64,000 nt of DNA from an uncultured Armatimonadia bacterium (GCA_963749155.1 CAVVLO010000001.1:768001-832000), one strand, 5' to 3'; positions 1 through 64,000 are shown, counted from the stretch's first letter. Numbers and translations: made by a program. The notes: a model not told the origin generated them from the sequence alone.

Positions 1-261
1 GGAGCTATCTTCCTGGGCGACTGGAGCTCGGAATCGCTCGGAGACTATTGGGCCGGGCCAAGTCACGTGCTGCCGACCACCGCAACGGCAAGGTTTACCA
101 GCCCGCTATCGGCAGCAGATTTCACCAGGCGCATCTCGCTGATCCAGTACAACAAGCAGGCGGCTCAGGCCGCGGCGCAAGGCACAGCCGCGATAGCGAA
201 AGCAGAAGGCTTTGACGCTCATGCGCGAGCGGCGCTTATGAGACTGGAGAAAGACCAGTAA
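1..261 (+). CDS. hisD: histidinol dehydrogenase, C-terminal part (5' truncated by window)
   Basis: Frame 1 from base 1 reads GAIFLG...ESLGDYWAGPSHVLPT...ARFTSPLS..DF...AEGFDAHARA, the HisD C-terminal signature; directly upstream of hisB. Confidence 0.95.
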   Translation, partial: GAIFLGDWSSESLGDYWAGPSHVLPTTATARFTSPLSAADFTRRISLIQYNKQAAQAAAQGTAAIAKAEGFDAHARAALMRLEKDQ

Positions 262-274
262 GGGGGTACTCCCT

Positions 275-862
275 ATGGCGCGTCTTTCATCCCTCGAACG
301 CAGAACCAAAGAGACAGATATCACCATCGAGCTGAACCTGGATGGCAGTGGCAAAGGCGACATTGTCACTCCAAGTGGCTTCTTCAGCCATATGCTGGGA
401 GCGCTGGCCAGGCACAGCGGCTTCGACCTGACCTGTCGGGTGCAGGGCGATGTGGACGTGGACCTGCATCACACGGTGGAGGACACCGGGCTGGTGCTGG
501 GCCAGGTGCTGCTGCAGGCGCTTGGCGACAAGACGGGCATCGAGCGGTATGGCCAATCTTTGTTGCCGATGGATGACGCCCTCGTGCTGGTCGCGGTGGA
601 TCTCTCTGGGCGTCCATATTTTGCCTCTGACCTGAGTTTCCCTCAGGAGCGCGCCGGTGAGTTCCCCGCAGTGCTTGCACTGGAGTTCTTCCGGGCTTTC
701 TCACAGGAGGGCAAGTTCAACCTGCACCTGGTCAGTTTTCGCGGGCAGGAGACGCATCACTTGCTGGAAGCGGCCTTCAAGGGGCTTGCCAGAGCGCTTA
801 AACAGGCGGCAGCCAGTACCGGCTCGGAAGGCGATGTGCCTAGCACCAAGGGTGTGCTGTAA
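275..862 (+). CDS. hisB: imidazoleglycerol-phosphate dehydratase
   Basis: RRTKETDI, FFSHML, DLHHTVED, PMDDAL, HHLLEAAFK, PSTKG motifs. Confidence 0.97.
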   Translation: MARLSSLERRTKETDITIELNLDGSGKGDIVTPSGFFSHMLGALARHSGFDLTCRVQGDVDVDLHHTVEDTGLVLGQVLLQALGDKTGIERYGQSLLPMDDALVLVAVDLSGRPYFASDLSFPQERAGEFPAVLALEFFRAFSQEGKFNLHLVSFRGQETHHLLEAAFKGLARALKQAAASTGSEGDVPSTKGVL

Positions 863-886
863 CGCGCAGAAGGAGACCTCTGCCTG

Positions 887-2368
887 ATGAAGCGGGTGCT
901 CACGCTCGACCTCGGCACGACCGCCTGCAAGGCCTGTTGTTTCGACCTCGAGGGGGAGCTGCTGGCTTTTGGCAGTTCCCCTTATCCTACCGATTACCCC
1001 GAACCTGGCTGGGCCGAGCAGTCGGCCGATGACTGGTGGCTGGCCGCGAAAACGGCGCTTGGACAAGCTCTTTCGCAGCTACAAGACCGCGACCACTTCG
1101 CAGCGATTGGGCTATCTTCCCAGAGAGAAACCGCTGTGCTGCTGGGAGCTTCCGGCGAACAACTTGGGCCTGCGCTCGTGTGGATGGACCGCAGATCGGC
1201 GGAGCAGGCCAATGAGCTTGCGGAAAGGTTTGGCAGGCTGGAGCTGCAACAACGCACGGGGCTGGTGCCAGATGCCACGTTCACCGCAACCAAGTTGCTC
1301 TGGCTGAAACAGAACGCCCCCGAGCAGCTTGCCCGGATGGCGACCTTCCTGCAGCCGAAGGATTATCTGGCTTTTCGGATGACCGGGCAGGCGACCTGCG
1401 ACCTCACCCTGGCGAGTCGCACCCTGATGCTGGACTTGCGTCTGAGGCAGTGGGATCCCGAGCTTGTAGAGGCTGCTGGCGCGCGCGAGGACCAATTGCC
1501 AAGGCTTGTGGACTCGACCGAGATCGTGGGAGAGCTAGTGCCAGAGGTGGCTACCGAGCTAGGCCTGCCGGCGGGGCTGCCAGTTGTCTCGGGCGCGGGG
1601 GACAGAGCTTGCGAGGCAGTTGGCGCGATGACTTCAACAGGGCGCGCAATGGAATCAACAGGCACCACGACCAATGTCTCGCTGCCGGTGGCCAGGTTGC
1701 CAGAGGCGCTGGATCCACGGGTGATCTGCTCGGTCCACGCGCTGCCAGGCCACTGGCTGGTGGAGCAAGGAATGTCAGCTACCGGTAGCCTGATGAAATG
1801 GCTGCGCGACGAGTTGTACGGCGGTGCAGCGGTTGCAGATTACGACGAAATTGATACTCAAAGCGCAGCTATACCGCCGGGCGCAGAGGGCCTGGTGATT
1901 TTGCCTTTCTTTATGGGGGCGCGTTCTACCAGGTGGAATCCGGCCGCGCGCGGCCTTATCAGCGGGCTCAGCCTGGGGCATACAAAGGCGCATCTGGCGC
2001 GGGCCGCAAGAGAGGGCATCGCCTGCGAGATTGCGGCTTGTTTCGAGCTGCTTGCAGGTATGGGTTATGCGCCTGGACAGGTTGCGATGATGGGCGGGGC
2101 ATCGGTCAGTGACCTGTTCGCCAAGATAAAAGCCTCGATGGCCAACCGGCCCTTCCTTCGGTTGAAACAGGCAGAAGCCTCATCAGTGGGCGCGGCGGCA
2201 CTCGCTTTCGCTGGGGTCGGACTGCTGGAGGCGCCGCTAGAATATGCCCGAAGGGCGAATCCCGTGGTGGCGCACTTCGATCCTGTAGATGAATGGGTGG
2301 AGCTATATGGCGACCTCAGAGCCAGATATGAGGCGCTGTGGGCAGCAAATGCGCCTCTTTTCGAATAA
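887..2368 (+). CDS. FGGY-family carbohydrate kinase (xylulokinase-like)
   Basis: LDLGTT, GWAEQ, SSQRET, WMDRR, KLLWLK, KDYL, GD, LPFFMGAR..W motifs; AGGAG SD. Confidence 0.9.
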   Translation: MKRVLTLDLGTTACKACCFDLEGELLAFGSSPYPTDYPEPGWAEQSADDWWLAAKTALGQALSQLQDRDHFAAIGLSSQRETAVLLGASGEQLGPALVWMDRRSAEQANELAERFGRLELQQRTGLVPDATFTATKLLWLKQNAPEQLARMATFLQPKDYLAFRMTGQATCDLTLASRTLMLDLRLRQWDPELVEAAGAREDQLPRLVDSTEIVGELVPEVATELGLPAGLPVVSGAGDRACEAVGAMTSTGRAMESTGTTTNVSLPVARLPEALDPRVICSVHALPGHWLVEQGMSATGSLMKWLRDELYGGAAVADYDEIDTQSAAIPPGAEGLVILPFFMGARSTRWNPAARGLISGLSLGHTKAHLARAAREGIACEIAACFELLAGMGYAPGQVAMMGGASVSDLFAKIKASMANRPFLRLKQAEASSVGAAALAFAGVGLLEAPLEYARRANPVVAHFDPVDEWVELYGDLRARYEALWAANAPLFE

Positions 2369-2377
2369 CAGAGGGGC

Positions 2378-3064
2378 TTAATGGCCGCCCGAGAGCAGCT
2401 TTGCGACCCGGCGCAGTCTGCGAGAGAGCATCCGGCCTGGCGGTTCCTGACTCTCGAGCAATTCGTCATGCGGGGTCAGTAAATCGTTCCCGCAGAGACG
2501 CTTCCACTTGGGGATTGCGCGTCTGTCTTCGCGTTGCCACCAGGAGAGTAGCAGCTTGAGCAGAGGGTGGGTCGGCCAGTTGGCAAAGTGCATTGACGTG
2601 CCCCAGTCGATAAAGGCGATTTTTGCCTCGGGAGTCACCATAACATTGGCGGCGCGCCTGAGGTCCCCATGGGCGATGGGGCGCTGGTGAAGTGATTCTA
2701 CCGCGGTCTCCATCTGGACGAGAGCGCGACGTTTGAGGGCTTCGTCTTTCAGATTGGCGAAAAGTGTGCCTTCGTAATATTCCATCACGAAGGCCCAGGG
2801 ATCGAGTAAACCGAGAAAGGCAGGGGCGAAGTCGACCTCGCCCAGGCGAGTATAAGCGCAGGCTTCCAGCCAGATGGAAAGGCGCCCGTAAGTGGCGCGG
2901 AGTAAAGCTGGCATCCGGCTGACATCTTTTATGACATAGCGCCGGCCATGCAACTGGGCAAGCCAAATTTCCGGCTTGGTATGGTCGCCTTGACTAAGCA
3001 CTCGCACCCTGGCAGCTTCCAAAGCTTTTCTGCCAAAGGGCGCGCTGGGAAGTGTAGTTTGCAT
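2378..3064 (-). CDS. small protein-kinase-like enzyme (RIO/Kdo-kinase-like)
   Basis: VIKD lysine, MEY hinge, HGDLRR..NV catalytic loop, IDWG (DFG-like). Confidence 0.75.
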   Translation of the reverse strand: MQTTLPSAPFGRKALEAARVRVLSQGDHTKPEIWLAQLHGRRYVIKDVSRMPALLRATYGRLSIWLEACAYTRLGEVDFAPAFLGLLDPWAFVMEYYEGTLFANLKDEALKRRALVQMETAVESLHQRPIAHGDLRRAANVMVTPEAKIAFIDWGTSMHFANWPTHPLLKLLLSWWQREDRRAIPKWKRLCGNDLLTPHDELLESQEPPGRMLSRRLRRVAKLLSGGH

Positions 3065-3183
3065 TGGCGCCTCCGCCCCTGATGATACTAGTGGCTTGCC
3101 GGAGTGTCAAAAGGTCACGGGTACCTTGTCTGATGTGCTATCCTTACGTTAAGTGAAGTTTCTGCCTTCTGGAGGCGTCTTTT

Positions 3184-4839
3184 ATGAAACTTAAGCTGCT
3201 GTGCGCTTCTGCCCTGCTGGGGCTTGCTGCTCTGGCCGGGGCGCAAATCGATGTCGCGGACCTGGCGCGCACCGGGCGCACAACTGAACCAACGGCCCTG
3301 TATACGGGAGCACTTGCAAGCGCGCCGACTGCAGGCAAACTTGACACTAACACCTTCTTCACGGTGCTCAACAAGCAGTCAGGCTGGTGGTATGCCGATG
3401 CGCTGGCGACCCTCACGAATCCAACCGGCGACTCCCTTGCCAAGGTCAGGGGTTATATCCCTGGATGGCAGGCAACGGTGGGACGCGAGGCAGTGATGGC
3501 TTTCAGCCTGTCGGGCGAACTGGTTTCGCCCCAAAGCCGGATCGGCCTGCGCAAAGTTTATTCCTGTGGGCCCCTGGTAGAAGATTTTAATGGCGATGGT
3601 GTGCTGGAGACAGTTGTCGGCGCAGTGGACGGCAGTCTGCTTTGCCTGTCTCCAACACGCGGTTCTGCCCTGTGGCTTGTGAAACTGGCGAAGAAGCCTC
3701 AATCGCTGGTAGCTTTCGGTGCGCCTCGTAGTGGCGCCGGTGGCGGTGGCACGACCTCTTTCGGCATCCAGGGCGGCTTGCCGGTTTCGGACACAGCCGC
3801 TGCCGCTCAGGCGCAGGCAGGACTATCCGAGTGGATTGCCCTGAAGCAGGCGCTGGATAATCCGATCTATTACAATGTCGCAGCCACTGACGGCAGTCAG
3901 GTGAAGGCTTTCGATGGCAACTCGGGCGACTTGCTTTGGACTTATGGCCTGGCTCAGGGGGGCCCTGTGCGACTTGCAGGGGGCGGATTGCTTCCTGCCC
4001 TCCTGGTGGCTAGTGAAAAAGCTGGCTTGCTGGCGTTGGACCAGTCCACAGGTTTGCCTCTGTGGCAGCGTCCGGACCTCAAACCTGCCGCCAAGGCCCA
4101 GCCTGTGGTGGGCGATCTGGCCGGCCTGGGAGAGCTTTCGGCAGCTATCGCGCTTGCAGGCGGCGGCACCATCTGCGTGCGCCTGGCTGATGGAGCCGGG
4201 ATATGGCGAGCCGCTCCAACCTTGCAAAATCCTGTTTTCGAGCCGGGCCGGTCGGTAACTGATTATTTGATGGCGGGCTATGACCCTGCGCTCAAGGCGC
4301 TGGTAGGCCTGAGAACAGGCGATGGGAGCCTTGCCTGGACTACCCCTGTTGGCGCGGAAGTAGTGGGCCTCTCGGCGGGCGATATTGATTATGATGGCGC
4401 CACTGAGCTGGTGGCTTCCCTTGCAACAAAAGCAAGCGGCCTGCTGTGCTGCGACCTTTGGTCAGGCGCAATCAAATACCGGGTAACTCCGCCAGCCCCT
4501 CCGACATCGCCGGCGATACTCGGCAATCTGGATTATGATTCCAAGGTCGAGGCGCTGGTGAATACCCAGTCTGGTCTGGCGGCCTGCTATCTCCCTTCGG
4601 GTACCCTGGCCTGGCAGCTTTGGGTGGGAGGCGATGCACTGGCGCCTGCCATCGGAGAGTTCGACAGTGACGGGCTGACGGACATCCTTGCGCTCGGTCC
4701 GCCGGATGGACTCTTCTGGTTGAAAGCCTCGCCCAGTCCGCGAGTGTATCTCTGGGCATGCGCGCGCGGAGATGCCTTCAATTCAGGCAATGTAATGTGG
4801 GCGATGGCTTATGGCGAGCGCCTTATAGAAGCGCGCTAG
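3184..4839 (+). CDS. secreted FG-GAP/VCBS + PQQ-like beta-propeller repeat protein
   Basis: Signal peptide; DFNGDGVLE, DIDYDGATE, NLDYDSKVE, EFDSDGLTD Ca-binding repeats alternating with G..LW PQQ-type repeats. Confidence 0.75.
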   Translation: MKLKLLCASALLGLAALAGAQIDVADLARTGRTTEPTALYTGALASAPTAGKLDTNTFFTVLNKQSGWWYADALATLTNPTGDSLAKVRGYIPGWQATVGREAVMAFSLSGELVSPQSRIGLRKVYSCGPLVEDFNGDGVLETVVGAVDGSLLCLSPTRGSALWLVKLAKKPQSLVAFGAPRSGAGGGGTTSFGIQGGLPVSDTAAAAQAQAGLSEWIALKQALDNPIYYNVAATDGSQVKAFDGNSGDLLWTYGLAQGGPVRLAGGGLLPALLVASEKAGLLALDQSTGLPLWQRPDLKPAAKAQPVVGDLAGLGELSAAIALAGGGTICVRLADGAGIWRAAPTLQNPVFEPGRSVTDYLMAGYDPALKALVGLRTGDGSLAWTTPVGAEVVGLSAGDIDYDGATELVASLATKASGLLCCDLWSGAIKYRVTPPAPPTSPAILGNLDYDSKVEALVNTQSGLAACYLPSGTLAWQLWVGGDALAPAIGEFDSDGLTDILALGPPDGLFWLKASPSPRVYLWACARGDAFNSGNVMWAMAYGERLIEAR

Positions 4840-4872
4840 GGAGAACTTGCCTGGTGTGAGGTCAATTTATAG

Positions 4873-5494
4873 ATGGTCCAAAGGCTAAAATCGGTGCTGC
4901 TAGTGCTGTCTGGCCCTTCCGGGGTCGGCAAGCGCACTGTGCGAGACGAGATGAAGAAACTCGTCCCGCAGCTTCCGGTTAGCATCTCTTGTACCACTCG
5001 TCCACTGAGGCAGGAAGATAACGAAGTGGATGGCATGCATTACTGGTTCCTCACTCGCGAGGCCTTCGAGACAGCTATCGAGGCGGGGGAGTTTCTCGAA
5101 TGGGCCGAGGTCGCGGGTAATCTCTACGGCACCCGGAAGGCCCAGGTGGACGCGCGACTAGAAGCCGGAGAGGACTCTGCTGCTGGAGCTGGACGTCCAG
5201 GGCGGCGCCAGTATGAAGCGGCTGTATCCTGATGCGGTGCTCGTGTTTGTGATGCCGCCGGATTGGGCCACTTTGGAGAGCAGGCTGATAAATCGGGGCA
5301 GCGAGGACGCTGCCAGCCTGCAGCGCAGACTCGGGATCGCAAGAGACGAACTGCGGTTCGGTTTCGAGCATTATGAATACCTAATCGTGAACCATACCGA
5401 CCGGGCTGAAGAGGCCGCGCGCGAAGTTGCTGCGATTTATCACGCCGAGTGCGCCCGACGCACTCGCCTGGGCTGGAGCGAAGTGGATGGTTGA
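4873..5494 (+). CDS. gmk: guanylate kinase (one frameshift near 5176, probably sequencing error)
   Basis: SGPSGVGK, SISCTTRP, DGMHYWF, FLEWAEV.GNLYGT in first frame; LLELDVQG...VMPPD...L.SRL..RG.E continues in the next frame. Confidence 0.93.
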
Positions 5495-6782
5495 ATCACC
5501 GTTGCAGTTCTTGCCTCTCAGGGAGCGCCATATCGTAGTTGGAGTTTCGAGCTCCATCGCGGCTTACAAGGCGTGCGAGCTGGTGCGTCAGCTCTTGAAG
5601 CGCGGCGCCGAAGTGCGCGTGGTGATGACCCGTAACGCCACCCAGCTTGTGGGGCCGAAGACCTTTGAAGCCCTTAGTGGTTATCCGGTGGGCATCGACA
5701 CCTTCGATACGAACCGGTGGCAGGACGACCATATCGGGCTGGCGGACTGGGCCGACTGTTTTGTGGTGGCGCCCGCGACGGCCAATGTAATTGGAAAACT
5801 TGCCGCTGGTCTGGCGGATGACCTGCTGACGACTGCCTCGCTTGCGATGACCTGTCCAAGGGCTATTGCTCCGGCGATGAACGAGCGGATGTATCTCAAC
5901 CCCCAGGTGCAGGAGAACCTTAGGCATCTTTCCCAGCACGGCTGGACAATTATCGAGCCTGGCACCGGCTTGCTTGCTTGCGGTAGCAGCGGGCCAGGGC
6001 GGCTTGCAGAGCCTGAAGACATCGCCGATATCGTGCAGGCGCTGGCCTTCGATCAGAGAGACTTCAGTGGCGCCAGGATTACCGTCACCGCTGGGCCAAC
6101 TTACGAAGCGCTGGACCCAGTCCGGTTTATAGGGAATCGTTCCTCTGGAAAGATGGGTTATGCGCTGGCCAGGGCCGCCAGGGATCGAGGCGCGCTGGTA
6201 ACGCTTATCTCGGGTCCCGTGGCTTTAACGCCACCGGCCGGGGTGCGTTTTATCGCAGCGGGCACAGCCAGAGAGATGCTGGCCGCTTCGTTAAAAGAGG
6301 CTAACGAAGCCGACGCCTTCATCGCTTGCGCCGCAGTTGGTGATTTTCGCGCGGCTTATCCCTCCGACACCAAACTAAAGCGCGAACAGGGCGAGCTTGC
6401 CATCGTGGTGCAGCCTAATCCTGATATCGTGGCTCAGGTCGCGCGCACCTTCCCGGAACTGGTCAAGGTCGGTTTCGCAGCCGAGAGCGACGATCTGCTG
6501 GCAAACGCCCAGGCAAAGCTCGCTTCCAAGCAACTCGATCTTATAGTGGCTAATGACATCTCGGCTTCTGATTCAGGTTTCGAAGTAGACACCAACCGCG
6601 CCCTGCTGATTGCACCTGGACTTGAGCCGATCGAGACAGAATTGCTTCCTAAAGAGGCCCTTGCCCACCTGGTGCTTGACCGCGTGGTGGAGCTGCTGGT
6701 GCGCAAAGGGCGTATCAAACGCTGGGCACTGACTTCTGGAGAGGCGGAGACAAACTCGGGCCCAACCGAGTCTGAGGGCTGA
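5487..6782 (+). CDS. coaBC: bifunctional phosphopantothenoylcysteine decarboxylase/phosphopantothenate-cysteine ligase
   Basis: SIAAYK, APATAN, PAMN..M, LACG..G.GRL, TAGPT.E.LDPVRFIGNRSSGKMG, VGFAAE. Confidence 0.97.
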   Translation: MVESPLQFLPLRERHIVVGVSSSIAAYKACELVRQLLKRGAEVRVVMTRNATQLVGPKTFEALSGYPVGIDTFDTNRWQDDHIGLADWADCFVVAPATANVIGKLAAGLADDLLTTASLAMTCPRAIAPAMNERMYLNPQVQENLRHLSQHGWTIIEPGTGLLACGSSGPGRLAEPEDIADIVQALAFDQRDFSGARITVTAGPTYEALDPVRFIGNRSSGKMGYALARAARDRGALVTLISGPVALTPPAGVRFIAAGTAREMLAASLKEANEADAFIACAAVGDFRAAYPSDTKLKREQGELAIVVQPNPDIVAQVARTFPELVKVGFAAESDDLLANAQAKLASKQLDLIVANDISASDSGFEVDTNRALLIAPGLEPIETELLPKEALAHLVLDRVVELLVRKGRIKRWALTSGEAETNSGPTESEG

Positions 6783-9230
6783 TGGCGGCGCGTTATGCTT
6801 CCGTGTTGCTCGATCGGGCTGGCCAGGGGCTCGCGGAAGCGCTGACTTACGAAATCCCCCCCTCTTTGGAAGGGCGCGTTGAGCGCGGCCATCTTGTACT
6901 GGCTCCCCTCAGGACAGGCCTCGAGACAGGCTTCGTGGTGGCAGTTACCGACAAGGCAGGAATCGAGGCTGACAAGCTCCGCCCCCTTTACCAGGTGCTT
7001 GGCGAGGAGCCTGTCATCCCCCCAGAACTCTTCGAACTGGCGCACTGGCTCGCATATGAGTATTTCGCGACCGTGCCTCAGGCTTTGAGAGCGATGCTGC
7101 CTGGCGGGCTGCGCAGGCGGGTCAGAAAGGTCGCTCGCTGGACTACTGGCGAGGGAGTGGAAGAGGCGCTTGCCAGGTCTCGCGGCGACACCAGAGAGCT
7201 GGTAGAGGCCGTTAGCAAGGTGTTGTCGGGCGGCGAGGCGCTGACCGAACAGCAGGTCATCGCAAGAGCCGGTGTCAAGGGCGCCAAGAAAGGCCTGAAA
7301 TGGCTGGTGGACCATCAGTTCGCCCGCCTGACCTGGGAACTCGCTCCGGCCGAGGGCAAGGCGCGCAAAGAGGTGCGCCTCAGAGTCGCGGATCATCTGC
7401 CCGAGGATACCTCGCTTACTGACAAGCAGGCTTCTGTCGTGGCGGTGCTGGTGGAGCTTGGTTTCGCTACGGCTTCAGAACTGGCGCGCGAAGCGGGGGT
7501 CTCCGCCAGTGTTGTCAAGGCTTTGCAGACGAAGGAAGTGCTGGTGGCGCAGGAGGAACGCGTCTGGCGCGATCCGGCAAAAGTTGATTTGAAAGATGGC
7601 TCAATCGGCCAGCCGCTTACCGACGAGCAAAAGACAGCGCTTGCGATAATCGAGCAAGCCCTTGAGGGAGAAGGCTCTCGCACCGTCTTGCTGCAAGGGG
7701 TAACAGGCAGCGGGAAGACTCGCGTCTATATGGAGGCTATCTCGCGCGTGCTGGAGCAGGGCAAAACCGCCCTGGTACTGGTGCCCGAGATCTCGCTTAC
7801 TGCCCAGGTCATCGGGCTGGCGGCTGACTGGTTCGGCACCCAGGTTGCAGTCTGGCACAGCGCGCTTTCTACTGGCGAACGCTTCGATGAATGGCAGCGG
7901 GTTAGAAGTGGCGAGGCGCGCGTGGTGATAGGAGCGCGTAGCGCGGTGCTTGCGCCAGTGCGAGACCTCGGCCTTATAGTGGTAGATGAAGAGTTTGAGA
8001 ACTCGTACAAGCAGGATTCACCCCCTCGTTATCACGCGGTGGAAGTAGCCGAATGGCGCGCTGCCAAGAGTGGCGCGGCGGTCGTGCTGGCTTCGGCAAC
8101 GCCCTCGCTGGAGGCCGCTTATCGAGCCGAGACTGGGACAATATCTCCATGCCAGGCTTACCGAGCGGATCGGCGAGAGCGTCCTCCCCGCGGTCAGTGT
8201 GATAGACCTGGGCAACCTGTCAGGCCGCGAACTGGCAGAGCGTGACTACATCACTGAAGAGCTGGAGAACGCCTTGCGCGACCGGCTGGTTCGGGGTGAG
8301 CAGTCGCTGCTTTTTCTCAACCGGAGAGGCTTCAGCCCGCTGGTCTCTTGCAACGAGTGCAACCAGACGCTCAAGTGCCCAAGCTGTGAGATCTCGCTGA
8401 CTTATCATCGGCGCGACCAGGCACTGAAGTGCCATTATTGTGGTTATGAGACGCCTCTGCCCGAGACCTGTTCGCATTGTGGAGGATATGACTGGCGCTT
8501 CATTGGGGCGGGCACCGAGCGGCTTGAAGACCGACTGCACGAGCTGCTGCCTGAAGCTCGCATCGGCAGGATGGATCGCGACACCATCAATACTCGCGAG
8601 GGCTATGTGCGAGTGTTCTCTCAGATGCGCGCCGGTGAGCTGGATATTTTGCTGGGCACCCAGATGGTCGCCAAGGGGTTTGACTTCCCCAAACTTACCC
8701 TGGTGGGAGTATTATTGGCCGAGCAGGCGTTAGGATTTTCAGACTTCCGCGCGGGAGAGCGGACTTTTCAATTGCTGGTGCAAGTCGCAGGCCGGGCTGG
8801 GCGAAGAGACACCCAGGGCCAGGTGCTGCTTCAGACTTATGATCCTGAGCATTATGCGATCAAGACTGCGATCGCTCAGGATTATGAGGCTTTCTACCAG
8901 GTCGAACTTGAAATGCGCAGGCAGGCTTGTTACCCTCCCGTTGGAGAGCTTTACCGGATTGTCTGCCGCGATCTTGATGGAGTGCTCGTAAGGCAGCGAC
9001 TGGTAAAGCTGGAAGCGATGCTGAAGCAGGAGCTGCCAGCCGAGGTGAGCCTGCTTCCCCCCACGCCGTGTCCCTTCGAGCGGCTGCAGGGGCAGTCCAG
9101 ATGGCATCTGTTGTTGAAGACACCGCACCGAGAACTGGTTCACAAGGTGCTTTGGGAGGTAATGAGGCGACTGGCTCCCAGCGAACGGAAGGGTATCTGG
9201 CTGGAGGTTGGGCCCCGGTCTTTGTTATGA
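6782..9230 (+). CDS. priA: primosomal protein N' (frameshift near 8136-8140, probably sequencing error)
   Basis: GVTGSGKT, LVPEISLT, IGARSA, DEE..SYKQ, SATPS, then FLNRRG, CxxC zinc knuckles, GTQMVAKGFDFP, QVAGRAGR in next frame. Confidence 0.95.
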
Positions 9231-9240
9231 GGTGGGAAAA

Positions 9241-9813
9241 ATGGCAACAATGAGAGTGTATGTATATCCGCAACCGGTGCTGGCGCGTAAAGCCAAAGCC
9301 ATTACGCGGATTGATAAAGAGATTCGCGAATTTGGCGCCAGGCTGGTTGAAACGATGCTTGAAGCTGACGGTGTTGGGCTGGCTGCTCCCCAGGTTGGGG
9401 AGTCTATCCGCGTAATCGCGCTTAATATGGATGATCGCCCTCGGGTCTTTATCAATCCACGCATCGTCGAACGCGAAGGGCGCCAGATTGAACTGGAAGG
9501 CTGTCTCAGCTTTCCCAGGTTGTATGGCGATGTCGTAAGGCCGGAAAAGGTTGTCGTAGAGGCTACCAGGTTGAACGGGAGACGCACCCGGGTCGAGGCG
9601 GAAGGGCTGATGGCGCGCGCTTTCTGCCATGAATGTGATCATCTCGATGGGATTACCTTTATCGAAAAAGTGATCGAACCGACGCTTGGCTGGCTGCTGC
9701 CTGATGAGGAGTCGGAAGAAGGCCTGCGCTTCGAGAAGACAAGCCTGGAGGAAGCAAAGCGGCTTCTGACCGAATATGGCGGCTATCCGATGCATCTGGA
9801 GGCCCAGAAGTGA
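9241..9813 (+). CDS. def: peptide deformylase
   Basis: GVGLAAPQVG, EGCLS, HECDHLDG. Confidence 0.97.
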   Translation: MATMRVYVYPQPVLARKAKAITRIDKEIREFGARLVETMLEADGVGLAAPQVGESIRVIALNMDDRPRVFINPRIVEREGRQIELEGCLSFPRLYGDVVRPEKVVVEATRLNGRRTRVEAEGLMARAFCHECDHLDGITFIEKVIEPTLGWLLPDEESEEGLRFEKTSLEEAKRLLTEYGGYPMHLEAQK

Positions 9814-10751
9814 AGCTGGTCTTCTTCGGCACGCCCGAGCCTGCCGCGCGAGTACTGAGCGCGCTTGCAGAGGCAGAGGGCTTTGAGCCAGAGTTGGTGG
9901 TGACGGCCCCGCCTCGCTGTAAAGGCCGCGGCAGAAAGCTCTGCCCAACCCAGGTAGCCGAAGTTGCCGAAGGGCTAAAGCTTCCGGTAATAACTCCCGA
10001 TAACGTAAGCGACCCTGAGGTAGTCGCGTGCCTGGAGGGATTGGAGAGCAAACTCGCTGTAATTGTCGCGTATGGACAGATACTGCGTCAGAACGTTCTG
10101 GATGCTTTTCCACTGGGCCTGGTCAATGTGCATTACTCGCTTTTGCCCAGGTGGAGAGGCGCGGCGCCAGTCGAGAGAGCCCTCCTGGCAGGAGACAAAT
10201 TGACGGGCGTGACGCTGATGCAGCTAGTGCAGAAGCTGGATGCCGGTGGTATAATCGCGCAGAATCAATTAACAATTGCTGAAGATCAGACCGCAGGCGA
10301 ACTGGAGGCAGAGCTGACCGAGCAAGGCATCAAGTTGCTGATCGAGACTCTGCCGAGGTATGCTGAAGGCGCAATCGAGCTTGTTCCACAGGAAGAATCG
10401 AGCGCAACGTATGCACCAAAACTTACTGTGGAGGAAGCCGAGATTGAGTGGCGAAAAACTGCTGAGCAGCTCGCGCGCGAGGTAAGAGCGTACAATCCGC
10501 GGCCTGGTGCTCGTGTAAGATTTGGAGACGGCTGGCTTATTATTTATGGCGCTGAAGCACTGCCTGATAAAGGTGAGGGCGCCCAGCCAGTTCCCGGTAC
10601 GATACTTGAGTGCATAAAGCAGCAGGGCTTCGTGGTGAAGTGCGGTCAGGGAGCGCTGCTCGTGAAAGAAGTCGTTCCTCCGGGACGCAGGCGGATGAAC
10701 GGCTGGGCTTTTCTGTGTGGTCAGCGGTTGCGAGTGGGAGCGCGGCTCTGA
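9810..10751 (+). CDS. fmt: methionyl-tRNA formyltransferase
   Basis: FFGTP, VAYGQIL, NVHYSLLPRWRGAAP, LDAG; follows def. Confidence 0.97.
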   Translation: MKLVFFGTPEPAARVLSALAEAEGFEPELVVTAPPRCKGRGRKLCPTQVAEVAEGLKLPVITPDNVSDPEVVACLEGLESKLAVIVAYGQILRQNVLDAFPLGLVNVHYSLLPRWRGAAPVERALLAGDKLTGVTLMQLVQKLDAGGIIAQNQLTIAEDQTAGELEAELTEQGIKLLIETLPRYAEGAIELVPQEESSATYAPKLTVEEAEIEWRKTAEQLAREVRAYNPRPGARVRFGDGWLIIYGAEALPDKGEGAQPVPGTILECIKQQGFVVKCGQGALLVKEVVPPGRRRMNGWAFLCGQRLRVGARL

Positions 10752-10781
10752 GAGCCAGACTTGGGAGGCTGATTTAGAGTT

Positions 10782-11177
10782 ATGTCTGAAGGCACCTTCG
10801 AAGAGAAACTCGGTAAAGCCGACCAGTTAAGGCTGGAGGGGAATTATGATGATGCCCTCCAGATCTACGAGATGTGCATGGCTGAGAAACCGCATGACCT
10901 GGAAGCCATATATGGCAGGGCTCTGGTATACAACTACACCGGGCTGTTTGAAGAATCGTTAAGTGAACTCGAACGAGTTAGAGAAATGAATCCGAATTTT
11001 CTCAAGGCAAGAATCCATTTGGGATTGACATATACCATGCTGGGTATGTATGAACAGGGCAAGAAGGAGCTCAAAGAAGTTCTCCGTCTTGATCCGGGTA
11101 ATCCGGAAGCCCTGAAGCACCTGGCATACTTCCCGGATGAAGAGGGCACTGACGAGGACGGCAGCTACGTATTGTAA
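10782..11177 (+). CDS. TPR-repeat protein
   Basis: Three ~34-aa helical repeats (G.Y..A...Y......P; LG..Y..LG.YE....L..VL.LDP.N) and acidic tail. Confidence 0.85.
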   Translation: MSEGTFEEKLGKADQLRLEGNYDDALQIYEMCMAEKPHDLEAIYGRALVYNYTGLFEESLSELERVREMNPNFLKARIHLGLTYTMLGMYEQGKKELKEVLRLDPGNPEALKHLAYFPDEEGTDEDGSYVL

Positions 11178-11213
11178 ACGCCCAGGGGCCCCTTTCTTAC
11201 TGGGAGTGTGGTA

Positions 11214-13058
11214 ATGGATACGGTCCAAATTTTTATTGAGCCCCGAGGGCTTTTACTGAAAGCCGGGGCAGGTTCCACGTTGCTTGATGCGCTTCGAGCC
11301 GCAGGTATCGAACTCGACGCCCCGTGTGGAGGCGCCGGCACCTGTGGCAAGTGCAAGGTTATAATCACTGAGAATCCCCCACCGCCCACCTGGGCAGATG
11401 AAGAAGCGCTTTCTGATGCGGAAGTCGCTGGTGGTGTGCGCCTGGCTTGTCGAGTCAAGCTGGCGCGAGATCTGAAGGTGCGCCTCTTCGAAAGCCACGA
11501 GCGCGGACTGCAAAAAGCTCCGACTTTTGAATCGCCACGCAAGTTTAATCCTTTGCTGCAATCGGCCATACTCGAGCTGCCAAAGCCTTCTCTCACGGAT
11601 CAGCGCAGTGACTCGGAACGCGTCTTCGATACTGTTAGCCAGGCGACCGGAGGAAGCTGCAATCCGGCGCTTACTCCCCTCAGCCTGCTTGGGCGTTTCC
11701 CTTCCATCTTGCGCGAGGCGGGCTGGCGAGTCGAGGCCTTGTTCGATGATGTCTTCCTGCTTGGGCTTAGGCCAGCCGGAGAAAAACTGCCTCCGCTTTA
11801 TGGAATCGCGCTGGACATTGGCACTACTACACTAGCTGCTTATGCCGTAGATATGCGAACAGGCCAACGGCTTGGCACCGCAGCTCGCATCAATCCCCAG
11901 CGAAGCTTCGGCGGAGACGTAGTGTCACGTATAGAGGCTATCTCAAGTGGCTCCACCCAGTCAGCGACTCTGCAGGAACGTGTGATGGAAGGGCTCAACT
12001 CGCTCATCCTGGAGGCTTGTCAAGGCTGCGGAGCATGTATGGAAGAGGTTTATCACGTCACAGTCGTTGGCAATCCGACAATGACTCATCTGTTCCTTGG
12101 GCTGGATCCCCGCAATATGGCTGCGGCCCCTTATATTACTGTGCAAGGCGACACTTACTGTGTGCGGGCGAAAGAGCTGGGTCTTTCGGTAAATCCAGAG
12201 GCGCGCGTCTTCGTATTGCCATCAGTGTCGGCCTATGTTGGCGCCGATACAGTGGGTGTTATCCTCGCGACTGGTATGGACTTGTCCGACAAGACTACCC
12301 TGGCGATAGATATTGGCACTAATGGAGAGATGGCTCTCGCTCATAAAGGTCGGCTTTATTCGTGTTCGACCGCGGCAGGACCAGCCTTCGAAGGGGCCAA
12401 CATTAGTCAGGGGATGCGCGCCGAGGCAGGGGCGATTTCTGAGGTCCACATCAACCACGATGTGGCGATGAAGACCATCGGCATGCAGCCAGCCCGGGGT
12501 ATCTGTGGCTCAGGCCTCCTGGACGCTGTAGCCGAGTTGGTCAAGTCAGGGCTAGTGGCGTCCAGCGGGCGGATGATGGGACCTGAAGATGCGCTTGCAG
12601 ATGGCTTGCCCGAAGCGCTTTCCGCTCGAGTTGAAGCAGCAGAAGGTGGCAATCGTTTCAGACTTACACCCGAGACTGCTACAGACCAAGTCTGGCTTAC
12701 CCAGCGCGATGTTAGAGAGTTGCAACTGGCAAAAAGTGCCATCCGGGCAGGAATGGAGACGCTGCTGTCAAAGGCTGGGATCGGTTACGAGGAAATAGAA
12801 GCCCTTTATCTGGCGGGCGCCTTTGGCAATTACCTGGATAAATATAGTGCCGCGGCGGTTGGTATGGTGCCTGGTGCGTTGCTCGACCGTATCATCTCCG
12901 TCGGAAATGCCGCCGGTTCAGGTGCCGAACTGGCCTTGACAGACAGAGAAGCTTGGGGCAGGATAACGCGAATCAAAAACGAAATGGTTTATGTGGAACT
13001 TTCTGCCAATCTGGAGTTCCAAGAGTTGTACGTAGACCATATGATGTTCCCAGACTAA
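11214..13058 (+). CDS. ASKHA-type ATP-dependent reductive activator of corrinoid proteins (RACo/AcsV/DUF4445-like) with N-terminal 2Fe-2S ferredoxin
   Basis: CGGAGTCGKCKV...RLAC ferredoxin; DIGTTT, GGDVVSRI, YVGAD, DIGTNGE, AAGPAFEG, GICGSG, LQLAK.AI, AGAFG. Confidence 0.93.
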   Translation: MDTVQIFIEPRGLLLKAGAGSTLLDALRAAGIELDAPCGGAGTCGKCKVIITENPPPPTWADEEALSDAEVAGGVRLACRVKLARDLKVRLFESHERGLQKAPTFESPRKFNPLLQSAILELPKPSLTDQRSDSERVFDTVSQATGGSCNPALTPLSLLGRFPSILREAGWRVEALFDDVFLLGLRPAGEKLPPLYGIALDIGTTTLAAYAVDMRTGQRLGTAARINPQRSFGGDVVSRIEAISSGSTQSATLQERVMEGLNSLILEACQGCGACMEEVYHVTVVGNPTMTHLFLGLDPRNMAAAPYITVQGDTYCVRAKELGLSVNPEARVFVLPSVSAYVGADTVGVILATGMDLSDKTTLAIDIGTNGEMALAHKGRLYSCSTAAGPAFEGANISQGMRAEAGAISEVHINHDVAMKTIGMQPARGICGSGLLDAVAELVKSGLVASSGRMMGPEDALADGLPEALSARVEAAEGGNRFRLTPETATDQVWLTQRDVRELQLAKSAIRAGMETLLSKAGIGYEEIEALYLAGAFGNYLDKYSAAAVGMVPGALLDRIISVGNAAGSGAELALTDREAWGRITRIKNEMVYVELSANLEFQELYVDHMMFPD

Positions 13059-13119
13059 GCAAGCTACGCCCGAGGGCGTTGCGCATAAGCCAGACCATAC
13101 CGACAGGGGGAAGTTGACA

Positions 13120-13752
13120 ATGGCGGATTTTGAAGCACTGCAGCAGGCCATCATCAATGGCAAAAACAAGGACTCGCTGGCGCTGACCGAAGCGCTACTA
13201 GCCGAGGGAGTAACTGCCAAGCAGATCCTCGATGAGGGAATGATCCCCGGCATGAACGTCGTTGGCGAGAAATTCAAGAACAACGAGTTCTACGTGCCTG
13301 AGGTTCTGATTGCCGCTCGCGCTATGAAAGCTGCAATGGATCTTGTTCGTCCCAAGCTGCTTGAGGCCAAAGTAGAGCCCAAGGGCCGGGTCGCTATTGC
13401 CACCGTGCGCGGCGACCTGCATGACATCGGCAAGAACCTGGTCGCCATGATGCTCGAGGGCGCTGGCTACGACATCATCGACCTGGGTGTAGATTGCTCG
13501 CCCGAGCAGTTCGTAGATGCCGTCGTAAGCCAGGGGGCTGGTCTCATCGCGATGTCCGCCCTGCTTACAACCACGATGCCTTCGATGAAGGAAACCGTGG
13601 ATGCCCTGAAGGAAGCTGGCGTGCGCGACAAGGCCAAGGTTATGATCGGTGGCGCGCCTGTGACCCAGCAGTATGCTGACGAAATCGGCGCTGATGGTTA
13701 TTCCGCCGATGCTGCCAGCGCGGTTGATCTGGCCAACAGCCTCATCAGCTAA
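13120..13752 (+). CDS. corrinoid (cobalamin-binding) protein of a methyltransferase system
   Basis: B12-cap domain (GM..VGEKF...EFYVPEVL.AARAM) plus GDLHDIGKNLV, SALLTTT, IGGAP; GGGGG SD. Confidence 0.95.
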   Translation: MADFEALQQAIINGKNKDSLALTEALLAEGVTAKQILDEGMIPGMNVVGEKFKNNEFYVPEVLIAARAMKAAMDLVRPKLLEAKVEPKGRVAIATVRGDLHDIGKNLVAMMLEGAGYDIIDLGVDCSPEQFVDAVVSQGAGLIAMSALLTTTMPSMKETVDALKEAGVRDKAKVMIGGAPVTQQYADEIGADGYSADAASAVDLANSLIS

Positions 13753-13806
13753 GTAAAATATCGATTACCAGAGTCCGCTCCGATTCCAGTCGCGGGAGGC
13801 ACCCGT

Positions 13807-14970
13807 ATGGATAAGGTAAGGGCGGCAATCATAGGCACGGGCTTTATCGGCCCTGCTCATGTAGAAGCCGCGCGCAGACTTGGCTTTGTGGATATGGTAG
13901 CGGTCGCCGAGAAAGATCAGGCGACCGCTCAGTCCAAGGCCGATCAGCTTTCGATTCCGGAAGCGACTGGTAGTTATCAGTCACTGCTGGCCAGGGATGA
14001 TATCCAGGTCATCCACAACTGCACGCCTAACAATATGCACTACCAGATCACCAAAGAGGCGCTGCAGGCCGGCAAGCATGTCATCTCCGAAAAACCCCTG
14101 GCGATGAACTCCTCAGAGTCACGCGCCCTGGTCGAACTGGCTCGCGAAAAAGACCTGGTCAACGCGATTGACTTCAATTATCGCAACTACTCGCTGGTGC
14201 AGGAAGCTCGCGATATGGTCGAACGCGGCGAGGTAGGCGATATCTACGCCGTCCATGGCAGCTATCTGCAGGACTGGCTCTATCTCGACACCGACTGGAA
14301 CTGGCGCCTTATCCCCGAGTTGGGTGGCACCTCGCGCGCTGTGGCCGATGTTGGTTCTCACTGGTGCGATCTGATCGAATTTATCAGTGGGCTGCGCATC
14401 AGGAAGGTCTTCGCCGATCTGGTTACCGTCCACAAGATCAGGAAGAAGCCAAAAGTCGAAGTAGAGACTTATGCCGGCAAAGAACTGAAGCCAGAAGACT
14501 ACGAAGATATGCCCATCGATACCGAAGATTATGCCTCGGTACTCTTCGAGCTGGCCAACGGTGCTCACGGAGTTTTTACCGTCTGTCAGGTAGCGGCTGG
14601 ACGCAAGAACCGACCCTATTTCGAAATCGATGGCTCCAACTGCGCTTTGGCATGGGACCAGGAGCGGCCCAATGAACTGTGGATTGGCCGTCGAGAGGGC
14701 CCTAACCAGTTGCTGATGGATGATCCCTCCTTGCTTTCGCCTCGGGCGAAGGCTTTCACCCACTTCCCGGGAGGGCATCCAGAGGCCTATCCGGACGGAC
14801 TGAAGAACTTGATGATGCAGGTCTATGGGTATATCCGAGCCGGTAAGCGACCCAGCCAGGCGCCGCCACCCTTCTCGACCTTTGCGGATGGCCATCACGA
14901 GATTCTTATGGTTGAGGCCGTACTCAGGAGTAAGGAGACAGGTGGCTGGGTAGACGTGCCAGAGTTCTAG
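13807..14970 (+). CDS. Gfo/Idh/MocA-family NAD(P)-dependent oxidoreductase
   Basis: IGTGFIG, CTPN..H, KHVISEKPL, D.GSHW.D. Confidence 0.93.
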   Translation: MDKVRAAIIGTGFIGPAHVEAARRLGFVDMVAVAEKDQATAQSKADQLSIPEATGSYQSLLARDDIQVIHNCTPNNMHYQITKEALQAGKHVISEKPLAMNSSESRALVELAREKDLVNAIDFNYRNYSLVQEARDMVERGEVGDIYAVHGSYLQDWLYLDTDWNWRLIPELGGTSRAVADVGSHWCDLIEFISGLRIRKVFADLVTVHKIRKKPKVEVETYAGKELKPEDYEDMPIDTEDYASVLFELANGAHGVFTVCQVAAGRKNRPYFEIDGSNCALAWDQERPNELWIGRREGPNQLLMDDPSLLSPRAKAFTHFPGGHPEAYPDGLKNLMMQVYGYIRAGKRPSQAPPPFSTFADGHHEILMVEAVLRSKETGGWVDVPEF

Positions 14971-14995
14971 TCCAGCTTTTCAATTGTAGTAATAG

Positions 14996-15034
14996 CGCGC
15001 CGGCCGGAACCTCTTCCGGTCGGCGCTGTTCTTT
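14996..15034 (+). terminator. intrinsic terminator
   Basis: CGCCGGCCGGAA-cctc-TTCCGGTCGGCG stem followed by T-rich tract. Confidence 0.6.
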
Positions 15035-15086
15035 GAACTGGAACCTCGATGAGGCTCGAGGCGTTCTCCTAGCAGAAGTCCTGCTA

Positions 15087-15095
15087 TGCTATAAT
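15087..15095 (+). promoter_or_regulatory. extended -10 promoter element
   Basis: TGCTATAAT about 30 nt upstream of the 15128 start. Confidence 0.6.
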
Positions 15096-15127
15096 CAATT
15101 GCCCGAGACAGGGCAAGGTGAGGCCCA

Positions 15128-15808
15128 ATGTTTAGCTGGTACGCAAGTATGTGGATTCTGATTCCGGCCGTTTTGCTTGGGATCTACGCCCAGATAAAAG
15201 TGAAGTCTGCTTTCGGCAGGTGGTCCAAGGTTGGCAATGCTGCCGGGCTGTCAGGCGCCGAGGCTGCTGAGCGCATATTGAAGGCAGCAGGCGTTGCGGG
15301 AGTGGCTATAAAGCCCGCGACAGGCTTCCTCAGTGATAACTACAACCCGATGAATCGTACACTCAACCTGTCAGAGGAAGTCTATGGTTCGACTAGCATT
15401 GCCGCGGTCGGCGTTGCCGCCCATGAAGCAGGTCATGCCATCCAGCACGCCAGAGGATACTTCCCCCTGGCTGTCCGCACTGTGCTGGTGCCTGCCGCCC
15501 AATTTGGCAACTTCCTGTGGATAATCCTCTTTATGGCAGGCTTCTTCTTCAACAGTCCCACGATGATGTGGGCAGGCATTCTCATCTTCTCGGCTGCTGT
15601 AGCCTTCACCATCATTACTCTGCCAGTTGAGTTTAACGCCAGCAGTCGCGCAGTGAGAGCGCTTGATGATTCGGGTATATTAGTCTCTAACGAGCTGCAG
15701 GGCGCCAAAGCGGTGCTTGGAGCCGCTGCCCTGACCTATGTGGCGGCTGCGCTGATGGCTATCCTGCAATTGCTTCGTCTTATTTTGCTAGCACGAGGTC
15801 GCGACTAA
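15128..15808 (+). CDS. membrane zinc metallopeptidase (YugP/Zn_peptidase_2 family)
   Basis: LSDNYNP, VAAHEAGHAIQH (HExxH), LPVEFNAS.RA, AALTYVA. Confidence 0.92.
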   Translation: MFSWYASMWILIPAVLLGIYAQIKVKSAFGRWSKVGNAAGLSGAEAAERILKAAGVAGVAIKPATGFLSDNYNPMNRTLNLSEEVYGSTSIAAVGVAAHEAGHAIQHARGYFPLAVRTVLVPAAQFGNFLWIILFMAGFFFNSPTMMWAGILIFSAAVAFTIITLPVEFNASSRAVRALDDSGILVSNELQGAKAVLGAAALTYVAAALMAILQLLRLILLARGRD

Positions 15809-15825
15809 AAGGAGCCAATCCTCTG

Positions 15826-16245
15826 ATGAAGCCCCTCTATCTGCTGCTGATGGCTGTCACGCTAGGCGCGACAGGACAGATCTCCTTGAAGTATGGAATG
15901 AACAGATTTGGCGCGGTAGAGGGCTTCAGCTTGAAAGTGCTGGGAGCACTGACCTCGCCCTACGTGCTTTTCGGATTTTTCTGTTATGCCTGCAGTTCGG
16001 TGCTCTGGCTAATGGTAATCTCTCAGGTCAAGCTGTCCTGGGCTTATCCGATGCTGGCCTCGAGTTATGTGCTTATCGTTTTCCTCTCCTGGCTGGTGCT
16101 GAAGGAGTCCGTATCCAGGCCTCAGTTGCTGGCCCTGGCGCTCATAGTGATTGGGGTAGGGTTGCTTTCTCAGACAGAGAATAAAGCAACACCAAAGGCC
16201 CAGCAAATAGCACAGCCTGGTCTTGAGCAACCAGCTCCAGACTAG
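15826..16245 (+). CDS. SMR/EamA-type small transporter, ArnE/ArnF flippase-like
   Basis: Four TM helices; GQ..LK.G, W...S...LS.AYP, KE.VS motifs. Confidence 0.75.
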   Translation: MKPLYLLLMAVTLGATGQISLKYGMNRFGAVEGFSLKVLGALTSPYVLFGFFCYACSSVLWLMVISQVKLSWAYPMLASSYVLIVFLSWLVLKESVSRPQLLALALIVIGVGLLSQTENKATPKAQQIAQPGLEQPAPD

Positions 16246-16276
16246 CGCCAGCCCTGAGCAAGGACGCCATCGCCTT

Positions 16277-17644
16277 ATGAGAGTCGCTCTGGTCTTCCCG
16301 CGTTGCCGTTATCCAAGTGGCGATCCACCGCTTGGGGTGGCTTACCTTGCCGCCCTTGCCGAAGAGGCGGGCCACGAGGTAACTGTCATCGACACTACCT
16401 TCGCGCGCGATCCTGGAAGCCTGCTGCGGCAGGCTCTGGAGAAGGAGCGCTTCGACCTCATTGGGCTGTCTCTAATGACCGTAATGGTAAGAGACGTTCG
16501 AGAGCTGCTCCCCCTTATCAAGCAGTTGCAGCCTCAGGCGCGCCTGGTGGTGGGCGGTCCCCATGCCACCGTAGAGCCCTTGGCTACCCTTGAGCTGCCA
16601 GGCGTCGATGTGGTGGTGCTTGGCGAAGGAGAGGACACCTGGTGCGATTTGCTCGCAGCTGGCGGCAATCCTGAGGGCCTTGCTGGGTTGTGGTTTCGCA
16701 GGGGCGAGGAAGTCATCCAGAACGAGCCACGCGCCCCAATGGCCAGTCTGGATAGTCTCCCACTGCCAGCCTGGCACCGGCTGGATATGAAACAGTATCT
16801 GGCCAGTTGGTTTCACCTTGATGCAATTGGCCCAAACCTGCCGGGAACCTCAATAATGGCTTCCAGGGGATGCCCCTATAGCTGCAGCTACTGCCAGCCA
16901 ACTCTGGACAAGCTGTTCGGCAAGAAACTCCGCTGGCGCTCTGTAGAGCACGTGATGCGCGAGCTGTACGAACTCAAGCGTCTGTATAATCCGCGCGGGC
17001 TTATGTGGCTCGATGACACCTTTACAGCCAACCCGCGTTGGGTAAAGCAGTTTTGCGATCAACTCACAGCCAGCAAGCTTGGATACCAGTGGGGTTGCAA
17101 TGTCCGGGCCGACACTGTAACTCGTGATTTACTCCTGGGGATGCGCGAGGCCGGACTGGTGATGGTGCATCTGGGTATCGAGAGCGGTTCTCAGCGGGTG
17201 CTTGATGACATCTACCGCAAAGGCATTACACTCGAACAGGTAGCTACTACTGTTGAGATAGCCAAGAGTCTTGGGCTTTATGTGCGCGGGTATTTTATGA
17301 TGGGCGCGCCCACAGAGACTATTGAAGAAATCAAGGCTACAATAGAACTGGCTTCCTCACTCGAGCTTGATGATGCCAGCTTCAGTCTGACAACTCCCTT
17401 CCCGCACACTTATCTTTGGGATTTCAGCAGTCAATATCTGGCGGAGGGGCTCGAGGATTTCGATTATTACAAGGTGCCCCCTTACAGAGCTGGTTATGCT
17501 GTCAAACCAGAATTACTGAAGAAGCTCAGACGTTATGCTCTGCTTAAATTCTACTTCTCACGCAAGCGATTTGCGCGTACACTCAAGTCACTAGGTTCAC
17601 CACTGGCGCTTCACAGGAACCTGCTGAAACTGCGGAGGTTCTAA
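16277..17644 (+). CDS. cobalamin-dependent radical SAM protein
   Basis: PPLG.AYLAA, GGPHAT, GEGE B12-binding domain; SRGCPYSCSYC (CxxxCxxC), DDTF, GIESGS, FMMG.P.ET. Confidence 0.92.
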   Translation: MRVALVFPRCRYPSGDPPLGVAYLAALAEEAGHEVTVIDTTFARDPGSLLRQALEKERFDLIGLSLMTVMVRDVRELLPLIKQLQPQARLVVGGPHATVEPLATLELPGVDVVVLGEGEDTWCDLLAAGGNPEGLAGLWFRRGEEVIQNEPRAPMASLDSLPLPAWHRLDMKQYLASWFHLDAIGPNLPGTSIMASRGCPYSCSYCQPTLDKLFGKKLRWRSVEHVMRELYELKRLYNPRGLMWLDDTFTANPRWVKQFCDQLTASKLGYQWGCNVRADTVTRDLLLGMREAGLVMVHLGIESGSQRVLDDIYRKGITLEQVATTVEIAKSLGLYVRGYFMMGAPTETIEEIKATIELASSLELDDASFSLTTPFPHTYLWDFSSQYLAEGLEDFDYYKVPPYRAGYAVKPELLKKLRRYALLKFYFSRKRFARTLKSLGSPLALHRNLLKLRRF

Positions 17645-17646
17645 AA

Positions 17647-19304
17647 ATGACCTTTCAACGCGGCGAGATACGCTGGGCGATAGTGCTTTGCCTGGGCCTT
17701 GTAGTTGCCCTCTACATACCTTATATTCCGGCTGGATGATGACCCCTCCTGGTTATCATTATGTCTGGGAGGTCTACAACGCCGATGAGGCGGCCGTCTA
17801 CGATGCCTGGATGTATCAGGCGATGGAAGGCCGCTGGATTTTCGCCGACCTCTTCACTACCGAGCCCCAGCGCCCCCATTTCTTCAACGTTTTCCACCTG
17901 TTTTGGGGGAAGTTCTCCGGTTTGATATTCCCTGCCTCAGCCAGAGAAGGTGTCCCCACGGCGGTGCAGTATGGGGCGCATTTTGTGCGGCTGTTCTCCA
18001 ATCTCTTCTTCTTTGCGGTAGCCTACTGGTTTGTCAGTCTCTTCTTCCTTGAGGTCCGCTGGCGAAGGATCGCCTTCTTTGCACTGGCTTTCTTCGGTGG
18101 ACTGGGCTGGTTGATCAAGCCAGTAGCCGAAATGATGGGCTTTGGTGAAGGCAAGGCGGTCTATTATCTACCTGTAGATGTCTCCCCAGGGCTGTTGATG
18201 CCTGAAGCTACGACCTTTATGTGCCTTCTGGCAAGACCGTTATTTGCTTTCTCAATGGGCCTGGTGATGCTTGTCCTCGGCGGGCTCTATCTTTCTTATT
18301 CTACCGAGAGCTGGAAGCCAGCTTTCCTGGCGGCTGGCGCCGCTTTGCTGCTGGGTAATGTCCATACGTATGACCTGGTGCCTTTGATGGTTATTACGGT
18401 GCTTTTCTTCTTGCTTCGTTGGCGGATAGAGCGCAAGATTGTGCTAGCAAACTTATACAAAACTATACTTATTCTGGCTGCTTGCCTGCCTGGCCTGCTC
18501 TATGCGGCTTTCGTTTTTTCTCTTGACCCCATCTGGCGCGCGAAGGCTGAAACAGGCACTCCCTCTCCTCCCATACTGGCTTATATACTGACTTATCTGG
18601 TGTCGTTGCTGCTGACAGTTGTGGTGTTGGTGCGCTGGCGCGCCTCAGCAAAATGGCAACTGCTGTTGCTTTCGGTACCTGTGGTTTTGCTGCTGGCTTA
18701 TTTACCGGTGTCGTTCCAGCGCAAGCTGATTGAGGTCTTGCCTCCCATACTGGCTGTGCTTTCGGTCGGCGGTCTGATGGCTTTGTGGGATCGGTGGGAG
18801 CGGTCAAATCCTCACCCCGCCATGCTGACGGCCTTAGTAGTTATTTTCTTTGGTCTGATTACCCCGAGCGGACTGGTTAATCTGGCCCACACCTTCGCTT
18901 TGTACAGCCAGGGAGGTATGCCAACAGGGCTACCTCCTTACTATATGAGCTCCGGTCAGTTCGATACGCTGTTCGCGCTCCGGGAGAATACCAGGGGAGG
19001 CGGCGCAGTGCTTGCCGACCCTATGCTTTCGGCTTATGTGCCCGGCCACACTGGGCTCGCGGTCTATGTAGGCCACTGGGCTGAGACTCTGGAGTTCGGA
19101 CGCAAGTTCAATGTGTGGAAACGTTTCTGGGAAGCCAATATCTCGTCTGCAAAACGTAAAGAGTTTTGCAAGAAACATGGTATCCGGTTCCTCGTTGTAG
19201 GCCCTTCGGAGAACTACCTGTGTAAAGGACGACCGCCAATCCAGGACATAGCCTATCCAATTGGCACCTTCGAGGACCATAGTCTGTGGGTGGTAAAGCC
19301 GTGA
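17647..19304 (+). CDS. polytopic membrane protein, GT-C-like glycosyltransferase (frameshift near 17726)
   Basis: ATG just after the rSAM stop gives a TM helix; a 1-nt shift (ATT[T]CC) joins it to the long ORF; D..VY..WM.Q...G first loop, ~12 TMs, C-terminal soluble domain (VYVGHW.ET). Confidence 0.6.
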
Positions 19305-21697
19305 GGTCACCCGAAGTCGCGCGCAGAGGGCTGGCCTGGACACGCCATGCTGGGCCCGTGTTGTTGCTATGGCTGGTCGCGGCGCTCTATCTGGCGCCTT
19401 CTCTCCTCCTGGGCAGAGTGCCTTTGCCGGCTGATGTATTATTGCTGCAACCGCCATGGAGCGCGTATGCGGAGCAATTTGGCTGGTTTGAGAAAGTACA
19501 CAATCCAGTCCTTGATGTGATTGAGCAGTATTATCCCTGGCGCGCTTTCGCAGGGCAGGAACTGGCCAATGGTCGAGTTCCTCTGTGGAATCCGCAAGTC
19601 CTTTGTGGCGCGCCTTTCCTCGCGACGGGTCAGTCGGCCTTGCTGTATCCCTTCACCTGGCTTTTCGCGCTGGACCGTGGCCCCGCGGCCTGGGGACTCT
19701 ATCTCTGGCTGCATCTTGGCCTGGCCGCAAGCTTTGCGTATGCGCTTGCCACTTCACTTGCCAGATCGCGAGCGGCGGCCGTCACGACAGGCTTAGTGTT
19801 CGCCTTTTCTGGTTTCTTCCTGGCATGGCTTGAATATCTCACTTTCCTGAGCTCCGGCTTGTGGCTTGTTTGCGCGCTTTGGGCCTGGGAACGCACTCGC
19901 GGTGGCCACTTGCGCTATCTGCCTCTCCTCGGGCTTGCCCTTGGATTATCGGTGCTGGCAGGCCATCTGCAGGTGGCGGCTTATGTCTGGGGCGCGCTCG
20001 TAGTCTGGGCTATATTGCGCGAATTTGAACGCGCGCCTCGCGCCTGGGGCCGCGCGGCAGGCTTGCTCGGAGCCGCCTTTGGGCTGGGCGCCTTGCTTTC
20101 CGCAGGTCAGTGGTTGCCCACAGTGGAGCTTGCGCTTGCCAGTGCCCGTGCCGGTACGGTCACTGCGGCCCAGGTCTGGGGCAACAGCCTGCCCTTCGGT
20201 CACCTGGCGGCGCTGCTGGTTCCTTTCTTCTTCGGCGACAACTACATACAGGGCGCCTATTGGGGCCACTTCAATTTCATAGAAACCTGCGGTTATGTCG
20301 GCATCCCGACTTTGCTGCTTGCCGGCCTTGCCCTGGGGGCCTGGAAACGGATGCCAGCTCCGGGACGCCTCCCAGCGCTCGTGCTGGCTGGGTTTGGCTT
20401 CCTGTGGGCTTTCCGCACAGGGCTTGCGCTGTTGTTTTTCTGGACGCTGCCTGGCTTTGGGCAGCTACCAAATGTTGGCAGAGCGCTCTTCCTCTTCTGT
20501 TTTGGGATGGCTATCCTCGCCGGGGCAGGCCTTGATTGCCTGGGCGCTTTCACTGAAGCTCGCGCCAAACGCGCGGCGCTCTGGTGGTTCGCGGCCCTTG
20601 GAGTCACGCTTGGAGCCTGCTGGATTGCACTTCAGCTTTCACCTTTTGCCAGCGCGGCAGACTTGCCTGCCTCGCCTGAGCGAGATACCGCGCTTGCCAC
20701 CTTCCAGCTTGGTCTGAAGGGGCTTGGCCTGGCGGTGCTCAGCGCGCTGGGGGCTGGCCTTCTCTTGTTAGTAGCCTCAAACAGGGAGCGTCGCCCTTTT
20801 GCTGTCACGGGACTAGTGTTTTTGCTGGCAGTTGACCTTGCGGCCTTTGGGGCCAGACTCAATCCCCAGCTCCCCGCGGAGTTGCTTGGCATCCAGCCCA
20901 GTATAATGGAAACCCTTGGCAACGCTGCGCCAGGCCAGCGTATATGGTCTTTTGGGCCTGGCTTAAGGCAACTGCGACCCAACCTGGGGATGACTCTTGG
21001 GCTTGAAGATGTCCGAGGTTACGATTCACTTTATCCAGGCCAGTATGCGCCAGTCCTTGCCCAGCTCGACAAGGTAGAGAGCACCGAAGCCGCCCTCAAG
21101 CGTTTGCCCCTGTTGCGCGCCCTCGGAGTCGAGTGGCTTATTACCACCGAGCCTGTCCTTTCTGCCGACCTGATCGCACTCGGCAAGCCTGACGCTTTTC
21201 TGTATCAGTTGCGCAGCACTAGCCCCTTTGCCTATTGCACTAACGACCTGCAGACAGCTTCTCAGGAATCTGCTCTCGAGCAACTGCTTGCAGGCCAGAC
21301 ACCTGGGAAGATTATCCTGGCGGAAAGTGCTAGTCTTGCGCCGCAGACTGGTCTTGCGCCGCAGACTGGTCTTGCGCCGTCACTTTCTTCGGGTACAGCG
21401 GTCGAAAGACCTTCGACTGATCTGCTCCTGGTAAAGACCTATACTGATGCGCCTGCCTGGTTGGTCATGTTGAACCAGCACTGCCCCGGCTGGCAAGCCT
21501 GGCTGGATGGGCAATCGATCTCCCTTGCGCGCGCCAATGCACTTTTCCAGGCCGTGCGGCTCGAGCAGCCTGGAAACCACAAGCTGCAACTGGCTTACCG
21601 ACCTGATTCTTTCCGCCTGGGCCTCTATCTCAGCCTGACGGGACTCTTTCTTCTCGCCTTGCTAGCTGGCGCCTTGCGTCCTCGATCTGCCCTTTGA
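19301..21697 (+). CDS. YfhO-family GT-C membrane glycosyltransferase
   Basis: D...QYYPW, G.VPLWNP....G.PF, LYP, LAGH.Q, YVG, GYD, PGW.A.LDG...AN..F.AV....G.H...L.Y.P. Confidence 0.85.
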   Translation: MRSPEVARRGLAWTRHAGPVLLLWLVAALYLAPSLLLGRVPLPADVLLLQPPWSAYAEQFGWFEKVHNPVLDVIEQYYPWRAFAGQELANGRVPLWNPQVLCGAPFLATGQSALLYPFTWLFALDRGPAAWGLYLWLHLGLAASFAYALATSLARSRAAAVTTGLVFAFSGFFLAWLEYLTFLSSGLWLVCALWAWERTRGGHLRYLPLLGLALGLSVLAGHLQVAAYVWGALVVWAILREFERAPRAWGRAAGLLGAAFGLGALLSAGQWLPTVELALASARAGTVTAAQVWGNSLPFGHLAALLVPFFFGDNYIQGAYWGHFNFIETCGYVGIPTLLLAGLALGAWKRMPAPGRLPALVLAGFGFLWAFRTGLALLFFWTLPGFGQLPNVGRALFLFCFGMAILAGAGLDCLGAFTEARAKRAALWWFAALGVTLGACWIALQLSPFASAADLPASPERDTALATFQLGLKGLGLAVLSALGAGLLLLVASNRERRPFAVTGLVFLLAVDLAAFGARLNPQLPAELLGIQPSIMETLGNAAPGQRIWSFGPGLRQLRPNLGMTLGLEDVRGYDSLYPGQYAPVLAQLDKVESTEAALKRLPLLRALGVEWLITTEPVLSADLIALGKPDAFLYQLRSTSPFAYCTNDLQTASQESALEQLLAGQTPGKIILAESASLAPQTGLAPQTGLAPSLSSGTAVERPSTDLLLVKTYTDAPAWLVMLNQHCPGWQAWLDGQSISLARANALFQAVRLEQPGNHKLQLAYRPDSFRLGLYLSLTGLFLLALLAGALRPRSAL
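21333..21379 (+). repeat. in-frame 18-bp tandem repeat (2.6 copies)
   Basis: GTCTTGCGCCGCAGACTG x2 + GTCTTGCGCCG, encoding LAPQTG-LAPQTG-LAP. Confidence 0.9.
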
Positions 21698-21714
21698 GTT
21701 GGCCCTCCGACTTG

Positions 21715-21723
21715 TGTTATAAT
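21715..21723 (+). promoter_or_regulatory. extended -10 promoter element
   Basis: TGTTATAAT upstream of the DUF151 gene, TTGAGT about 18 nt upstream. Confidence 0.55.
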
Positions 21724-21757
21724 GCGCCCGCTCCAACGAGCAGGTGAGGGAGAGAGG

Positions 21758-22246
21758 ATGCGCAAGGTTTTCCTGGCCAGTGTTAGCAGGAGCAAGACCC
21801 GCAAATGGGCTGTCGTGCTGAAGGATGAGCGCGAGGGAGTGGCAATTGCCGTGCCCTTGCGCGCCAGCGAGGCCGAAGCCATCGCCACCGGATTAGCTCT
21901 CGAAGACCCAGAGCCGCCGCATATCCATGACTTGTTCCTCGAGACTCTCGATGCCATTGGGGCTGAACTGGTCAAAGTTATCCTGTTCGATGTTACGCCC
22001 AAGGGCCAGTTCAAGGCTCGGATAGAACTCGAGGCCGGAGAACAGACCCTTGTTCTGCCTGCCTCTGCCAGTGATGCTATAGCGTTGGCCGTGCGCACCG
22101 AGGCTGATATTTATGTCACACCCCAGGTACTCGCGCGCGCCGGTCAGCCTGTAAAGATCAAAGACACCGAAGACGCCTCCCGCTTTCAGGAGTTGCTGGG
22201 CGACCTCGCCTATCAGGAAGAGGACGCTGCCGGAGAAAACGAATAA
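21758..22246 (+). CDS. bifunctional nuclease (DUF151/BFN) family protein
   Basis: VVLKD, EA.AIA..L.....P.P..HDL, F.A.I, SDAIALAVR....IYV...VL. Confidence 0.85.
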   Translation: MRKVFLASVSRSKTRKWAVVLKDEREGVAIAVPLRASEAEAIATGLALEDPEPPHIHDLFLETLDAIGAELVKVILFDVTPKGQFKARIELEAGEQTLVLPASASDAIALAVRTEADIYVTPQVLARAGQPVKIKDTEDASRFQELLGDLAYQEEDAAGENE

Positions 22247-22294
22247 CCAGTCTCTCCCCTCAAGCGGAGCAAGTCACCTAAGGAGCCTTCTCAC

Positions 22295-25237
22295 GTGGAA
22301 TCCAGAACTCCCGCCAAGCTGTTGCGAGGCCTGCTGCTCGTAGTTGTGCTCTGTATAATTGCGCTCGGTACCGCCGCGCGCACCTATACAGATGCCCTGT
22401 GGTTCTCCTCGCTCGGGCTATTGCCCGTTTTCCTGACGAAGCTGTATGCGCGGCTTGCTTTGCTAGTTGCCGTCGCCCTGATTGCAACTTTGTTCATCTG
22501 GCTAAACGTTCGGTTTGTCAAGCGCCAGACGACCAGCAAGGTCGAACTGCTAGGTCGCCGGTTGCTGCAGCCAGGCGAACGCGCAATGATAGATCGGTAT
22601 TACCTCAAACTCAGATTCTGGTTCTGCCTTGCTGCGGGCATAATTGCCGGACTGATGGCGGCCTCCCGGTGGCAGGACGCGCTGCTCTTCTTCAACAGCG
22701 TAGCGGTGGGGAAGACCGATCCGATATTCAACCTTGATCTGGCCTTCTACCTTTTCAAGTTCCGCTTCTGGTATTTCCTGGCGAGTTCCTTCTATATGCT
22801 CAGCCTTGGTACGCTCCTCTTTACTGCGCTGCTGCACATCTACGAGGAGAACATACGCTTTGTCACCAGCCGTCCGAACGTTTCGGCCCAGGCCCGAGGA
22901 CAACTAGGCTTCCTCTTCGGCTGCCTGCTGATTGGTAAAGCGGCCACCTACTGGCTCAAGCGTTATGTGTATCTCTATCCCCACGCCGATGTCACCAGCG
23001 GCGCCACCTGGGTGGATGCACATATCGGGATCCCTGTAACCGGTCTGCTTGCCATACTGGCTTTGCTGGTCGGATTGCTTTTTATGCTGAGCGGGAAGCC
23101 CAACCTCACCCGCCCAGCCTTCATCGGGCTTATTCTGTTGATTACAGTCTCGATTGTCGGTAAATCGATCGCTCCAGCGATTATGCAGCGTTTCACTGTG
23201 GCGCCGAACGAACTTGCCAGGGAAGAACAATATATCAAGCATGGCATCGAGGCCACCCGCACTGCCTTCGGCCTGGACAAGTTTGATGCTGCAGCCTTCC
23301 CTGCCGAGATGAGTCTCACCGCGGGCGATCTCGATAGCAATGTGGATACACTGCGCAACGTGCGGCTTTGGGCAGACGAACCAGCGTTGCAGGTCTATAA
23401 CCAGCTCCAGGAGATTCGCACTTACTACAGCTTCCCGGATATTGACTCGGACAGGTATGACTTGCCAGGTCACGGCTATCGCCAGGTGCTGGTTTCGGCT
23501 CGCGAGATGAACAGCACCGAGCTACGCAAGGAAGCGCGTGAACTCTGGGTAAACAAGCATCTGGTTTACACCCACGGGTATGGCCTGTGCATCAGCCCAG
23601 TCAACGTTGTGCGAGGCGAGGAAGGCTCTGACAGCGAGGGACTACCAGCTTTCTGGTCAAAAGACATCCCCTCCATCACCGAACCTGGGCTTGAGCTGAA
23701 GGAACCTCGTATCTATTACGGTGAAGGTTTTAGCGGCAGGCTCTACGAGCAGGTGATGAATAACCAGCAGGCTCCTATGGCCTCGCCGATGGCGGGTCCA
23801 GAGGGGATGAACCCAATGCAGCAGCAGATGCCGCAGACGGCGCCCCCTCGTCCCTTCACCCCTGTTGATAGTCTGTATTACCTGGTCACAAATACAAAGC
23901 AGCCGGAGTTCGATTATCCTGAAGAAGACGTAAAAACCCCTTTGCCCGAAGGCACAGTGGCTGATGAAGATGGCATATATGGCCATTACCAGGGCACGGG
24001 AGGTATCCTGCTTGATTCCTTCCTCAAGCGGCTGGCGTTTGCCATCCGGTTCACCGACGTCAACTTGCTGCTGTCAGGTTACATTACTCCCGAAAGCCGG
24101 CTGATGATGTATCGGGCGGTGCGAGAGCGAGCCGAGATGGCCGCGCCCTTCCTGACCTACGATGCCGATGCTTATCCGGTCATAGCCGATGGCAAAATCT
24201 ACTGGATGATAGACGGTTATGCGACGAGTCTCTTCTACCCTTACTCGTCGGTCTATTCGCGGCTATTCAACTATATCCGCAACTCGGTGAAGGTTGTCAG
24301 TTCGGCTCACGAGGGCGAGTTGAACTTCTATGTGATAGATAGCGAAGATCCGGTTACCAAGGTCTGGAGGAAGATCTACCCGTCTCTCTTCAAGCCCTAC
24401 GAGCAGATGCCCGAAGGACTGAAGAGCCACATCCGGTATCCCAAGGGGTTGTTCCAGGCGCAGGCGAGTATGTACCGCCTGTACCATATGACGAGTCCCT
24501 CCCAGTTCTATTCAAAAGAAGACGCCTGGGAGTTCCCCCAGCAGCAATTTGCAGACAACTGGACGGTGATGGAGCCTCATTATCTGATAATGAAGTTGCC
24601 TGGCCGGCCCAAAGCCGAATTTATGCTACTTATGCCTTTCACGCCAGCCAGCAAGGAAAATATGATCGGCTGGATGGCCGCCCACTGTGACTGGCCAGAG
24701 TATGGGAATGTGACCGTGTTCAAGTTCCCCAAGAGCAAGAACACTTATGGCCCGCGCCAGGTTGAAAATCGTATTCAACAGAATACCGATATCGCCCAGG
24801 CCTTCACCCTGTGGAAGAACCAGAACACCAAGGTCATCCGGGGCGACCTGCAGGTCATACCAATTGACAAGAGCGTCCTCTATGTCGAGCCGGTCTATAT
24901 AGTGGCTGCCGAACAAGGCTTGCCCGAGCTCAAGCGCATCATCGTGGCTTACGGAGATGAAGGCGAGAACATCGCTATGGCGCCGACGCTGGCCGATGCT
25001 TTGCGGCAGATCTTCGGGGCCGGCAAGAAGCCTGATCGTGTAGCACCCTCCGCTGCAACAAGCCCCACCCAGACGTCTGCGGTTTCACCGCAGACAGATG
25101 CCCTGATAATTGAGGCTGCAAACGCCTACGAGAAAGCCGAGGCCGCAAGCCGCGCAGGTGACTGGAAGACCTTCGGCGATGAGATGGCAAAGCTGAAGAA
25201 CGCGCTCAAGCAACTGGAGGCACAGCGCAAGCAGTAG
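22295..25237 (+). CDS. UPF0182 family membrane protein
   Basis: LWF.SLG, DPIF..D..FY.F, V.PNE...E, NVRLW, QLQ.IR.YY.F.D.D.DRY, YTHGYG, PRIYYGE, APFL..D.D.YPV, NYIRNSVK, YVEPVY. Confidence 0.93.
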   Translation: MESRTPAKLLRGLLLVVVLCIIALGTAARTYTDALWFSSLGLLPVFLTKLYARLALLVAVALIATLFIWLNVRFVKRQTTSKVELLGRRLLQPGERAMIDRYYLKLRFWFCLAAGIIAGLMAASRWQDALLFFNSVAVGKTDPIFNLDLAFYLFKFRFWYFLASSFYMLSLGTLLFTALLHIYEENIRFVTSRPNVSAQARGQLGFLFGCLLIGKAATYWLKRYVYLYPHADVTSGATWVDAHIGIPVTGLLAILALLVGLLFMLSGKPNLTRPAFIGLILLITVSIVGKSIAPAIMQRFTVAPNELAREEQYIKHGIEATRTAFGLDKFDAAAFPAEMSLTAGDLDSNVDTLRNVRLWADEPALQVYNQLQEIRTYYSFPDIDSDRYDLPGHGYRQVLVSAREMNSTELRKEARELWVNKHLVYTHGYGLCISPVNVVRGEEGSDSEGLPAFWSKDIPSITEPGLELKEPRIYYGEGFSGRLYEQVMNNQQAPMASPMAGPEGMNPMQQQMPQTAPPRPFTPVDSLYYLVTNTKQPEFDYPEEDVKTPLPEGTVADEDGIYGHYQGTGGILLDSFLKRLAFAIRFTDVNLLLSGYITPESRLMMYRAVRERAEMAAPFLTYDADAYPVIADGKIYWMIDGYATSLFYPYSSVYSRLFNYIRNSVKVVSSAHEGELNFYVIDSEDPVTKVWRKIYPSLFKPYEQMPEGLKSHIRYPKGLFQAQASMYRLYHMTSPSQFYSKEDAWEFPQQQFADNWTVMEPHYLIMKLPGRPKAEFMLLMPFTPASKENMIGWMAAHCDWPEYGNVTVFKFPKSKNTYGPRQVENRIQQNTDIAQAFTLWKNQNTKVIRGDLQVIPIDKSVLYVEPVYIVAAEQGLPELKRIIVAYGDEGENIAMAPTLADALRQIFGAGKKPDRVAPSAATSPTQTSAVSPQTDALIIEAANAYEKAEAASRAGDWKTFGDEMAKLKNALKQLEAQRKQ

Positions 25238-25261
25238 GCAACCCGGCTGATTCGCAAGTAG

Positions 25262-25292
25262 AAGGGCGCTCCCGAGGGAGCGCCCTTTTTTT
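25262..25292 (+). terminator. intrinsic terminator between convergent genes
   Basis: AAGGGCGCTCC-cgag-GGAGCGCCCTT + T run. Confidence 0.85.
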
Positions 25293-25311
25293 CGGCTTGG
25301 TGAGAGAGCTG

Positions 25312-25821
25312 CTATTCTACGAAAAGCGCTTTCAGACTGGTAGCCTCGCGCGAGGTGATCAGTTCTCTCACTGCAGCCTCGCAGTAATCGCGCAGCACCG
25401 TCAGGCACTCATCATAAGACCAGGTGGAGCTGTCCATAGGATCAGGGACATTGGCAAGCGATCTGCAGGCATATTCCGGCAAGGTGAAAAGCTTGTCACG
25501 AGAAATCGGAAACTCGGTTGCGACAACGCGTTTCTGCCAACGGGTCATAGTGAGTATGACCCTCGCCCCTTCGATCGCCTCACTCGTCAACTGTCTTGCC
25601 TGATGGGTCACTGGTGGCAGCCCCGCGCGCGCCAGGGCTTCTACGGCTGCTTCGCCAAGTTCAGCGCCCTCGATTGCCGCAAGGCCTGCCGAGGTGGAGA
25701 TGAGATCAGCTTCGGGCGCCAGCCTTTCGGCTGCCTCCGCGAAGGCGCTCTCCGCCATTGGGCTGCGGATTACGTTACCACTGCACACGAATAATACTAG
25801 CACAGGCCGACCCAAGGCCAA
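25312..25821 (-). CDS. low-molecular-weight protein tyrosine/arginine phosphatase (YwlE-like)
   Basis: FVCSGNVIRSPMAE P-loop, SAG, ILTMT, VPDP; sits near sua5 as ywlE does. Confidence 0.88.
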   Translation of the reverse strand: MALGRPVLVLFVCSGNVIRSPMAESAFAEAAERLAPEADLISTSAGLAAIEGAELGEAAVEALARAGLPPVTHQARQLTSEAIEGARVILTMTRWQKRVVATEFPISRDKLFTLPEYACRSLANVPDPMDSSTWSYDECLTVLRDYCEAAVRELITSREATSLKALFVE

Positions 25822-25866
25822 CTCCCTCCTGGCGTTACTTCAGCAGAATGGGTGTAGTCCTCCCAC

Positions 25867-26400
25867 CTAGAAAAACCAGGTGAGTGAGAGGCGCGCCCCG
25901 CTCGCGTCCAGTCCTCTCCCACTGCCCAGGTCGCAGTAGTCGAGTTCTACAACTGCTGATTGACCGAGCAAGAGGCCCAGGCCGACTTCATAAGCGAAGT
26001 CAGTGCTTTTGTCTCCGATACCGTTTGCCTCGAAATCATTGAAGGAGATGCCAATCCCGCCGCCCCAGTAGAAGCTGTCACTCAGGGGTTCGCGCATACG
26101 GTACAGCACCGGGATCATCTTGGCCTCATAATGATTCAGGCCATCGTCGCCACTGCCCTTCATATAGTCAACGGTGACGGTGCGTTCGCCAAAGGGCAGC
26201 GGTATGGTAGCCCAGGGGGTAGGTACCCCTCCGGCGCCGTATTCCAGGCCGAAGAAAGTCCAGTTGTCGCTGATGAGATCAAGGTCAGAGCCCATCGGCT
26301 GGAACATGCCAACGCGCAGGCCCAGGTTGAGCGGTCCGGCTGAGGCCAGCCCTGCGGCAAGCACCAGTGCAAGCAGTGTAATCAGTAGAGCGGTTCTCAT
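25867..26400 (-). CDS. small outer-membrane beta-barrel protein
   Basis: Signal peptide, alternating amphipathic strands (YWGGGIG, FAYEVGLG), C-terminal aromatic residues (LTWFF); AGGAGG SD. Confidence 0.7.
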   Translation of the reverse strand: MRTALLITLLALVLAAGLASAGPLNLGLRVGMFQPMGSDLDLISDNWTFFGLEYGAGGVPTPWATIPLPFGERTVTVDYMKGSGDDGLNHYEAKMIPVLYRMREPLSDSFYWGGGIGISFNDFEANGIGDKSTDFAYEVGLGLLLGQSAVVELDYCDLGSGRGLDASGARLSLTWFF

Positions 26401-26469
26401 TTTATGCCTCCTTGTGCAAGGGCAATATATCCCCCTTTTGGGAAAGCGCCAACTTATGCGCCCCAAGGG

Positions 26470-27117
26470 CTAATCGAAATCGCCAACCAGCCTGGCGAGT
26501 TCCTCGAGGGAATGAGGCCCTCGGCGCACAAGGCGCGGGGGAGTCTGGGTCAAATCGAGTACAGTACTGGCCAGGCCGCGAGCAGGGGTGGAAGCCAGCC
26601 CAATCAAAGGCACTTTGCCTTGCCAAAGAGCGATTAGTTCTGCACTTGTGGCCGGTTCAGGCTGGCCTGATAGATTGGCACTGGTCAGTGCGATAGGCCC
26701 CTCAAAAGCCTTGGTCAGAGCCAGTGTAAAATCAAAATCTGGCACTCTGAGTCCCAGTTTGGGCGTGCAGAGCGGTGCGGCAAGGTCGGCTTCAGGAGAA
26801 CGCTGGACAAGCAGGGTGAAAGCACCCGGCAGCAATCTGCGCGCAAGCAGTAGCGAGCGTTCTGCGGGAGGCGTCAGGCCTACCTGCCAGGCGTATTCAG
26901 CACTCGGAAGAAGCAAGGCGAAAGGCTTGTGCTCTTCCCGACCTTTCAGTTCGAAGAGCTGCTGCACCGCCTTGGACGAGCGCGCATCGGCTGCCAGTCC
27001 ATATACGGTGTCGGTGGGGAAGACAACCACCTGGCCCTTTGCCAGCCTCGTCGCCGCCAGCCTTGCAACTCTGACAACGGACGCAGGGCTGTCCAGTTGC
27101 TTGATAAGGGTCCTCAT
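26470..27117 (-). CDS. tsaC: L-threonylcarbamoyladenylate synthase (Sua5/TsaC)
   Basis: VVFPTDTVYGL, K.R...KP, PG.FT, GLRVP, TSANLSG, STVLD. Confidence 0.93.
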   Translation of the reverse strand: MRTLIKQLDSPASVVRVARLAATRLAKGQVVVFPTDTVYGLAADARSSKAVQQLFELKGREEHKPFALLLPSAEYAWQVGLTPPAERSLLLARRLLPGAFTLLVQRSPEADLAAPLCTPKLGLRVPDFDFTLALTKAFEGPIALTSANLSGQPEPATSAELIALWQGKVPLIGLASTPARGLASTVLDLTQTPPRLVRRGPHSLEELARLVGDFD

Positions 27118-27989
27118 ATCCACCTGGCCACCAGCGCGCGAGGGATGCCTGCCAAATCGGGAAGGACCGCTTCCACGGCAAGGCCTGCTTGCCCAGCAAG
27201 CCTGCGATAGAGCTCTTCCTGGCCAAAACCCATCTCCAGTATCAGTGAGCCACCTGGCAGCAGCCGTGTGGATGCCTCTTGAAAGAAGCGCAAAAGAAAG
27301 TCTTCAACCGGTATGGGAGGCGTTAGCGCCATAAGAGGTTCCTGATTGCGCACATGCCCTGGCAATTTGAGCAAATCGTCAGGCTCAACATAAGGTGGAT
27401 TTGACACGATAGCCGCAAAAGTCGGCCTGGCGGCAAAGGACGACAGCAGGTCTGCCTGGAGGAAGTGGATCTGTTCTGCCACGCCATGCCGCGCCGCGTT
27501 GCGCCGGGCGACTTCGAGCGCCTCTTTTGAGAGGTCTGTTGCGATGACATGCCGGGCTGAAGCCTCAAGGGCCAGGCACACTGCCACGATGCCAGAGCCA
27601 GTCCCAATGTCCACCAAAGGGCCCGCCGGAGTAGAGGAAAGCGCTGCAAGGGTCGCTTCAACCAGCAGTTCGGTTTCCGGACGTGGAATAAGCACTGCGG
27701 GGGTAACCTCGAACTCAAGCCCGTAGAACTCTCGCCGGCCTGTGAGATAAGGAAGAGGCACCCCTGAGGCGACCTGGGCCACGGCCTCAAGGAAAACTTT
27801 TACAAGTTCGGGGGCAAGTTCAGCATCAGGCTCGGCCAGTTGGGCCTCCAGTGAGATGCCAGCGAAATGAGCAAGCACCAGCCTGGCCAGGCGACTTGGA
27901 GCCCCCTGCTCAGAGCCTGCCAGGCGCTCGGTGGCAAGCGCGATCGCCTGACGCCTGGTCAGTGGCTCAGTTGCTGCCCTCGGCTTCAC
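27114..27989 (-). CDS. prmC: release factor glutamine methyltransferase
   Basis: PL.Y.TG.REFYGL.F.V...VLIPRPETE, DIGTGSG, VSNPPY; follows prfA. Confidence 0.95.
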   Translation of the reverse strand: MKPRAATEPLTRRQAIALATERLAGSEQGAPSRLARLVLAHFAGISLEAQLAEPDAELAPELVKVFLEAVAQVASGVPLPYLTGRREFYGLEFEVTPAVLIPRPETELLVEATLAALSSTPAGPLVDIGTGSGIVAVCLALEASARHVIATDLSKEALEVARRNAARHGVAEQIHFLQADLLSSFAARPTFAAIVSNPPYVEPDDLLKLPGHVRNQEPLMALTPPIPVEDFLLRFFQEASTRLLPGGSLILEMGFGQEELYRRLAGQAGLAVEAVLPDLAGIPRALVARWI

Positions 27990-29073
27990 TGTTAAGCTGC
28001 TCCACTCGTTCCAGCTCATCGGCTCGCTTCAGAGCGTCTATAAGCTCTTGCACCTCACCGTTCAACATCCCCTGCAGGTTGTGGCTGGTGTAGCCAATCC
28101 GATGGTCGGTTACGCGGCTCTGAGGAAAGTTGTACGTCCTTATCTTCTCGCTCCGGTCGCCACTGCGCACCTGGCTGCGCCGCTGAGCCGAAGCCTCGTC
28201 TTCCTGTTCCTGGCGCGCTTTTTCAAGCAGCATGGCTCTCAGGATACGCAGCGCCCGCTCCTTGTTCTGAAGCTGACTGCGTTCATCCTGGCAGTTCACA
28301 ATCGTGTTGGTTGGGATATGGGTGATACGCACTGCCGTCTCGTTCTTCTGCATATGCTGCCCGCCGGCGCTGCCCGCGCGGAAGGTATCGATACGCAAGT
28401 CTTTCGGATCAATCTCGATGTCGATTTCCTGGGCCTCGCGCAGCACATTTACCGCGACTGCAGAGGTATGGATCCGGCCCTGAGATTCTGTCTCAGGCAC
28501 CCGCTGCACGCGATGCACCCCGCTTTCGAACCGCAAGTCCCCATATGCGCCCTTGCCTTTGATAGTAAAGACAACTTCCTTTATGCCGCCCATCTCGGCT
28601 TCGGACAGGGAGTCGACTTCGACTGTCCTCTTCGATAATTCGGCATACCGGCTATACATCCGGAAGAGGTCGGCTGCGAACAGTGCCGCTTCTTCTCCGC
28701 CCGTCCCGGCGCGTATCTCGACAATTACATTCTTCAGATTGTCAGGATCTTTCGGCATCAGCTCGCGCTGAAGTATATCGAGCAACCCGGCCAGGCGCGT
28801 CTCGAGTGCTTCTATCTCGTCCCAGGCCATCGCTTTGAGTTCATGATCGATCTCGGCTTCGTGCAGTTCGCGCGCGCCAGCGAGTTCTTCCTCGGTCTTG
28901 AGGTATTCCGTCCAGGCCTGGGCGACGTCCTCTATTTGCGCCCGCTGCTTGGCAAGCTCCGTATAGCGCTGGTAGTCAGAGGCGATCTCGGGGTTTGCCA
29001 TCTCCTCCCCAAGCCCGAGCCATTCAGCGCGCACACTATCCAGTTTGGGTCTTAATACTTCAAGCGTCTCCAT
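27967..29073 (-). CDS. prfA: peptide chain release factor 1
   Basis: EIRAGTGGEEAALF, ESGVHRVQRVP.TE.QGRIHTS, GGQ, ERSQ.QNK, DRSEKIRTYNFPQ.RVTDHRI. Confidence 0.98.
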   Translation of the reverse strand: METLEVLRPKLDSVRAEWLGLGEEMANPEIASDYQRYTELAKQRAQIEDVAQAWTEYLKTEEELAGARELHEAEIDHELKAMAWDEIEALETRLAGLLDILQRELMPKDPDNLKNVIVEIRAGTGGEEAALFAADLFRMYSRYAELSKRTVEVDSLSEAEMGGIKEVVFTIKGKGAYGDLRFESGVHRVQRVPETESQGRIHTSAVAVNVLREAQEIDIEIDPKDLRIDTFRAGSAGGQHMQKNETAVRITHIPTNTIVNCQDERSQLQNKERALRILRAMLLEKARQEQEDEASAQRRSQVRSGDRSEKIRTYNFPQSRVTDHRIGYTSHNLQGMLNGEVQELIDALKRADELERVEQLNSEAEGSN

Positions 29074-30172
29074 TTACTACTTCCTCTTGTTTTATCGGCA
29101 GTCCGCTGGTGTAAACTTCGCTGCGCGGGGTCTTGCCCGAGGCGACCCAGAGCAACTCATCGAGCGCCTCTATGGCTACCCGCACCATCCCCTCATCAGG
29201 CCGGCGCGTCGTGAACTTCTGGAACATCATCCCAGGCGCCGCCAGCAATCCACCCAGCAAAGTGTCGCGGTACTTACCTGCCAGCTTGAGCAACTCATAC
29301 CCGATGCCCAGGATGAGCGGCAGCATCAGCAGTCTGAGACCAAACCTGACCAGGCCACTGCCCTGCCAGCCCAGGAAGATATGCGCGATTATGCTGACGA
29401 CAATTACCAGAAACAGAAAACTGGTGCCGCACCTTGGATGCAGGGGCGAATACGGCAGCACCTTGTCGGCGGTCAGTTCTTCGCCCGCCTCATAGGCGTT
29501 GATTGTCGCGTGTTCAGCCCCATGAAAAGCAAATACCCGCCTGATCTGCGGCATAAAGCCAATCACAAGCACATACAGGAAGAAAACAATCAGCTTGACG
29601 ATACCTTCAATTATGTTGAGTACGATGACATTTTCCGCATAACTGGCTGTCGAGGGATTGGCCGCTAGCAGCAGTTTCGACAGGTTGGCCACCCAGTTCG
29701 GCAGCCACACGAAAAGCCCAAGCCCAAGCGCCATCGCGGCCAGCATCGTTAGCCCCATCATAAGCGGCGAGATCGGCTTATCGGTTTTTACGGGTTGTTC
29801 TTCTTGTTCAGGCTGCTCGGATTGTCCAGGCTGCTCTTCCAGCTTCTTGCGTTTTTCTTCGGCTAACTCCGCTTCGAGAGTAGCGTTGGCGGAGATATCC
29901 AGGGCCCTGAAGCCTTCGATAAGCGTGTCTACCATCGCGAACACGCCACGTACGAAAGGCAGCCTGGCCAGTTTAGACTTCATATAGCCTGGCTCGTGCT
30001 TTTTATGCAGCAGGCGGACCGACCCATCCTGGCCCAAAAGGCCGATGACGATCCACTCTTTGCTGCGCATCATTATCCCTTCAATAAGCGCCTGGCCCCC
30101 ATAATCGGCCTTGCGCTCCAGGGTAGAACAACTAGACTGTTGGGGCTGCTCCACAGCTTGACTCTCCTTCAT
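29060..30172 (-). CDS. DUF1385 (YqhQ-like) membrane protein
   Basis: GGQA.IEG.MM, P.VRG, F.FHGAEH..I..YE, HPRCGTSF, YE, Q..TT..P. Confidence 0.93.
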   Translation of the reverse strand: MKESQAVEQPQQSSCSTLERKADYGGQALIEGIMMRSKEWIVIGLLGQDGSVRLLHKKHEPGYMKSKLARLPFVRGVFAMVDTLIEGFRALDISANATLEAELAEEKRKKLEEQPGQSEQPEQEEQPVKTDKPISPLMMGLTMLAAMALGLGLFVWLPNWVANLSKLLLAANPSTASYAENVIVLNIIEGIVKLIVFFLYVLVIGFMPQIRRVFAFHGAEHATINAYEAGEELTADKVLPYSPLHPRCGTSFLFLVIVVSIIAHIFLGWQGSGLVRFGLRLLMLPLILGIGYELLKLAGKYRDTLLGGLLAAPGMMFQKFTTRRPDEGMVRVAIEALDELLWVASGKTPRSEVYTSGLPIKQEEVVNGDA

Positions 30173-30803
30173 AACAACGCCCCTCGCTAACACACGGGGG
30201 GCCTGCCAGCTCGAACACGAGTGGGGCAACAGGCTTTACCAGCTCGAGCATCCGCTTGGCCAGGTCGCGTATCTCCCACTGAGCCCGGACGCACAGACGC
30301 AAGCTGAAGAAATGCATCAACTCGCGCGCGTTCATGGTAAAGACGAGTCTCGTAGTCGCCGCGTTCGGTAACACGAACCGGGCATCTTCTTTTTTTACGC
30401 CCAGCTTTACCAGTTCGGCATAAGCTTGCTGGGCGGCTTCAAGCAATCCCTCGAAGACTTCTCTGGCCTCGCCTTTGGCCTCGATACTGCCTGGCGTCAC
30501 GGTTTCAAAGCCCTCTTCAAAGGAAACATACCGCTGAGATTGCTGCGAAAAAGAGGCGATGCGGTGGCGCACCAATTGGTGCGAGGCGGCGCGCGAAAGG
30601 CCATCCACTCCGAAGGTGAAGCTGGCGTGCTCGAAGACCGACAGATGCCTGGAACCCCGCAGCATCAAAATCATCCGCTCGATCTGCGCCTCATCCAGCC
30701 TGGCCCAGATCTCCTCGATGGGACTGCCTGAGTAACAGACCCTCGCCGCGCAGGCTATCACGCGTTCGGGCTGGGGGGTGTGGGCCAGCAGTGTTACCTG
30801 CAT
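30132..30803 (-). CDS. thyX: FAD-dependent thymidylate synthase
   Basis: H.SVFEH, SRAASHQLVRHRIASFSQQSQRY, EDARFVLP, MNAREL..F..LR.C.RAQWEIR. Confidence 0.97.
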   Translation of the reverse strand: MQVTLLAHTPQPERVIACAARVCYSGSPIEEIWARLDEAQIERMILMLRGSRHLSVFEHASFTFGVDGLSRAASHQLVRHRIASFSQQSQRYVSFEEGFETVTPGSIEAKGEAREVFEGLLEAAQQAYAELVKLGVKKEDARFVLPNAATTRLVFTMNARELMHFFSLRLCVRAQWEIRDLAKRMLELVKPVAPLVFELAGPPCVSEGRCYEGESSCGAAPTV

Positions 30804-30832
30804 TAGCGCTCGCTTCCTCATATCGAAAATGG

Positions 30833-30862
30833 GCAAGCCAGCGCATCTCGGCGCTGGCTTGC
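30833..30862 (-). terminator. hairpin/terminator downstream of rpmE
   Basis: GCAAGCCAGCGC-N6-GCGCTGGCTTGC perfect 12-bp stem; weak U tract. Confidence 0.55.
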
Positions 30863-30885
30863 TGAAGCTCGCGGGCTGGCTGTGC

Positions 30886-31098
30886 CTATTTCTGGTCGAG
30901 GAATTTGCTAAACCGCTTGTTGAACCGCTCCACGCGGCCAGCGCTGTCCATTATCTTCTGCTTGCCAGTGTAAAACGGATGGCAGGCCCCACAGATTTCG
31001 ACCTTCAGCTCAGGCACGGTGCCGCCTGTGATAAACTCGTTGCCGCAAGCGCAAGCTACCTTGCACTCCATGTATTCGGGATGGATGCCCTTCTTCAC
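30886..31098 (-). CDS. rpmE: 50S ribosomal protein L31 (zinc-binding type)
   Basis: KKGIHPEY...CACG...[27 protein letters not shown]. Confidence 0.98.
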
Positions 31099-31206
31099 TT
31101 TACTTGCCTCCAAAACACTAGACGAAAAAAGCGGTCAAATAACCGCCGGGCCGTATGTTATCATAAGCTCGAACAGCGCGCAACACCAGGAGGGGCTGCT
31201 TCGGCC

Positions 31207-32589
31207 ATGCGACGCCACCTTATGCCTGTGATCGGTTTATTCGTGCTTTGTTGCCTGCCAGGGCTTGCCAGGGCGGCGGTCCACGAGGCGATGGAAGCCT
31301 GGCGCTTGCCGCTGCCTGCCCCTTTCGGCAGCCTGCTCAGCCTGCCCGAGTGCGACTGGGCGCTGCTTGTGGACGAGGGCCAGACGGGCGGCCAACTGCT
31401 GGAACTGCCGCGCGCGCGCTTCGCTAATCGTATCGAAAACCTCGAGCCGCCTCTTTCACTGCTGATGTGGAAACAGCAACTCCTCCTGATCGAGAACTAC
31501 GGGCGCCGGGCTCGCTCGCTGCCTTCGGGGGAGGTGCTGTGGGAGCGCGAAACGCCCGCCTTCTGTCTCGAGGCTGGCGCGCCGACTCTTGCCCCTGCCC
31601 TGGTCGTCGAGCAAGACACCTTGTGGGGCTGGGCTCTCAGTGGTACTGCGGCCTTCACCAAATGGCAGGCTTTCGGGACCTTCTTCCTGCGAGGCATAAG
31701 CCTTGCGACAGGTGAAACCACCGCCGAAGTTGGCCCCTTTGGCCCGCCTGGAGCGCCTTCCGACTCCGAGCTTGCCGCTTTGACGGCTATTGGGGGCTCT
31801 GAGCGACGCGTTCAAAAGCTCATAAAACCCGAGCTTGGTTTCGGCTTGCCCGACTGGCTCGGACGCCAGTTTGCCTTCCAGCGCACGGCGGACCTTGCCA
31901 TAATGCCCTTCGACAATTGGGTGCTGCTGCCTGCGGCTACCGGCTGGTTGCTGGCTGCAGCCGATGGGAAAACAGTGCTAACCCCCCAGGATGATTGGTC
32001 TGACGAGACTCAGCGTGGCTTCGAGGCGCTTTGGCAGCGCCAGGGCTCCGTTATCAAGCTGGCCAGAGAAACCCTTCCCCAGTTGATGGACAATGACGCT
32101 ACCCTCTCCAAGCATTATTGCCTGGCTTTGGGCAACCATATGCTGACCGTTAACGATGACGACGTTAACCTGGTGGACGAAGATGCGATGGATGTCTGGT
32201 ATAAAGGGCCCAAGCCTCTAAAGCCTGCCCATCCGGTCTATTCCATCGAACGCAAGCCTGGCCCTGGAGAACTGCTTCTCGACCTGCCAGGCCCTGTGCC
32301 AATGCCTGGAGAGCCGCTGGCCTTCCGCATCGCCTGGCCTTTCCTTCTGGATTGGAGCTCCAGCACGATGCTGGTAGCCAATCGTCTCGGAGAAGTCAGC
32401 GGCGTGTCACTCACCGGCGGGGTTGCGCGCTGGAGTTACAAACCAGACAGCCCAGTGTTGCGCTCGGATGCCCTGGTAAGATGGGGGCTTGATACCCGCC
32501 GAGGTCTTGCGCTGCTGCTTGAGAAGACCGAACTGACCGCCATCAAGTGTCGCGCGCTACCGGAAGACCTCATCAGGCCTTCAGACTAG
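31207..32589 (+). CDS. secreted hypothetical protein with a few PQQ-like repeats
   Basis: AGGAGG SD, signal peptide, SGEVLWE, TGE, TGGVARW repeats. Confidence 0.55.
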   Translation: MRRHLMPVIGLFVLCCLPGLARAAVHEAMEAWRLPLPAPFGSLLSLPECDWALLVDEGQTGGQLLELPRARFANRIENLEPPLSLLMWKQQLLLIENYGRRARSLPSGEVLWERETPAFCLEAGAPTLAPALVVEQDTLWGWALSGTAAFTKWQAFGTFFLRGISLATGETTAEVGPFGPPGAPSDSELAALTAIGGSERRVQKLIKPELGFGLPDWLGRQFAFQRTADLAIMPFDNWVLLPAATGWLLAAADGKTVLTPQDDWSDETQRGFEALWQRQGSVIKLARETLPQLMDNDATLSKHYCLALGNHMLTVNDDDVNLVDEDAMDVWYKGPKPLKPAHPVYSIERKPGPGELLLDLPGPVPMPGEPLAFRIAWPFLLDWSSSTMLVANRLGEVSGVSLTGGVARWSYKPDSPVLRSDALVRWGLDTRRGLALLLEKTELTAIKCRALPEDLIRPSD

Positions 32590-32590
32590 A

Positions 32591-34534
32591 CTAGATAAAG
32601 AAGACTTCATGGCCTCGCGAGCCGGTGAAGGTGTCCACGGCTATCCAGATTATGTTCACGGTAAATTGTCCGAGGATCAAGCCCAGGAAGGCCGGCCTCA
32701 TCAGGCGGTAATACCTTAGTCCCCCATATCGCAGGATAAGCACTTTGAGTACCCAGGCAATGAAAGCGCACAGCCACTGCTGGTCCATAAGCCAGACGCT
32801 GCCAATGGCAAATCCCAGCGGATGCAAGGGCCACCACAAAAAGCGCACCCGCATAAAGGACAGGAAGGCCAGAAAGGCAGCTCCCCCCGCCATCAGGCCG
32901 ATGGTGCTGGTTTTTATGGGAACGGGATGGTCAATCAGGTTGGTGACCCACTTGTAGGGCATCTGCGGCCCGTCTATGAAGAACCACCCATGCAGCCCGG
33001 CGCCGCCGATGGTGTAAGCAAGTCTCATGACATAGAAGATGGCAGCCACCAGAGTGACCGCCGCCGCGACCATAATCCACAGCAGCAGGCCGCGCAGCCG
33101 CCCTCCCGAGTCCTCAACCACTTTTAGCCCGTGAGAGGTGGAGGCCATAACATGGGTGCGCAGGTCGGCGGCATAGGGATAGGTCAGCGCCAGCGCCATC
33201 AAGCCTTGCGGCCCCAGCCTGGGCGAACCCAGCACCGCTACCGTCATATCCGAGGCGGTCGTTGGCGCCACCGCCTCAGCAAAACCGCCCTCTACGACGA
33301 CGCGCGTCAGCCCCAGGAAGATAGCCATCATAAAAGTGACGACCAGCACTGCCGGTAGTACTCCCAGCCCAGTCCATACAATCCAGGCGACCAGCAGAGC
33401 AAAGCCAAGCCCCGCTCCCGCAAACAGCACCCGGTAGGAGGCTACCTCATCCGCGTCGTAGTCCTTGCCGCCCTTGCCCAGCGCGCACTGCCAGGCCGAG
33501 GCAAGATGCCCTCTGGCCGTCCAGAAGTTGGTCACAACCAGCGCCACCATCGCCCCTTCACCAATATGCTTGAAGGGCGCGAAGGCCACGCCATACACGC
33601 TGGTCGCCTCGCTGAAGTCGAGGGCCAGCAGCACCAGTATGCCACGCGCAAGCCAGTAAAGCCGGTTGAAAGCCCACAGGCTGAACAGGGCGTCCTTGTT
33701 GACCAGGTAGAAGAATCCCAGCATCGGGAAGCTGAGCCTGAAGATCACCAGCACGCTGTTCTTGAAGGTCATAAAACCCTTGACCATCGTGGGCGCTGGC
33801 ACAGCAGGATAGAAATAATGGAATCCGCTTAGCATCCCCACGGTGAAGGGTATCGCAAAGCCAAGCCATAGCATCTTGTTGCGCATAAGCCCTGGCGCGT
33901 TGTTGGCCAGTTCAAGCGGAAGCTGGGCGACCGGATAAGCCAGTCTCTCGCGACTCGACCACTGGCGATGCAGCAGGCTCGCAAGGCAGGCCATCGTGAA
34001 GTAAAGCACCAGAGTTAGCACGAGCCACCAGGCCAGGGGCTGTGCCCACGCAAGCCAGGGTATCTTTGCCCCTGGCCCCGCCCCTTCGAAGAAAAGCCTT
34101 ACGGCCGTTTCGTCGTGGGGGGTAAGCTGAGGCCTGATAAGTGGCGCAAGCACCTGGTCCCATTTGTTTTCGAGGGTCGCGTAATACACAGGCGCGGTGA
34201 TTATCGGCAGCAGTTGGCCGCCGAAGCCCATCACGGGGATGGCATTGGCGACCACCATCAGCGCGTAGGCGACCCCGAGTTCGGCAGAGGAGAGAGCTTT
34301 GGCAGGCGCGAAACGACGCAGCAGTCCATTCACAACCGTCGCCAGGAAGAACAGCAGCAGCAGGGCGCCCGGGGTGCTGAAATCATAGTCGAGGTTGCTG
34401 CCCATAAGCACCAGGGCGGCGTGAGGCGCGGCAAAAGCTATCGCAAGCGACCCGAGCAATCCAAGCACTACGGCCCGTTTCGTCAGGCCGCCTCGGATTG
34501 CTCCCGGCACTTTCGCTTGTCTGGCCTGCTCCAA
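32591..34534 (-). CDS. large polytopic membrane protein, DUF6785/DUF6784-like putative transporter
   Basis: ~16 TMs; W..W..PL..W, RQW...ERL.YP...LP, WWPLHPLG, K..ILRYGG...Y....P.FLG.I.G motifs (family recalled, not searched). Confidence 0.7.
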   Translation of the reverse strand: MEQARQAKVPGAIRGGLTKRAVVLGLLGSLAIAFAAPHAALVLMGSNLDYDFSTPGALLLLFFLATVVNGLLRRFAPAKALSSAELGVAYALMVVANAIPVMGFGGQLLPIITAPVYYATLENKWDQVLAPLIRPQLTPHDETAVRLFFEGAGPGAKIPWLAWAQPLAWWLVLTLVLYFTMACLASLLHRQWSSRERLAYPVAQLPLELANNAPGLMRNKMLWLGFAIPFTVGMLSGFHYFYPAVPAPTMVKGFMTFKNSVLVIFRLSFPMLGFFYLVNKDALFSLWAFNRLYWLARGILVLLALDFSEATSVYGVAFAPFKHIGEGAMVALVVTNFWTARGHLASAWQCALGKGGKDYDADEVASYRVLFAGAGLGFALLVAWIVWTGLGVLPAVLVVTFMMAIFLGLTRVVVEGGFAEAVAPTTASDMTVAVLGSPRLGPQGLMALALTYPYAADLRTHVMASTSHGLKVVEDSGGRLRGLLLWIMVAAAVTLVAAIFYVMRLAYTIGGAGLHGWFFIDGPQMPYKWVTNLIDHPVPIKTSTIGLMAGGAAFLAFLSFMRVRFLWWPLHPLGFAIGSVWLMDQQWLCAFIAWVLKVLILRYGGLRYYRLMRPAFLGLILGQFTVNIIWIAVDTFTGSRGHEVFFI

Positions 34535-34543
34535 AGCCCTCCC

Positions 34544-35465
34544 TTAGCGCGAAAGCGAAGTCAGATACTCAAGTACCGTCTCGCCGACCTCATCGAGCGA
34601 TGCGGCAGAACAAGCCTCAGGCTTGTCGTCCATCGTATGCCACTGGGGGTAGTCAAAATCAATGATATCAATTGCCTCTACCCCCGCAAGCTGCAAGGGC
34701 CGATGGTCATCGTAGATCTCGCCCCAACTGCCAGAGAGGAAGTGCTTCGCCCCCGCGCGCCTTGCCGCCTGCCAGACCGCTGCTTGAAGCCTCGGCGCCG
34801 AGGTCTGGGAATAGCCTTCCTGCTGGATGCCCAGATTCGTGTCCCCAATCATATCCAGGATGATTGCCTGCTCTGGTAACTCGGTTTTCGAATTGAAGGC
34901 GTAGTGAAAAGACCCCTGGCAGAAGTCGTAGATATTTCGCCCCGCATCCTCGGCGTCGAAAAAAGCCAAATCCACCGCAAAAGGTTGGGGGTTGGCCTTC
35001 AAGAAGCGCGCTAGCTCCAGCAGCACCGCCACGCCCGAGGCCCCGTCGTTGGCGCCGAGGATGGGCTTGCTGTGGTTGGCCTGGTCCAGGTCAAGGTCAG
35101 CCCAGGGTCGTGTGTCAAAGTGGGCGCCCAGGAGCAGTCTGGCCTTGCCCTCCACCGGCCCGAACCGTCCGATGATATTGCGAGAGGGCACCAGGCGGCC
35201 TTCCAGTTTCATGTTGAAAGGCTGAGTGGTGATCGTCGCGCCGGATTCCTCCAGCTTGGTTTTTATGTAGAGGATGCACTTGGCATGGGCTTCACTACCG
35301 GGCGGGCGAGGCCCCAGCTCGCACTGGGCCATCAGGTCAGCCCAGGCGCGCTCGGAGTTGAAACGATCGGGCGGTGTCAGCTGCGCCAGGGCCCACCAGC
35401 CGATTGCCAGCAGCATAGTCAGCACCACGGCGCCGCCTGCTAGTAGCAAGAGGCCTGCTGTTCAT
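34544..35465 (-). CDS. M28-family peptidase/glutaminyl cyclase-like, membrane-anchored (probable 1-nt insertion just after the start)
   Basis: GPR.PGS, AHFDTRP.AD, GANDGASGV, FDAED, LDMIGD, DDH.P, WHT..D; ATG overlapping the upstream TGA is one base out of frame. Confidence 0.88.
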
Positions 35466-36199
35466 TGGCCGAACTCCAGTCTGCCCGCGAGTACCCATGG
35501 CAATCCCGCCAGAAGGATCTTCTGTTTGGCTGCTTCCACCTCATAATCGAGGCGATAGTTGGTGAAAGTGCGCACGTCGGTATCCAGCAGCACAAAACTG
35601 GCCCTCGGGTCCCCATCGCGAGGCTGCCCTACGCTGCCCACATTTATTATATAGCGAAAAGCCTCGTCCATCTCGACGGCCTCGTTGGCTCGCAAGACTC
35701 GCTTGTCAGGCCAGGCGCCAGCCAGATCGCTCTTGTACCACTCGGCGACGTGACTGTGCCCGATGAACAGGCCGTGAGCCTCTTCCATCAGGTCGAAGTT
35801 GGTTCCCGCATCGCCCTCGGTCAGCACATAAGCCCAGTCAGGCTCCAGGGAAGAATGGGCAAGCAGGAAATCTTCAAGCTCGCCCAGCGGCTCCAGCCTG
35901 GCCAGGAACTCCCGGGAGGACGCCTCCAGTCTGCTGGCGGTCCAGTCGATAGCCTCTTTGGCGAACCGGTTGAACCGCTCGGCCTCTTCGCCATCCAGCG
36001 CCGCGGCGTCGTGGTTACCGAGCAACACCTGCTGGCATCTCTCGGCAATCAGCGCGACGCATTCGTTGGGGTTGGCCCCATACCCGACCACATCGCCCAG
36101 GCACACCACCTGGTCGGGGGCTAGTTCATCCAGCCTGGCCATCACCGCGGTTAGAGCTTCCAGATTACCGTGGATATCCGAAATTAGGGCGTAACGCAT
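35462..36199 (-). CDS. calcineurin-like metallophosphoesterase (YfcE/PP-like)
   Basis: SDIHGN, LGD.VGYG..PNEC, GNHD, GHSH, INVGSVGQPRDGDPRA. Confidence 0.93.
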   Translation of the reverse strand: MRYALISDIHGNLEALTAVMARLDELAPDQVVCLGDVVGYGANPNECVALIAERCQQVLLGNHDAAALDGEEAERFNRFAKEAIDWTASRLEASSREFLARLEPLGELEDFLLAHSSLEPDWAYVLTEGDAGTNFDLMEEAHGLFIGHSHVAEWYKSDLAGAWPDKRVLRANEAVEMDEAFRYIINVGSVGQPRDGDPRASFVLLDTDVRTFTNYRLDYEVEAAKQKILLAGLPWVLAGRLEFGQ

Positions 36200-36222
36200 T
36201 GCCACTGGCTCCTGTGTCCAAT

Positions 36223-36260
36223 AAAAAAGGACGACCCGAGGTGCTCCACGGGTCGCCCTC
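36223..36260 (-). terminator. intrinsic terminator after the redoxin pair
   Basis: minus strand GAGGGCGACCCG-N10-CGGGTCGTCCTT + TTTT. Confidence 0.65.
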
Positions 36261-36305
36261 TGCCTCTCACTATACCACCAGGGGAAGAAAAAACGCAGCC
36301 ACCTG

Positions 36306-36869
36306 TTACAGCAAAGGTTGGATGGCGACGTCGAGGCGCTTCACCCCGCCCATCGCCACGAAGTGCTGCTGAATGGCGCCCTTCCGATTCAGCACGAAAA
36401 GCGCAGGCCAGGCATGGATGCCACCCCAGGCCTCGTTCATGGATTCGGGCACTAACATCACGGGCACGTCACGTAGTTCTCCAGAGGCGAATCTGCGCGC
36501 TTCGGTCTCCTCCGGGTCGATGTACAGCACAACGATTCGCACCCCGCGGTCGTAGTACTTACGCTGCAGCTCGAGTACCGACTTGAAGTCCTTCGGCACC
36601 CGGCTCTTCTCCTGTGCGAGCGCCACTACGACCACGACGACCTTGCCTTTGTAGCTTGCCAGATCGAAGGGCTTGCCTGCGAGAGTGGCGCCCTTCACCT
36701 CAGGCGCCTGCATCCCGCGCGTGCCTCCCCACATGGGCGGGTTGTTCGGAAAGCTTGAAACCGGCGGTGATGGGGCTGAGGCCTGCTCTGGCTTTTCACA
36801 CCCCACCAGGGCAAGGCCCAAAAGCCCAACCAAAACCCCTGACACAACCCACTTCTGTGTTCCGCGCAT
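36306..36869 (-). CDS. TlpA-like redoxin lipoprotein lacking the CxxC motif
   Basis: Lipobox LVGC; AP...G.TL.G.PFDL..YKGKVV and LQ.KY..G match the neighbour, but the WCGPC position reads LAQEKS. Confidence 0.75.
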   Translation of the reverse strand: MRGTQKWVVSGVLVGLLGLALVGCEKPEQASAPSPPVSSFPNNPPMWGGTRGMQAPEVKGATLAGKPFDLASYKGKVVVVVVALAQEKSRVPKDFKSVLELQRKYYDRGVRIVVLYIDPEETEARRFASGELRDVPVMLVPESMNEAWGGIHAWPALFVLNRKGAIQQHFVAMGGVKRLDVAIQPLL

Positions 36870-36908
36870 ATGGATCGCTTCCCATTGGGCTAAGTATTAA
36901 GCCACCTG

Positions 36909-37547
36909 TTACAGCAGTGCCTCGATGGCTGCTTCCAGTTCTTGCGGTGAGGCCGGGCCCAGATAATCGTGCCGGATGACGCCTTCCTTATCGAGAAGAT
37001 AAGCGGTCGGTATGCCTTCGATTTCTCCCCAGGCTTCTGCAACGGAGGGGGGCACTACAAGAATCGGATAGTTTATTCCTTCACTTTTTACGAAATCCTC
37101 GACTTTGCCCTCGTTTCTGTCCAGCGAGAATCCTATAACCTGAAAACCTTTGTCGCCGTATTTATTCTGGAGTGCGATCAAGTCGGGGATACCCCTGACG
37201 CAAGGCCCGCACCAGGTTGCCCAGAAGTCGACCATTACGACTTTGCCTTTGTAGTCTTCCAGGTCGAAGGGCTGTCCATCAAGGGTGCTGCCTGTGACCT
37301 TAGGAGCCACAACTCCCTTTGGAGCACCTTTGAAACTGCCTTCGACCAGAACAGCCTCATTCGAAGCTTCATTACCCTCACTTGATGAGGGGCTTTGTTC
37401 AGGCTGGGGAGCCATATCGGTGGTGGGAGCGCCTGAGGGCGTCTCGGGCGCGCCAGTAGTTTTCTTTGGGCCGCAGCCGGATGCCAGCAAGGCGGCCAGG
37501 GCTAAGACCAGAAGTAGGACAAATACAGACCTTGAAAACAATTTCAT
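36909..37547 (-). CDS. TlpA/ResA thiol-disulfide oxidoreductase lipoprotein
   Basis: Lipobox ASGC; DFWATWCGPC, GIPT.YL.D..G. Confidence 0.93.
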   Translation of the reverse strand: MKLFSRSVFVLLLVLALAALLASGCGPKKTTGAPETPSGAPTTDMAPQPEQSPSSSEGNEASNEAVLVEGSFKGAPKGVVAPKVTGSTLDGQPFDLEDYKGKVVMVDFWATWCGPCVRGIPDLIALQNKYGDKGFQVIGFSLDRNEGKVEDFVKSEGINYPILVVPPSVAEAWGEIEGIPTAYLLDKEGVIRHDYLGPASPQELEAAIEALL

Positions 37548-37738
37548 TCAGGTTCCTCCTTGGGAACAGGCTCTTTTGATTATACGCATAACACAGATTG
37601 GAGGTTAGTTTATCCCAATCCGGAGCGACTTGTTACCCCACAGGCAGGAAGGCTTCGCCTTGCGCCGAAATCACTCCCTGTGTTATAAACCGGCAGCTTT
37701 AGAGTGCGACTTGGGCCCTGGCCCAGGAGGTCTGGAGA

Positions 37739-38050
37739 TTGCCTTCCTTCACGTTTCACAGGGAGTTCCGCACCGCGACTTCCGAGCAGTACACCATCTA
37801 TCGTGGCGAGGCCGAAGTCGGCATCGTTGATTTGCATATCCGAGAGGACAGGACTCGCGTGCTTGTCGTTATAACCGGACCGCTGCCCGAAGGCGCCGAA
37901 GACGACCTGACCGAGGCCATAGAGGACGAATTGCTCGAGTCGACCGCGCCGGAGGGTCTTGCGCCCGAGGTGGATGTCGAACTCTTTCGCGGAGAGCGTC
38001 TGGCCGTCTTCACCGACGCTCCCGCCCCACATGGCGATGACGACGACTAG
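37739..38050 (+). CDS. small acidic hypothetical protein
   Basis: AGGAGG/GGAG SD before TTG, protein-like composition, stops just before the permease genes. Confidence 0.6.
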   Translation: MPSFTFHREFRTATSEQYTIYRGEAEVGIVDLHIREDRTRVLVVITGPLPEGAEDDLTEAIEDELLESTAPEGLAPEVDVELFRGERLAVFTDAPAPHGDDDD

Positions 38051-38087
38051 CTAGACTAACCTGCAAGCGGCGAGGCGCGCCTCTGGA

Positions 38088-39059
38088 ATGGGATTATCAC
38101 CCAGGCAGATACGTAAAATCAGGGAAACCGCGACGGGCTACGCTTTTCTGACGCCCAACATTATCGGCTTCCTTGTTTTCACCTTTCTGCCTATCATCGC
38201 GGCTTTCTGGCTCAGCCTCGTCAAGTGGGACGTCATCAGCGGCTTCGAGCTTTCCAAGATGCAGTTTGTGGGGCTGGGCAACTTCGAGAAGCTGCTGGGC
38301 TTCCAGGTCGTGAACGGCGTCATAAAGCCCAACGACCCCAAGTTTTGGTACTATATGTACAACACGGCCTTTATGATGATTGGCATCCCGCTTGGGATGG
38401 CTGGCTCCCTGGCTGTGGCGCTGCTTATGAATCAGAAGCTCAAGGGCATCAGCATCTTCCGCACCGCTTTCTTCCTGCCGACCATCTCCTCCATCGTGGC
38501 CATCGCGCTGCTGTGGAAGTGGATTTATAGCCCCGATTATGGCCTTATCAACGCGCTGCTTACCTACGGCGTCCATATAGGCCCCTTGCACCTGCATATC
38601 CCTGATCCGCCCAAGTGGCTGGCCAGCAAGGAATGGGCCAAGCCTGCCATCATCCTGATGTGGCTGTGGCGCGATATCGGCGGTTACAACTGCATCCTCT
38701 ACCTGGCGGGGCTGCAACAGATCCCCGAAGAGCTTTACGAGGCGGCCGATATTGACGGGGCGGGCTCGCTAGCGAAGTTCAAGGCAATCACGCTGCCGAT
38801 GCTTTCGCCGACGACTTTCTTCATTTTGACGATGAGCCTCATCGGTGGCTTCCAGGGCGGCTTCACCGAGGCCTATCTGATGACCGAGGGCGGGCCTGCC
38901 GGCTCGACCACGACGGTAATGTATTACATCTATTCCAATGGTTTCCAGTGGTTCAAGATGGGCTACGCGGCGGCGCTTTCGGTGACGCTGTTCGCTGCGG
39001 TGTTCGTCTCGACCCTCTTCAACTGGCGGTTCGGCGGCAGGCTGGTGTATTACTCCTAA
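38088..39059 (+). CDS. carbohydrate ABC transporter permease (MalF/UgpA type)
   Basis: F.GL.NF, FRTAFFLP, G.IN, LAGLQQIP.ELYEAA.IDGA (EAA loop), GGP. Confidence 0.95.
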   Translation: MGLSPRQIRKIRETATGYAFLTPNIIGFLVFTFLPIIAAFWLSLVKWDVISGFELSKMQFVGLGNFEKLLGFQVVNGVIKPNDPKFWYYMYNTAFMMIGIPLGMAGSLAVALLMNQKLKGISIFRTAFFLPTISSIVAIALLWKWIYSPDYGLINALLTYGVHIGPLHLHIPDPPKWLASKEWAKPAIILMWLWRDIGGYNCILYLAGLQQIPEELYEAADIDGAGSLAKFKAITLPMLSPTTFFILTMSLIGGFQGGFTEAYLMTEGGPAGSTTTVMYYIYSNGFQWFKMGYAAALSVTLFAAVFVSTLFNWRFGGRLVYYS

Positions 39060-39062
39060 ATT

Positions 39063-40142
39063 ATGGACGACAGCGGACGCTACAAGCGGAAGCATAAACG
39101 AGTTCAGTTCCTGATGAAGGGGCTGGCGTATCTCTTCCTGCTCATCGTGGGCATCACGATGGTCGTCCCGCTTGTGTGGATGTTTAGCACCTCGCTCAAG
39201 GAAGAAGCCGCGGTGGCCTCCTTTCCGCCGGAGTTCATCCCGCGCGAGCAGGTCCAGCTCGAATACGATGGGCGCAAGCGCAAGGTCGCCGAGGTCGAAT
39301 ATCAGGGCCAACTCGTCGAGGCGTTGGAGCTGCGTATCTTCAAGGACCAGCGCGATATGCTGCTGCTGGACACTATGAAGACCATCACTGTCCCCGTCAG
39401 CCAGGTCCACTACAAGAAACAGGTCGTCCTTCATTGGGAGAACTACAAAGACGCCTGGTACGCGATGACGGTGAAGGTTTTCCTGTTCGGCAAGTTCCGC
39501 ATCAAGAGCGCCTTCAGCCTCTTCTTCCTCAACTCGCTCTATGTGGCTATCTGCGTGACCCTGGGGCAGGTCATCACGAGTTCGCTTGCGGCGTATGCGT
39601 TTGCCAGATTGCGCTTCCCCTTCAGGGATCAGCTTTTCCTGGGGTATCTGGCGACGATGATGGTGCCCGGCGTCGTGACGATGATCCCTGTCTATGCGCT
39701 GCTTGGGCAACTTGATCTGGTCAACACCTACGCGGCGCTTGTGGTGCCTGGCATCTTCAGCGCCTACGGCACCTTCCTGTTGCGCCAGTTCTTTATGGGC
39801 ATCCCCAAGGAGCTTGAGGACGCCGCTCTGATAGATGGCGCAAACCATCTGCAGATTTACGCCCAGGTCATCCTGCCGCTTGCCAAGCCGGCGCTTGCGA
39901 CGCTGACGACCTTCACCTTCCTCGGGTCGTGGAACGGCTTTATGTGGCCTCTGATCGTGGCCCACGACCTTGAGCTTAAGACTCTGCCCATCGGCCTTGC
40001 GGCCTTCCAGGGACTGCACCAGACGGAGTGGACGCTGCTGATGGCGGCCTCCCTCGTCGTGATGGTGCCAGTCATCCTCGTGTTCCTCTTCAACCAGCGC
40101 TACTTCGTCCGCGGCATCGTGATGAGCGGCATCAAGGGGTAG
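39063..40142 (+). CDS. carbohydrate ABC transporter permease (MalG/UgpE type) with extracytoplasmic insertion
   Basis: STSLK, AAYAFARLRFP, LRQFF..IP.ELEDAALIDGA, WN.F.WP, QRYFVRGI..SG.KG. Confidence 0.95.
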   Translation: MDDSGRYKRKHKRVQFLMKGLAYLFLLIVGITMVVPLVWMFSTSLKEEAAVASFPPEFIPREQVQLEYDGRKRKVAEVEYQGQLVEALELRIFKDQRDMLLLDTMKTITVPVSQVHYKKQVVLHWENYKDAWYAMTVKVFLFGKFRIKSAFSLFFLNSLYVAICVTLGQVITSSLAAYAFARLRFPFRDQLFLGYLATMMVPGVVTMIPVYALLGQLDLVNTYAALVVPGIFSAYGTFLLRQFFMGIPKELEDAALIDGANHLQIYAQVILPLAKPALATLTTFTFLGSWNGFMWPLIVAHDLELKTLPIGLAAFQGLHQTEWTLLMAASLVVMVPVILVFLFNQRYFVRGIVMSGIKG

Positions 40143-40190
40143 GCGAGAGCCAGCTTCGCAATTTTTTTTCGAAAACTTGCTTCCACCCTC

Positions 40191-40218
40191 TTGACAGCCG
40201 GGCCGGATATGTTACGCT
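40191..40218 (+). promoter_or_regulatory. sigma70-type promoter of padR
   Basis: TTGACA (40191) - 16 nt - TG.TACGCT. Confidence 0.6.
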
Positions 40219-40219
40219 A

Positions 40220-40276
40220 CGTAATATTACTACGCGTAATATTACGGCGCGTAATAATACGCGGCGTAATAAGTAC
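40220..40276. repeat. four 15-bp-period repeats, putative PadR operator array
   Basis: CGTAATA at 40220, 40235, 40250, 40265; first two contain the palindrome GTAATATTAC. Confidence 0.8.
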
Positions 40277-40290
40277 CAAGGAGGCGTGGG

Positions 40291-40845
40291 ATGGATACCA
40301 GGAGACTGACAAATCTCGACGCGGCGCTGATGGGATTGCTCTCCGAGAGCCCGCTGTCGGGCTATGACGTGAAGCAGGTCTTCGAAGAGACGCCTCTTGG
40401 GCATTTCAGCAGCAGTCCGGGGGCTATCTACCCGGCCCTCAAGCGACTGGAAAAGGCCGGCTGGATCGCCGGGAAGGTGGATTCCAGTCACCAGGCGCGC
40501 CCGCGCCGGGTCTATTCGCTTTCCCGAGAGGGGGAGGAGGCGTTGTTCTCGTGGCTGCGCGAGCCTCTCACGCGGGAAGAACTGCTCGGCAACGGGCAGG
40601 CGCCTGTCCTGCGCTTCTCGCTGATGGAGGGGCGGCTCGAGCGGCGAGAGGTAATCGCCTACCTGACGGACTATGCGCGGCTTTCGGACGAATACCTTAC
40701 CGAATTGGAACGCGACCTGGTCGCCAGAGGCGCGGGCCTCAGCCTTCACGCGCGGCTGGCGCTGGAGCTGGGGCTGCGCGGCTACCGGTTGCAGGCAGAA
40801 TGGGCGCGTTGGGCCATCCAGCGGCTCAGAGCAAGTGGGCGCTAA
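40291..40845 (+). CDS. PadR-family transcriptional regulator
   Basis: L.GLL...P.SGYD, S.G.IYPALKRLE..G.I, RRVY.L...G; AGGAGG SD. Confidence 0.93.
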   Translation: MDTRRLTNLDAALMGLLSESPLSGYDVKQVFEETPLGHFSSSPGAIYPALKRLEKAGWIAGKVDSSHQARPRRVYSLSREGEEALFSWLREPLTREELLGNGQAPVLRFSLMEGRLERREVIAYLTDYARLSDEYLTELERDLVARGAGLSLHARLALELGLRGYRLQAEWARWAIQRLRASGR

Positions 40846-40871
40846 AGGCGCCTTGAAAGAGGAGAGAGCAA

Positions 40872-41751
40872 GTGATGAGGTTGATTGGATATCTGTGGCG
40901 GGTGCCGGTTGTGGCGGTGGCTTTCATCGCGCTGATGCCGGTTGGTAACGCGCTGGTTTCGGCGCTGAGCCTCGCGATGCCGACCTTCGAGGGACAGGCG
41001 GAGGCAGGCACGCAGGCTGGGCTGGCGGCGCTGGGCGCACTGGTGCTGGCGCTTGGGCTGGGATTAGTGGCTGACAGGCTGCGCAGAGGGTTCTTTCCCA
41101 GGTGGTTTGGACTGGCCTTCTTCGCTTTCGTGGCAGTAGGGCTAAACACCGCCTTCGAGGCGGCTGCCTTCACCACGCTGGACGCGATGAGCGCCATGAT
41201 ATTCATCTTCGTGCCATCAGTCCTCGGTGCAACAGCGGTGGCGGCGGCCCTGTTCGGCCCTCGCCCAGAGGAGTCGGCTTATCGTGGCGCTTACAGAGAC
41301 TTCACAATCCAGCCTCGGGCTGCGCTTCGCCTGCTGCTGGCTTGGCTGGCGTTTCCCTTTGTCTACTACCTGTTTGGGATGCTGCTGATGGTGATAAGGC
41401 CCGAGCTGATGGACTTCTACACGTCGGGAGAGTCAGGCCTCACGCTGCCAGACCAGGGGCAGATTCTCCAACTGCAGTTGATGCGCGGCGGATTTGCCCT
41501 GTTTTCGATATCCGGCTTGCTGCTGCTGTGGGAAGGCGGGCGAGGGGCCTTCACACTGAGGGTCGGATTTCGCGCTGTGGGCGCTGATGGGGCTGTTTGG
41601 GATGATCCAGGGCACCTGGCTCGATCCGGCGCTGCGCATCGGCCACGGGCTTGAGATCGGCTGTGACGCTTTCGCTTACGCCGGCCTCGTAGCCTGGTTG
41701 CTGCTGCCGAAAGAGCAAGAGGCCAGGACGGAACCAGAAGCCTCCTCCTGA
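40872..41751 (+). CDS. membrane protein, ~8 TM (frameshift near 41570)
   Basis: Hydrophobic helices; removing one T from GGATTTCG continues the frame as FALWALMGLFG...HGLEIGCD..AY to TGA 41751. Confidence 0.65.
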
Positions 41752-41806
41752 AGGACGCGGCGAGGAAAGCGCGAATAACTCTCCGTTATTTCCGGGAGGC
41801 TTCTGA

Positions 41807-43909
41807 ATGGAATCACTTGTTTTGTTTGCCCTTGCGCTGTTGCTGCTAGCAGGCGCGGGTCAGGCGGCGCCTGACAGAGCGGAACTGCTTTCACAGGCTC
41901 TGACCTATTGGCCTGTAGCCCAGGCCTTCCAGGCTGGAGAATTAGCCGCTCAGGGCGAGGTGACAGTCGCACCAGCCCCCGGAGAGCCGCACGATGAGGC
42001 GGTAGACTGCGCCGGGACAGGCTTCCTGGTTGCAGAGGGAGCGCCCAACGCTACAGGTAAGGGAATAACGGTCTTCGTGCGCGCTCAGGCGCCTGGGGGA
42101 GAGTGGCAATCGGGGCTGTTCGCGAAGCGCATCGCCGGCCATGAGACCATAAACTTCAACCTCTGGTGCGCCACTCACGATCCGGCAGTCGGCCCTGTGA
42201 TTGGCTTCGAGCTGACGCACCGAGCACGGGTTTCGGCGTGGTGAGTTTCCCAGTCAGCCAGATCGATCCCAAAGCCTGGCACAGCCTGGTTGGGCGGTAT
42301 GATGGGCAGATGCTTGAGCTTATCTCGGACGACACGCCGATGGCGCGCGCCCACTTCGCGGGAGGGGCGCTGCTTCCTAATGATCAACCAGTGATAATTG
42401 GCGCAGACGGGCCGCAGGGGAGGCCTTTCAAAGGGCTGATTTCCGAGGCGGCGGTCTGGGACAGGGCGCTTGGTTACGAGGAGATTGCAGTTCTCAACAA
42501 GGTGGAGGCACTGCTGCCAGGCCCCGAGGTTGGCGTGCCGATCGCCACATCTATCATCCATTACCGGCCTGAGGAACCCGCCTGGGCAGGTGACCCGATC
42601 CCCTTCTACTGGAACGGGCGATACCACATCTTCTACCTGGAAGCAGGGCGAGGAGCGGGGCCGTGGGCGCATATCGTCAGCACCGACCTGGTGCACTGGG
42701 AGAGGCTGCCTTATGCGTTGCTGCCAGGTACCGACCCGCTAGGGCCGGATGCGGAGGGTATCTGGACGGGCAGCGTTATCGAGCATGAGGGCGTCTTCCA
42801 CATATTTTACACGGGTAAAAATATGGTACATCCCGAGGGCGACCAGAAAGTGATGCACGCGACCAGCGTGGACCTGGTGAACTGGACGAAGCGCCCCGAG
42901 TGGACCTTCTACGCCGATGGCGTCCACTACTGGAGCAAGCCGGTCAACGGGTCGCTGGAGGGCATCCAGATTTACCACCATCAGGCCTTCCGCGACCCGG
43001 AGGTCTTCTACAATCCGGATGCAGGTTGCTGGTGGTTGCTGCTTCATGCCTGCAGGCCGGATGGCGAGCCGGTCTTCGCCCTGTATACGTCCGACGACCT
43101 GATTGGCTGGACGCCGCAGGAGCCGCTGGTGAGTTGCGCCGGCGCGGGGATGTCAGGCGACTGCCCGCACTACGTGCAGCTCGGGCATCGCTCTTACATC
43201 ATCTCGGCCGAGCATAACTATGTGTGGGCCGAGAAGCCAGAGGGGCCTTATTCGGCGGTCAATGCGCCCTTCGACGCTGGGCTCTTCACCGTGCCGAAGG
43301 GGCTGTTCGATGGCAAGCGTCACCTGCTTGTAGGCTGGCTGAACGACCTGGAAGGATTTCGAGATGAGGGGGGAGGGCGCTGGGGAGGCACTCTCTCGAT
43401 GGCGCGCGAGGTCTATGCAGGACCGCGCGGAGAGCTTTTCCAGAGGCCCTGTCGGGAGGTTATCGACTACTTCGATACGGTGACTCTGGATCGCCGAGGA
43501 CGTGGCGCTTGCGGCGGGGGAGAGCCTGACCGAGAAGGCACCGGCGGATGGGATGATGGGCTGCAGGCTGGTTGCAGAGCCAGGCGCAGTGGCCAAGCTC
43601 ACCTTCCGCGCTGAAGAGGGCAAGCCGGAGGCCGGTTATACACTCACGCTGGACTTCACCACTGGCAAGGGCGCTCTGGCGAGTCAGTTCGCGGTCTATG
43701 AGCAGGACTGCGCCTTGAAGCCGGGGCGCGAGGTCGAGGTGCGGGCCTTCGTGCTGCAGGACGTGCTGGAAGTGTTTGTGGACGATGCGTATTGTTTCAC
43801 GATGCACTGTTACAATTGGCCGGATGGGGCACTGAGAGTTGCGGCAGAAGGCGCCGGGCTCACGGTAAATAACCTGACAGCCTGTATTTCAAGTGGATCA
43901 ACCGATTAG
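41807..43909 (+). CDS. secreted LamG + GH32-like beta-fructosidase (frameshifts near 42220 and 43495)
   Basis: Signal peptide; WH...G.YDG, IGA, F.G.I.E..VW.RAL LamG; GDP.PF, WAH..S.DLVHW, WTGSV, FRDP, DCP; C-terminal sandwich (LEVFVDD). Confidence 0.8.
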
Positions 43910-43926
43910 GAAGAGAGGGATTCCCG

Positions 43927-44388
43927 ATGCCCGATATGCTGGTGAAGTTATACGATTTGCCTGAACTGAGACCCTATATGGAAGCTGTCGAGAAGGCTGG
44001 CTTCCGCATCAGGCGCGCCAACCCGTGGGAGCAGAGCAAGCTGGCGGAGTTTATCAAGACCAATTTCAGCCAGGGCTGGGCGGAGGAGACCTCGGTGGCT
44101 TTTGCGAAGCAGCCCATCACGGCCTTTATCGCGCTGGAGGGAGACGAGATCGTTGGCTTCGCGGCTTACGAATGCACCAGGCGCAACTTCTTTGGGCCAA
44201 CGGGCGTGAAGGAGAGCCTGAGAGGGAAGGGATTAGGGCAGGTGCTGCTTGTGGCTTCGATGTGGGCACTGTGGGAGCTGGGTTATGGCTACTGCATTAT
44301 CGGCGGAGTTGGGCCGGCTGACTTCTACCACAAGACCGTCGGGGCAGAGCTGATACCCGGCAGCAAGCCTGGCATCTACAGAGGTTAA
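43927..44388 (+). CDS. GNAT-family N-acetyltransferase
   Basis: MPDMLVKLY, FGPTGV....RGKGLG..LL, GY.Y.IIG, FY.K. Confidence 0.9.
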   Translation: MPDMLVKLYDLPELRPYMEAVEKAGFRIRRANPWEQSKLAEFIKTNFSQGWAEETSVAFAKQPITAFIALEGDEIVGFAAYECTRRNFFGPTGVKESLRGKGLGQVLLVASMWALWELGYGYCIIGGVGPADFYHKTVGAELIPGSKPGIYRG

Positions 44389-44490
44389 CGTCGCAGGGGT
44401 CAGTGCCCCCTGCACCCCCGGACTGGCTCTGCCTCTGAGGCCGCCAGCCGGTCGCAGCCTCGGCAGGGCTTCCAGGCAAAGAGGCCAAAA

Positions 44491-44521
44491 CAAAAGGCCG
44501 GGCGAGAGGCCCGGCCTTTTG
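44491..44521. terminator. bidirectional intrinsic terminator
   Basis: CAAAAGGCCGGGC-gagag-GCCCGGCCTTTTG between convergent genes. Confidence 0.85.
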
Positions 44522-44542
44522 CTTCTTGCACAGGTATTGCGT

Positions 44543-45367
44543 TTAGACGGTCCGCAAGAAATCCACGGCCTCGCGGATGTTCTTCACGGGGTCGGCGCCA
44601 ACTTCGCGCTCGATAGCGTAGTAACCTTCGAAGCCATGCTGCTTCAGCAGGCCGATATAGTGCGGCCAGTCTACCCAGCCCTCGCCGAGGGGCACTTCGA
44701 GCGGGGTACCGTCTTCCAGCACCAGGGCGTCCTTGGCGTGAGTGTGGACCACATAATCGCCGATGACATTGACGCCTTCATTAGGCATAAAGTCGGCGAT
44801 GGCCTTCTCCTTGTCGTAAGGTATGCCATCGCGCGAGGCCAGCATCGGCGGCCAAAGGATGAAGTTGGCCGGATCGTAGTTGATGCGCAGGGTCGGGCTG
44901 CCGACGGTCTCGATGACGCGCTTGAGCACGGCCGGGGGCTCGGGGCCGGTCTCCATCGCGAGCACCGCGCCGACCTCTTCGCCGTGTTTGGCGATGGGCT
45001 GGATGGCGCTCATCAGGGTCTCCCAGCGCTCGCCGACAGGCTCCCAGGGCATAATGCCCACGTGGCCCTGCCAGATCTTGCAGCCGAGTTCGGCCGCCAG
45101 GTCCAGCAGGCGGAAGGCCGTCTCTATATGACCTTGAAGGCCTTCTTTCTCGCACAGGTCAACCTCGCCGCCCCAGGCACAGATGGCCGAGATGGCAACC
45201 CCTTCGCCGTCCATAAAGCTGACGAGTTCTTTGCGGCCGGCGCTGTCCAGATGGAGCGGAGCGCCTATCTGGGCGCCTACGACGCCCCAGGTCCGGACGA
45301 GTTTTACAGCTTCGCGGAAGTCCATCCGCATGTTCTCTACCATTACTGCGATCTTGATGTCTGCCAT
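44543..45367 (-). CDS. sugar phosphate isomerase/epimerase (xylose-isomerase-like TIM barrel)
   Basis: LAMETGPE, NYDPANF, HTHAKD, LGEG.VDW, GFEG...IERE. Confidence 0.9.
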   Translation of the reverse strand: MADIKIAVMVENMRMDFREAVKLVRTWGVVGAQIGAPLHLDSAGRKELVSFMDGEGVAISAICAWGGEVDLCEKEGLQGHIETAFRLLDLAAELGCKIWQGHVGIMPWEPVGERWETLMSAIQPIAKHGEEVGAVLAMETGPEPPAVLKRVIETVGSPTLRINYDPANFILWPPMLASRDGIPYDKEKAIADFMPNEGVNVIGDYVVHTHAKDALVLEDGTPLEVPLGEGWVDWPHYIGLLKQHGFEGYYAIEREVGADPVKNIREAVDFLRTV

Positions 45368-45376
45368 TGGGTCCTC

Positions 45377-47804
45377 CTAGATTGGTCGTTCGAGAAGGTC
45401 GCATTCCACGACCTTGTTGCCTGTTATACGGAAGGTCTTCACTTCCTGGGGAGCAAAAGTTGCGCTCCAGGTAAGGGCACTATGGGGCAGCAGGAAGACG
45501 GCTTCCTTCGCCTGACCTGCAAGCTCCACCGCCCGGATTATAAGGCTTTCGCCGTCTTCCGACTGCTTTATGGCCGGGATGGCAATATGGTCGGCCGAGA
45601 TAGTGATGAACTCCTTGGCAAGTGGCAGATAGCCCTCATGGCTGGATTCGAGCAGGAAACTCGGCGGGCTGTTAAGCTCTAGGGCAAGCTCGGGCACCTT
45701 GCCCTCTACAAAGTCGCCAGCATGCGGCACCAGGCGCCAGGTGAAATCATGACGACCCTGGTCGATATATTCATTCCATTCGTCCGGCTGCAGCTTGTAG
45801 GGATCGTGCCAGGCATAGACAGTGCTGCGAAGCAGAGTTATACGTAGCGCCTTGTCGTCTGCGTCGTAGCCATACTTGCCATCATTCAATATCGCAAAGC
45901 CGGCGTTACGACCTTGGGTGTCGCAACCGGAGAGATCGAGCCAGGCGTGCATCGGTTCCTCTTCGCCGTTCAGGACGCGCTCGCAGAAGCCATAACTCAT
46001 ACTCGAGTGAAGCTCTGGCTGCTTGATTCCGAAGGGCACGGTCAGCTTGAAGGCCTTGAACTGGTCCTGCACCTCCAGGCTGGTCTTTACTTCCACCCAG
46101 GGCTGACCTGCCCACAGACAGATACGCTGGATGAGGGTGGAAGCGCCCCACCTGGCGCGCGTGCGCACCACGGCGCGGATTGGGCCAGCTTCTTCAAGCA
46201 CGGCCTCGAAGCCCTCGAAGGCGCCGACTAGCTGGTCGTACTTCTTCAGTTCATGGCTCCAGGTGTCGGAGGTGTCATGGAAGACGTCGACACTCTGAGG
46301 GGCCGAAAGCAACTCGACTCCGGTGCGTTTGTCCAGCACCTGAGCAAGGCCGCCGGTCTCGGGTGAGATCGTCACGCGAAGCCAGGGGTTCTCCAGCCGC
46401 TCGGTGGTAGCGGTCAGGTCGGACTGGACAGGCGCAGGGTTGCCCCTGACCAGCCTGAAGGAGCGCCAGCCCCAGGCGGGCAGTTCGGGCTCGAAGCACA
46501 GCTCCATCCGGCCCAGCGCGCTCCTTTGGCGGCGGCGGGATTGCGCTGATAGGGCACTTCGTTGCCAAGCTCGTCCAGCACCTGGGCTTCGAGGCTCCAG
46601 GTGAGATCGCACGCCATCGGGACAGTGGTTTTCCAGCCGTGGGGATTGAAGCAGACCAGCGTGGCGCCTTCACCTGAGGTATCGAGTCTGGCGGCGATTG
46701 CCTGCTGGGCGAAGTTCTGGGTTTCGGAAGCGATATGCAGCGCGTAGCCTGCGGCGGCCTGAACGTCCTCGTAGGCGGGCTTGATGCTGGTGCCGGCCAG
46801 GATATCGTGGAACTGGTTGAAAAGCATCCGGCGCCAGGCTTCGGTAAAACGCTCAAGTGGATAAGGCTTCAGCTTGAGGCGGAAGGCCAGCGCGGCCCAT
46901 TTCTCGGCGGTCGCCAGGGCTTCTTCACACTGGCGATTCAGGTGTTTGGCCAGCGTCGTTACCGAATAGCAACCGCGCGCGTGGTGTTGAAGCTCCTCAG
47001 GGACACGCGGGAAGCTCGTTTCGCAGGCCCGTAAGAGACGCGAAGAAAGCCTCCAGTGTGCTACACAGAGGGGCAGGCGCCTCAGGGTCGGCGGCGATAT
47101 CGTGGATGGCCTCGATATTGTCGATGGTCGGCCCTCCGCCGTGGTTGCCTACGCCGTAGAAGCAAAGCGAATCCGGGACGGTCGGCATCCACTCGGACGC
47201 GGTATTAATCCACTGGGTAAGCGCCTGCGCTCTCCCAGACGCAGTAATGGTTGGCGGCGCGGCAACCGATAACTGTAGAACCATCGGGCGCTATCCACTG
47301 GAAAAGGCCCGCGGGCAGCGTCTTCTCGTAAGGCCCTGGGCGAAAGAAGATGTAATAATCCAGGCCTGATTTCTTGAGCAACTGGGGAAGCATCCCATCA
47401 TGGCCGAAGGAGTCGACGTTGTAGCCAACCTTGGCCAGCTTGCCAAACCGAGACATAAAATAGCCCTGACCATAAAGCGCCTGGCGCGCGAAAGCCTCAC
47501 CGCTCGGGACATTGCAGTCAGGCTGCACCCACCAGCCCCCTGCAAGCTCCCAGCGGCCTTCGGCGACGCGCTGGCGGATCTCTTCAAACATTGCGGGGTC
47601 GGTCTGTTCGACCCACCAGTAGAGCGCGGCCTGGGCCGAGGTAAATTTGAAATCCGGGTACTCCATCATCCGGTCGAGGGCCGAGCGAAAACTGGAGCGA
47701 GTGGTTTCCATCCCTTCGGGCCAGCGCCATAGCCACACCGGGTCGATGTGAGCATTGCCGATCATATGGATGGGGCGCCCTTGGGCTTCTTGCTGGTCTG
47801 CCAT
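45377..47804 (-). CDS. GH38 alpha-mannosidase (several frameshifts, near 47230, 47020, 46830, 46545)
   Basis: IGNAHID.VWLW.W, GGWWVQPDCN.P.GE...RQ, DSFGH, YGVGNHGGGP, RGCYS, FNQFHDILAG, NDGKYGY, LLRS, DQG.H.F, K.SED. Confidence 0.9.
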
Positions 47805-47950
47805 TGGAACCTCCTGACTGGTAAAAAAAGATACGGGGCAAAGGTTGGCGAAGAAGGGCATATCTCCTGCAGCAGGAAGCAGGAGGAGCGCCTCGAACCA
47901 ATAAAATCCTGACCAAGAGTAATTGTCACCATCAAGGAGGACTGAGAAAA

Positions 47951-49363
47951 ATGGCACAGAACGGTTGTGTGGGCGTCATTATCGGCAACAGGGGTTTCTT
48001 CCCCAGCTTCCTGGCCGTCGAAGGGCGCAAGGAGATACTGAGTCTGCTGGAGAGCAAGGGCATCAAAGCCATTATCGCCCCGGCAGAAGCCACCCAGCAT
48101 GGCGCGGTAACGAGCTATGAGGACGCGCAACTCTACGGCAAGCTGTTCAGAGATCACGCCGAAGAGATTGACGGCATCATCATCAGCCTGCCGAACTTCG
48201 GCGATGAGAAATCCATCGCGCAGACCATCAGGTTCAGCGGCCTCAACGTGCCGGTAATGGTGCAGGCCTATCCGGATGACCTGGCCAAGCTTGACCTGGC
48301 CAACCGGCGGGACAGCTTCTGCGGCAAGTTCTCGGCTTGCGCCAACCTGCGTCAATACGGGATAGACTTCTCCCTTACCGACCTGCATACGGTAGACCCG
48401 AAGAGCGAGGCTTTCGCAAGAGAGCTTGACTGGTTTATGGGCGTCTGCCGCGTCACAAAGGGCCTGCGCAACTGCCGTGTTGGCGCCGTGGGCGCGCGTC
48501 CGGCCGATTTCGACACTGTCCGTTACAGCGAGAAGATTCTAGAGGCCAATCGTATCTCGGTAGAGCCGATTGACCTCTTCGACCTGTTCGGCAAGGTGAA
48601 CAAACTGGGCGAAGACGATCCTGCGGTCCAGGCCAAACTCGGCGCGCTGCGCGGTTATTGCAATATCGCGGGCGTGCCCGACCACGCGCTGATGCGGATG
48701 GCGCGCTTCGCCACGGCGCTGTCGGCCTGGGTAGAGTCGAAAGACCTCGACTGCATCGCGCTCCAGTGCTGGTCAGCCATCGAGGAGAACTACGGCATCA
48801 CCCCGTGCGCGGTAATGAGTATGATGAGCAACTCGCTCATCCCCGCCGCTTGCGAGGTAGACGTTACCGGCGCCCTCAGTATGTACGCGCTGCAACTTGC
48901 TAACGGCACTCCCGCCACGATTCTTGACTGGAACAACAACTACGGGCACGAGCCTGACAAGTGCGTGCTTTTCCACTGCAGCAACGCGCCGAAGGTCTTC
49001 TTTGACGATCTGAAGATGAGCGCGCAGGACATCCTGGCGGATTCTGTCGGACGCGAAAACAGTTATGGCACCTGCGTTGGACGTTTCGTGCCGATGCCTG
49101 TCACACTGGCGCGTCTCACCACCGATGACGTCAGCGGCGAGATCCGCACCTATCTGGCCGAGGGCGCGCTGGTGGATGATCCGCTCAACACCTTCGGCGG
49201 GGTTGGAGTATTGCATGTCGAGGATATGCAGGAGCTGCTGCGTTATTGCTGCGTCGAGGGTTTCGAGCACCACGTGGCTATGGGCGGCGGGCGAGTTGGC
49301 GATATGCTGGCCGAGGCCTTTGGAAACTACCTGGGCTGGGATCTCTACTACCACAAAGGGTGA
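47951..49363 (+). CDS. L-fucose/L-arabinose isomerase family protein
   Basis: LPNFGDE, RRDSFCGK.S, QCW, ACE.D..G, FHC.N, GFEHH; AAGGAGG SD. Confidence 0.88.
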   Translation: MAQNGCVGVIIGNRGFFPSFLAVEGRKEILSLLESKGIKAIIAPAEATQHGAVTSYEDAQLYGKLFRDHAEEIDGIIISLPNFGDEKSIAQTIRFSGLNVPVMVQAYPDDLAKLDLANRRDSFCGKFSACANLRQYGIDFSLTDLHTVDPKSEAFARELDWFMGVCRVTKGLRNCRVGAVGARPADFDTVRYSEKILEANRISVEPIDLFDLFGKVNKLGEDDPAVQAKLGALRGYCNIAGVPDHALMRMARFATALSAWVESKDLDCIALQCWSAIEENYGITPCAVMSMMSNSLIPAACEVDVTGALSMYALQLANGTPATILDWNNNYGHEPDKCVLFHCSNAPKVFFDDLKMSAQDILADSVGRENSYGTCVGRFVPMPVTLARLTTDDVSGEIRTYLAEGALVDDPLNTFGGVGVLHVEDMQELLRYCCVEGFEHHVAMGGGRVGDMLAEAFGNYLGWDLYYHKG

Positions 49364-49380
49364 TTTCGGACGCTCAGGAG

Positions 49381-49410
49381 AAGGGACTCGGCAGTTGCCG
49401 GGTCCCTTTT
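49381..49410 (+). terminator. intrinsic terminator
   Basis: AAGGGACTCGGCA-gt-TGCCGGGTCCCTTTT. Confidence 0.8.
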
Positions 49411-49554
49411 ACTTTGCGATTTCCGGTGATTTGCCGTAAAGTCTAGTGAATTGGGGGATAAACCAAAGCCGCGTTATGGTTTATACTTGGACAGAGGGCC
49501 GGAAGGCCTTCCGCTAGAGCAGATTTCTAAAGGGAATAATCGAGGTGCTTTTCG

Positions 49555-51111
49555 TTGCAACCGCTGGAGCTTAGGCCTGGCATCTATGCCGTAGGCGCGC
49601 TGGACTGGGATCTCAGCCAGATGCACGGCTATTTCACGCCGCGCGGCGTCACCTACAACTCTTACCTCCTTGTCGATGAGCATATCACCCTCGTCGACAC
49701 GGTGAAGCACTACAAGTTCGACGAGTTGCTGAGTCGCATCAGCAAGGTCGTAGATCCGTCCAAAATTGATTATGTGGTGGTCAACCACGCCGAACCCGAC
49801 CATGGCAGCGCGCTGCCGAAGGTGCGGGCGCTGCTGCCGAACGCTTCAATCTTCTGCAGCAAGCGCGGGGTGGATGTCATCACCGGCAACTACCGGCAGG
49901 ACTTCGGCCTGAAGCCTGTGGCGGACGGCGAGACGCTTTCACTTGGCAAGCGGTCGCTGGTCTTCAAAGAACTGCCGATGCTGCACTGGCCGGACAGTAT
50001 GGTCAGTTATTGTCCCGAGGAAGGGATACTCTTCTCCAACGACGCCTTCGGCCAGCATATGGCGACTGCGGAGCGCTTCGATGACGAGGTCGGGTGGAGC
50101 GTCACCAGCTACGAGGCCGGCAAGTATTACGCCAATATCGTGATGCCCTTCGCTCAGCAGGTGCAAGGGGCGCTGGCGGCGCTTGGAAGCCTGCCCATCA
50201 GTCTGATCTGTCCCTCGCACGGGGTTATGATACGCAGCCACATCGCCGAGATGCTTGAAAATTATCGCAAGTGGTCGAGTTTCGAGGCGGAAGAGTCGGT
50301 TGCGCTTATCTACTACTCGATGTGGGGCGCCACCAAGCTGCTGGCGGAGGCCATCGCCGATGGCGTGCAGGCCGAGGGGCTGCTTGTTACGCTGCGTAAT
50401 ATGGAGAGCTACCACTATTCCGATGTGATGTATGATGTACTTGTGAACCGCGGCATCGCGCTGGGCTCGCCCACGCTCAACAACGGGATGCATCCCGAGA
50501 TGGCCTCTATGACGGCTTATCTGACGGGGCTGCGGCCGCGCGACCGGGTAGGGCTGGCCTTCGGGTCTTACGGCTGGGGCGGCCAGTCGGTCGGGATGCT
50601 TCAAGAGGTTATGACGCAGCTCAAGTGGGAGACTCCCCTCGAGCCGCTGAAGATAAAATGGAAGCCGACGGAGGAAGACCTCCAGGCGGCGACCGAGGCG
50701 GGCAGGGCGCTTGCCCAGCAGGTAAAAGCCTGGCCCAAGCCGAATACGTTGCCCACTATAACAACCACTCAGGAGGTGGCTGGTATGAAGTTGTCCGATT
50801 ACCTGATTTCGCCCGAACACGAGGGCAAAGAGAAACACGTACCCCAGCTTTCACTGACAGACGGCGTGCTGGAGGTGTGGGTAGGCAAGGAAGTCGCTCA
50901 TCCCAACACAATCGAGCATCACATCTCGTGGATCCAGGTCTATGCGATCCCCGAGAGCGGCCCGGTGAAGTTCGTCGCGAGGTTCGACTTCGGGCCGACA
51001 CTGGCTCAGCCGCACGTGACGGTGCCTGTAATGACCGAGGGCATCAAGGGCTATATCGCGGTGGAACACTGCAATATCCACGGGCTGTGGGAGAACTCAA
51101 TCGAGGTCTGA
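49555..51111 (+). CDS. fprA: flavodiiron protein (FprA) in frame with a C-terminal neelaredoxin-type superoxide reductase; may be two genes (second start 50785)
   Basis: TYNSY, HAEPDH, LHWPDS, SNDAFGQH, PSHG, flavodoxin SMWG.T/GSPT/FGSYGWGG; then EKHVP, HP.T.EHHI.WI, HCNIHGLWE. Confidence 0.9.
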   Translation: MQPLELRPGIYAVGALDWDLSQMHGYFTPRGVTYNSYLLVDEHITLVDTVKHYKFDELLSRISKVVDPSKIDYVVVNHAEPDHGSALPKVRALLPNASIFCSKRGVDVITGNYRQDFGLKPVADGETLSLGKRSLVFKELPMLHWPDSMVSYCPEEGILFSNDAFGQHMATAERFDDEVGWSVTSYEAGKYYANIVMPFAQQVQGALAALGSLPISLICPSHGVMIRSHIAEMLENYRKWSSFEAEESVALIYYSMWGATKLLAEAIADGVQAEGLLVTLRNMESYHYSDVMYDVLVNRGIALGSPTLNNGMHPEMASMTAYLTGLRPRDRVGLAFGSYGWGGQSVGMLQEVMTQLKWETPLEPLKIKWKPTEEDLQAATEAGRALAQQVKAWPKPNTLPTITTTQEVAGMKLSDYLISPEHEGKEKHVPQLSLTDGVLEVWVGKEVAHPNTIEHHISWIQVYAIPESGPVKFVARFDFGPTLAQPHVTVPVMTEGIKGYIAVEHCNIHGLWENSIEV

Positions 51112-51130
51112 TGCGCCCGCAGGCAGGCCA

Positions 51131-51170
51131 CAAAGAAGCGCCGGGGCCAACGCTCCGGCGCTTTTGTTTT
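51131..51170. terminator. intrinsic terminator between convergent genes
   Basis: GAAGCGCCGGGGC-N4-GCTCCGGCGCTTT + TGTTTT. Confidence 0.75.
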
Positions 51171-51174
51171 GGCG

Positions 51175-52567
51175 CTAGCGACTGAATTTGCGGACCAGAC
51201 AGATCATAAAGAGGGAGGTAAGGACCAAACCCAGGACCGCCTCGACAGAGGCCAGTTAAGCGCCCAAAGCCAGCCATGTGGCGTAATGTCACCATAGCCG
51301 AGGGTTGCGAAGGTAATGACGCTATGAGTAGAGAGCAGTCCAAAGGGAATGGACTGGTCGTTCAGATACCATCCACCTGAAGGCCCTTGATTGCCTGCAG
51401 GTACGGCGAAGAAGACCACGGCGCAGAGCGCCCACAGGGCTACTAGCCACCACTGCTCGCCATAACCCGCGACCCACTCAAGCAGTGCACTCCCAGAGCA
51501 CGTTTCACCGGGTGGCCGCCTTCTGTTCAGCAAGGGCCCTATCCGTTGGCAGTAACGCTCCCGGTAGAAGAAGTTGCCCGCGCGTTCATAGTCTCCCTGC
51601 TGCTGGAAGGCGAGCTTGAGTTGGCGGTAGACAGCGGCGCAGGAGGACCAGGTGGGGCGAGAGTATGGCGTGTGTGTCGCAGGTCGTAGGCAGTCCAGGC
51701 AACGTCGTCTTTGGCCAGTAACTCATCGCCCAGCATATCGCTGGAGTCACCCTCTGTAGGCAGGCCGAACCTGCAGTTGGCCAAGTTGGTCGTGGGGTGC
51801 ATGTCTGTACCACTGAGAAGCACCCCGTGTAGGTCGACATCTCTAAGATCCGTAGCAGTGTCGCCACCGTGAGTCCTGCTCGAATCCGTCCGGGACGGAC
51901 GTGATCAGGCTGTGTAAGCGAGTAAACCGGAGATCAGCCGACCTCAGATCGGCCCCTACGAACGAAGCGCCGGAAAGGTCAGCCCAGAGCAGCTCAACCT
52001 CGCGAAGATCAGCTCTCATGAGCTGAGCCCCCGACAGGTTGGCGGAATAGGCGTGAGCATGGTGCAGGATCGCTTTCGTCAAGCTGGGCTCCTGACAGGT
52101 CTGCAGCATTGAATGCAGCGTAGGACGCTTCTGTGCCATCTTAGCGCTGCGCCTCGCAGGACGGCCTCGTCGAGACTGGCACCCGACAGGTCCGCCCCGT
52201 TCAGCTTGGCCGCAGACAGATCTGGCCTCGGATAAGTCCGCGTTTCCGAGATTGCGCCTTCGTTAGGTCAGCCCACGGCAGATTGAGCGTTCTGGAGTTG
52301 GGCATCAGAAAGATGGGTCTCTCGGAAGGACGCGCCTCATCGAGACATATGCCGACAGCGACAGCTTGCTCCAGCCGTTCCTTCAGGTCGATCCGGCTTT
52401 GCCTCGGAGTGGAACTCGCACGTCGGCGTCGGGCTCGGTCGCTCCGCTCCAAGCGGAAGGCCACATAAACTATGCCTTGGTCTAGGCTCGTGCTCGTAGC
52501 CATACTGACACCTCGGCCCGTCGTAGCCTTCCGGCACATCGTTGAGATACTCTGTCTCTTCGCTCAC
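51175..52567 (-). pseudogene. heavily frameshifted pentapeptide-repeat protein with C-terminal K-channel-like (Ion_trans_2) domain
   Basis: GGAGG+GTG at 52567; fragments with ANLSGAQL.RADLR..ADLSGA..GADLR.ADLR repeats; SVITFATLGYGDI.P; EAVLGL...LF...LVRKFSR stop. Confidence 0.7.
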
Positions 52568-52640
52568 AGGCGCCTCCACAGGGGACAAGCTAACTACAGA
52601 GAATTATACCGCTAGTCTGAGGTGCTTGAGGGTGGCTTTT

Positions 52641-55600
52641 ATGAGATTGCTGCTGGTGTTGTTGCTCTGCTGCCTGGTTACGCTGCCCTGCCTGGCCTAT
52701 GAACGGATGGCGGCGTGGCAGGATAGCCTCGTCGAGATGGCCGATGGCTTCCCCTACGCGGCGCTGGTGACCTATGACAACTCGCGGCCCGACCAGCCGA
52801 TGTGGCTGCAGCAGGTGACGCTGGGCAAGCTGCTTGTCGGGCTCAAAGTGGGCGAGCGAGTCGAGTGGTGGAAAGAGGCCGAGGTGACAGTCCTGCCCGA
52901 GGGCCTCGTGGCAACCGGGAGCCTCGCCGGGGCGAAGCTGACGCTCTGCGCTGCTGCCGCTGATGACCGACTGGCGAGACCTCGCCTGGCAGGGGGGAGC
53001 GCTCTACGAGCTTACAGTCACTGGGGCGCCCGCCGGGGCGAAGCTGCTGCTGGCCTGGGGCGGCACCAGCGTGGACGATGTGCTGCTGACCGATGGACGC
53101 TACAGGGCGATCCAGGATGAAGGCTTCCCCGCCGCCAAAGGCGATGAAGTGACAATGTCCGGCGACTGCGCGCTCATCAGGCAGAGTGGCTTCAAGGCGA
53201 TTGTTGCGGCCTTCCGCGTGCCTGGGCAAGCCCCGCCGTAGCCACCGACCTGCCTGGCCTGCCCAAGCTGGAAGGGCCTGTGGCGCTGGTCGAGATTACC
53301 CCTCCCAGTGGAAAACTGAGCTTGCTTGCGACCTTCGCCGAGAGCCAGCAGAACGCGCTCAAGCTGGCCAACCTAAGCCCCGAGGAGGAGCTTGCCAAAA
53401 CTCGCGATTACTATTCTTCGCTGGTGGCTTCCGCCGTCTGCCAGACAGGCGATAAGGCGATTGATGAGTGCTTCACCTGGGCGGCAATCAACCTCGACTA
53501 CAACTGGTATCGCGGGATCGGCTGGGTAGAGTCCATCCACCACTGGGTGACGATGTTCACGCAACTTTTCATCCCCGCCGCCGACCACCTGGGGCAGGCC
53601 GACCGCAGCAAAGCCTGCCTTAAGGTCCATCTCGAGCAGGCTCTTGGGCAGGATGGGCGCATGCTGAGTATGAACCTGACCAAGAAGCCGTGGACGGCTT
53701 TCGGGTGGAATCAGTATTTCTTCGATAGCCTGGGTCATTATCTGCGCTGGACGGGGGATGTGGGATTCGCCAAAGAGGCACTGCCAGGCGTCAAGCGGAT
53801 ACTGGCCAACACGCGGGAGCGCTTTGATGCGGACGGCAACGACCTCCTCGGGTGGGAGCAGCAGATAGGCTATCAGGAAGATTATGTGATGGCGCCGCGA
53901 GATTCCGCCTCGGCGACGCTGAACTGGATCCGGATGAACGAAGTGGGCGAACTGGTGGCGCGCCTGGCGGGCGATGGGCAACTGGGGCTAAAGTGCAGGC
54001 AGAGCCGCGAGCGCGCGGAGCAGGGGCTGAAGGCTTCCCTCTATGACGGGGAGCTGGGCAGGTTCGGGGATTGGCGCGATGGGCTGGGGACGCTTCGCCA
54101 TGAGGGCGCCTGGCACACTTTCGGCTGGCCGGTGAAGCAGGGGACCCTGACGCCAGTCGAGGCCTGGGCGGGGCTCGAGCACTTTCGCGCGGCTTTGATG
54201 AGCGAACGCGGATTGCCATATCTCTCGCAGCGCTTCCCTGGCCATCCCCCTCACACAACAGGCTGCCAGGAGGGAGACCTGCAGGCGCTGGATGTGGCGC
54301 TCTGCTTCGCCAAAGCGGGCGATCCGGACCAGGCAGCGAGCATCATAAAGGTGTTCGCGGACTTCACGATGGCCGCGCCCTGCCTGGGCAGCTTCACCGA
54401 GACGATAATCCCCTGGCCGACGTGGTTCTCGCCGCCCGCAGCGCTGTATGTAGAGGCGGTTACAGAGGGCCTTTTCGGTGTCAAACTGGACAGGCTCGAG
54501 GGTCTACTGACAGTTTCGCCCTCCCTGCCCGAGGCCTGGCCCGAGGCAAAGCTGAGCCTGCCGGATTATGACCTTTCTATCGCCCAGGCAAAGGGGCGCT
54601 ATTCGCTGGAAGTGTCGGCAGAGGGCTTCGAGCGCGCGCGGCTGGCGCCCTGGCTTCCCCCTGCAGTGGTGAAGTCGGTCAAATATAACGGCCAGCGCGT
54701 ACCCTTCGCCGTGGAGGCAGGAGTTGGCCGGATTCAGCTAATTGTCGAACAGCCTTTCTCTGGGAAGGCGCGCCTTGAGGTGGAGTGTTCGCCAGTTGAT
54801 GCTGTGAAGCTGGCGCCGACCGAAGCTTGCCCGGGGGAAGAGCTTTCAGTGGCGCTGCCAGGATGCCAGCCGGTGGAGCTGTATGACCCGGCAGGGGTCT
54901 TCGAGAGCAGCCGGCTGGAGAAGGGCAAGCTCAGCGGGCGGCTGCGCGGCAACCTGCTGGACCTGGCCCACGAATACGGGCAGATGGGGAAGGCGGTCTT
55001 CTCCGACAGGACCCCGCTGGTGCTGGTAGAGCAGGAGGGGGCCCAGTACTGGGTGGCGCTGCCGCTGCGACTGGCTCCGGCGGTCGAGGTGCGGCCTGAC
55101 TGGGATGTGCGGCGCAACAGTGACGACCCCGAGGCCGGTTATACACTGGGCCTCACTGTCGCAAACAGGACCAGTGCTTCACTTGACGCGCTGGATATAA
55201 GGTGGCTTGGCGAAAGCTTCCACAAAAGACTCTCCGTCATACCGGGGAAGGAAGCGCGCCTCGAGTTGCTGCTTTCCTGGGAGCAACTTGCTGCAGCCTC
55301 GCCAGGAGTGAATACACTGGAATGGAGCGTACCGGGCACGCGCTACGGTGGCACTGAAGCGGCCTGGGTGAAACGTCCAGCCGAGGAGCTGCCGGCGCTT
55401 GCCGAGGACTGGGCAGGGCGCTGTGAGCCGGTGAAACTGCCCGCCGAGAGCTTGCGTAGCAGTAAGGACTGGCGGCAATGGCGAGAGTTCGACGATGGAG
55501 GGCATCAGCCCTGGGCCAGCTTGAAGGAGCCCCTTGAAGGCCTCGTCGCCGATGAACAGGGGCTGGTGAAGCTTTCGGCCTCGAACGGGGTCGCCTTCGA

Positions 55601-56492
55601 ACTCGAGGCAGGCAAGCTCGCGCCGGTGGGTTACCAGTGCGGGCAGCCAGCCTTGAAAATTCCGGTGGGCAGGCAGTCGGCGAAGCTGTATCTGCTGGTG
55701 GCAGGACTTCTCACCAACGAGGACAGCTATGCCCCAGTGGCGCGCGTAACGGCCCAATCTGGGCGCATAACGCTCGCCAGTCGGGTGCTGCACTTCCCCG
55801 GCGATCTGGACTGGTGGTATCCAGGCTCTCGAGTCGGCGAGTATGCGAGCTTCGGCACAGGCTGGAGCAAGGCAACCGCCCTCCAACTGCCCGAGGCGGT
55901 CGCCTCGGTGATCGAGCTGGAGTTGCCCTATCCAGCGCAGGTAGACTGGGTAGAGATAAGCGCGCTCGCAGAACCTGCAACACTAGGAGTGCTGGCTGTA
56001 AGCACTTTTTGCGAACGGCAACAGACCATCGGGCAAAAGGACTGGCTGGCTGGCGGGACGCTGCTGGTGGAAGATTTCGAAAGCGGGACGCTGGAGGGCT
56101 GGACAACTGCTGGCGAGGCCTGGACGGTTGGGAAGTCTTATCAGGTGCACGCCAGGCACGGTCAGGGAGAGTACTTTGCCGATTCTCTTGGCAGAGGCGA
56201 GACTTTTACTGGCGCGCTGACCTCGCCGCCTTTCACAATCACGGGCAAACGGCTCACCCTGCTTGCGGATGGCTGGCGAGCTGGCGGGCTTAACTGGTTC
56301 GCGCTGAAGGACGCCGAGACGGGGGAGGAGCTGCTGCGCATCGACCCGCCCGACCACACGGGCGAGTTTGTGCCACTTGGTGCCGATGTGACAGCCTTTG
56401 AAGGGCGCAAGGTGGTCTTCGAGGCGGTGGACGGCGCAACGGCTACTGCCTATGCCTGGCTCGCTTTCGACAGGTTAAGACTGGAAGACTAA
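52641..56492 (+). CDS. large secreted putative glycoside hydrolase with (alpha/alpha)6-like core and C-terminal CBM-like domain (frameshifts near 52950 and 53235)
   Basis: Signal peptide; Y.RWTGD..F, D.DG..L, GLFGV......L.V.P.LP..W; C-terminal DFESG.L.GW...G.AW...TG.LTSPPF. Confidence 0.65.
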
Positions 56493-56527
56493 AAAAAAAG
56501 GCGCTCCCTCGGGAGCGCCTCTCTTTT
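56491..56527. terminator. bidirectional intrinsic terminator
   Basis: A9-GGCGCTCC-ctcg-GGAGCGCC-TCTCTTTT. Confidence 0.85.
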
Positions 56528-56546
56528 GCTGCTGGTCCTGGTTACT

Positions 56547-57555
56547 TTATTCTACCGGGGCCGGAAGCGTCTTGCCGGCCGCGGCGGATTTAACGGCGGT
56601 CTCGAGCAATGCGATGACCCGGCGACCATCCTCGGCGGTGACCTCCAGCGGGGTGCCCTTCGACAGGTGGCTCGCGACGTCGCGATAATAGGCGTGCCAG
56701 TCGCTGTCCTTGTACTTCACCTTGGCGGTCATCTTGATGCCGTCTACCTCGCGCAGCAACTCGAACTCGCCGCCCCAGCTATCCACGATGGCGCCCTTGG
56801 TACCCAGGATGCGCCAGCGCGGCTTGGTGGCCATTGCGATGTTGCTGGTCTCGAGTGAGGCGACTGCGCCATTCTTGAACTTGACGATGGCTTCGACGTG
56901 ATCCTCGTTGGTCACATCGTTCCAGACCAGCTTGTGCACGAAACCAGTTATGGACTCCATCGGGGCTTCGATGAAGTGGAGCACCCAGTCCGAGAAATGC
57001 GCGCCCCAGTCATACATCGCGCCGCCACTTATTTCCTTGCTTGGCGCGCCACCAGGTGCCCGGATGGCTGTAGCCGCCGAAGAAAGCCTCGACCTTGAAG
57101 ACGTCGCCGATGAGGCCTTTCTTGATGACCTCCCGGATGGTCACGAAGTCGCCATCCCAGCGCCGGTTGTGGAAGACTGAAAGCATTACGCTCTGCTTCT
57201 TTGCCTCGGCGATCATCTTGTCGGCTTCAGCCACGGTAATGCACATTGGCTTCTCGAGGATGACATGCTTGCCGGCCTTAAGGCACTGCAGGGCAACAGG
57301 GCCATGCAGGTTGTGAGGCAGGATGAGGATGCAGGCGTCTACGGCAGGATCGGCAAGGCACTTCTTCACGTCGGTGTAGAACTTGCTTGCAGGGAAATCC
57401 TCGAGGGCGACGGCCTCGCGCGCGGCGTCTACATCGCAGACGGCGGCAACTTTGAACACGCCGGTGGCTTCGGCAGCCTGACCATGCAGACGCCCCATAT
57501 TGAAGGCGCCTCCGTAACCGATGAGGGCAACTCCGAACAGCTTCTTCTTTGCCAT
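56547..57555 (-). CDS. Gfo/Idh/MocA-family oxidoreductase (frameshift near 57040)
   Basis: IGYGG, PH.LH, GKHV.LEKP, HNRRWD.DF, then SGG.MYDWG.H..D; AAGGAG SD. Confidence 0.9.
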
Positions 57556-57616
57556 AACTGGACACTCCTTCGAAGGCGATTGTGGAACCGGGGGCGAGAT
57601 TCGGCGGGGCAAGCCC

Positions 57617-57666
57617 CTTTCCTCCAAGGAAAGGCGCTTTCCTGCAAGGAAAGGCGCTTTCCTGCA
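57617..57666. repeat. 20-bp palindromic tandem repeat (2.5 copies)
   Basis: CTTTCCT(C/G)CAAGGAAAGGCG x2 + CTTTCCTGCA. Confidence 0.85.
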
Positions 57667-57671
57667 GACAA

Positions 57672-58271
57672 TCAAGAAGCTGGATGCAGGGAAATTGTAA
57701 CGTTCAGGACTTGCTCGAGCAGACCTTGCTTCAACTCACCGCCCATAAGGTTATAAGCAAGCGAACTCTTTCCAGAGGCGGTGATTACACATTGACCTGG
57801 GACAGGAAAGCTGACTTCGAGCTGCTCAACGGCGGCGTTGTGAGGCCGGTCGAGGCCATCAGCCAGACGAAGCAGAGCAGCAAGGGCCCTGACTCGCTGC
57901 TGGTCATCGGGAGAAAGGTCGGCGTAGAGCTTGTGGGTTAAGGCAGGTTCCGACTTGCGGTGATACCGGGCCAGGTTGGCAAGCAACTGCCGCTGGTGGT
58001 CGGAAAGGCCTGGCCAGTCGGCTGCCAGGATGAGGTCGCGCGCGACTTTGTTGTGGGCGGATTCACTTAGAGGCACACCGATATCGTGTATAAGAGCGGC
58101 GGCTTCGAGCAAGGCCAGGTCGGCTGCTTCAAGACCGAGCTGGGCTTTGAGCTGGCTAGCGAGTTGCATGGCAAGCTGGGCAACCTGGCGCGAATGCCGC
58201 TCTTCGGCACCACTGGTAAGCAGGAGTTGCTCAGCGCCGGCAGTAAGCAGGTCGTCAGCAAGGGGCGTCAA
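57672..58271 (-). CDS. stand-alone HD-domain protein homologous to the Ppx/GppA C-terminal domain
   Basis: H...VA.LA..L, LL.AAA.IHDIG, H.K, LARYHRK, LAALLRLADGLDR.H; TTG start with AAGGGAG SD overlapping the upstream TGA. Confidence 0.8.
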   Translation of the reverse strand: MTPLADDLLTAGAEQLLLTSGAEERHSRQVAQLAMQLASQLKAQLGLEAADLALLEAAALIHDIGVPLSESAHNKVARDLILAADWPGLSDHQRQLLANLARYHRKSEPALTHKLYADLSPDDQQRVRALAALLRLADGLDRPHNAAVEQLEVSFPVPGQCVITASGKSSLAYNLMGGELKQGLLEQVLNVTISLHPAS

Positions 58272-59166
58272 GTGAGATGCTCCCTTACTTCGGCAGCCAG
58301 AGTGCCTTCTGCAAGCCGCCTCAGGACGACAAGAGCCTGGGCAGTATAGTCCCGGCGCGCGAGCATCAGCCTCGGCAGCGGCCATAAAGAGCGCAGCCTG
58401 GTTGGTTCGGGCAGCTTTGGCGCGTTCCTCGAGGCGAGCGCGCAGCACTTCCCAGTCCCGGGCCAGTCCCATCAGTTCCTGCAGTTCTGCTACCTCGTTG
58501 CGCAATCGTCCGGCTGCGGCCGATAGGACCGGCAGCCAGGGTTCGAGGGTGTATTTGACCCTTTTGGCGAGAAGGCGCCGCTCGTGGAAGGCCACCGCAT
58601 CCACTTCCAGTAGAGCCAGGTCAAGGCCATCGAAAAGACGTAAAAGACGTTTGGAAAGCTGCCTTCGGATGGCACTTTTTAGAGACGGAGCCTTCTTTTC
58701 CTTGCGCAAGAGGCGACAAAGGGCATGAATCCGGGGCGAAAGCTCCTGTTCAGCAGTGGAAAGGGCTTCCGGAAGGCGGCAAAGGGCAGCGTTGCGTTCT
58801 TCTCGAAGGGCCAGGTCAAGGCCTTTCAAAGCCCTTTTCAAGTCAGGATGGGAGGCGACAAGCTCGGTCAGATGGCTTTTCATAACGTCCTGGTCGCGGA
58901 TGGGGCCAAGTCCATCGTTTAAAGTCTGCACGGGTCGAAGAGCGAGGGTGTAAGCCGCTTTGGGCGCCCAGCAGCGAGCAAAGCGAAGCACCTCGCGCAA
59001 ACGTTTGGAAGCAACCCTGGGCATCGTGGATGCCTTCAATATCGCCTGCACTTGCCAGCACAAGCTGGTCAGAAAGCTGAAGCAAATGGGTCTCGAGTGA
59101 GAGCGCTGCAGCTTTACTGGCATCCAGACCAGGACTTAAGCCTTTGGTCTTTAACGGTTTGGCCAT
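58268..59166 (-). CDS. CHAD-domain (polyphosphate-binding) protein (two frameshifts, near 59020 and 58360)
   Basis: EGIHD.RVASKRLRE, LG.IRD.DV, FHERR...KR.KY.LE, LQE.MG..RD; repaired C-terminus ends at TGA overlapping the HD start. Confidence 0.85.
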
Positions 59167-59176
59167 AAGTCTTCCC

Positions 59177-60547
59177 TCAACAGGTGACGTGGACCAGCAG
59201 GGCCTTGGTGTCACGAGAGGAGTTAAAGGCATGAATGGCCGCGGGTGTGGGCAGGGCAGTAAGCTCTATGCCTTCCTCCTCAAGCAGGTGGCGGGCTTCC
59301 TCTGTGACACTCAGGCCATCGTTGTAACCAGTGCCAACGAAGACGCGCCTGGGGCGCGGCTCGAGCACGCGGCGGACTTCATCCGGGCCCAGCATATGAG
59401 AGGTGCCGAACTGCTTGCGCGAAAGCTTCTTGTCTCTCTTCTTTACGGTGCCATCGGCGAAGACGTAGAAGTCTTTTTCAACCAGCTCCCCGTTAACCTC
59501 AATGCGCCCAAATCCCGCCGCATCGAGGCGCGGGTAGGGGGCGACATGCTCGCCGAAATCGTAGGTAGCGCCGGGGACAGGTTCTCCGAGTTCGAGGCGT
59601 AGCTGTACCATAGCGCCAAGCGCCACGGCATCTTCTCCGAGTTGGGCGCGCTCCAGGAGGACCTTTTCTGGAAGCGCTATTGGATCGGCTTGCAGTTGGG
59701 CCAGGAGCCGGGGCAGCATATAGTCACCGATGGCTTCCCAGATACCCCCTCCCAGCACGATTACATGGGGATCGAAACAATGACGCAGGTCCATAAGCGC
59801 CATCCCAAGCTTATGGGTGGCCCTTTCGATGAGCGGCAATATAAGAGGATCCTGCTCTGCGATGCCGGCGCGAAGGAGATCGCCAAAGGCGTGAGGCGCC
59901 TTGCTGGTCAGCGCGGCAAGGCCCGGATGGCTTGCTTTGGTGAAGGCGGCGCGAAGGTCGCGTTCGAGAGCCCATTTACCGGTATAGGCTTCGACGCAGC
60001 CCTTGTTGCCACAGGTGCATTGGGCGCCATCAGGCTCCACACAGATATGCCCAAACTCGCCCGCCATACAGGTGGCGCCGATTATGGGCCGGCCTCTAAG
60101 TACGATACCGCCCCCGAGGCCGGTGCCGATAAATACGCCAAGAACCAGCTCCTGGCCAACGCCTGCGCCAAGCCAGGCTTCAGCCAGGGTGCCCAGGTTT
60201 ACATCATTGCCAACGGTAACCGGAACACCAAAAACATCGCTTAGCTGCTGGCCAAGGGGCAGGCGGTCAAGTTCCAGATTGTGAGCGGCTTCGACGACGC
60301 CAGTGGAGGGATCCACCAGACCAGGCATCCCAACGCCTAGCCCTCGAAGGGGGCGATGAGTAACTTCCTGTCTGGCGAGAAAATCCCCAAGGGTCGAAAT
60401 CAGAGCGGGAGTAAAGCCTTCCTGGCCCTTGGGCGTAGCCCACCTGGTCGAGGCCAGCTTGGCGCCCCCTCGGTCATAGAGGTTGCACAGGGTCTTCGTG
60501 CCCCCGATATCAAGTGCCAGGTACAGAGGCGATTCGGATTGCGGCAT
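59177..60547 (-). CDS. ROK-family sugar kinase fused to a C-terminal Mth938/AAMDC-like (DUF498) domain
   Basis: DIGGTK, G.GMPG, NDVN, GTGLGGG, AGEFGH, CTCG..GC.E; then FG.I.VNG....D..V, SH.L...EV, VGTG....L.V..EA, LPT..AI..FN, HVTC. Confidence 0.88.
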   Translation of the reverse strand: MPQSESPLYLALDIGGTKTLCNLYDRGGAKLASTRWATPKGQEGFTPALISTLGDFLARQEVTHRPLRGLGVGMPGLVDPSTGVVEAAHNLELDRLPLGQQLSDVFGVPVTVGNDVNLGTLAEAWLGAGVGQELVLGVFIGTGLGGGIVLRGRPIIGATCMAGEFGHICVEPDGAQCTCGNKGCVEAYTGKWALERDLRAAFTKASHPGLAALTSKAPHAFGDLLRAGIAEQDPLILPLIERATHKLGMALMDLRHCFDPHVIVLGGGIWEAIGDYMLPRLLAQLQADPIALPEKVLLERAQLGEDAVALGAMVQLRLELGEPVPGATYDFGEHVAPYPRLDAAGFGRIEVNGELVEKDFYVFADGTVKKRDKKLSRKQFGTSHMLGPDEVRRVLEPRPRRVFVGTGYNDGLSVTEEARHLLEEEGIELTALPTPAAIHAFNSSRDTKALLVHVTC

Positions 60548-60595
60548 CCGGGCTCCTCCAAGCCGCGCGTTTATCGTTTGGTGCAGTGTTTTACT

Positions 60596-60623
60596 ATTAT
60601 AAGCGGCTGGCAGGCTTTGGCAA
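60596..60623 (-). promoter_or_regulatory. sigma70 promoter for the ROK-CHAD-HD unit
   Basis: minus strand TTGCCA-16 nt-TATAAT. Confidence 0.7.
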
Positions 60624-60626
60624 GTG

Positions 60627-60656
60627 AAAAGGGGCCGGCCTGGGAGGGCCGACCCC
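60627..60656 (-). terminator. intrinsic terminator after the TMK-like pair
   Basis: minus strand GGGGTCGGCC-N6-GGCCGGCCCC + TTTT. Confidence 0.7.
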
Positions 60657-60680
60657 GGAAAGTCAGGTTATATCGGAGGC

Positions 60681-61529
60681 TTATTTTTCCATAAACTCGG
60701 AAAGGAAAGCCTTTAGCGCATCGAGCATAGAAGTTTTTTCTGCGCCGACAGGGGCTTCGTTGTCCTCGTAATCACGCGGGCCTGTCATCATCGGGGCCTG
60801 GTCCACGAGGCGGGCGATATCAACACTGCCCGGCACCATATCTGCAACTACCGGGGCAATGCCTCGTTTGAGTTCGCCAAAAACTTCGCTAACACTACAG
60901 GTCGCATCTATTACGGTGCCGTTATACTCGGCTGACAGCCGGTCATATTCAGCGAGCAGAAGAGACTGATATTTGACGAAAGCCTCAAACATCGTACGCT
61001 CGTGGAAGATGTCCATCCCCGATTCCCAGTAGTCGAAACCACCACTTGCAAGCACGCGCGGGACCAGAGCTTCGAGGGTAGGTTTCAGGTAGAAGATGGC
61101 TTCGGGTTTGAGGGCGAAGCCATAAAGCCGCTTCAGCCACTCTCTATCCAGGCCCCGGACTGCAGACCGGGCCATCAGCGAGTAAATATAGCGGTCTGTC
61201 AAGACCACGAAACCTGCGCGCAAGGCAGGGATGACCTGATTCTCAATGCGGTCAGCGAAGTCAGTGGCATAGAAAAGACATTGAGTTTCGCGGCCCATTG
61301 TATGGCCTTGTTTGGCTTCCTGGATATGCTGTCCGGCAAGCACTGAACGAGTAAAGCCCGTATCGAAGACCGCCAGACCCGAACTTTCGAGCCAGCGTTT
61401 GACTAGCTGTGCCTGGGTGCTGCGGCCAACTCCGTCAGTGCCCTCCAGGGCGATAAGCTTGCCTGGGAACTCCTTTTCGGTAAGGCCTGGGAAGGGCGAA
61501 CCATAGGTCTCAGCCTTCATTGTTACCAT
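60681..61529 (-). CDS. thymidylate-kinase-fold protein with degenerate Walker A (PPK3 regulatory-subunit-like)
   Basis: LIALEGTDGVGRSTQ (Arg for Lys), YATDFADR.E..V.PAL.AG..VL.DRY.YS..AR. Confidence 0.75.
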   Translation of the reverse strand: MVTMKAETYGSPFPGLTEKEFPGKLIALEGTDGVGRSTQAQLVKRWLESSGLAVFDTGFTRSVLAGQHIQEAKQGHTMGRETQCLFYATDFADRIENQVIPALRAGFVVLTDRYIYSLMARSAVRGLDREWLKRLYGFALKPEAIFYLKPTLEALVPRVLASGGFDYWESGMDIFHERTMFEAFVKYQSLLLAEYDRLSAEYNGTVIDATCSVSEVFGELKRGIAPVVADMVPGSVDIARLVDQAPMMTGPRDYEDNEAPVGAEKTSMLDALKAFLSEFMEK

Positions 61530-62224
61530 CTCCCGGCCCGTAACTGATGATGGAATCCTTGGGGCGCTTCAGGAGGCCCTTCAGATGAGGTTTCACCAGT
61601 TCGCGCACCTGCTCCTGCTGCTGAGAAATGGGCAAGGTGCCATCAATAACCGTCAGGCCGTATTCTTCTACCATCCTGTCATATTGTTCGAGGATGCGTC
61701 CCTGGAAGAGCGTAAAGCTCTCGTAAGGGTCATCCGAGAGGCCCACGTCCAGCCCCGCTTCGTACCATTTGAGCTCAGGTCGCCCAACGAGGATGCGCTC
61801 GAGGGCAACTTCCAGAGGCACACGGAAATAGAAAGCGATGGTGGGCTTTACGCCAAGGGAATAGACAGAGCGCACCCAGTCGGGATCGCAACCGCGCGCT
61901 ACGTCTCTGGCGAAGGCTGTGAACATATAGCGGTCCGCAAGCACGGCCGCGCCGGCCTCAAGAGGCGGCTTGATATTCCGCTCGGTCCGATCCGCGAAGT
62001 CAGTCGCGTGAATAAGGCTAAAGGTGAGCGGAGTCAGCAGGTGGCGTTTTTTGCCACGCGAGGTGGTGCGTTTCGACCAGCGGCGAGGAGTTCCACTCGC
62101 TGAAAAAAACGCTGTAACCTTCGGAATAGAGCCACTTGTAGAGAAGGTCGCACTGGGTACTCTTGCCCGAGCCGTCGATGCCCTCCACGATGAAGAGCTT
62201 GCCCTGGTATTCGCTGGCTTCCAT
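61510..62224 (-). CDS. thymidylate-kinase-fold protein with intact Walker A (PPK3 catalytic-subunit-like; frameshift near 62075)
   Basis: IVEGIDGSGKSTQ, EWNSS.LV, TP.TFSLIHATDFADR.E, LADRY..TAFARD..RG, YEAG.D. Confidence 0.78.
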
Positions 62225-62355
62225 TGCTGGGGTTCACCTGCCCCTTGGGGATGCTGATATGTTATCTCTAATGAATATCACACTTACCGAGCTTTGCCAA
62301 ACACGAGAGATACTTGACGAGCTACTTCGCTCGGAGAAGAATAGCCGGAGATATT

Positions 62356-64000
62356 ATGGGCAGGCTTTCTCAACAGAAGGTAAAACGGAACGGAGGCGGC
62401 TGTCTGCGCCTGCTGGTCATCCTGGGGGCGCTAGCGCTCGGGCTGGGCGCAGGCTTGCTCATCGGCTGGTTAAAGGGGCCGTTGCCCCCTGTGCCGAAGG
62501 AGCCTGGCATCACCAGGATCACTGACCGGACGGGGGTATTGCTGGCCGAACTCTACCGCGAATACCGCGAGCCAGTGCCGCTTGCTGCCATAAGTCCGGC
62601 CCTGGTGGATGCGGTGCTCGCAGTCGAAGATAGAGCTTTTTATCAGCATCACGGGCTTGACCTAAAAGGCATTGCGCGCGCCCTTTTTGCGAATCTGAGA
62701 CACCGAGAGTGGGCTCAGGGGGGCAGCACCATCACCCAGCAACTGGCCAGGCACCTTTGGCTGTCGCAGGAAAAGAGTCTTAAGCGCAAGGTGAAAGAGG
62801 CTCTGCTCGCTCTCAAGCTGGAGCAGCATTTCTCCAAGACAGAACTGCTTGAGCGTTATCTCAATACGGTATATTTCGGCTCGGGCGCGTATGGAGTGGA
62901 GGCGGCAGCGCGCACCTATTTCCGCAAGGGGGCTGGCGAAGTTTCCCTTCAGCAGGCGGCCTTGCTGGCAGGGCTGATTCGCAATCCGTCGGGTTACTCG
63001 CCCCTCCAGCATCCAGACAGGTCGAAGACGCGCACTGGGCAAGTGTTGCAGGCGATGGTAGAAGCAGGCTTTCTGAAGGCAAGCCTTGCGAAATCAGCGC
63101 GGACCGAACCACCTGGCCTGGCCTCGGGCGCTCCTCAGCGCAAGGGGTGGAAAGCCCCTTATTTTGTCCAGCAGGTGATGCGCGAGCTCGAGCTGGCCCT
63201 GGGCGAAGAGGCCGTTTACAAGCAGGCGCTGGTCGTGCGGACAAGCCTGGACCTGGAAGTGCAGCAAGCGGCCGAGAAAGCCGTTGCTCGCGCTTGCGGG
63301 CGCTTTTCAGGCAGAGGGGTGCGTCAGGCGGCCTGTGTATTGCTCGATATCTACACGGGAGAAGTGCTGGCCTGGGTAGGCGGCAAGAGCTTCGAAGAGA
63401 GCCAGTATGACCGAGTTGTGCAGGCCGAACGGCAGCCAGGATCGGCCTTCAAGCCTTTTGTCTACGCGACGGCGGTAGAGCAACACTACCCCCCCGAGCA
63501 TCTGCTCGAAGACCGCCCTGTTACGATTATGCAGGATGGGACAGTTTACAAACCACGCAACTATGACAGGCGCTACAGGGGCACCGTCACGATGGCGAAA
63601 GCCCTGGTGGATTCGATCAATGTGCCGACAGTCGAGCTGGCGCGTCAGGTGGGGCTGGACAACGTCCTCGCACTGGCAAAGCGGCTCGGGATTACCAGTG
63701 ACCTCAGGCCTTATCTTTCTTCGGTGCTGGGCGCTTCCGAAGTCAAACTGCTGGACATCACGGCGGCTTATGCGAGCTTTGCCAATCTGGGATACGTGGT
63801 AAAACCACGGCTCATACTCGAAGCCCAGGATGAGCGGGGGCTGGATTTGGCCCAGCGCCCGCCCCCCGGTGCATGCGCTGGATGAACAGACGGCCTGGAC
63901 CGTCGGCGAGATGCTTCGCCTTGCTGTAGAATATGGTACAGGCACCCCCGCAAGGTTCGGCAAGTGGGAACTGGGTGGAAAAACAGGCACTTCAAGCGAT
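62356..64000 (+). CDS. class A penicillin-binding protein (PBP1A family; frameshift near 63865, runs off window)
   Basis: N-terminal TM; EDRAFY.H.G, QGGSTITQQL, RK.KE, YLN.VYFG; RQPGS.FKP (SxxK), S.N, GTG..A. Confidence 0.93.

Follow-up and report, generated by a model that had tools for sequence, protein, structure and literature searches.

A five-gene locus centred on a known enzyme core, a family-3 polyphosphate kinase (PPK3), contains as its new part a member of a distinct subfamily of ROK sugar kinases. We tentatively propose, with confidence a little short of even, that this undescribed, zinc-containing subfamily uses polyphosphate (polyP) and represents a second, independently evolved lineage of polyP glucokinases, one that replaces PpgK in Armatimonadota, Planctomycetota and Chloroflexota, is found at PPK1, PPK2 and PPK3 loci, in some cases as a fusion to Ppx, and in many cases has an MTH938 domain, perhaps as a polymer tether. 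That the ROK protein takes phosphate from polyP as a hexose kinase is, judged from sequence, an evenly balanced proposition, and the comparative support for a polyP-spending ROK consists of gene linkage, Ppx fusions and mutual exclusion with PpgK. Our literature searches turned up no account of a ROK linked to polyP or of a ROK-MTH938 protein.

Organization of the locus

The window, by which we mean the whole 64-kb stretch of DNA analysed, harbors at 57672..62224 on the minus strand genes for a cPPK3-like protein, an rPPK3-like protein, a ROK-MTH938 protein, a CHAD protein and a free HD domain of the Ppx-tail type. This arrangement agrees with the five co-oriented genes of the original prediction, and each has Pfam matches: Thymidylate_kin for both of the first two, ROK (197.5 bits) and DUF498/MTH938 (46 bits) for the third, CHAD (83.7 bits) for the fourth, and Ppx-GppA_III (73.6 bits) and HD (41.3 bits) for the last. 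The start of the rPPK3-like gene (60681..61520; 279 aa) overlaps the stop of the cPPK3-like gene (61510..62224; ~237 aa, Tmk fold). A terminator-like hairpin and T run, recognized by consensus match only, lies 3' of this pair (60631..60656; 10 pairs, 9 of them G-C) and is followed by a predicted sigma70-like promoter (60596..60623; 11/12 consensus matches) upstream of the ROK gene (59177..60547). Because of these two elements the five genes may here form two transcription units, a prediction to be read against a motif scan that found 3 promoter-like sites where 1.4 were expected and 8 terminator-like sites where 6.8 were expected. The stand-alone CHAD gene (58268..59166; ~298 aa) comes next, and its stop is overlapped by the TTG start of the stand-alone Ppx C-terminal HD gene (57672..58271; 199 aa).

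As assembled, the first Tmk-like gene contains one frameshift (~62074) and the CHAD gene two (~59018 and ~58358), and the ROK-MTH938 protein is a single uninterrupted frame of 456 aa. Single bases at 62074 and at 59018 are absent from the short-read contigs of all three DNA runs, and one at 58358/9 is absent from both DNA runs covering the site; the three frameshifts are thus insertion errors of the assembly. The short-read contigs without the extra bases, together with intact orthologues, rule out a pseudogene or programmed frameshifting, and a CHAD-HD fusion suggested by a raw 483-aa ORF was likewise discarded as an artefact of the two insertions in the CHAD gene. The adjoining oxidoreductase gene is also broken by an assembly insertion error (57040/57043).

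The CHAD match derives from the middle piece of the broken gene, and relatives possess intact CHAD orthologues of 302-305 aa directly after the ROK gene. In an alignment that includes 12 further free-standing copies and the tails of 4 Ppx proteins, the HD protein keeps the H, HD, H and D positions; the genome's own Ppx has no C-terminal tail, and the window HD gene is a stand-alone copy of such a tail. Both proteins may act on the polymer by binding or processing it; for CHAD, binding is known from the literature, and the HD role is putative. A Mesh1-like HD_4 gene stands beside the subfamily ROK gene in many relatives.

The prediction that the window holds no PPK1, PPK2 or full Ppx was correct. 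Elsewhere, the genome (completeness 100%, contamination 5.87%) encodes one PPK2, one Ppx consisting of the catalytic domain only (322 aa) and a canonical tmk (G000:C2:937403-937975; 171.9 bits), and PPK1 was not found in it; these are the outcomes of the genome-wide check proposed for tmk, ppk1 and ppk2. A suggested tie to an adjacent sugar-catabolic region did not hold up, as the flanking genes vary between genomes, and we dropped any link of the locus to the flanking sugar genes and penicillin-binding protein because these neighbours are not conserved.

The ROK subfamily

Pfam, an AF2 model, conserved residues and gene linkage all inform our annotation of the ROK-MTH938 protein, which comprises a ROK domain (residues ~8-319) and an MTH938/DUF498 domain (~337-456) modelled as two domains with a loose linker (pLDDT 87). 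The former has a ROK fold whose closest solved relatives are ATP kinases, with Mlc also among the matches; the latter matches MTH938 (1ihn) and PH1505 (2cyj). Group B ROK residues are intact (D13, N114, D115, T142, E164, H167, C177, C179, C184 and E186), providing the zinc site, the metal and catalytic Asp residues and the sugar-binding N, E, H and E. The protein also possesses the CxCGxxGCxE zinc motif, which characterized polyP glucokinases lack (PMC6406325). Against the PpgK model NF045942 it scores 42.8 bits, far below the cut-off of 250, and it does not have the Lys position of PpgK in phosphate-1.

Across the 32 aligned subfamily members from polyP-linked loci, the catalytic and sugar-binding residues are kept without exception, and basic residues occupy position 18 in 30, position 35 in 31 and position 191 in all 32. 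Control ROKs (n=24) have Ser at 35 in 12 cases and Gly or Ala at 191 in 16, and all 6 PpgK sequences aligned show Arg in the residue 35 column. The basic residues K18, R35 and K191 recur, however, in subfamily members that lack the linkage and in a portion of the controls; linked and control proteins are not distinguished by net charge, the ROK domain being net acidic in both. R255, H256 and E271 are conserved surface residues of the subfamily's own. The ROK trees were built with FastTree and quick IQ-TREE runs, and their deep branches are weakly supported.

A polyP gene lies within 5 kb in 43 of 58 subfamily loci and in 1 of 44 other ROK loci, these controls being mostly paralogues from the same genomes. 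By group, linkage was seen in 31/34 loci of the window's class, 7/9 of Planctomycetota, 3/8 of Chloroflexota and 2/7 metagenome contigs, meaning that a single class of related genomes supplies the majority of the linked loci. The partners, whose labels were verified with Pfam, include PPK1, PPK2, Ppx and SixA together at one locus, Ppx alone in genome G005 and a Ppx-tail HD in three genomes; three further genomes share the order ppx...ROK-ppk1 in one orientation. As these partners differ (PPK3 pairs, PPK1 loci, Ppx, HD), the tie appears to be to polyP and not to one kinase. Fusions of ROK to Ppx form 7 sequence clusters. The 15 unlinked loci include full ROK-MTH938 fusions on long contigs (three cases).

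The distribution of the subfamily was then set beside that of PpgK (NF045942). Among 79 genomes of the class, the subfamily ROK is present in 34 (33 of these with PPK3) and PpgK in 10, all with PPK3; none has both. The 48 PPK3 genomes of the class accordingly divide into 33 with the subfamily ROK, 10 with PpgK and 5 with neither, one of these five showing a cut ROK-MTH938 gene at a contig end. The exclusion has a Fisher value of 4.6e-7, but since the PpgK genomes stem from about two lineages (one family, and a pair of genera) it amounts to some two events irrespective of that value. In 15 PPK3 genomes of other classes we found no PpgK and retrieved no subfamily ROK in the PPK3 locus, and no ROK occurs in the closest 80 GTDB PPK3 loci (0/80). 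True PpgK genes were unlinked to polyP genes in 9/9 loci, and linkage is therefore no mark of polyP glucokinases as such.

These patterns bear on three other accounts of the protein. The first and main rival, less likely than our own reading, is that it is an ordinary ATP sugar kinase for which a polyphosphate kinase recycles ADP to ATP, making polyP-driven phosphorylation indirect. The zinc motif and closest structures, as in ATP-dependent group B kinases, fit this account, as do the strong preference of SaPPK3 for ADP over ATP (PMC12995831) and the near-universal presence of PPK3 in subfamily genomes of the class, and it accounts for the exclusion with PpgK too. ATP diffuses freely, however, so that ADP recycling would have no need of gene linkage. 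Furthermore, linkage or fusion of the subfamily to Ppx also occurs with no kinase near (G005), and where the kinases of S. griseus and T. thermophilus have a conserved Gly after the last sugar ligand, the subfamily has Lys or Arg.

We regard as improbable a second account in which the protein senses a sugar or sugar phosphate, or has a different substrate (e.g. a polyol or an amino sugar), and serves to regulate or feed the turnover of polyP as opposed to using polyP for glycolysis. ROK folds do include regulators, as the Mlc matches recall, sequence alone does not settle the substrate, and both the subfamily's own surface residues and the Mesh1-like neighbour would suit such a role; yet a DNA-binding domain is absent, the metal, base and sugar ligands are invariant, and the exclusion with PpgK suggests a common job. 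Slightly less probable still is that the ROK gene is unrelated to polyP and a passenger of an ancestral operon, as the dominance of one class among linked loci, the promoter-like site that sets the ROK gene apart from the kinase pair and the unlinked quarter of loci might imply, because linkage recurs in three phyla with varied partners and gene orders, outlasts loss of the PPK3 pair and extends to Ppx fusion. Direct use of polyP by the ROK enzyme is the reading we carry forward; in its favour, the genomes examined encode 2-6 ROK paralogues each, so another of these can probably serve as an ATP glucokinase.

The MTH938 domain is optional in the subfamily. Its motifs are decayed in two thirds of the fusions (each kept in 12/35). 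A general role for MTH938 in polyP loci was rejected, given that 72 of 80 metagenome loci with MTH938 had no ROK; with the queries used and on mostly short contigs, none of these 72 had PPK3, CHAD or HD. An ESM Atlas search returned only DUF498 clusters, a scan of the genome contigs with the MTH938 domain as a single-protein query gave no match, and a predicted complex of the ROK domain with the second PPK3 subunit scored 0.01 and was given no weight. We found no established function for the MTH938/DUF498 family in the literature.

The Tmk-fold pair

The closest solved relative of both Tmk-fold proteins is S. tokodaii cPPK3. The C-terminal piece of the cPPK3-like protein scores 155.6 bits against PDB 2plr/5h70 (top true Tmk, 35.1) and the rPPK3-like protein 144.9 bits against 2plr (top Tmk, 53.9); matching the pair to Sulfolobales via 2plr gave 248.6 and 210.5 bits, versus at most 65.8 and 78.8 for Tmk. 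In a tree without Sulfolobales rows, both proteins fall outside the Tmk clade (support 100), the first with A-type and the second with B-type subunits. In the cPPK3-like protein the Walker A Lys and DRY are intact, as are five basic residues (K58, K59, R60, R148 and K152); its partner keeps DRY, has Arg for the Walker A Lys and has lost the lid basic residues. Consistent with this division, columns 51, 59, 60, 148 and 152 are basic in 77-100% of 133 A sequences versus 0-8% of 129 B sequences, and the Walker A Lys is replaced by Arg in 124/129 B subunits. The DRX arginine is kept in the window rPPK3-like protein and in 127/129 bacterial B subunits, which makes identity with Sulfolobales rPPK3 less likely and leaves the family assignment untouched. 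Among the closest 80 GTDB PPK3 loci, Ppx or HD occurs in 43, CHAD in 42 and SixA in 34.

The first two genes thus very probably encode a heteromeric family-3 polyphosphate kinase by family assignment, for which ATP-polyP phosphotransfer, enhanced by the second subunit, and an alpha2beta2 complex would be expected. The original prediction had read this pair, annotated as dTMP kinases, as PPK3, and the 2plr scores, the separate tmk and both proposed checks, a phylogenetic and profile comparison in which the pair does not cluster with canonical Tmk and a neighbourhood survey linking homologous pairs to Ppx/HD and CHAD, bear it out. It knew of no such combination characterized in bacteria; bacterial PPK3 operons with PPX, SixA and CHAD are, however, already predicted in print (PMC12995831, where a single PPK3-bearing Armatimonadota genome appears in Data S1), and the core of the locus is therefore known. 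That the two are instead thymidylate kinases or other nucleoside monophosphate kinases, as the Pfam matches and our finding no biochemical assay of a bacterial PPK3 in the literature could suggest, is extremely unlikely given the separate Tmk clade, TIGR00041 scores under the cut-off of 83.25 (78.7 for the second gene; 37 and 40.5 for the first, scored as two fragments), Sulfolobus orthologues without dTMP kinase activity (PMC12995831) and the absence of the dTMP-binding EP motif, in place of which the A and B alignments have EWNSS and DTG where true Tmks have EPGG, the motif being present in the genome's own tmk and most of 16 tmk from relatives.

Proposed function and relation to known systems

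We propose that the whole locus could act as a polyP store-and-spend system. The first PPK3 subunit would be catalytic and supported by the second and, by analogy with SaPPK3, the pair would build polyP at high ATP/ADP and regenerate ATP from it at low charge. The ROK protein would phosphorylate hexoses, glucose being the likeliest, and draw the phosphate straight from polyP, alone or besides ATP, thereby doing PpgK's job from a different, zinc-containing branch of ROK; its MTH938 tail may be an optional accessory, speculatively a basic tether to the polymer. The PPK3 pair would represent a mesophilic bacterial copy of an enzyme assayed so far only in Sulfolobus, and its differently disabled second subunit offers a test of the published account of rPPK3 inactivity. 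Thousands of ROK proteins annotated as glucokinases are assumed to use ATP, with polyP use ascribed only to the short, zinc-free PpgK. If our reading is true, donor choice evolved twice within the ROK fold, the sequence rule for recognizing polyP glucokinases misses some of them, and uncultured sugar degraders in sediments and digesters possess an unrecognized route from polyP to glycolysis; if MTH938 tethers ROK to the polymer, this would be the first ligand for its domain family.

The nearest system to the kinase pair is SaPPK3 of Sulfolobus acidocaldarius (Saci_2019, cPPK3; Saci_2020, rPPK3), encoded in the operon sixA-ppx-cPPK3-rPPK3-CHAD (PMC12995831). Both have a Tmk-fold tandem pair in the same order, conserved basic residues of the first subunit that are absent from the second, a third, canonical tmk elsewhere, CHAD nearby and no PPK1. 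Unlike SaPPK3, in which rPPK3 inactivity has been attributed to loss of the DRX arginine (PMC12995831), the bacterial second subunit keeps this arginine and has Arg for the Walker A Lys; moreover, the window locus lacks ppx and sixA, has ROK-MTH938 and the free Ppx-tail HD, and belongs to a genome that also has PPK2.

The ROK protein resembles PpgK (NF045942; Arthrobacter 1WOQ, Anabaena All1371, Methylomonas polyP-Glk) in fold, catalytic and sugar residues, the alignment of PpgK's strand 3 Arg with subfamily basic residue 35 and a complementary distribution in the class, whereas PpgK is ~250 aa long, has neither zinc motif nor helical insertion and possesses another phosphate-1 motif. Its closest solved relatives are the group B ATP ROK kinases (S. 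griseus GlkA 3vgk, E. faecalis 2qm1, T. thermophilus 3vov and P. shigelloides NagK); with NagK as described (PMC10031466) it shares the zinc site, metal Asp, catalytic Asp and phosphate-binding Thr/Lys, and it departs from the group in a subfamily-specific NDVNxGT motif, in having Lys or Arg at 191 and a basic strand 3, in the MTH938 tail, which is optional, and in its linkage to polyP genes. The C-terminal domain has the basic stretch and the GTSH and HVTC motifs of MTH938 (1ihn) and PH1505 (2cyj) and, unlike either, is fused to a kinase.

The locus and its genomic background

All five co-oriented genes named in the original prediction are present on the minus strand of 57672-62224, encoding two Tmk-fold kinases, a ROK protein that ends in a DUF498/MTH938 domain, a CHAD protein and an HD protein resembling the C-terminal tail of Ppx. 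Three frameshifts interrupt the first kinase gene and the CHAD gene. Contigs from three DNA runs, the best of which may be the source sample and the other two of which come from different studies, have one base fewer at 62074 and 59018 (3/3 runs) and at 58358/9 (both runs covering that position), and likewise at the break in a neighboring oxidoreductase gene. Because these contigs are without the extra bases, the breaks are assembly errors. More apparent frameshifts fall in ordinary genes (56547-57555, 45380-47975 and 49540-51182); single-base errors are numerous in this assembly, so broken genes of this genome need checking against reads. The ROK gene is intact as assembled, and a promoter-like site before it suggests that ROK, CHAD and HD may form their own transcription unit in the window. 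Downstream of the HD gene lies a short imperfect direct repeat of three similar units (57616-57665), at which one related contig skips 40 bases. On the plus strand, 53280-56492 encodes a 1070-aa ORF with no Pfam match, whose sequence is reminiscent of a large glycoside hydrolase bearing beta domains at its C-terminal end.

The original prediction had proposed looking genome-wide for a separate tmk and for ppk1 or ppk2. Assembled as 7 contigs of 4.17 Mb in total at 100% completeness, the genome carries a canonical tmk, a single PPK2, one Ppx that lacks the HD tail and three other ROK genes; no match to PPK1 was found in it.

The kinase pair and the PPK3 family

Scores and phylogeny bear out the reading of the "dTMP kinase" pair as PPK3-like. 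Against S. tokodaii cPPK3 (2plr/5h70) the two proteins score 145-156 bits, compared to at most 54 for true Tmks, and profile comparison gave 249 and 211 bits to this protein versus at most 66 and 79 for Tmks; the closest named cPPK3 matches are Armatimonadota records. An 80-row tree, built from a chosen subset of 133 catalytic (A) and 129 second-subunit (B) sequences together with 17 Tmks, sets the Tmks apart behind a branch with support 100; the first and second window proteins fall among A and B subunits, respectively. PMC12995831 shows the Sulfolobus pair to be a heteromeric polyphosphate kinase without dTMP kinase activity and predicts, for a scatter of bacteria, operons that combine PPK3 with PPX, SixA and CHAD; one of the 15 genomes it lists is from Armatimonadota. 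The window pair thus adds a member to a family already in print, and the core of the finding is known. The pair very probably has PPK3 activity.

The predicted linkage of the pair to CHAD and Ppx recurs in other genomes. Among the 80 highest-ranking GTDB loci (of 579 or more), many on short contigs, the second subunit is present in all 80, Ppx or its tail in 43, CHAD in 42, SixA in 34 and PPK1 in 7. PPK3 occurs in 48/79 genomes of the window's class and in 26/151 genomes sampled across the phylum. Loci with PPK3 or the ROK repeatedly contain the free Ppx-tail HD domain, which retains its metal-type residues; it may complete the short Ppx in trans or itself be an enzyme.

Several neighborhoods are noted in their own right. 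PPK2-like genes adjoin the pair in two class genomes (L245:2963-3814, L264:9240-10079). Proteins of ~500-530 aa that join a Ppx-tail-like N-terminal part to a C-terminal CHAD (L272:4805-6391, L273:103-1605, L276, L277, L233:3173-4708) adjoin ROK, often with a metallophosphoesterase close by. In many relatives, a small HD_4 gene (RelA/SpoT-hydrolase-like, Mesh1-type) of opposite orientation separates ROK from the second PPK3 subunit (L040:7482-8042, L044:5084-5626, L048, L055, L056, L234, L253, L254, L256, L259), a possible tie to (p)ppGpp; the window contains none.

A ROK subfamily linked to polyphosphate genes

The ROK protein has an intact active site, with metal, catalytic, sugar and zinc ligands all present (residue roles after PMC10031466), and its predicted fold comprises a ROK kinase domain and a small, separate C-terminal domain that matches MTH938 and PH1505. 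When 1.84 billion proteins were searched with a profile, 42 representatives among the best 150 matches carried the MTH938 domain, and the fusion is therefore a family, with named members from Latescibacterota and Armatimonadota. We set the subfamily threshold at 330 bits or more to alignment A5; in trees, a branch with support 99 separates 24 lower-scoring ROKs from the subfamily, within which branching is weak and two low scorers are placed. The tail is accessory, since it is missing from several linked members and its motifs are degraded in most fusions. Stand-alone MTH938-like genes occur in the window's own genome (G000:C5:554796-555227) and in G001 (G001:C48:66302-66658), a genome with PPK3 and neither subfamily ROK nor PpgK. 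The profile matches also include tandem ROK-ROK fusions of 650-690 aa (P0035-P0037, P0045, P0055, P0069, P0088, P0122).

Using neighbor labels from profiles built in this analysis, with 13 spot checks in Pfam, we found a polyphosphate gene within 5 kb in 31 of 34 subfamily loci across the 79 class genomes, 24 of them with the PPK3 pair; of the three unlinked loci, two sit at contig ends. Linkage extends to 7/9 loci in Planctomycetota, one having PPK2, Ppx, PPK1 and SixA without PPK3, to 3/8 in Chloroflexota, all from one lineage with ROK directly upstream of ppk1 and ppx further upstream, and to 2/7 metagenome fusions (excluding L140, a likely duplicate of G020). Overall, 43/58 subfamily loci are linked, compared to 1/44 for other ROKs, that single locus having been retrieved via its PPK3 pair. 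Seven clusters of ~640-aa proteins (P0040, P0206-P0211), one named from Anaerolineae, fuse a ROK of the wider subfamily to a Ppx catalytic domain, placing kinase and exopolyphosphatase within one chain. ROK is nonetheless not a general PPK3 partner, because it is absent from those 80 top-ranking GTDB loci and the subfamily from 15 PPK3 loci of the phylum's other classes, where the single ROK is unrelated. We consider it probable that the ROK is functionally tied to polyphosphate.

Phosphoryl donor and comparison with known systems

Whether the ROK would take its phosphoryl group directly from polyphosphate is, in our assessment, an evenly balanced proposition. Linked proteins carry Lys at 18 and Lys/Arg at 35 and 191, positions at which most controls differ. 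In PpgK, the column of residue 35 holds Arg, and a strand 3 arginine of 1WOQ, the Arthrobacter PpgK, presumably binds phosphate. Polyphosphate binding has been placed at the phosphate-1 region and a lysine there (PMC4252912). Against direct use, the same residues are found in unlinked subfamily members, the ROK has the zinc motif that is missing from PpgK (PMC6406325), and net charge did not differ between linked ROKs and controls. The alternative, that the ROK uses ATP and is coupled to the polyphosphate kinase, strikes us as less likely.

Direct donation would give the ROK a role like that of PpgK, and the distribution of the two is suggestively complementary. PPK3 is present in 33/34 subfamily genomes of the class; PpgK is found in 10 class genomes, each of which has PPK3 but no subfamily ROK (eight rescored, best subfamily score at most 288 bits; G022 and G024 judged by tree). 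Exactly one of the two occurs in 43 of the 48 PPK3 genomes, both in none and neither in five, while the 31 PPK3-negative genomes hold one subfamily gene, adjoining ppx, and no PpgK. Because the PpgK genomes come from about two lineages, this exclusion falls short of statistical proof. Among 32 Planctomycetota genomes, a sample of little power, PpgK occurs in two, neither among the eight with the subfamily. PpgK genes were without linked polyphosphate genes in 9/9 loci examined.

No description of a polyphosphate-linked ROK or ROK-MTH938 protein was found in the non-subscription literature searched, and the supplement text of PMC12995831 mentions neither ROK, Mth938/DUF498 nor NagC, though its neighborhood figure could show such a gene. 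Divergent PPK3 pairs occur at L051:7435-8847, L052:5720-7118, L273 and L278; the second subunits of L051 and L052 retain the Walker A lysine and branch near the family root, and one divergent pair has DLY instead of DRY, like archaeal rPPK3. Bacterial B subunits differ from published rPPK3: 127/129 sequences retain the DRX arginine, and 124/129 have Arg in place of the Walker A Lys; five basic columns conserved in the 133 A subunits are missing from the 129 B subunits. The locus joins a known core to a well-supported but putative accessory ROK enzyme, and its novelty lies in that enzyme, beside an already published PPK3 family.
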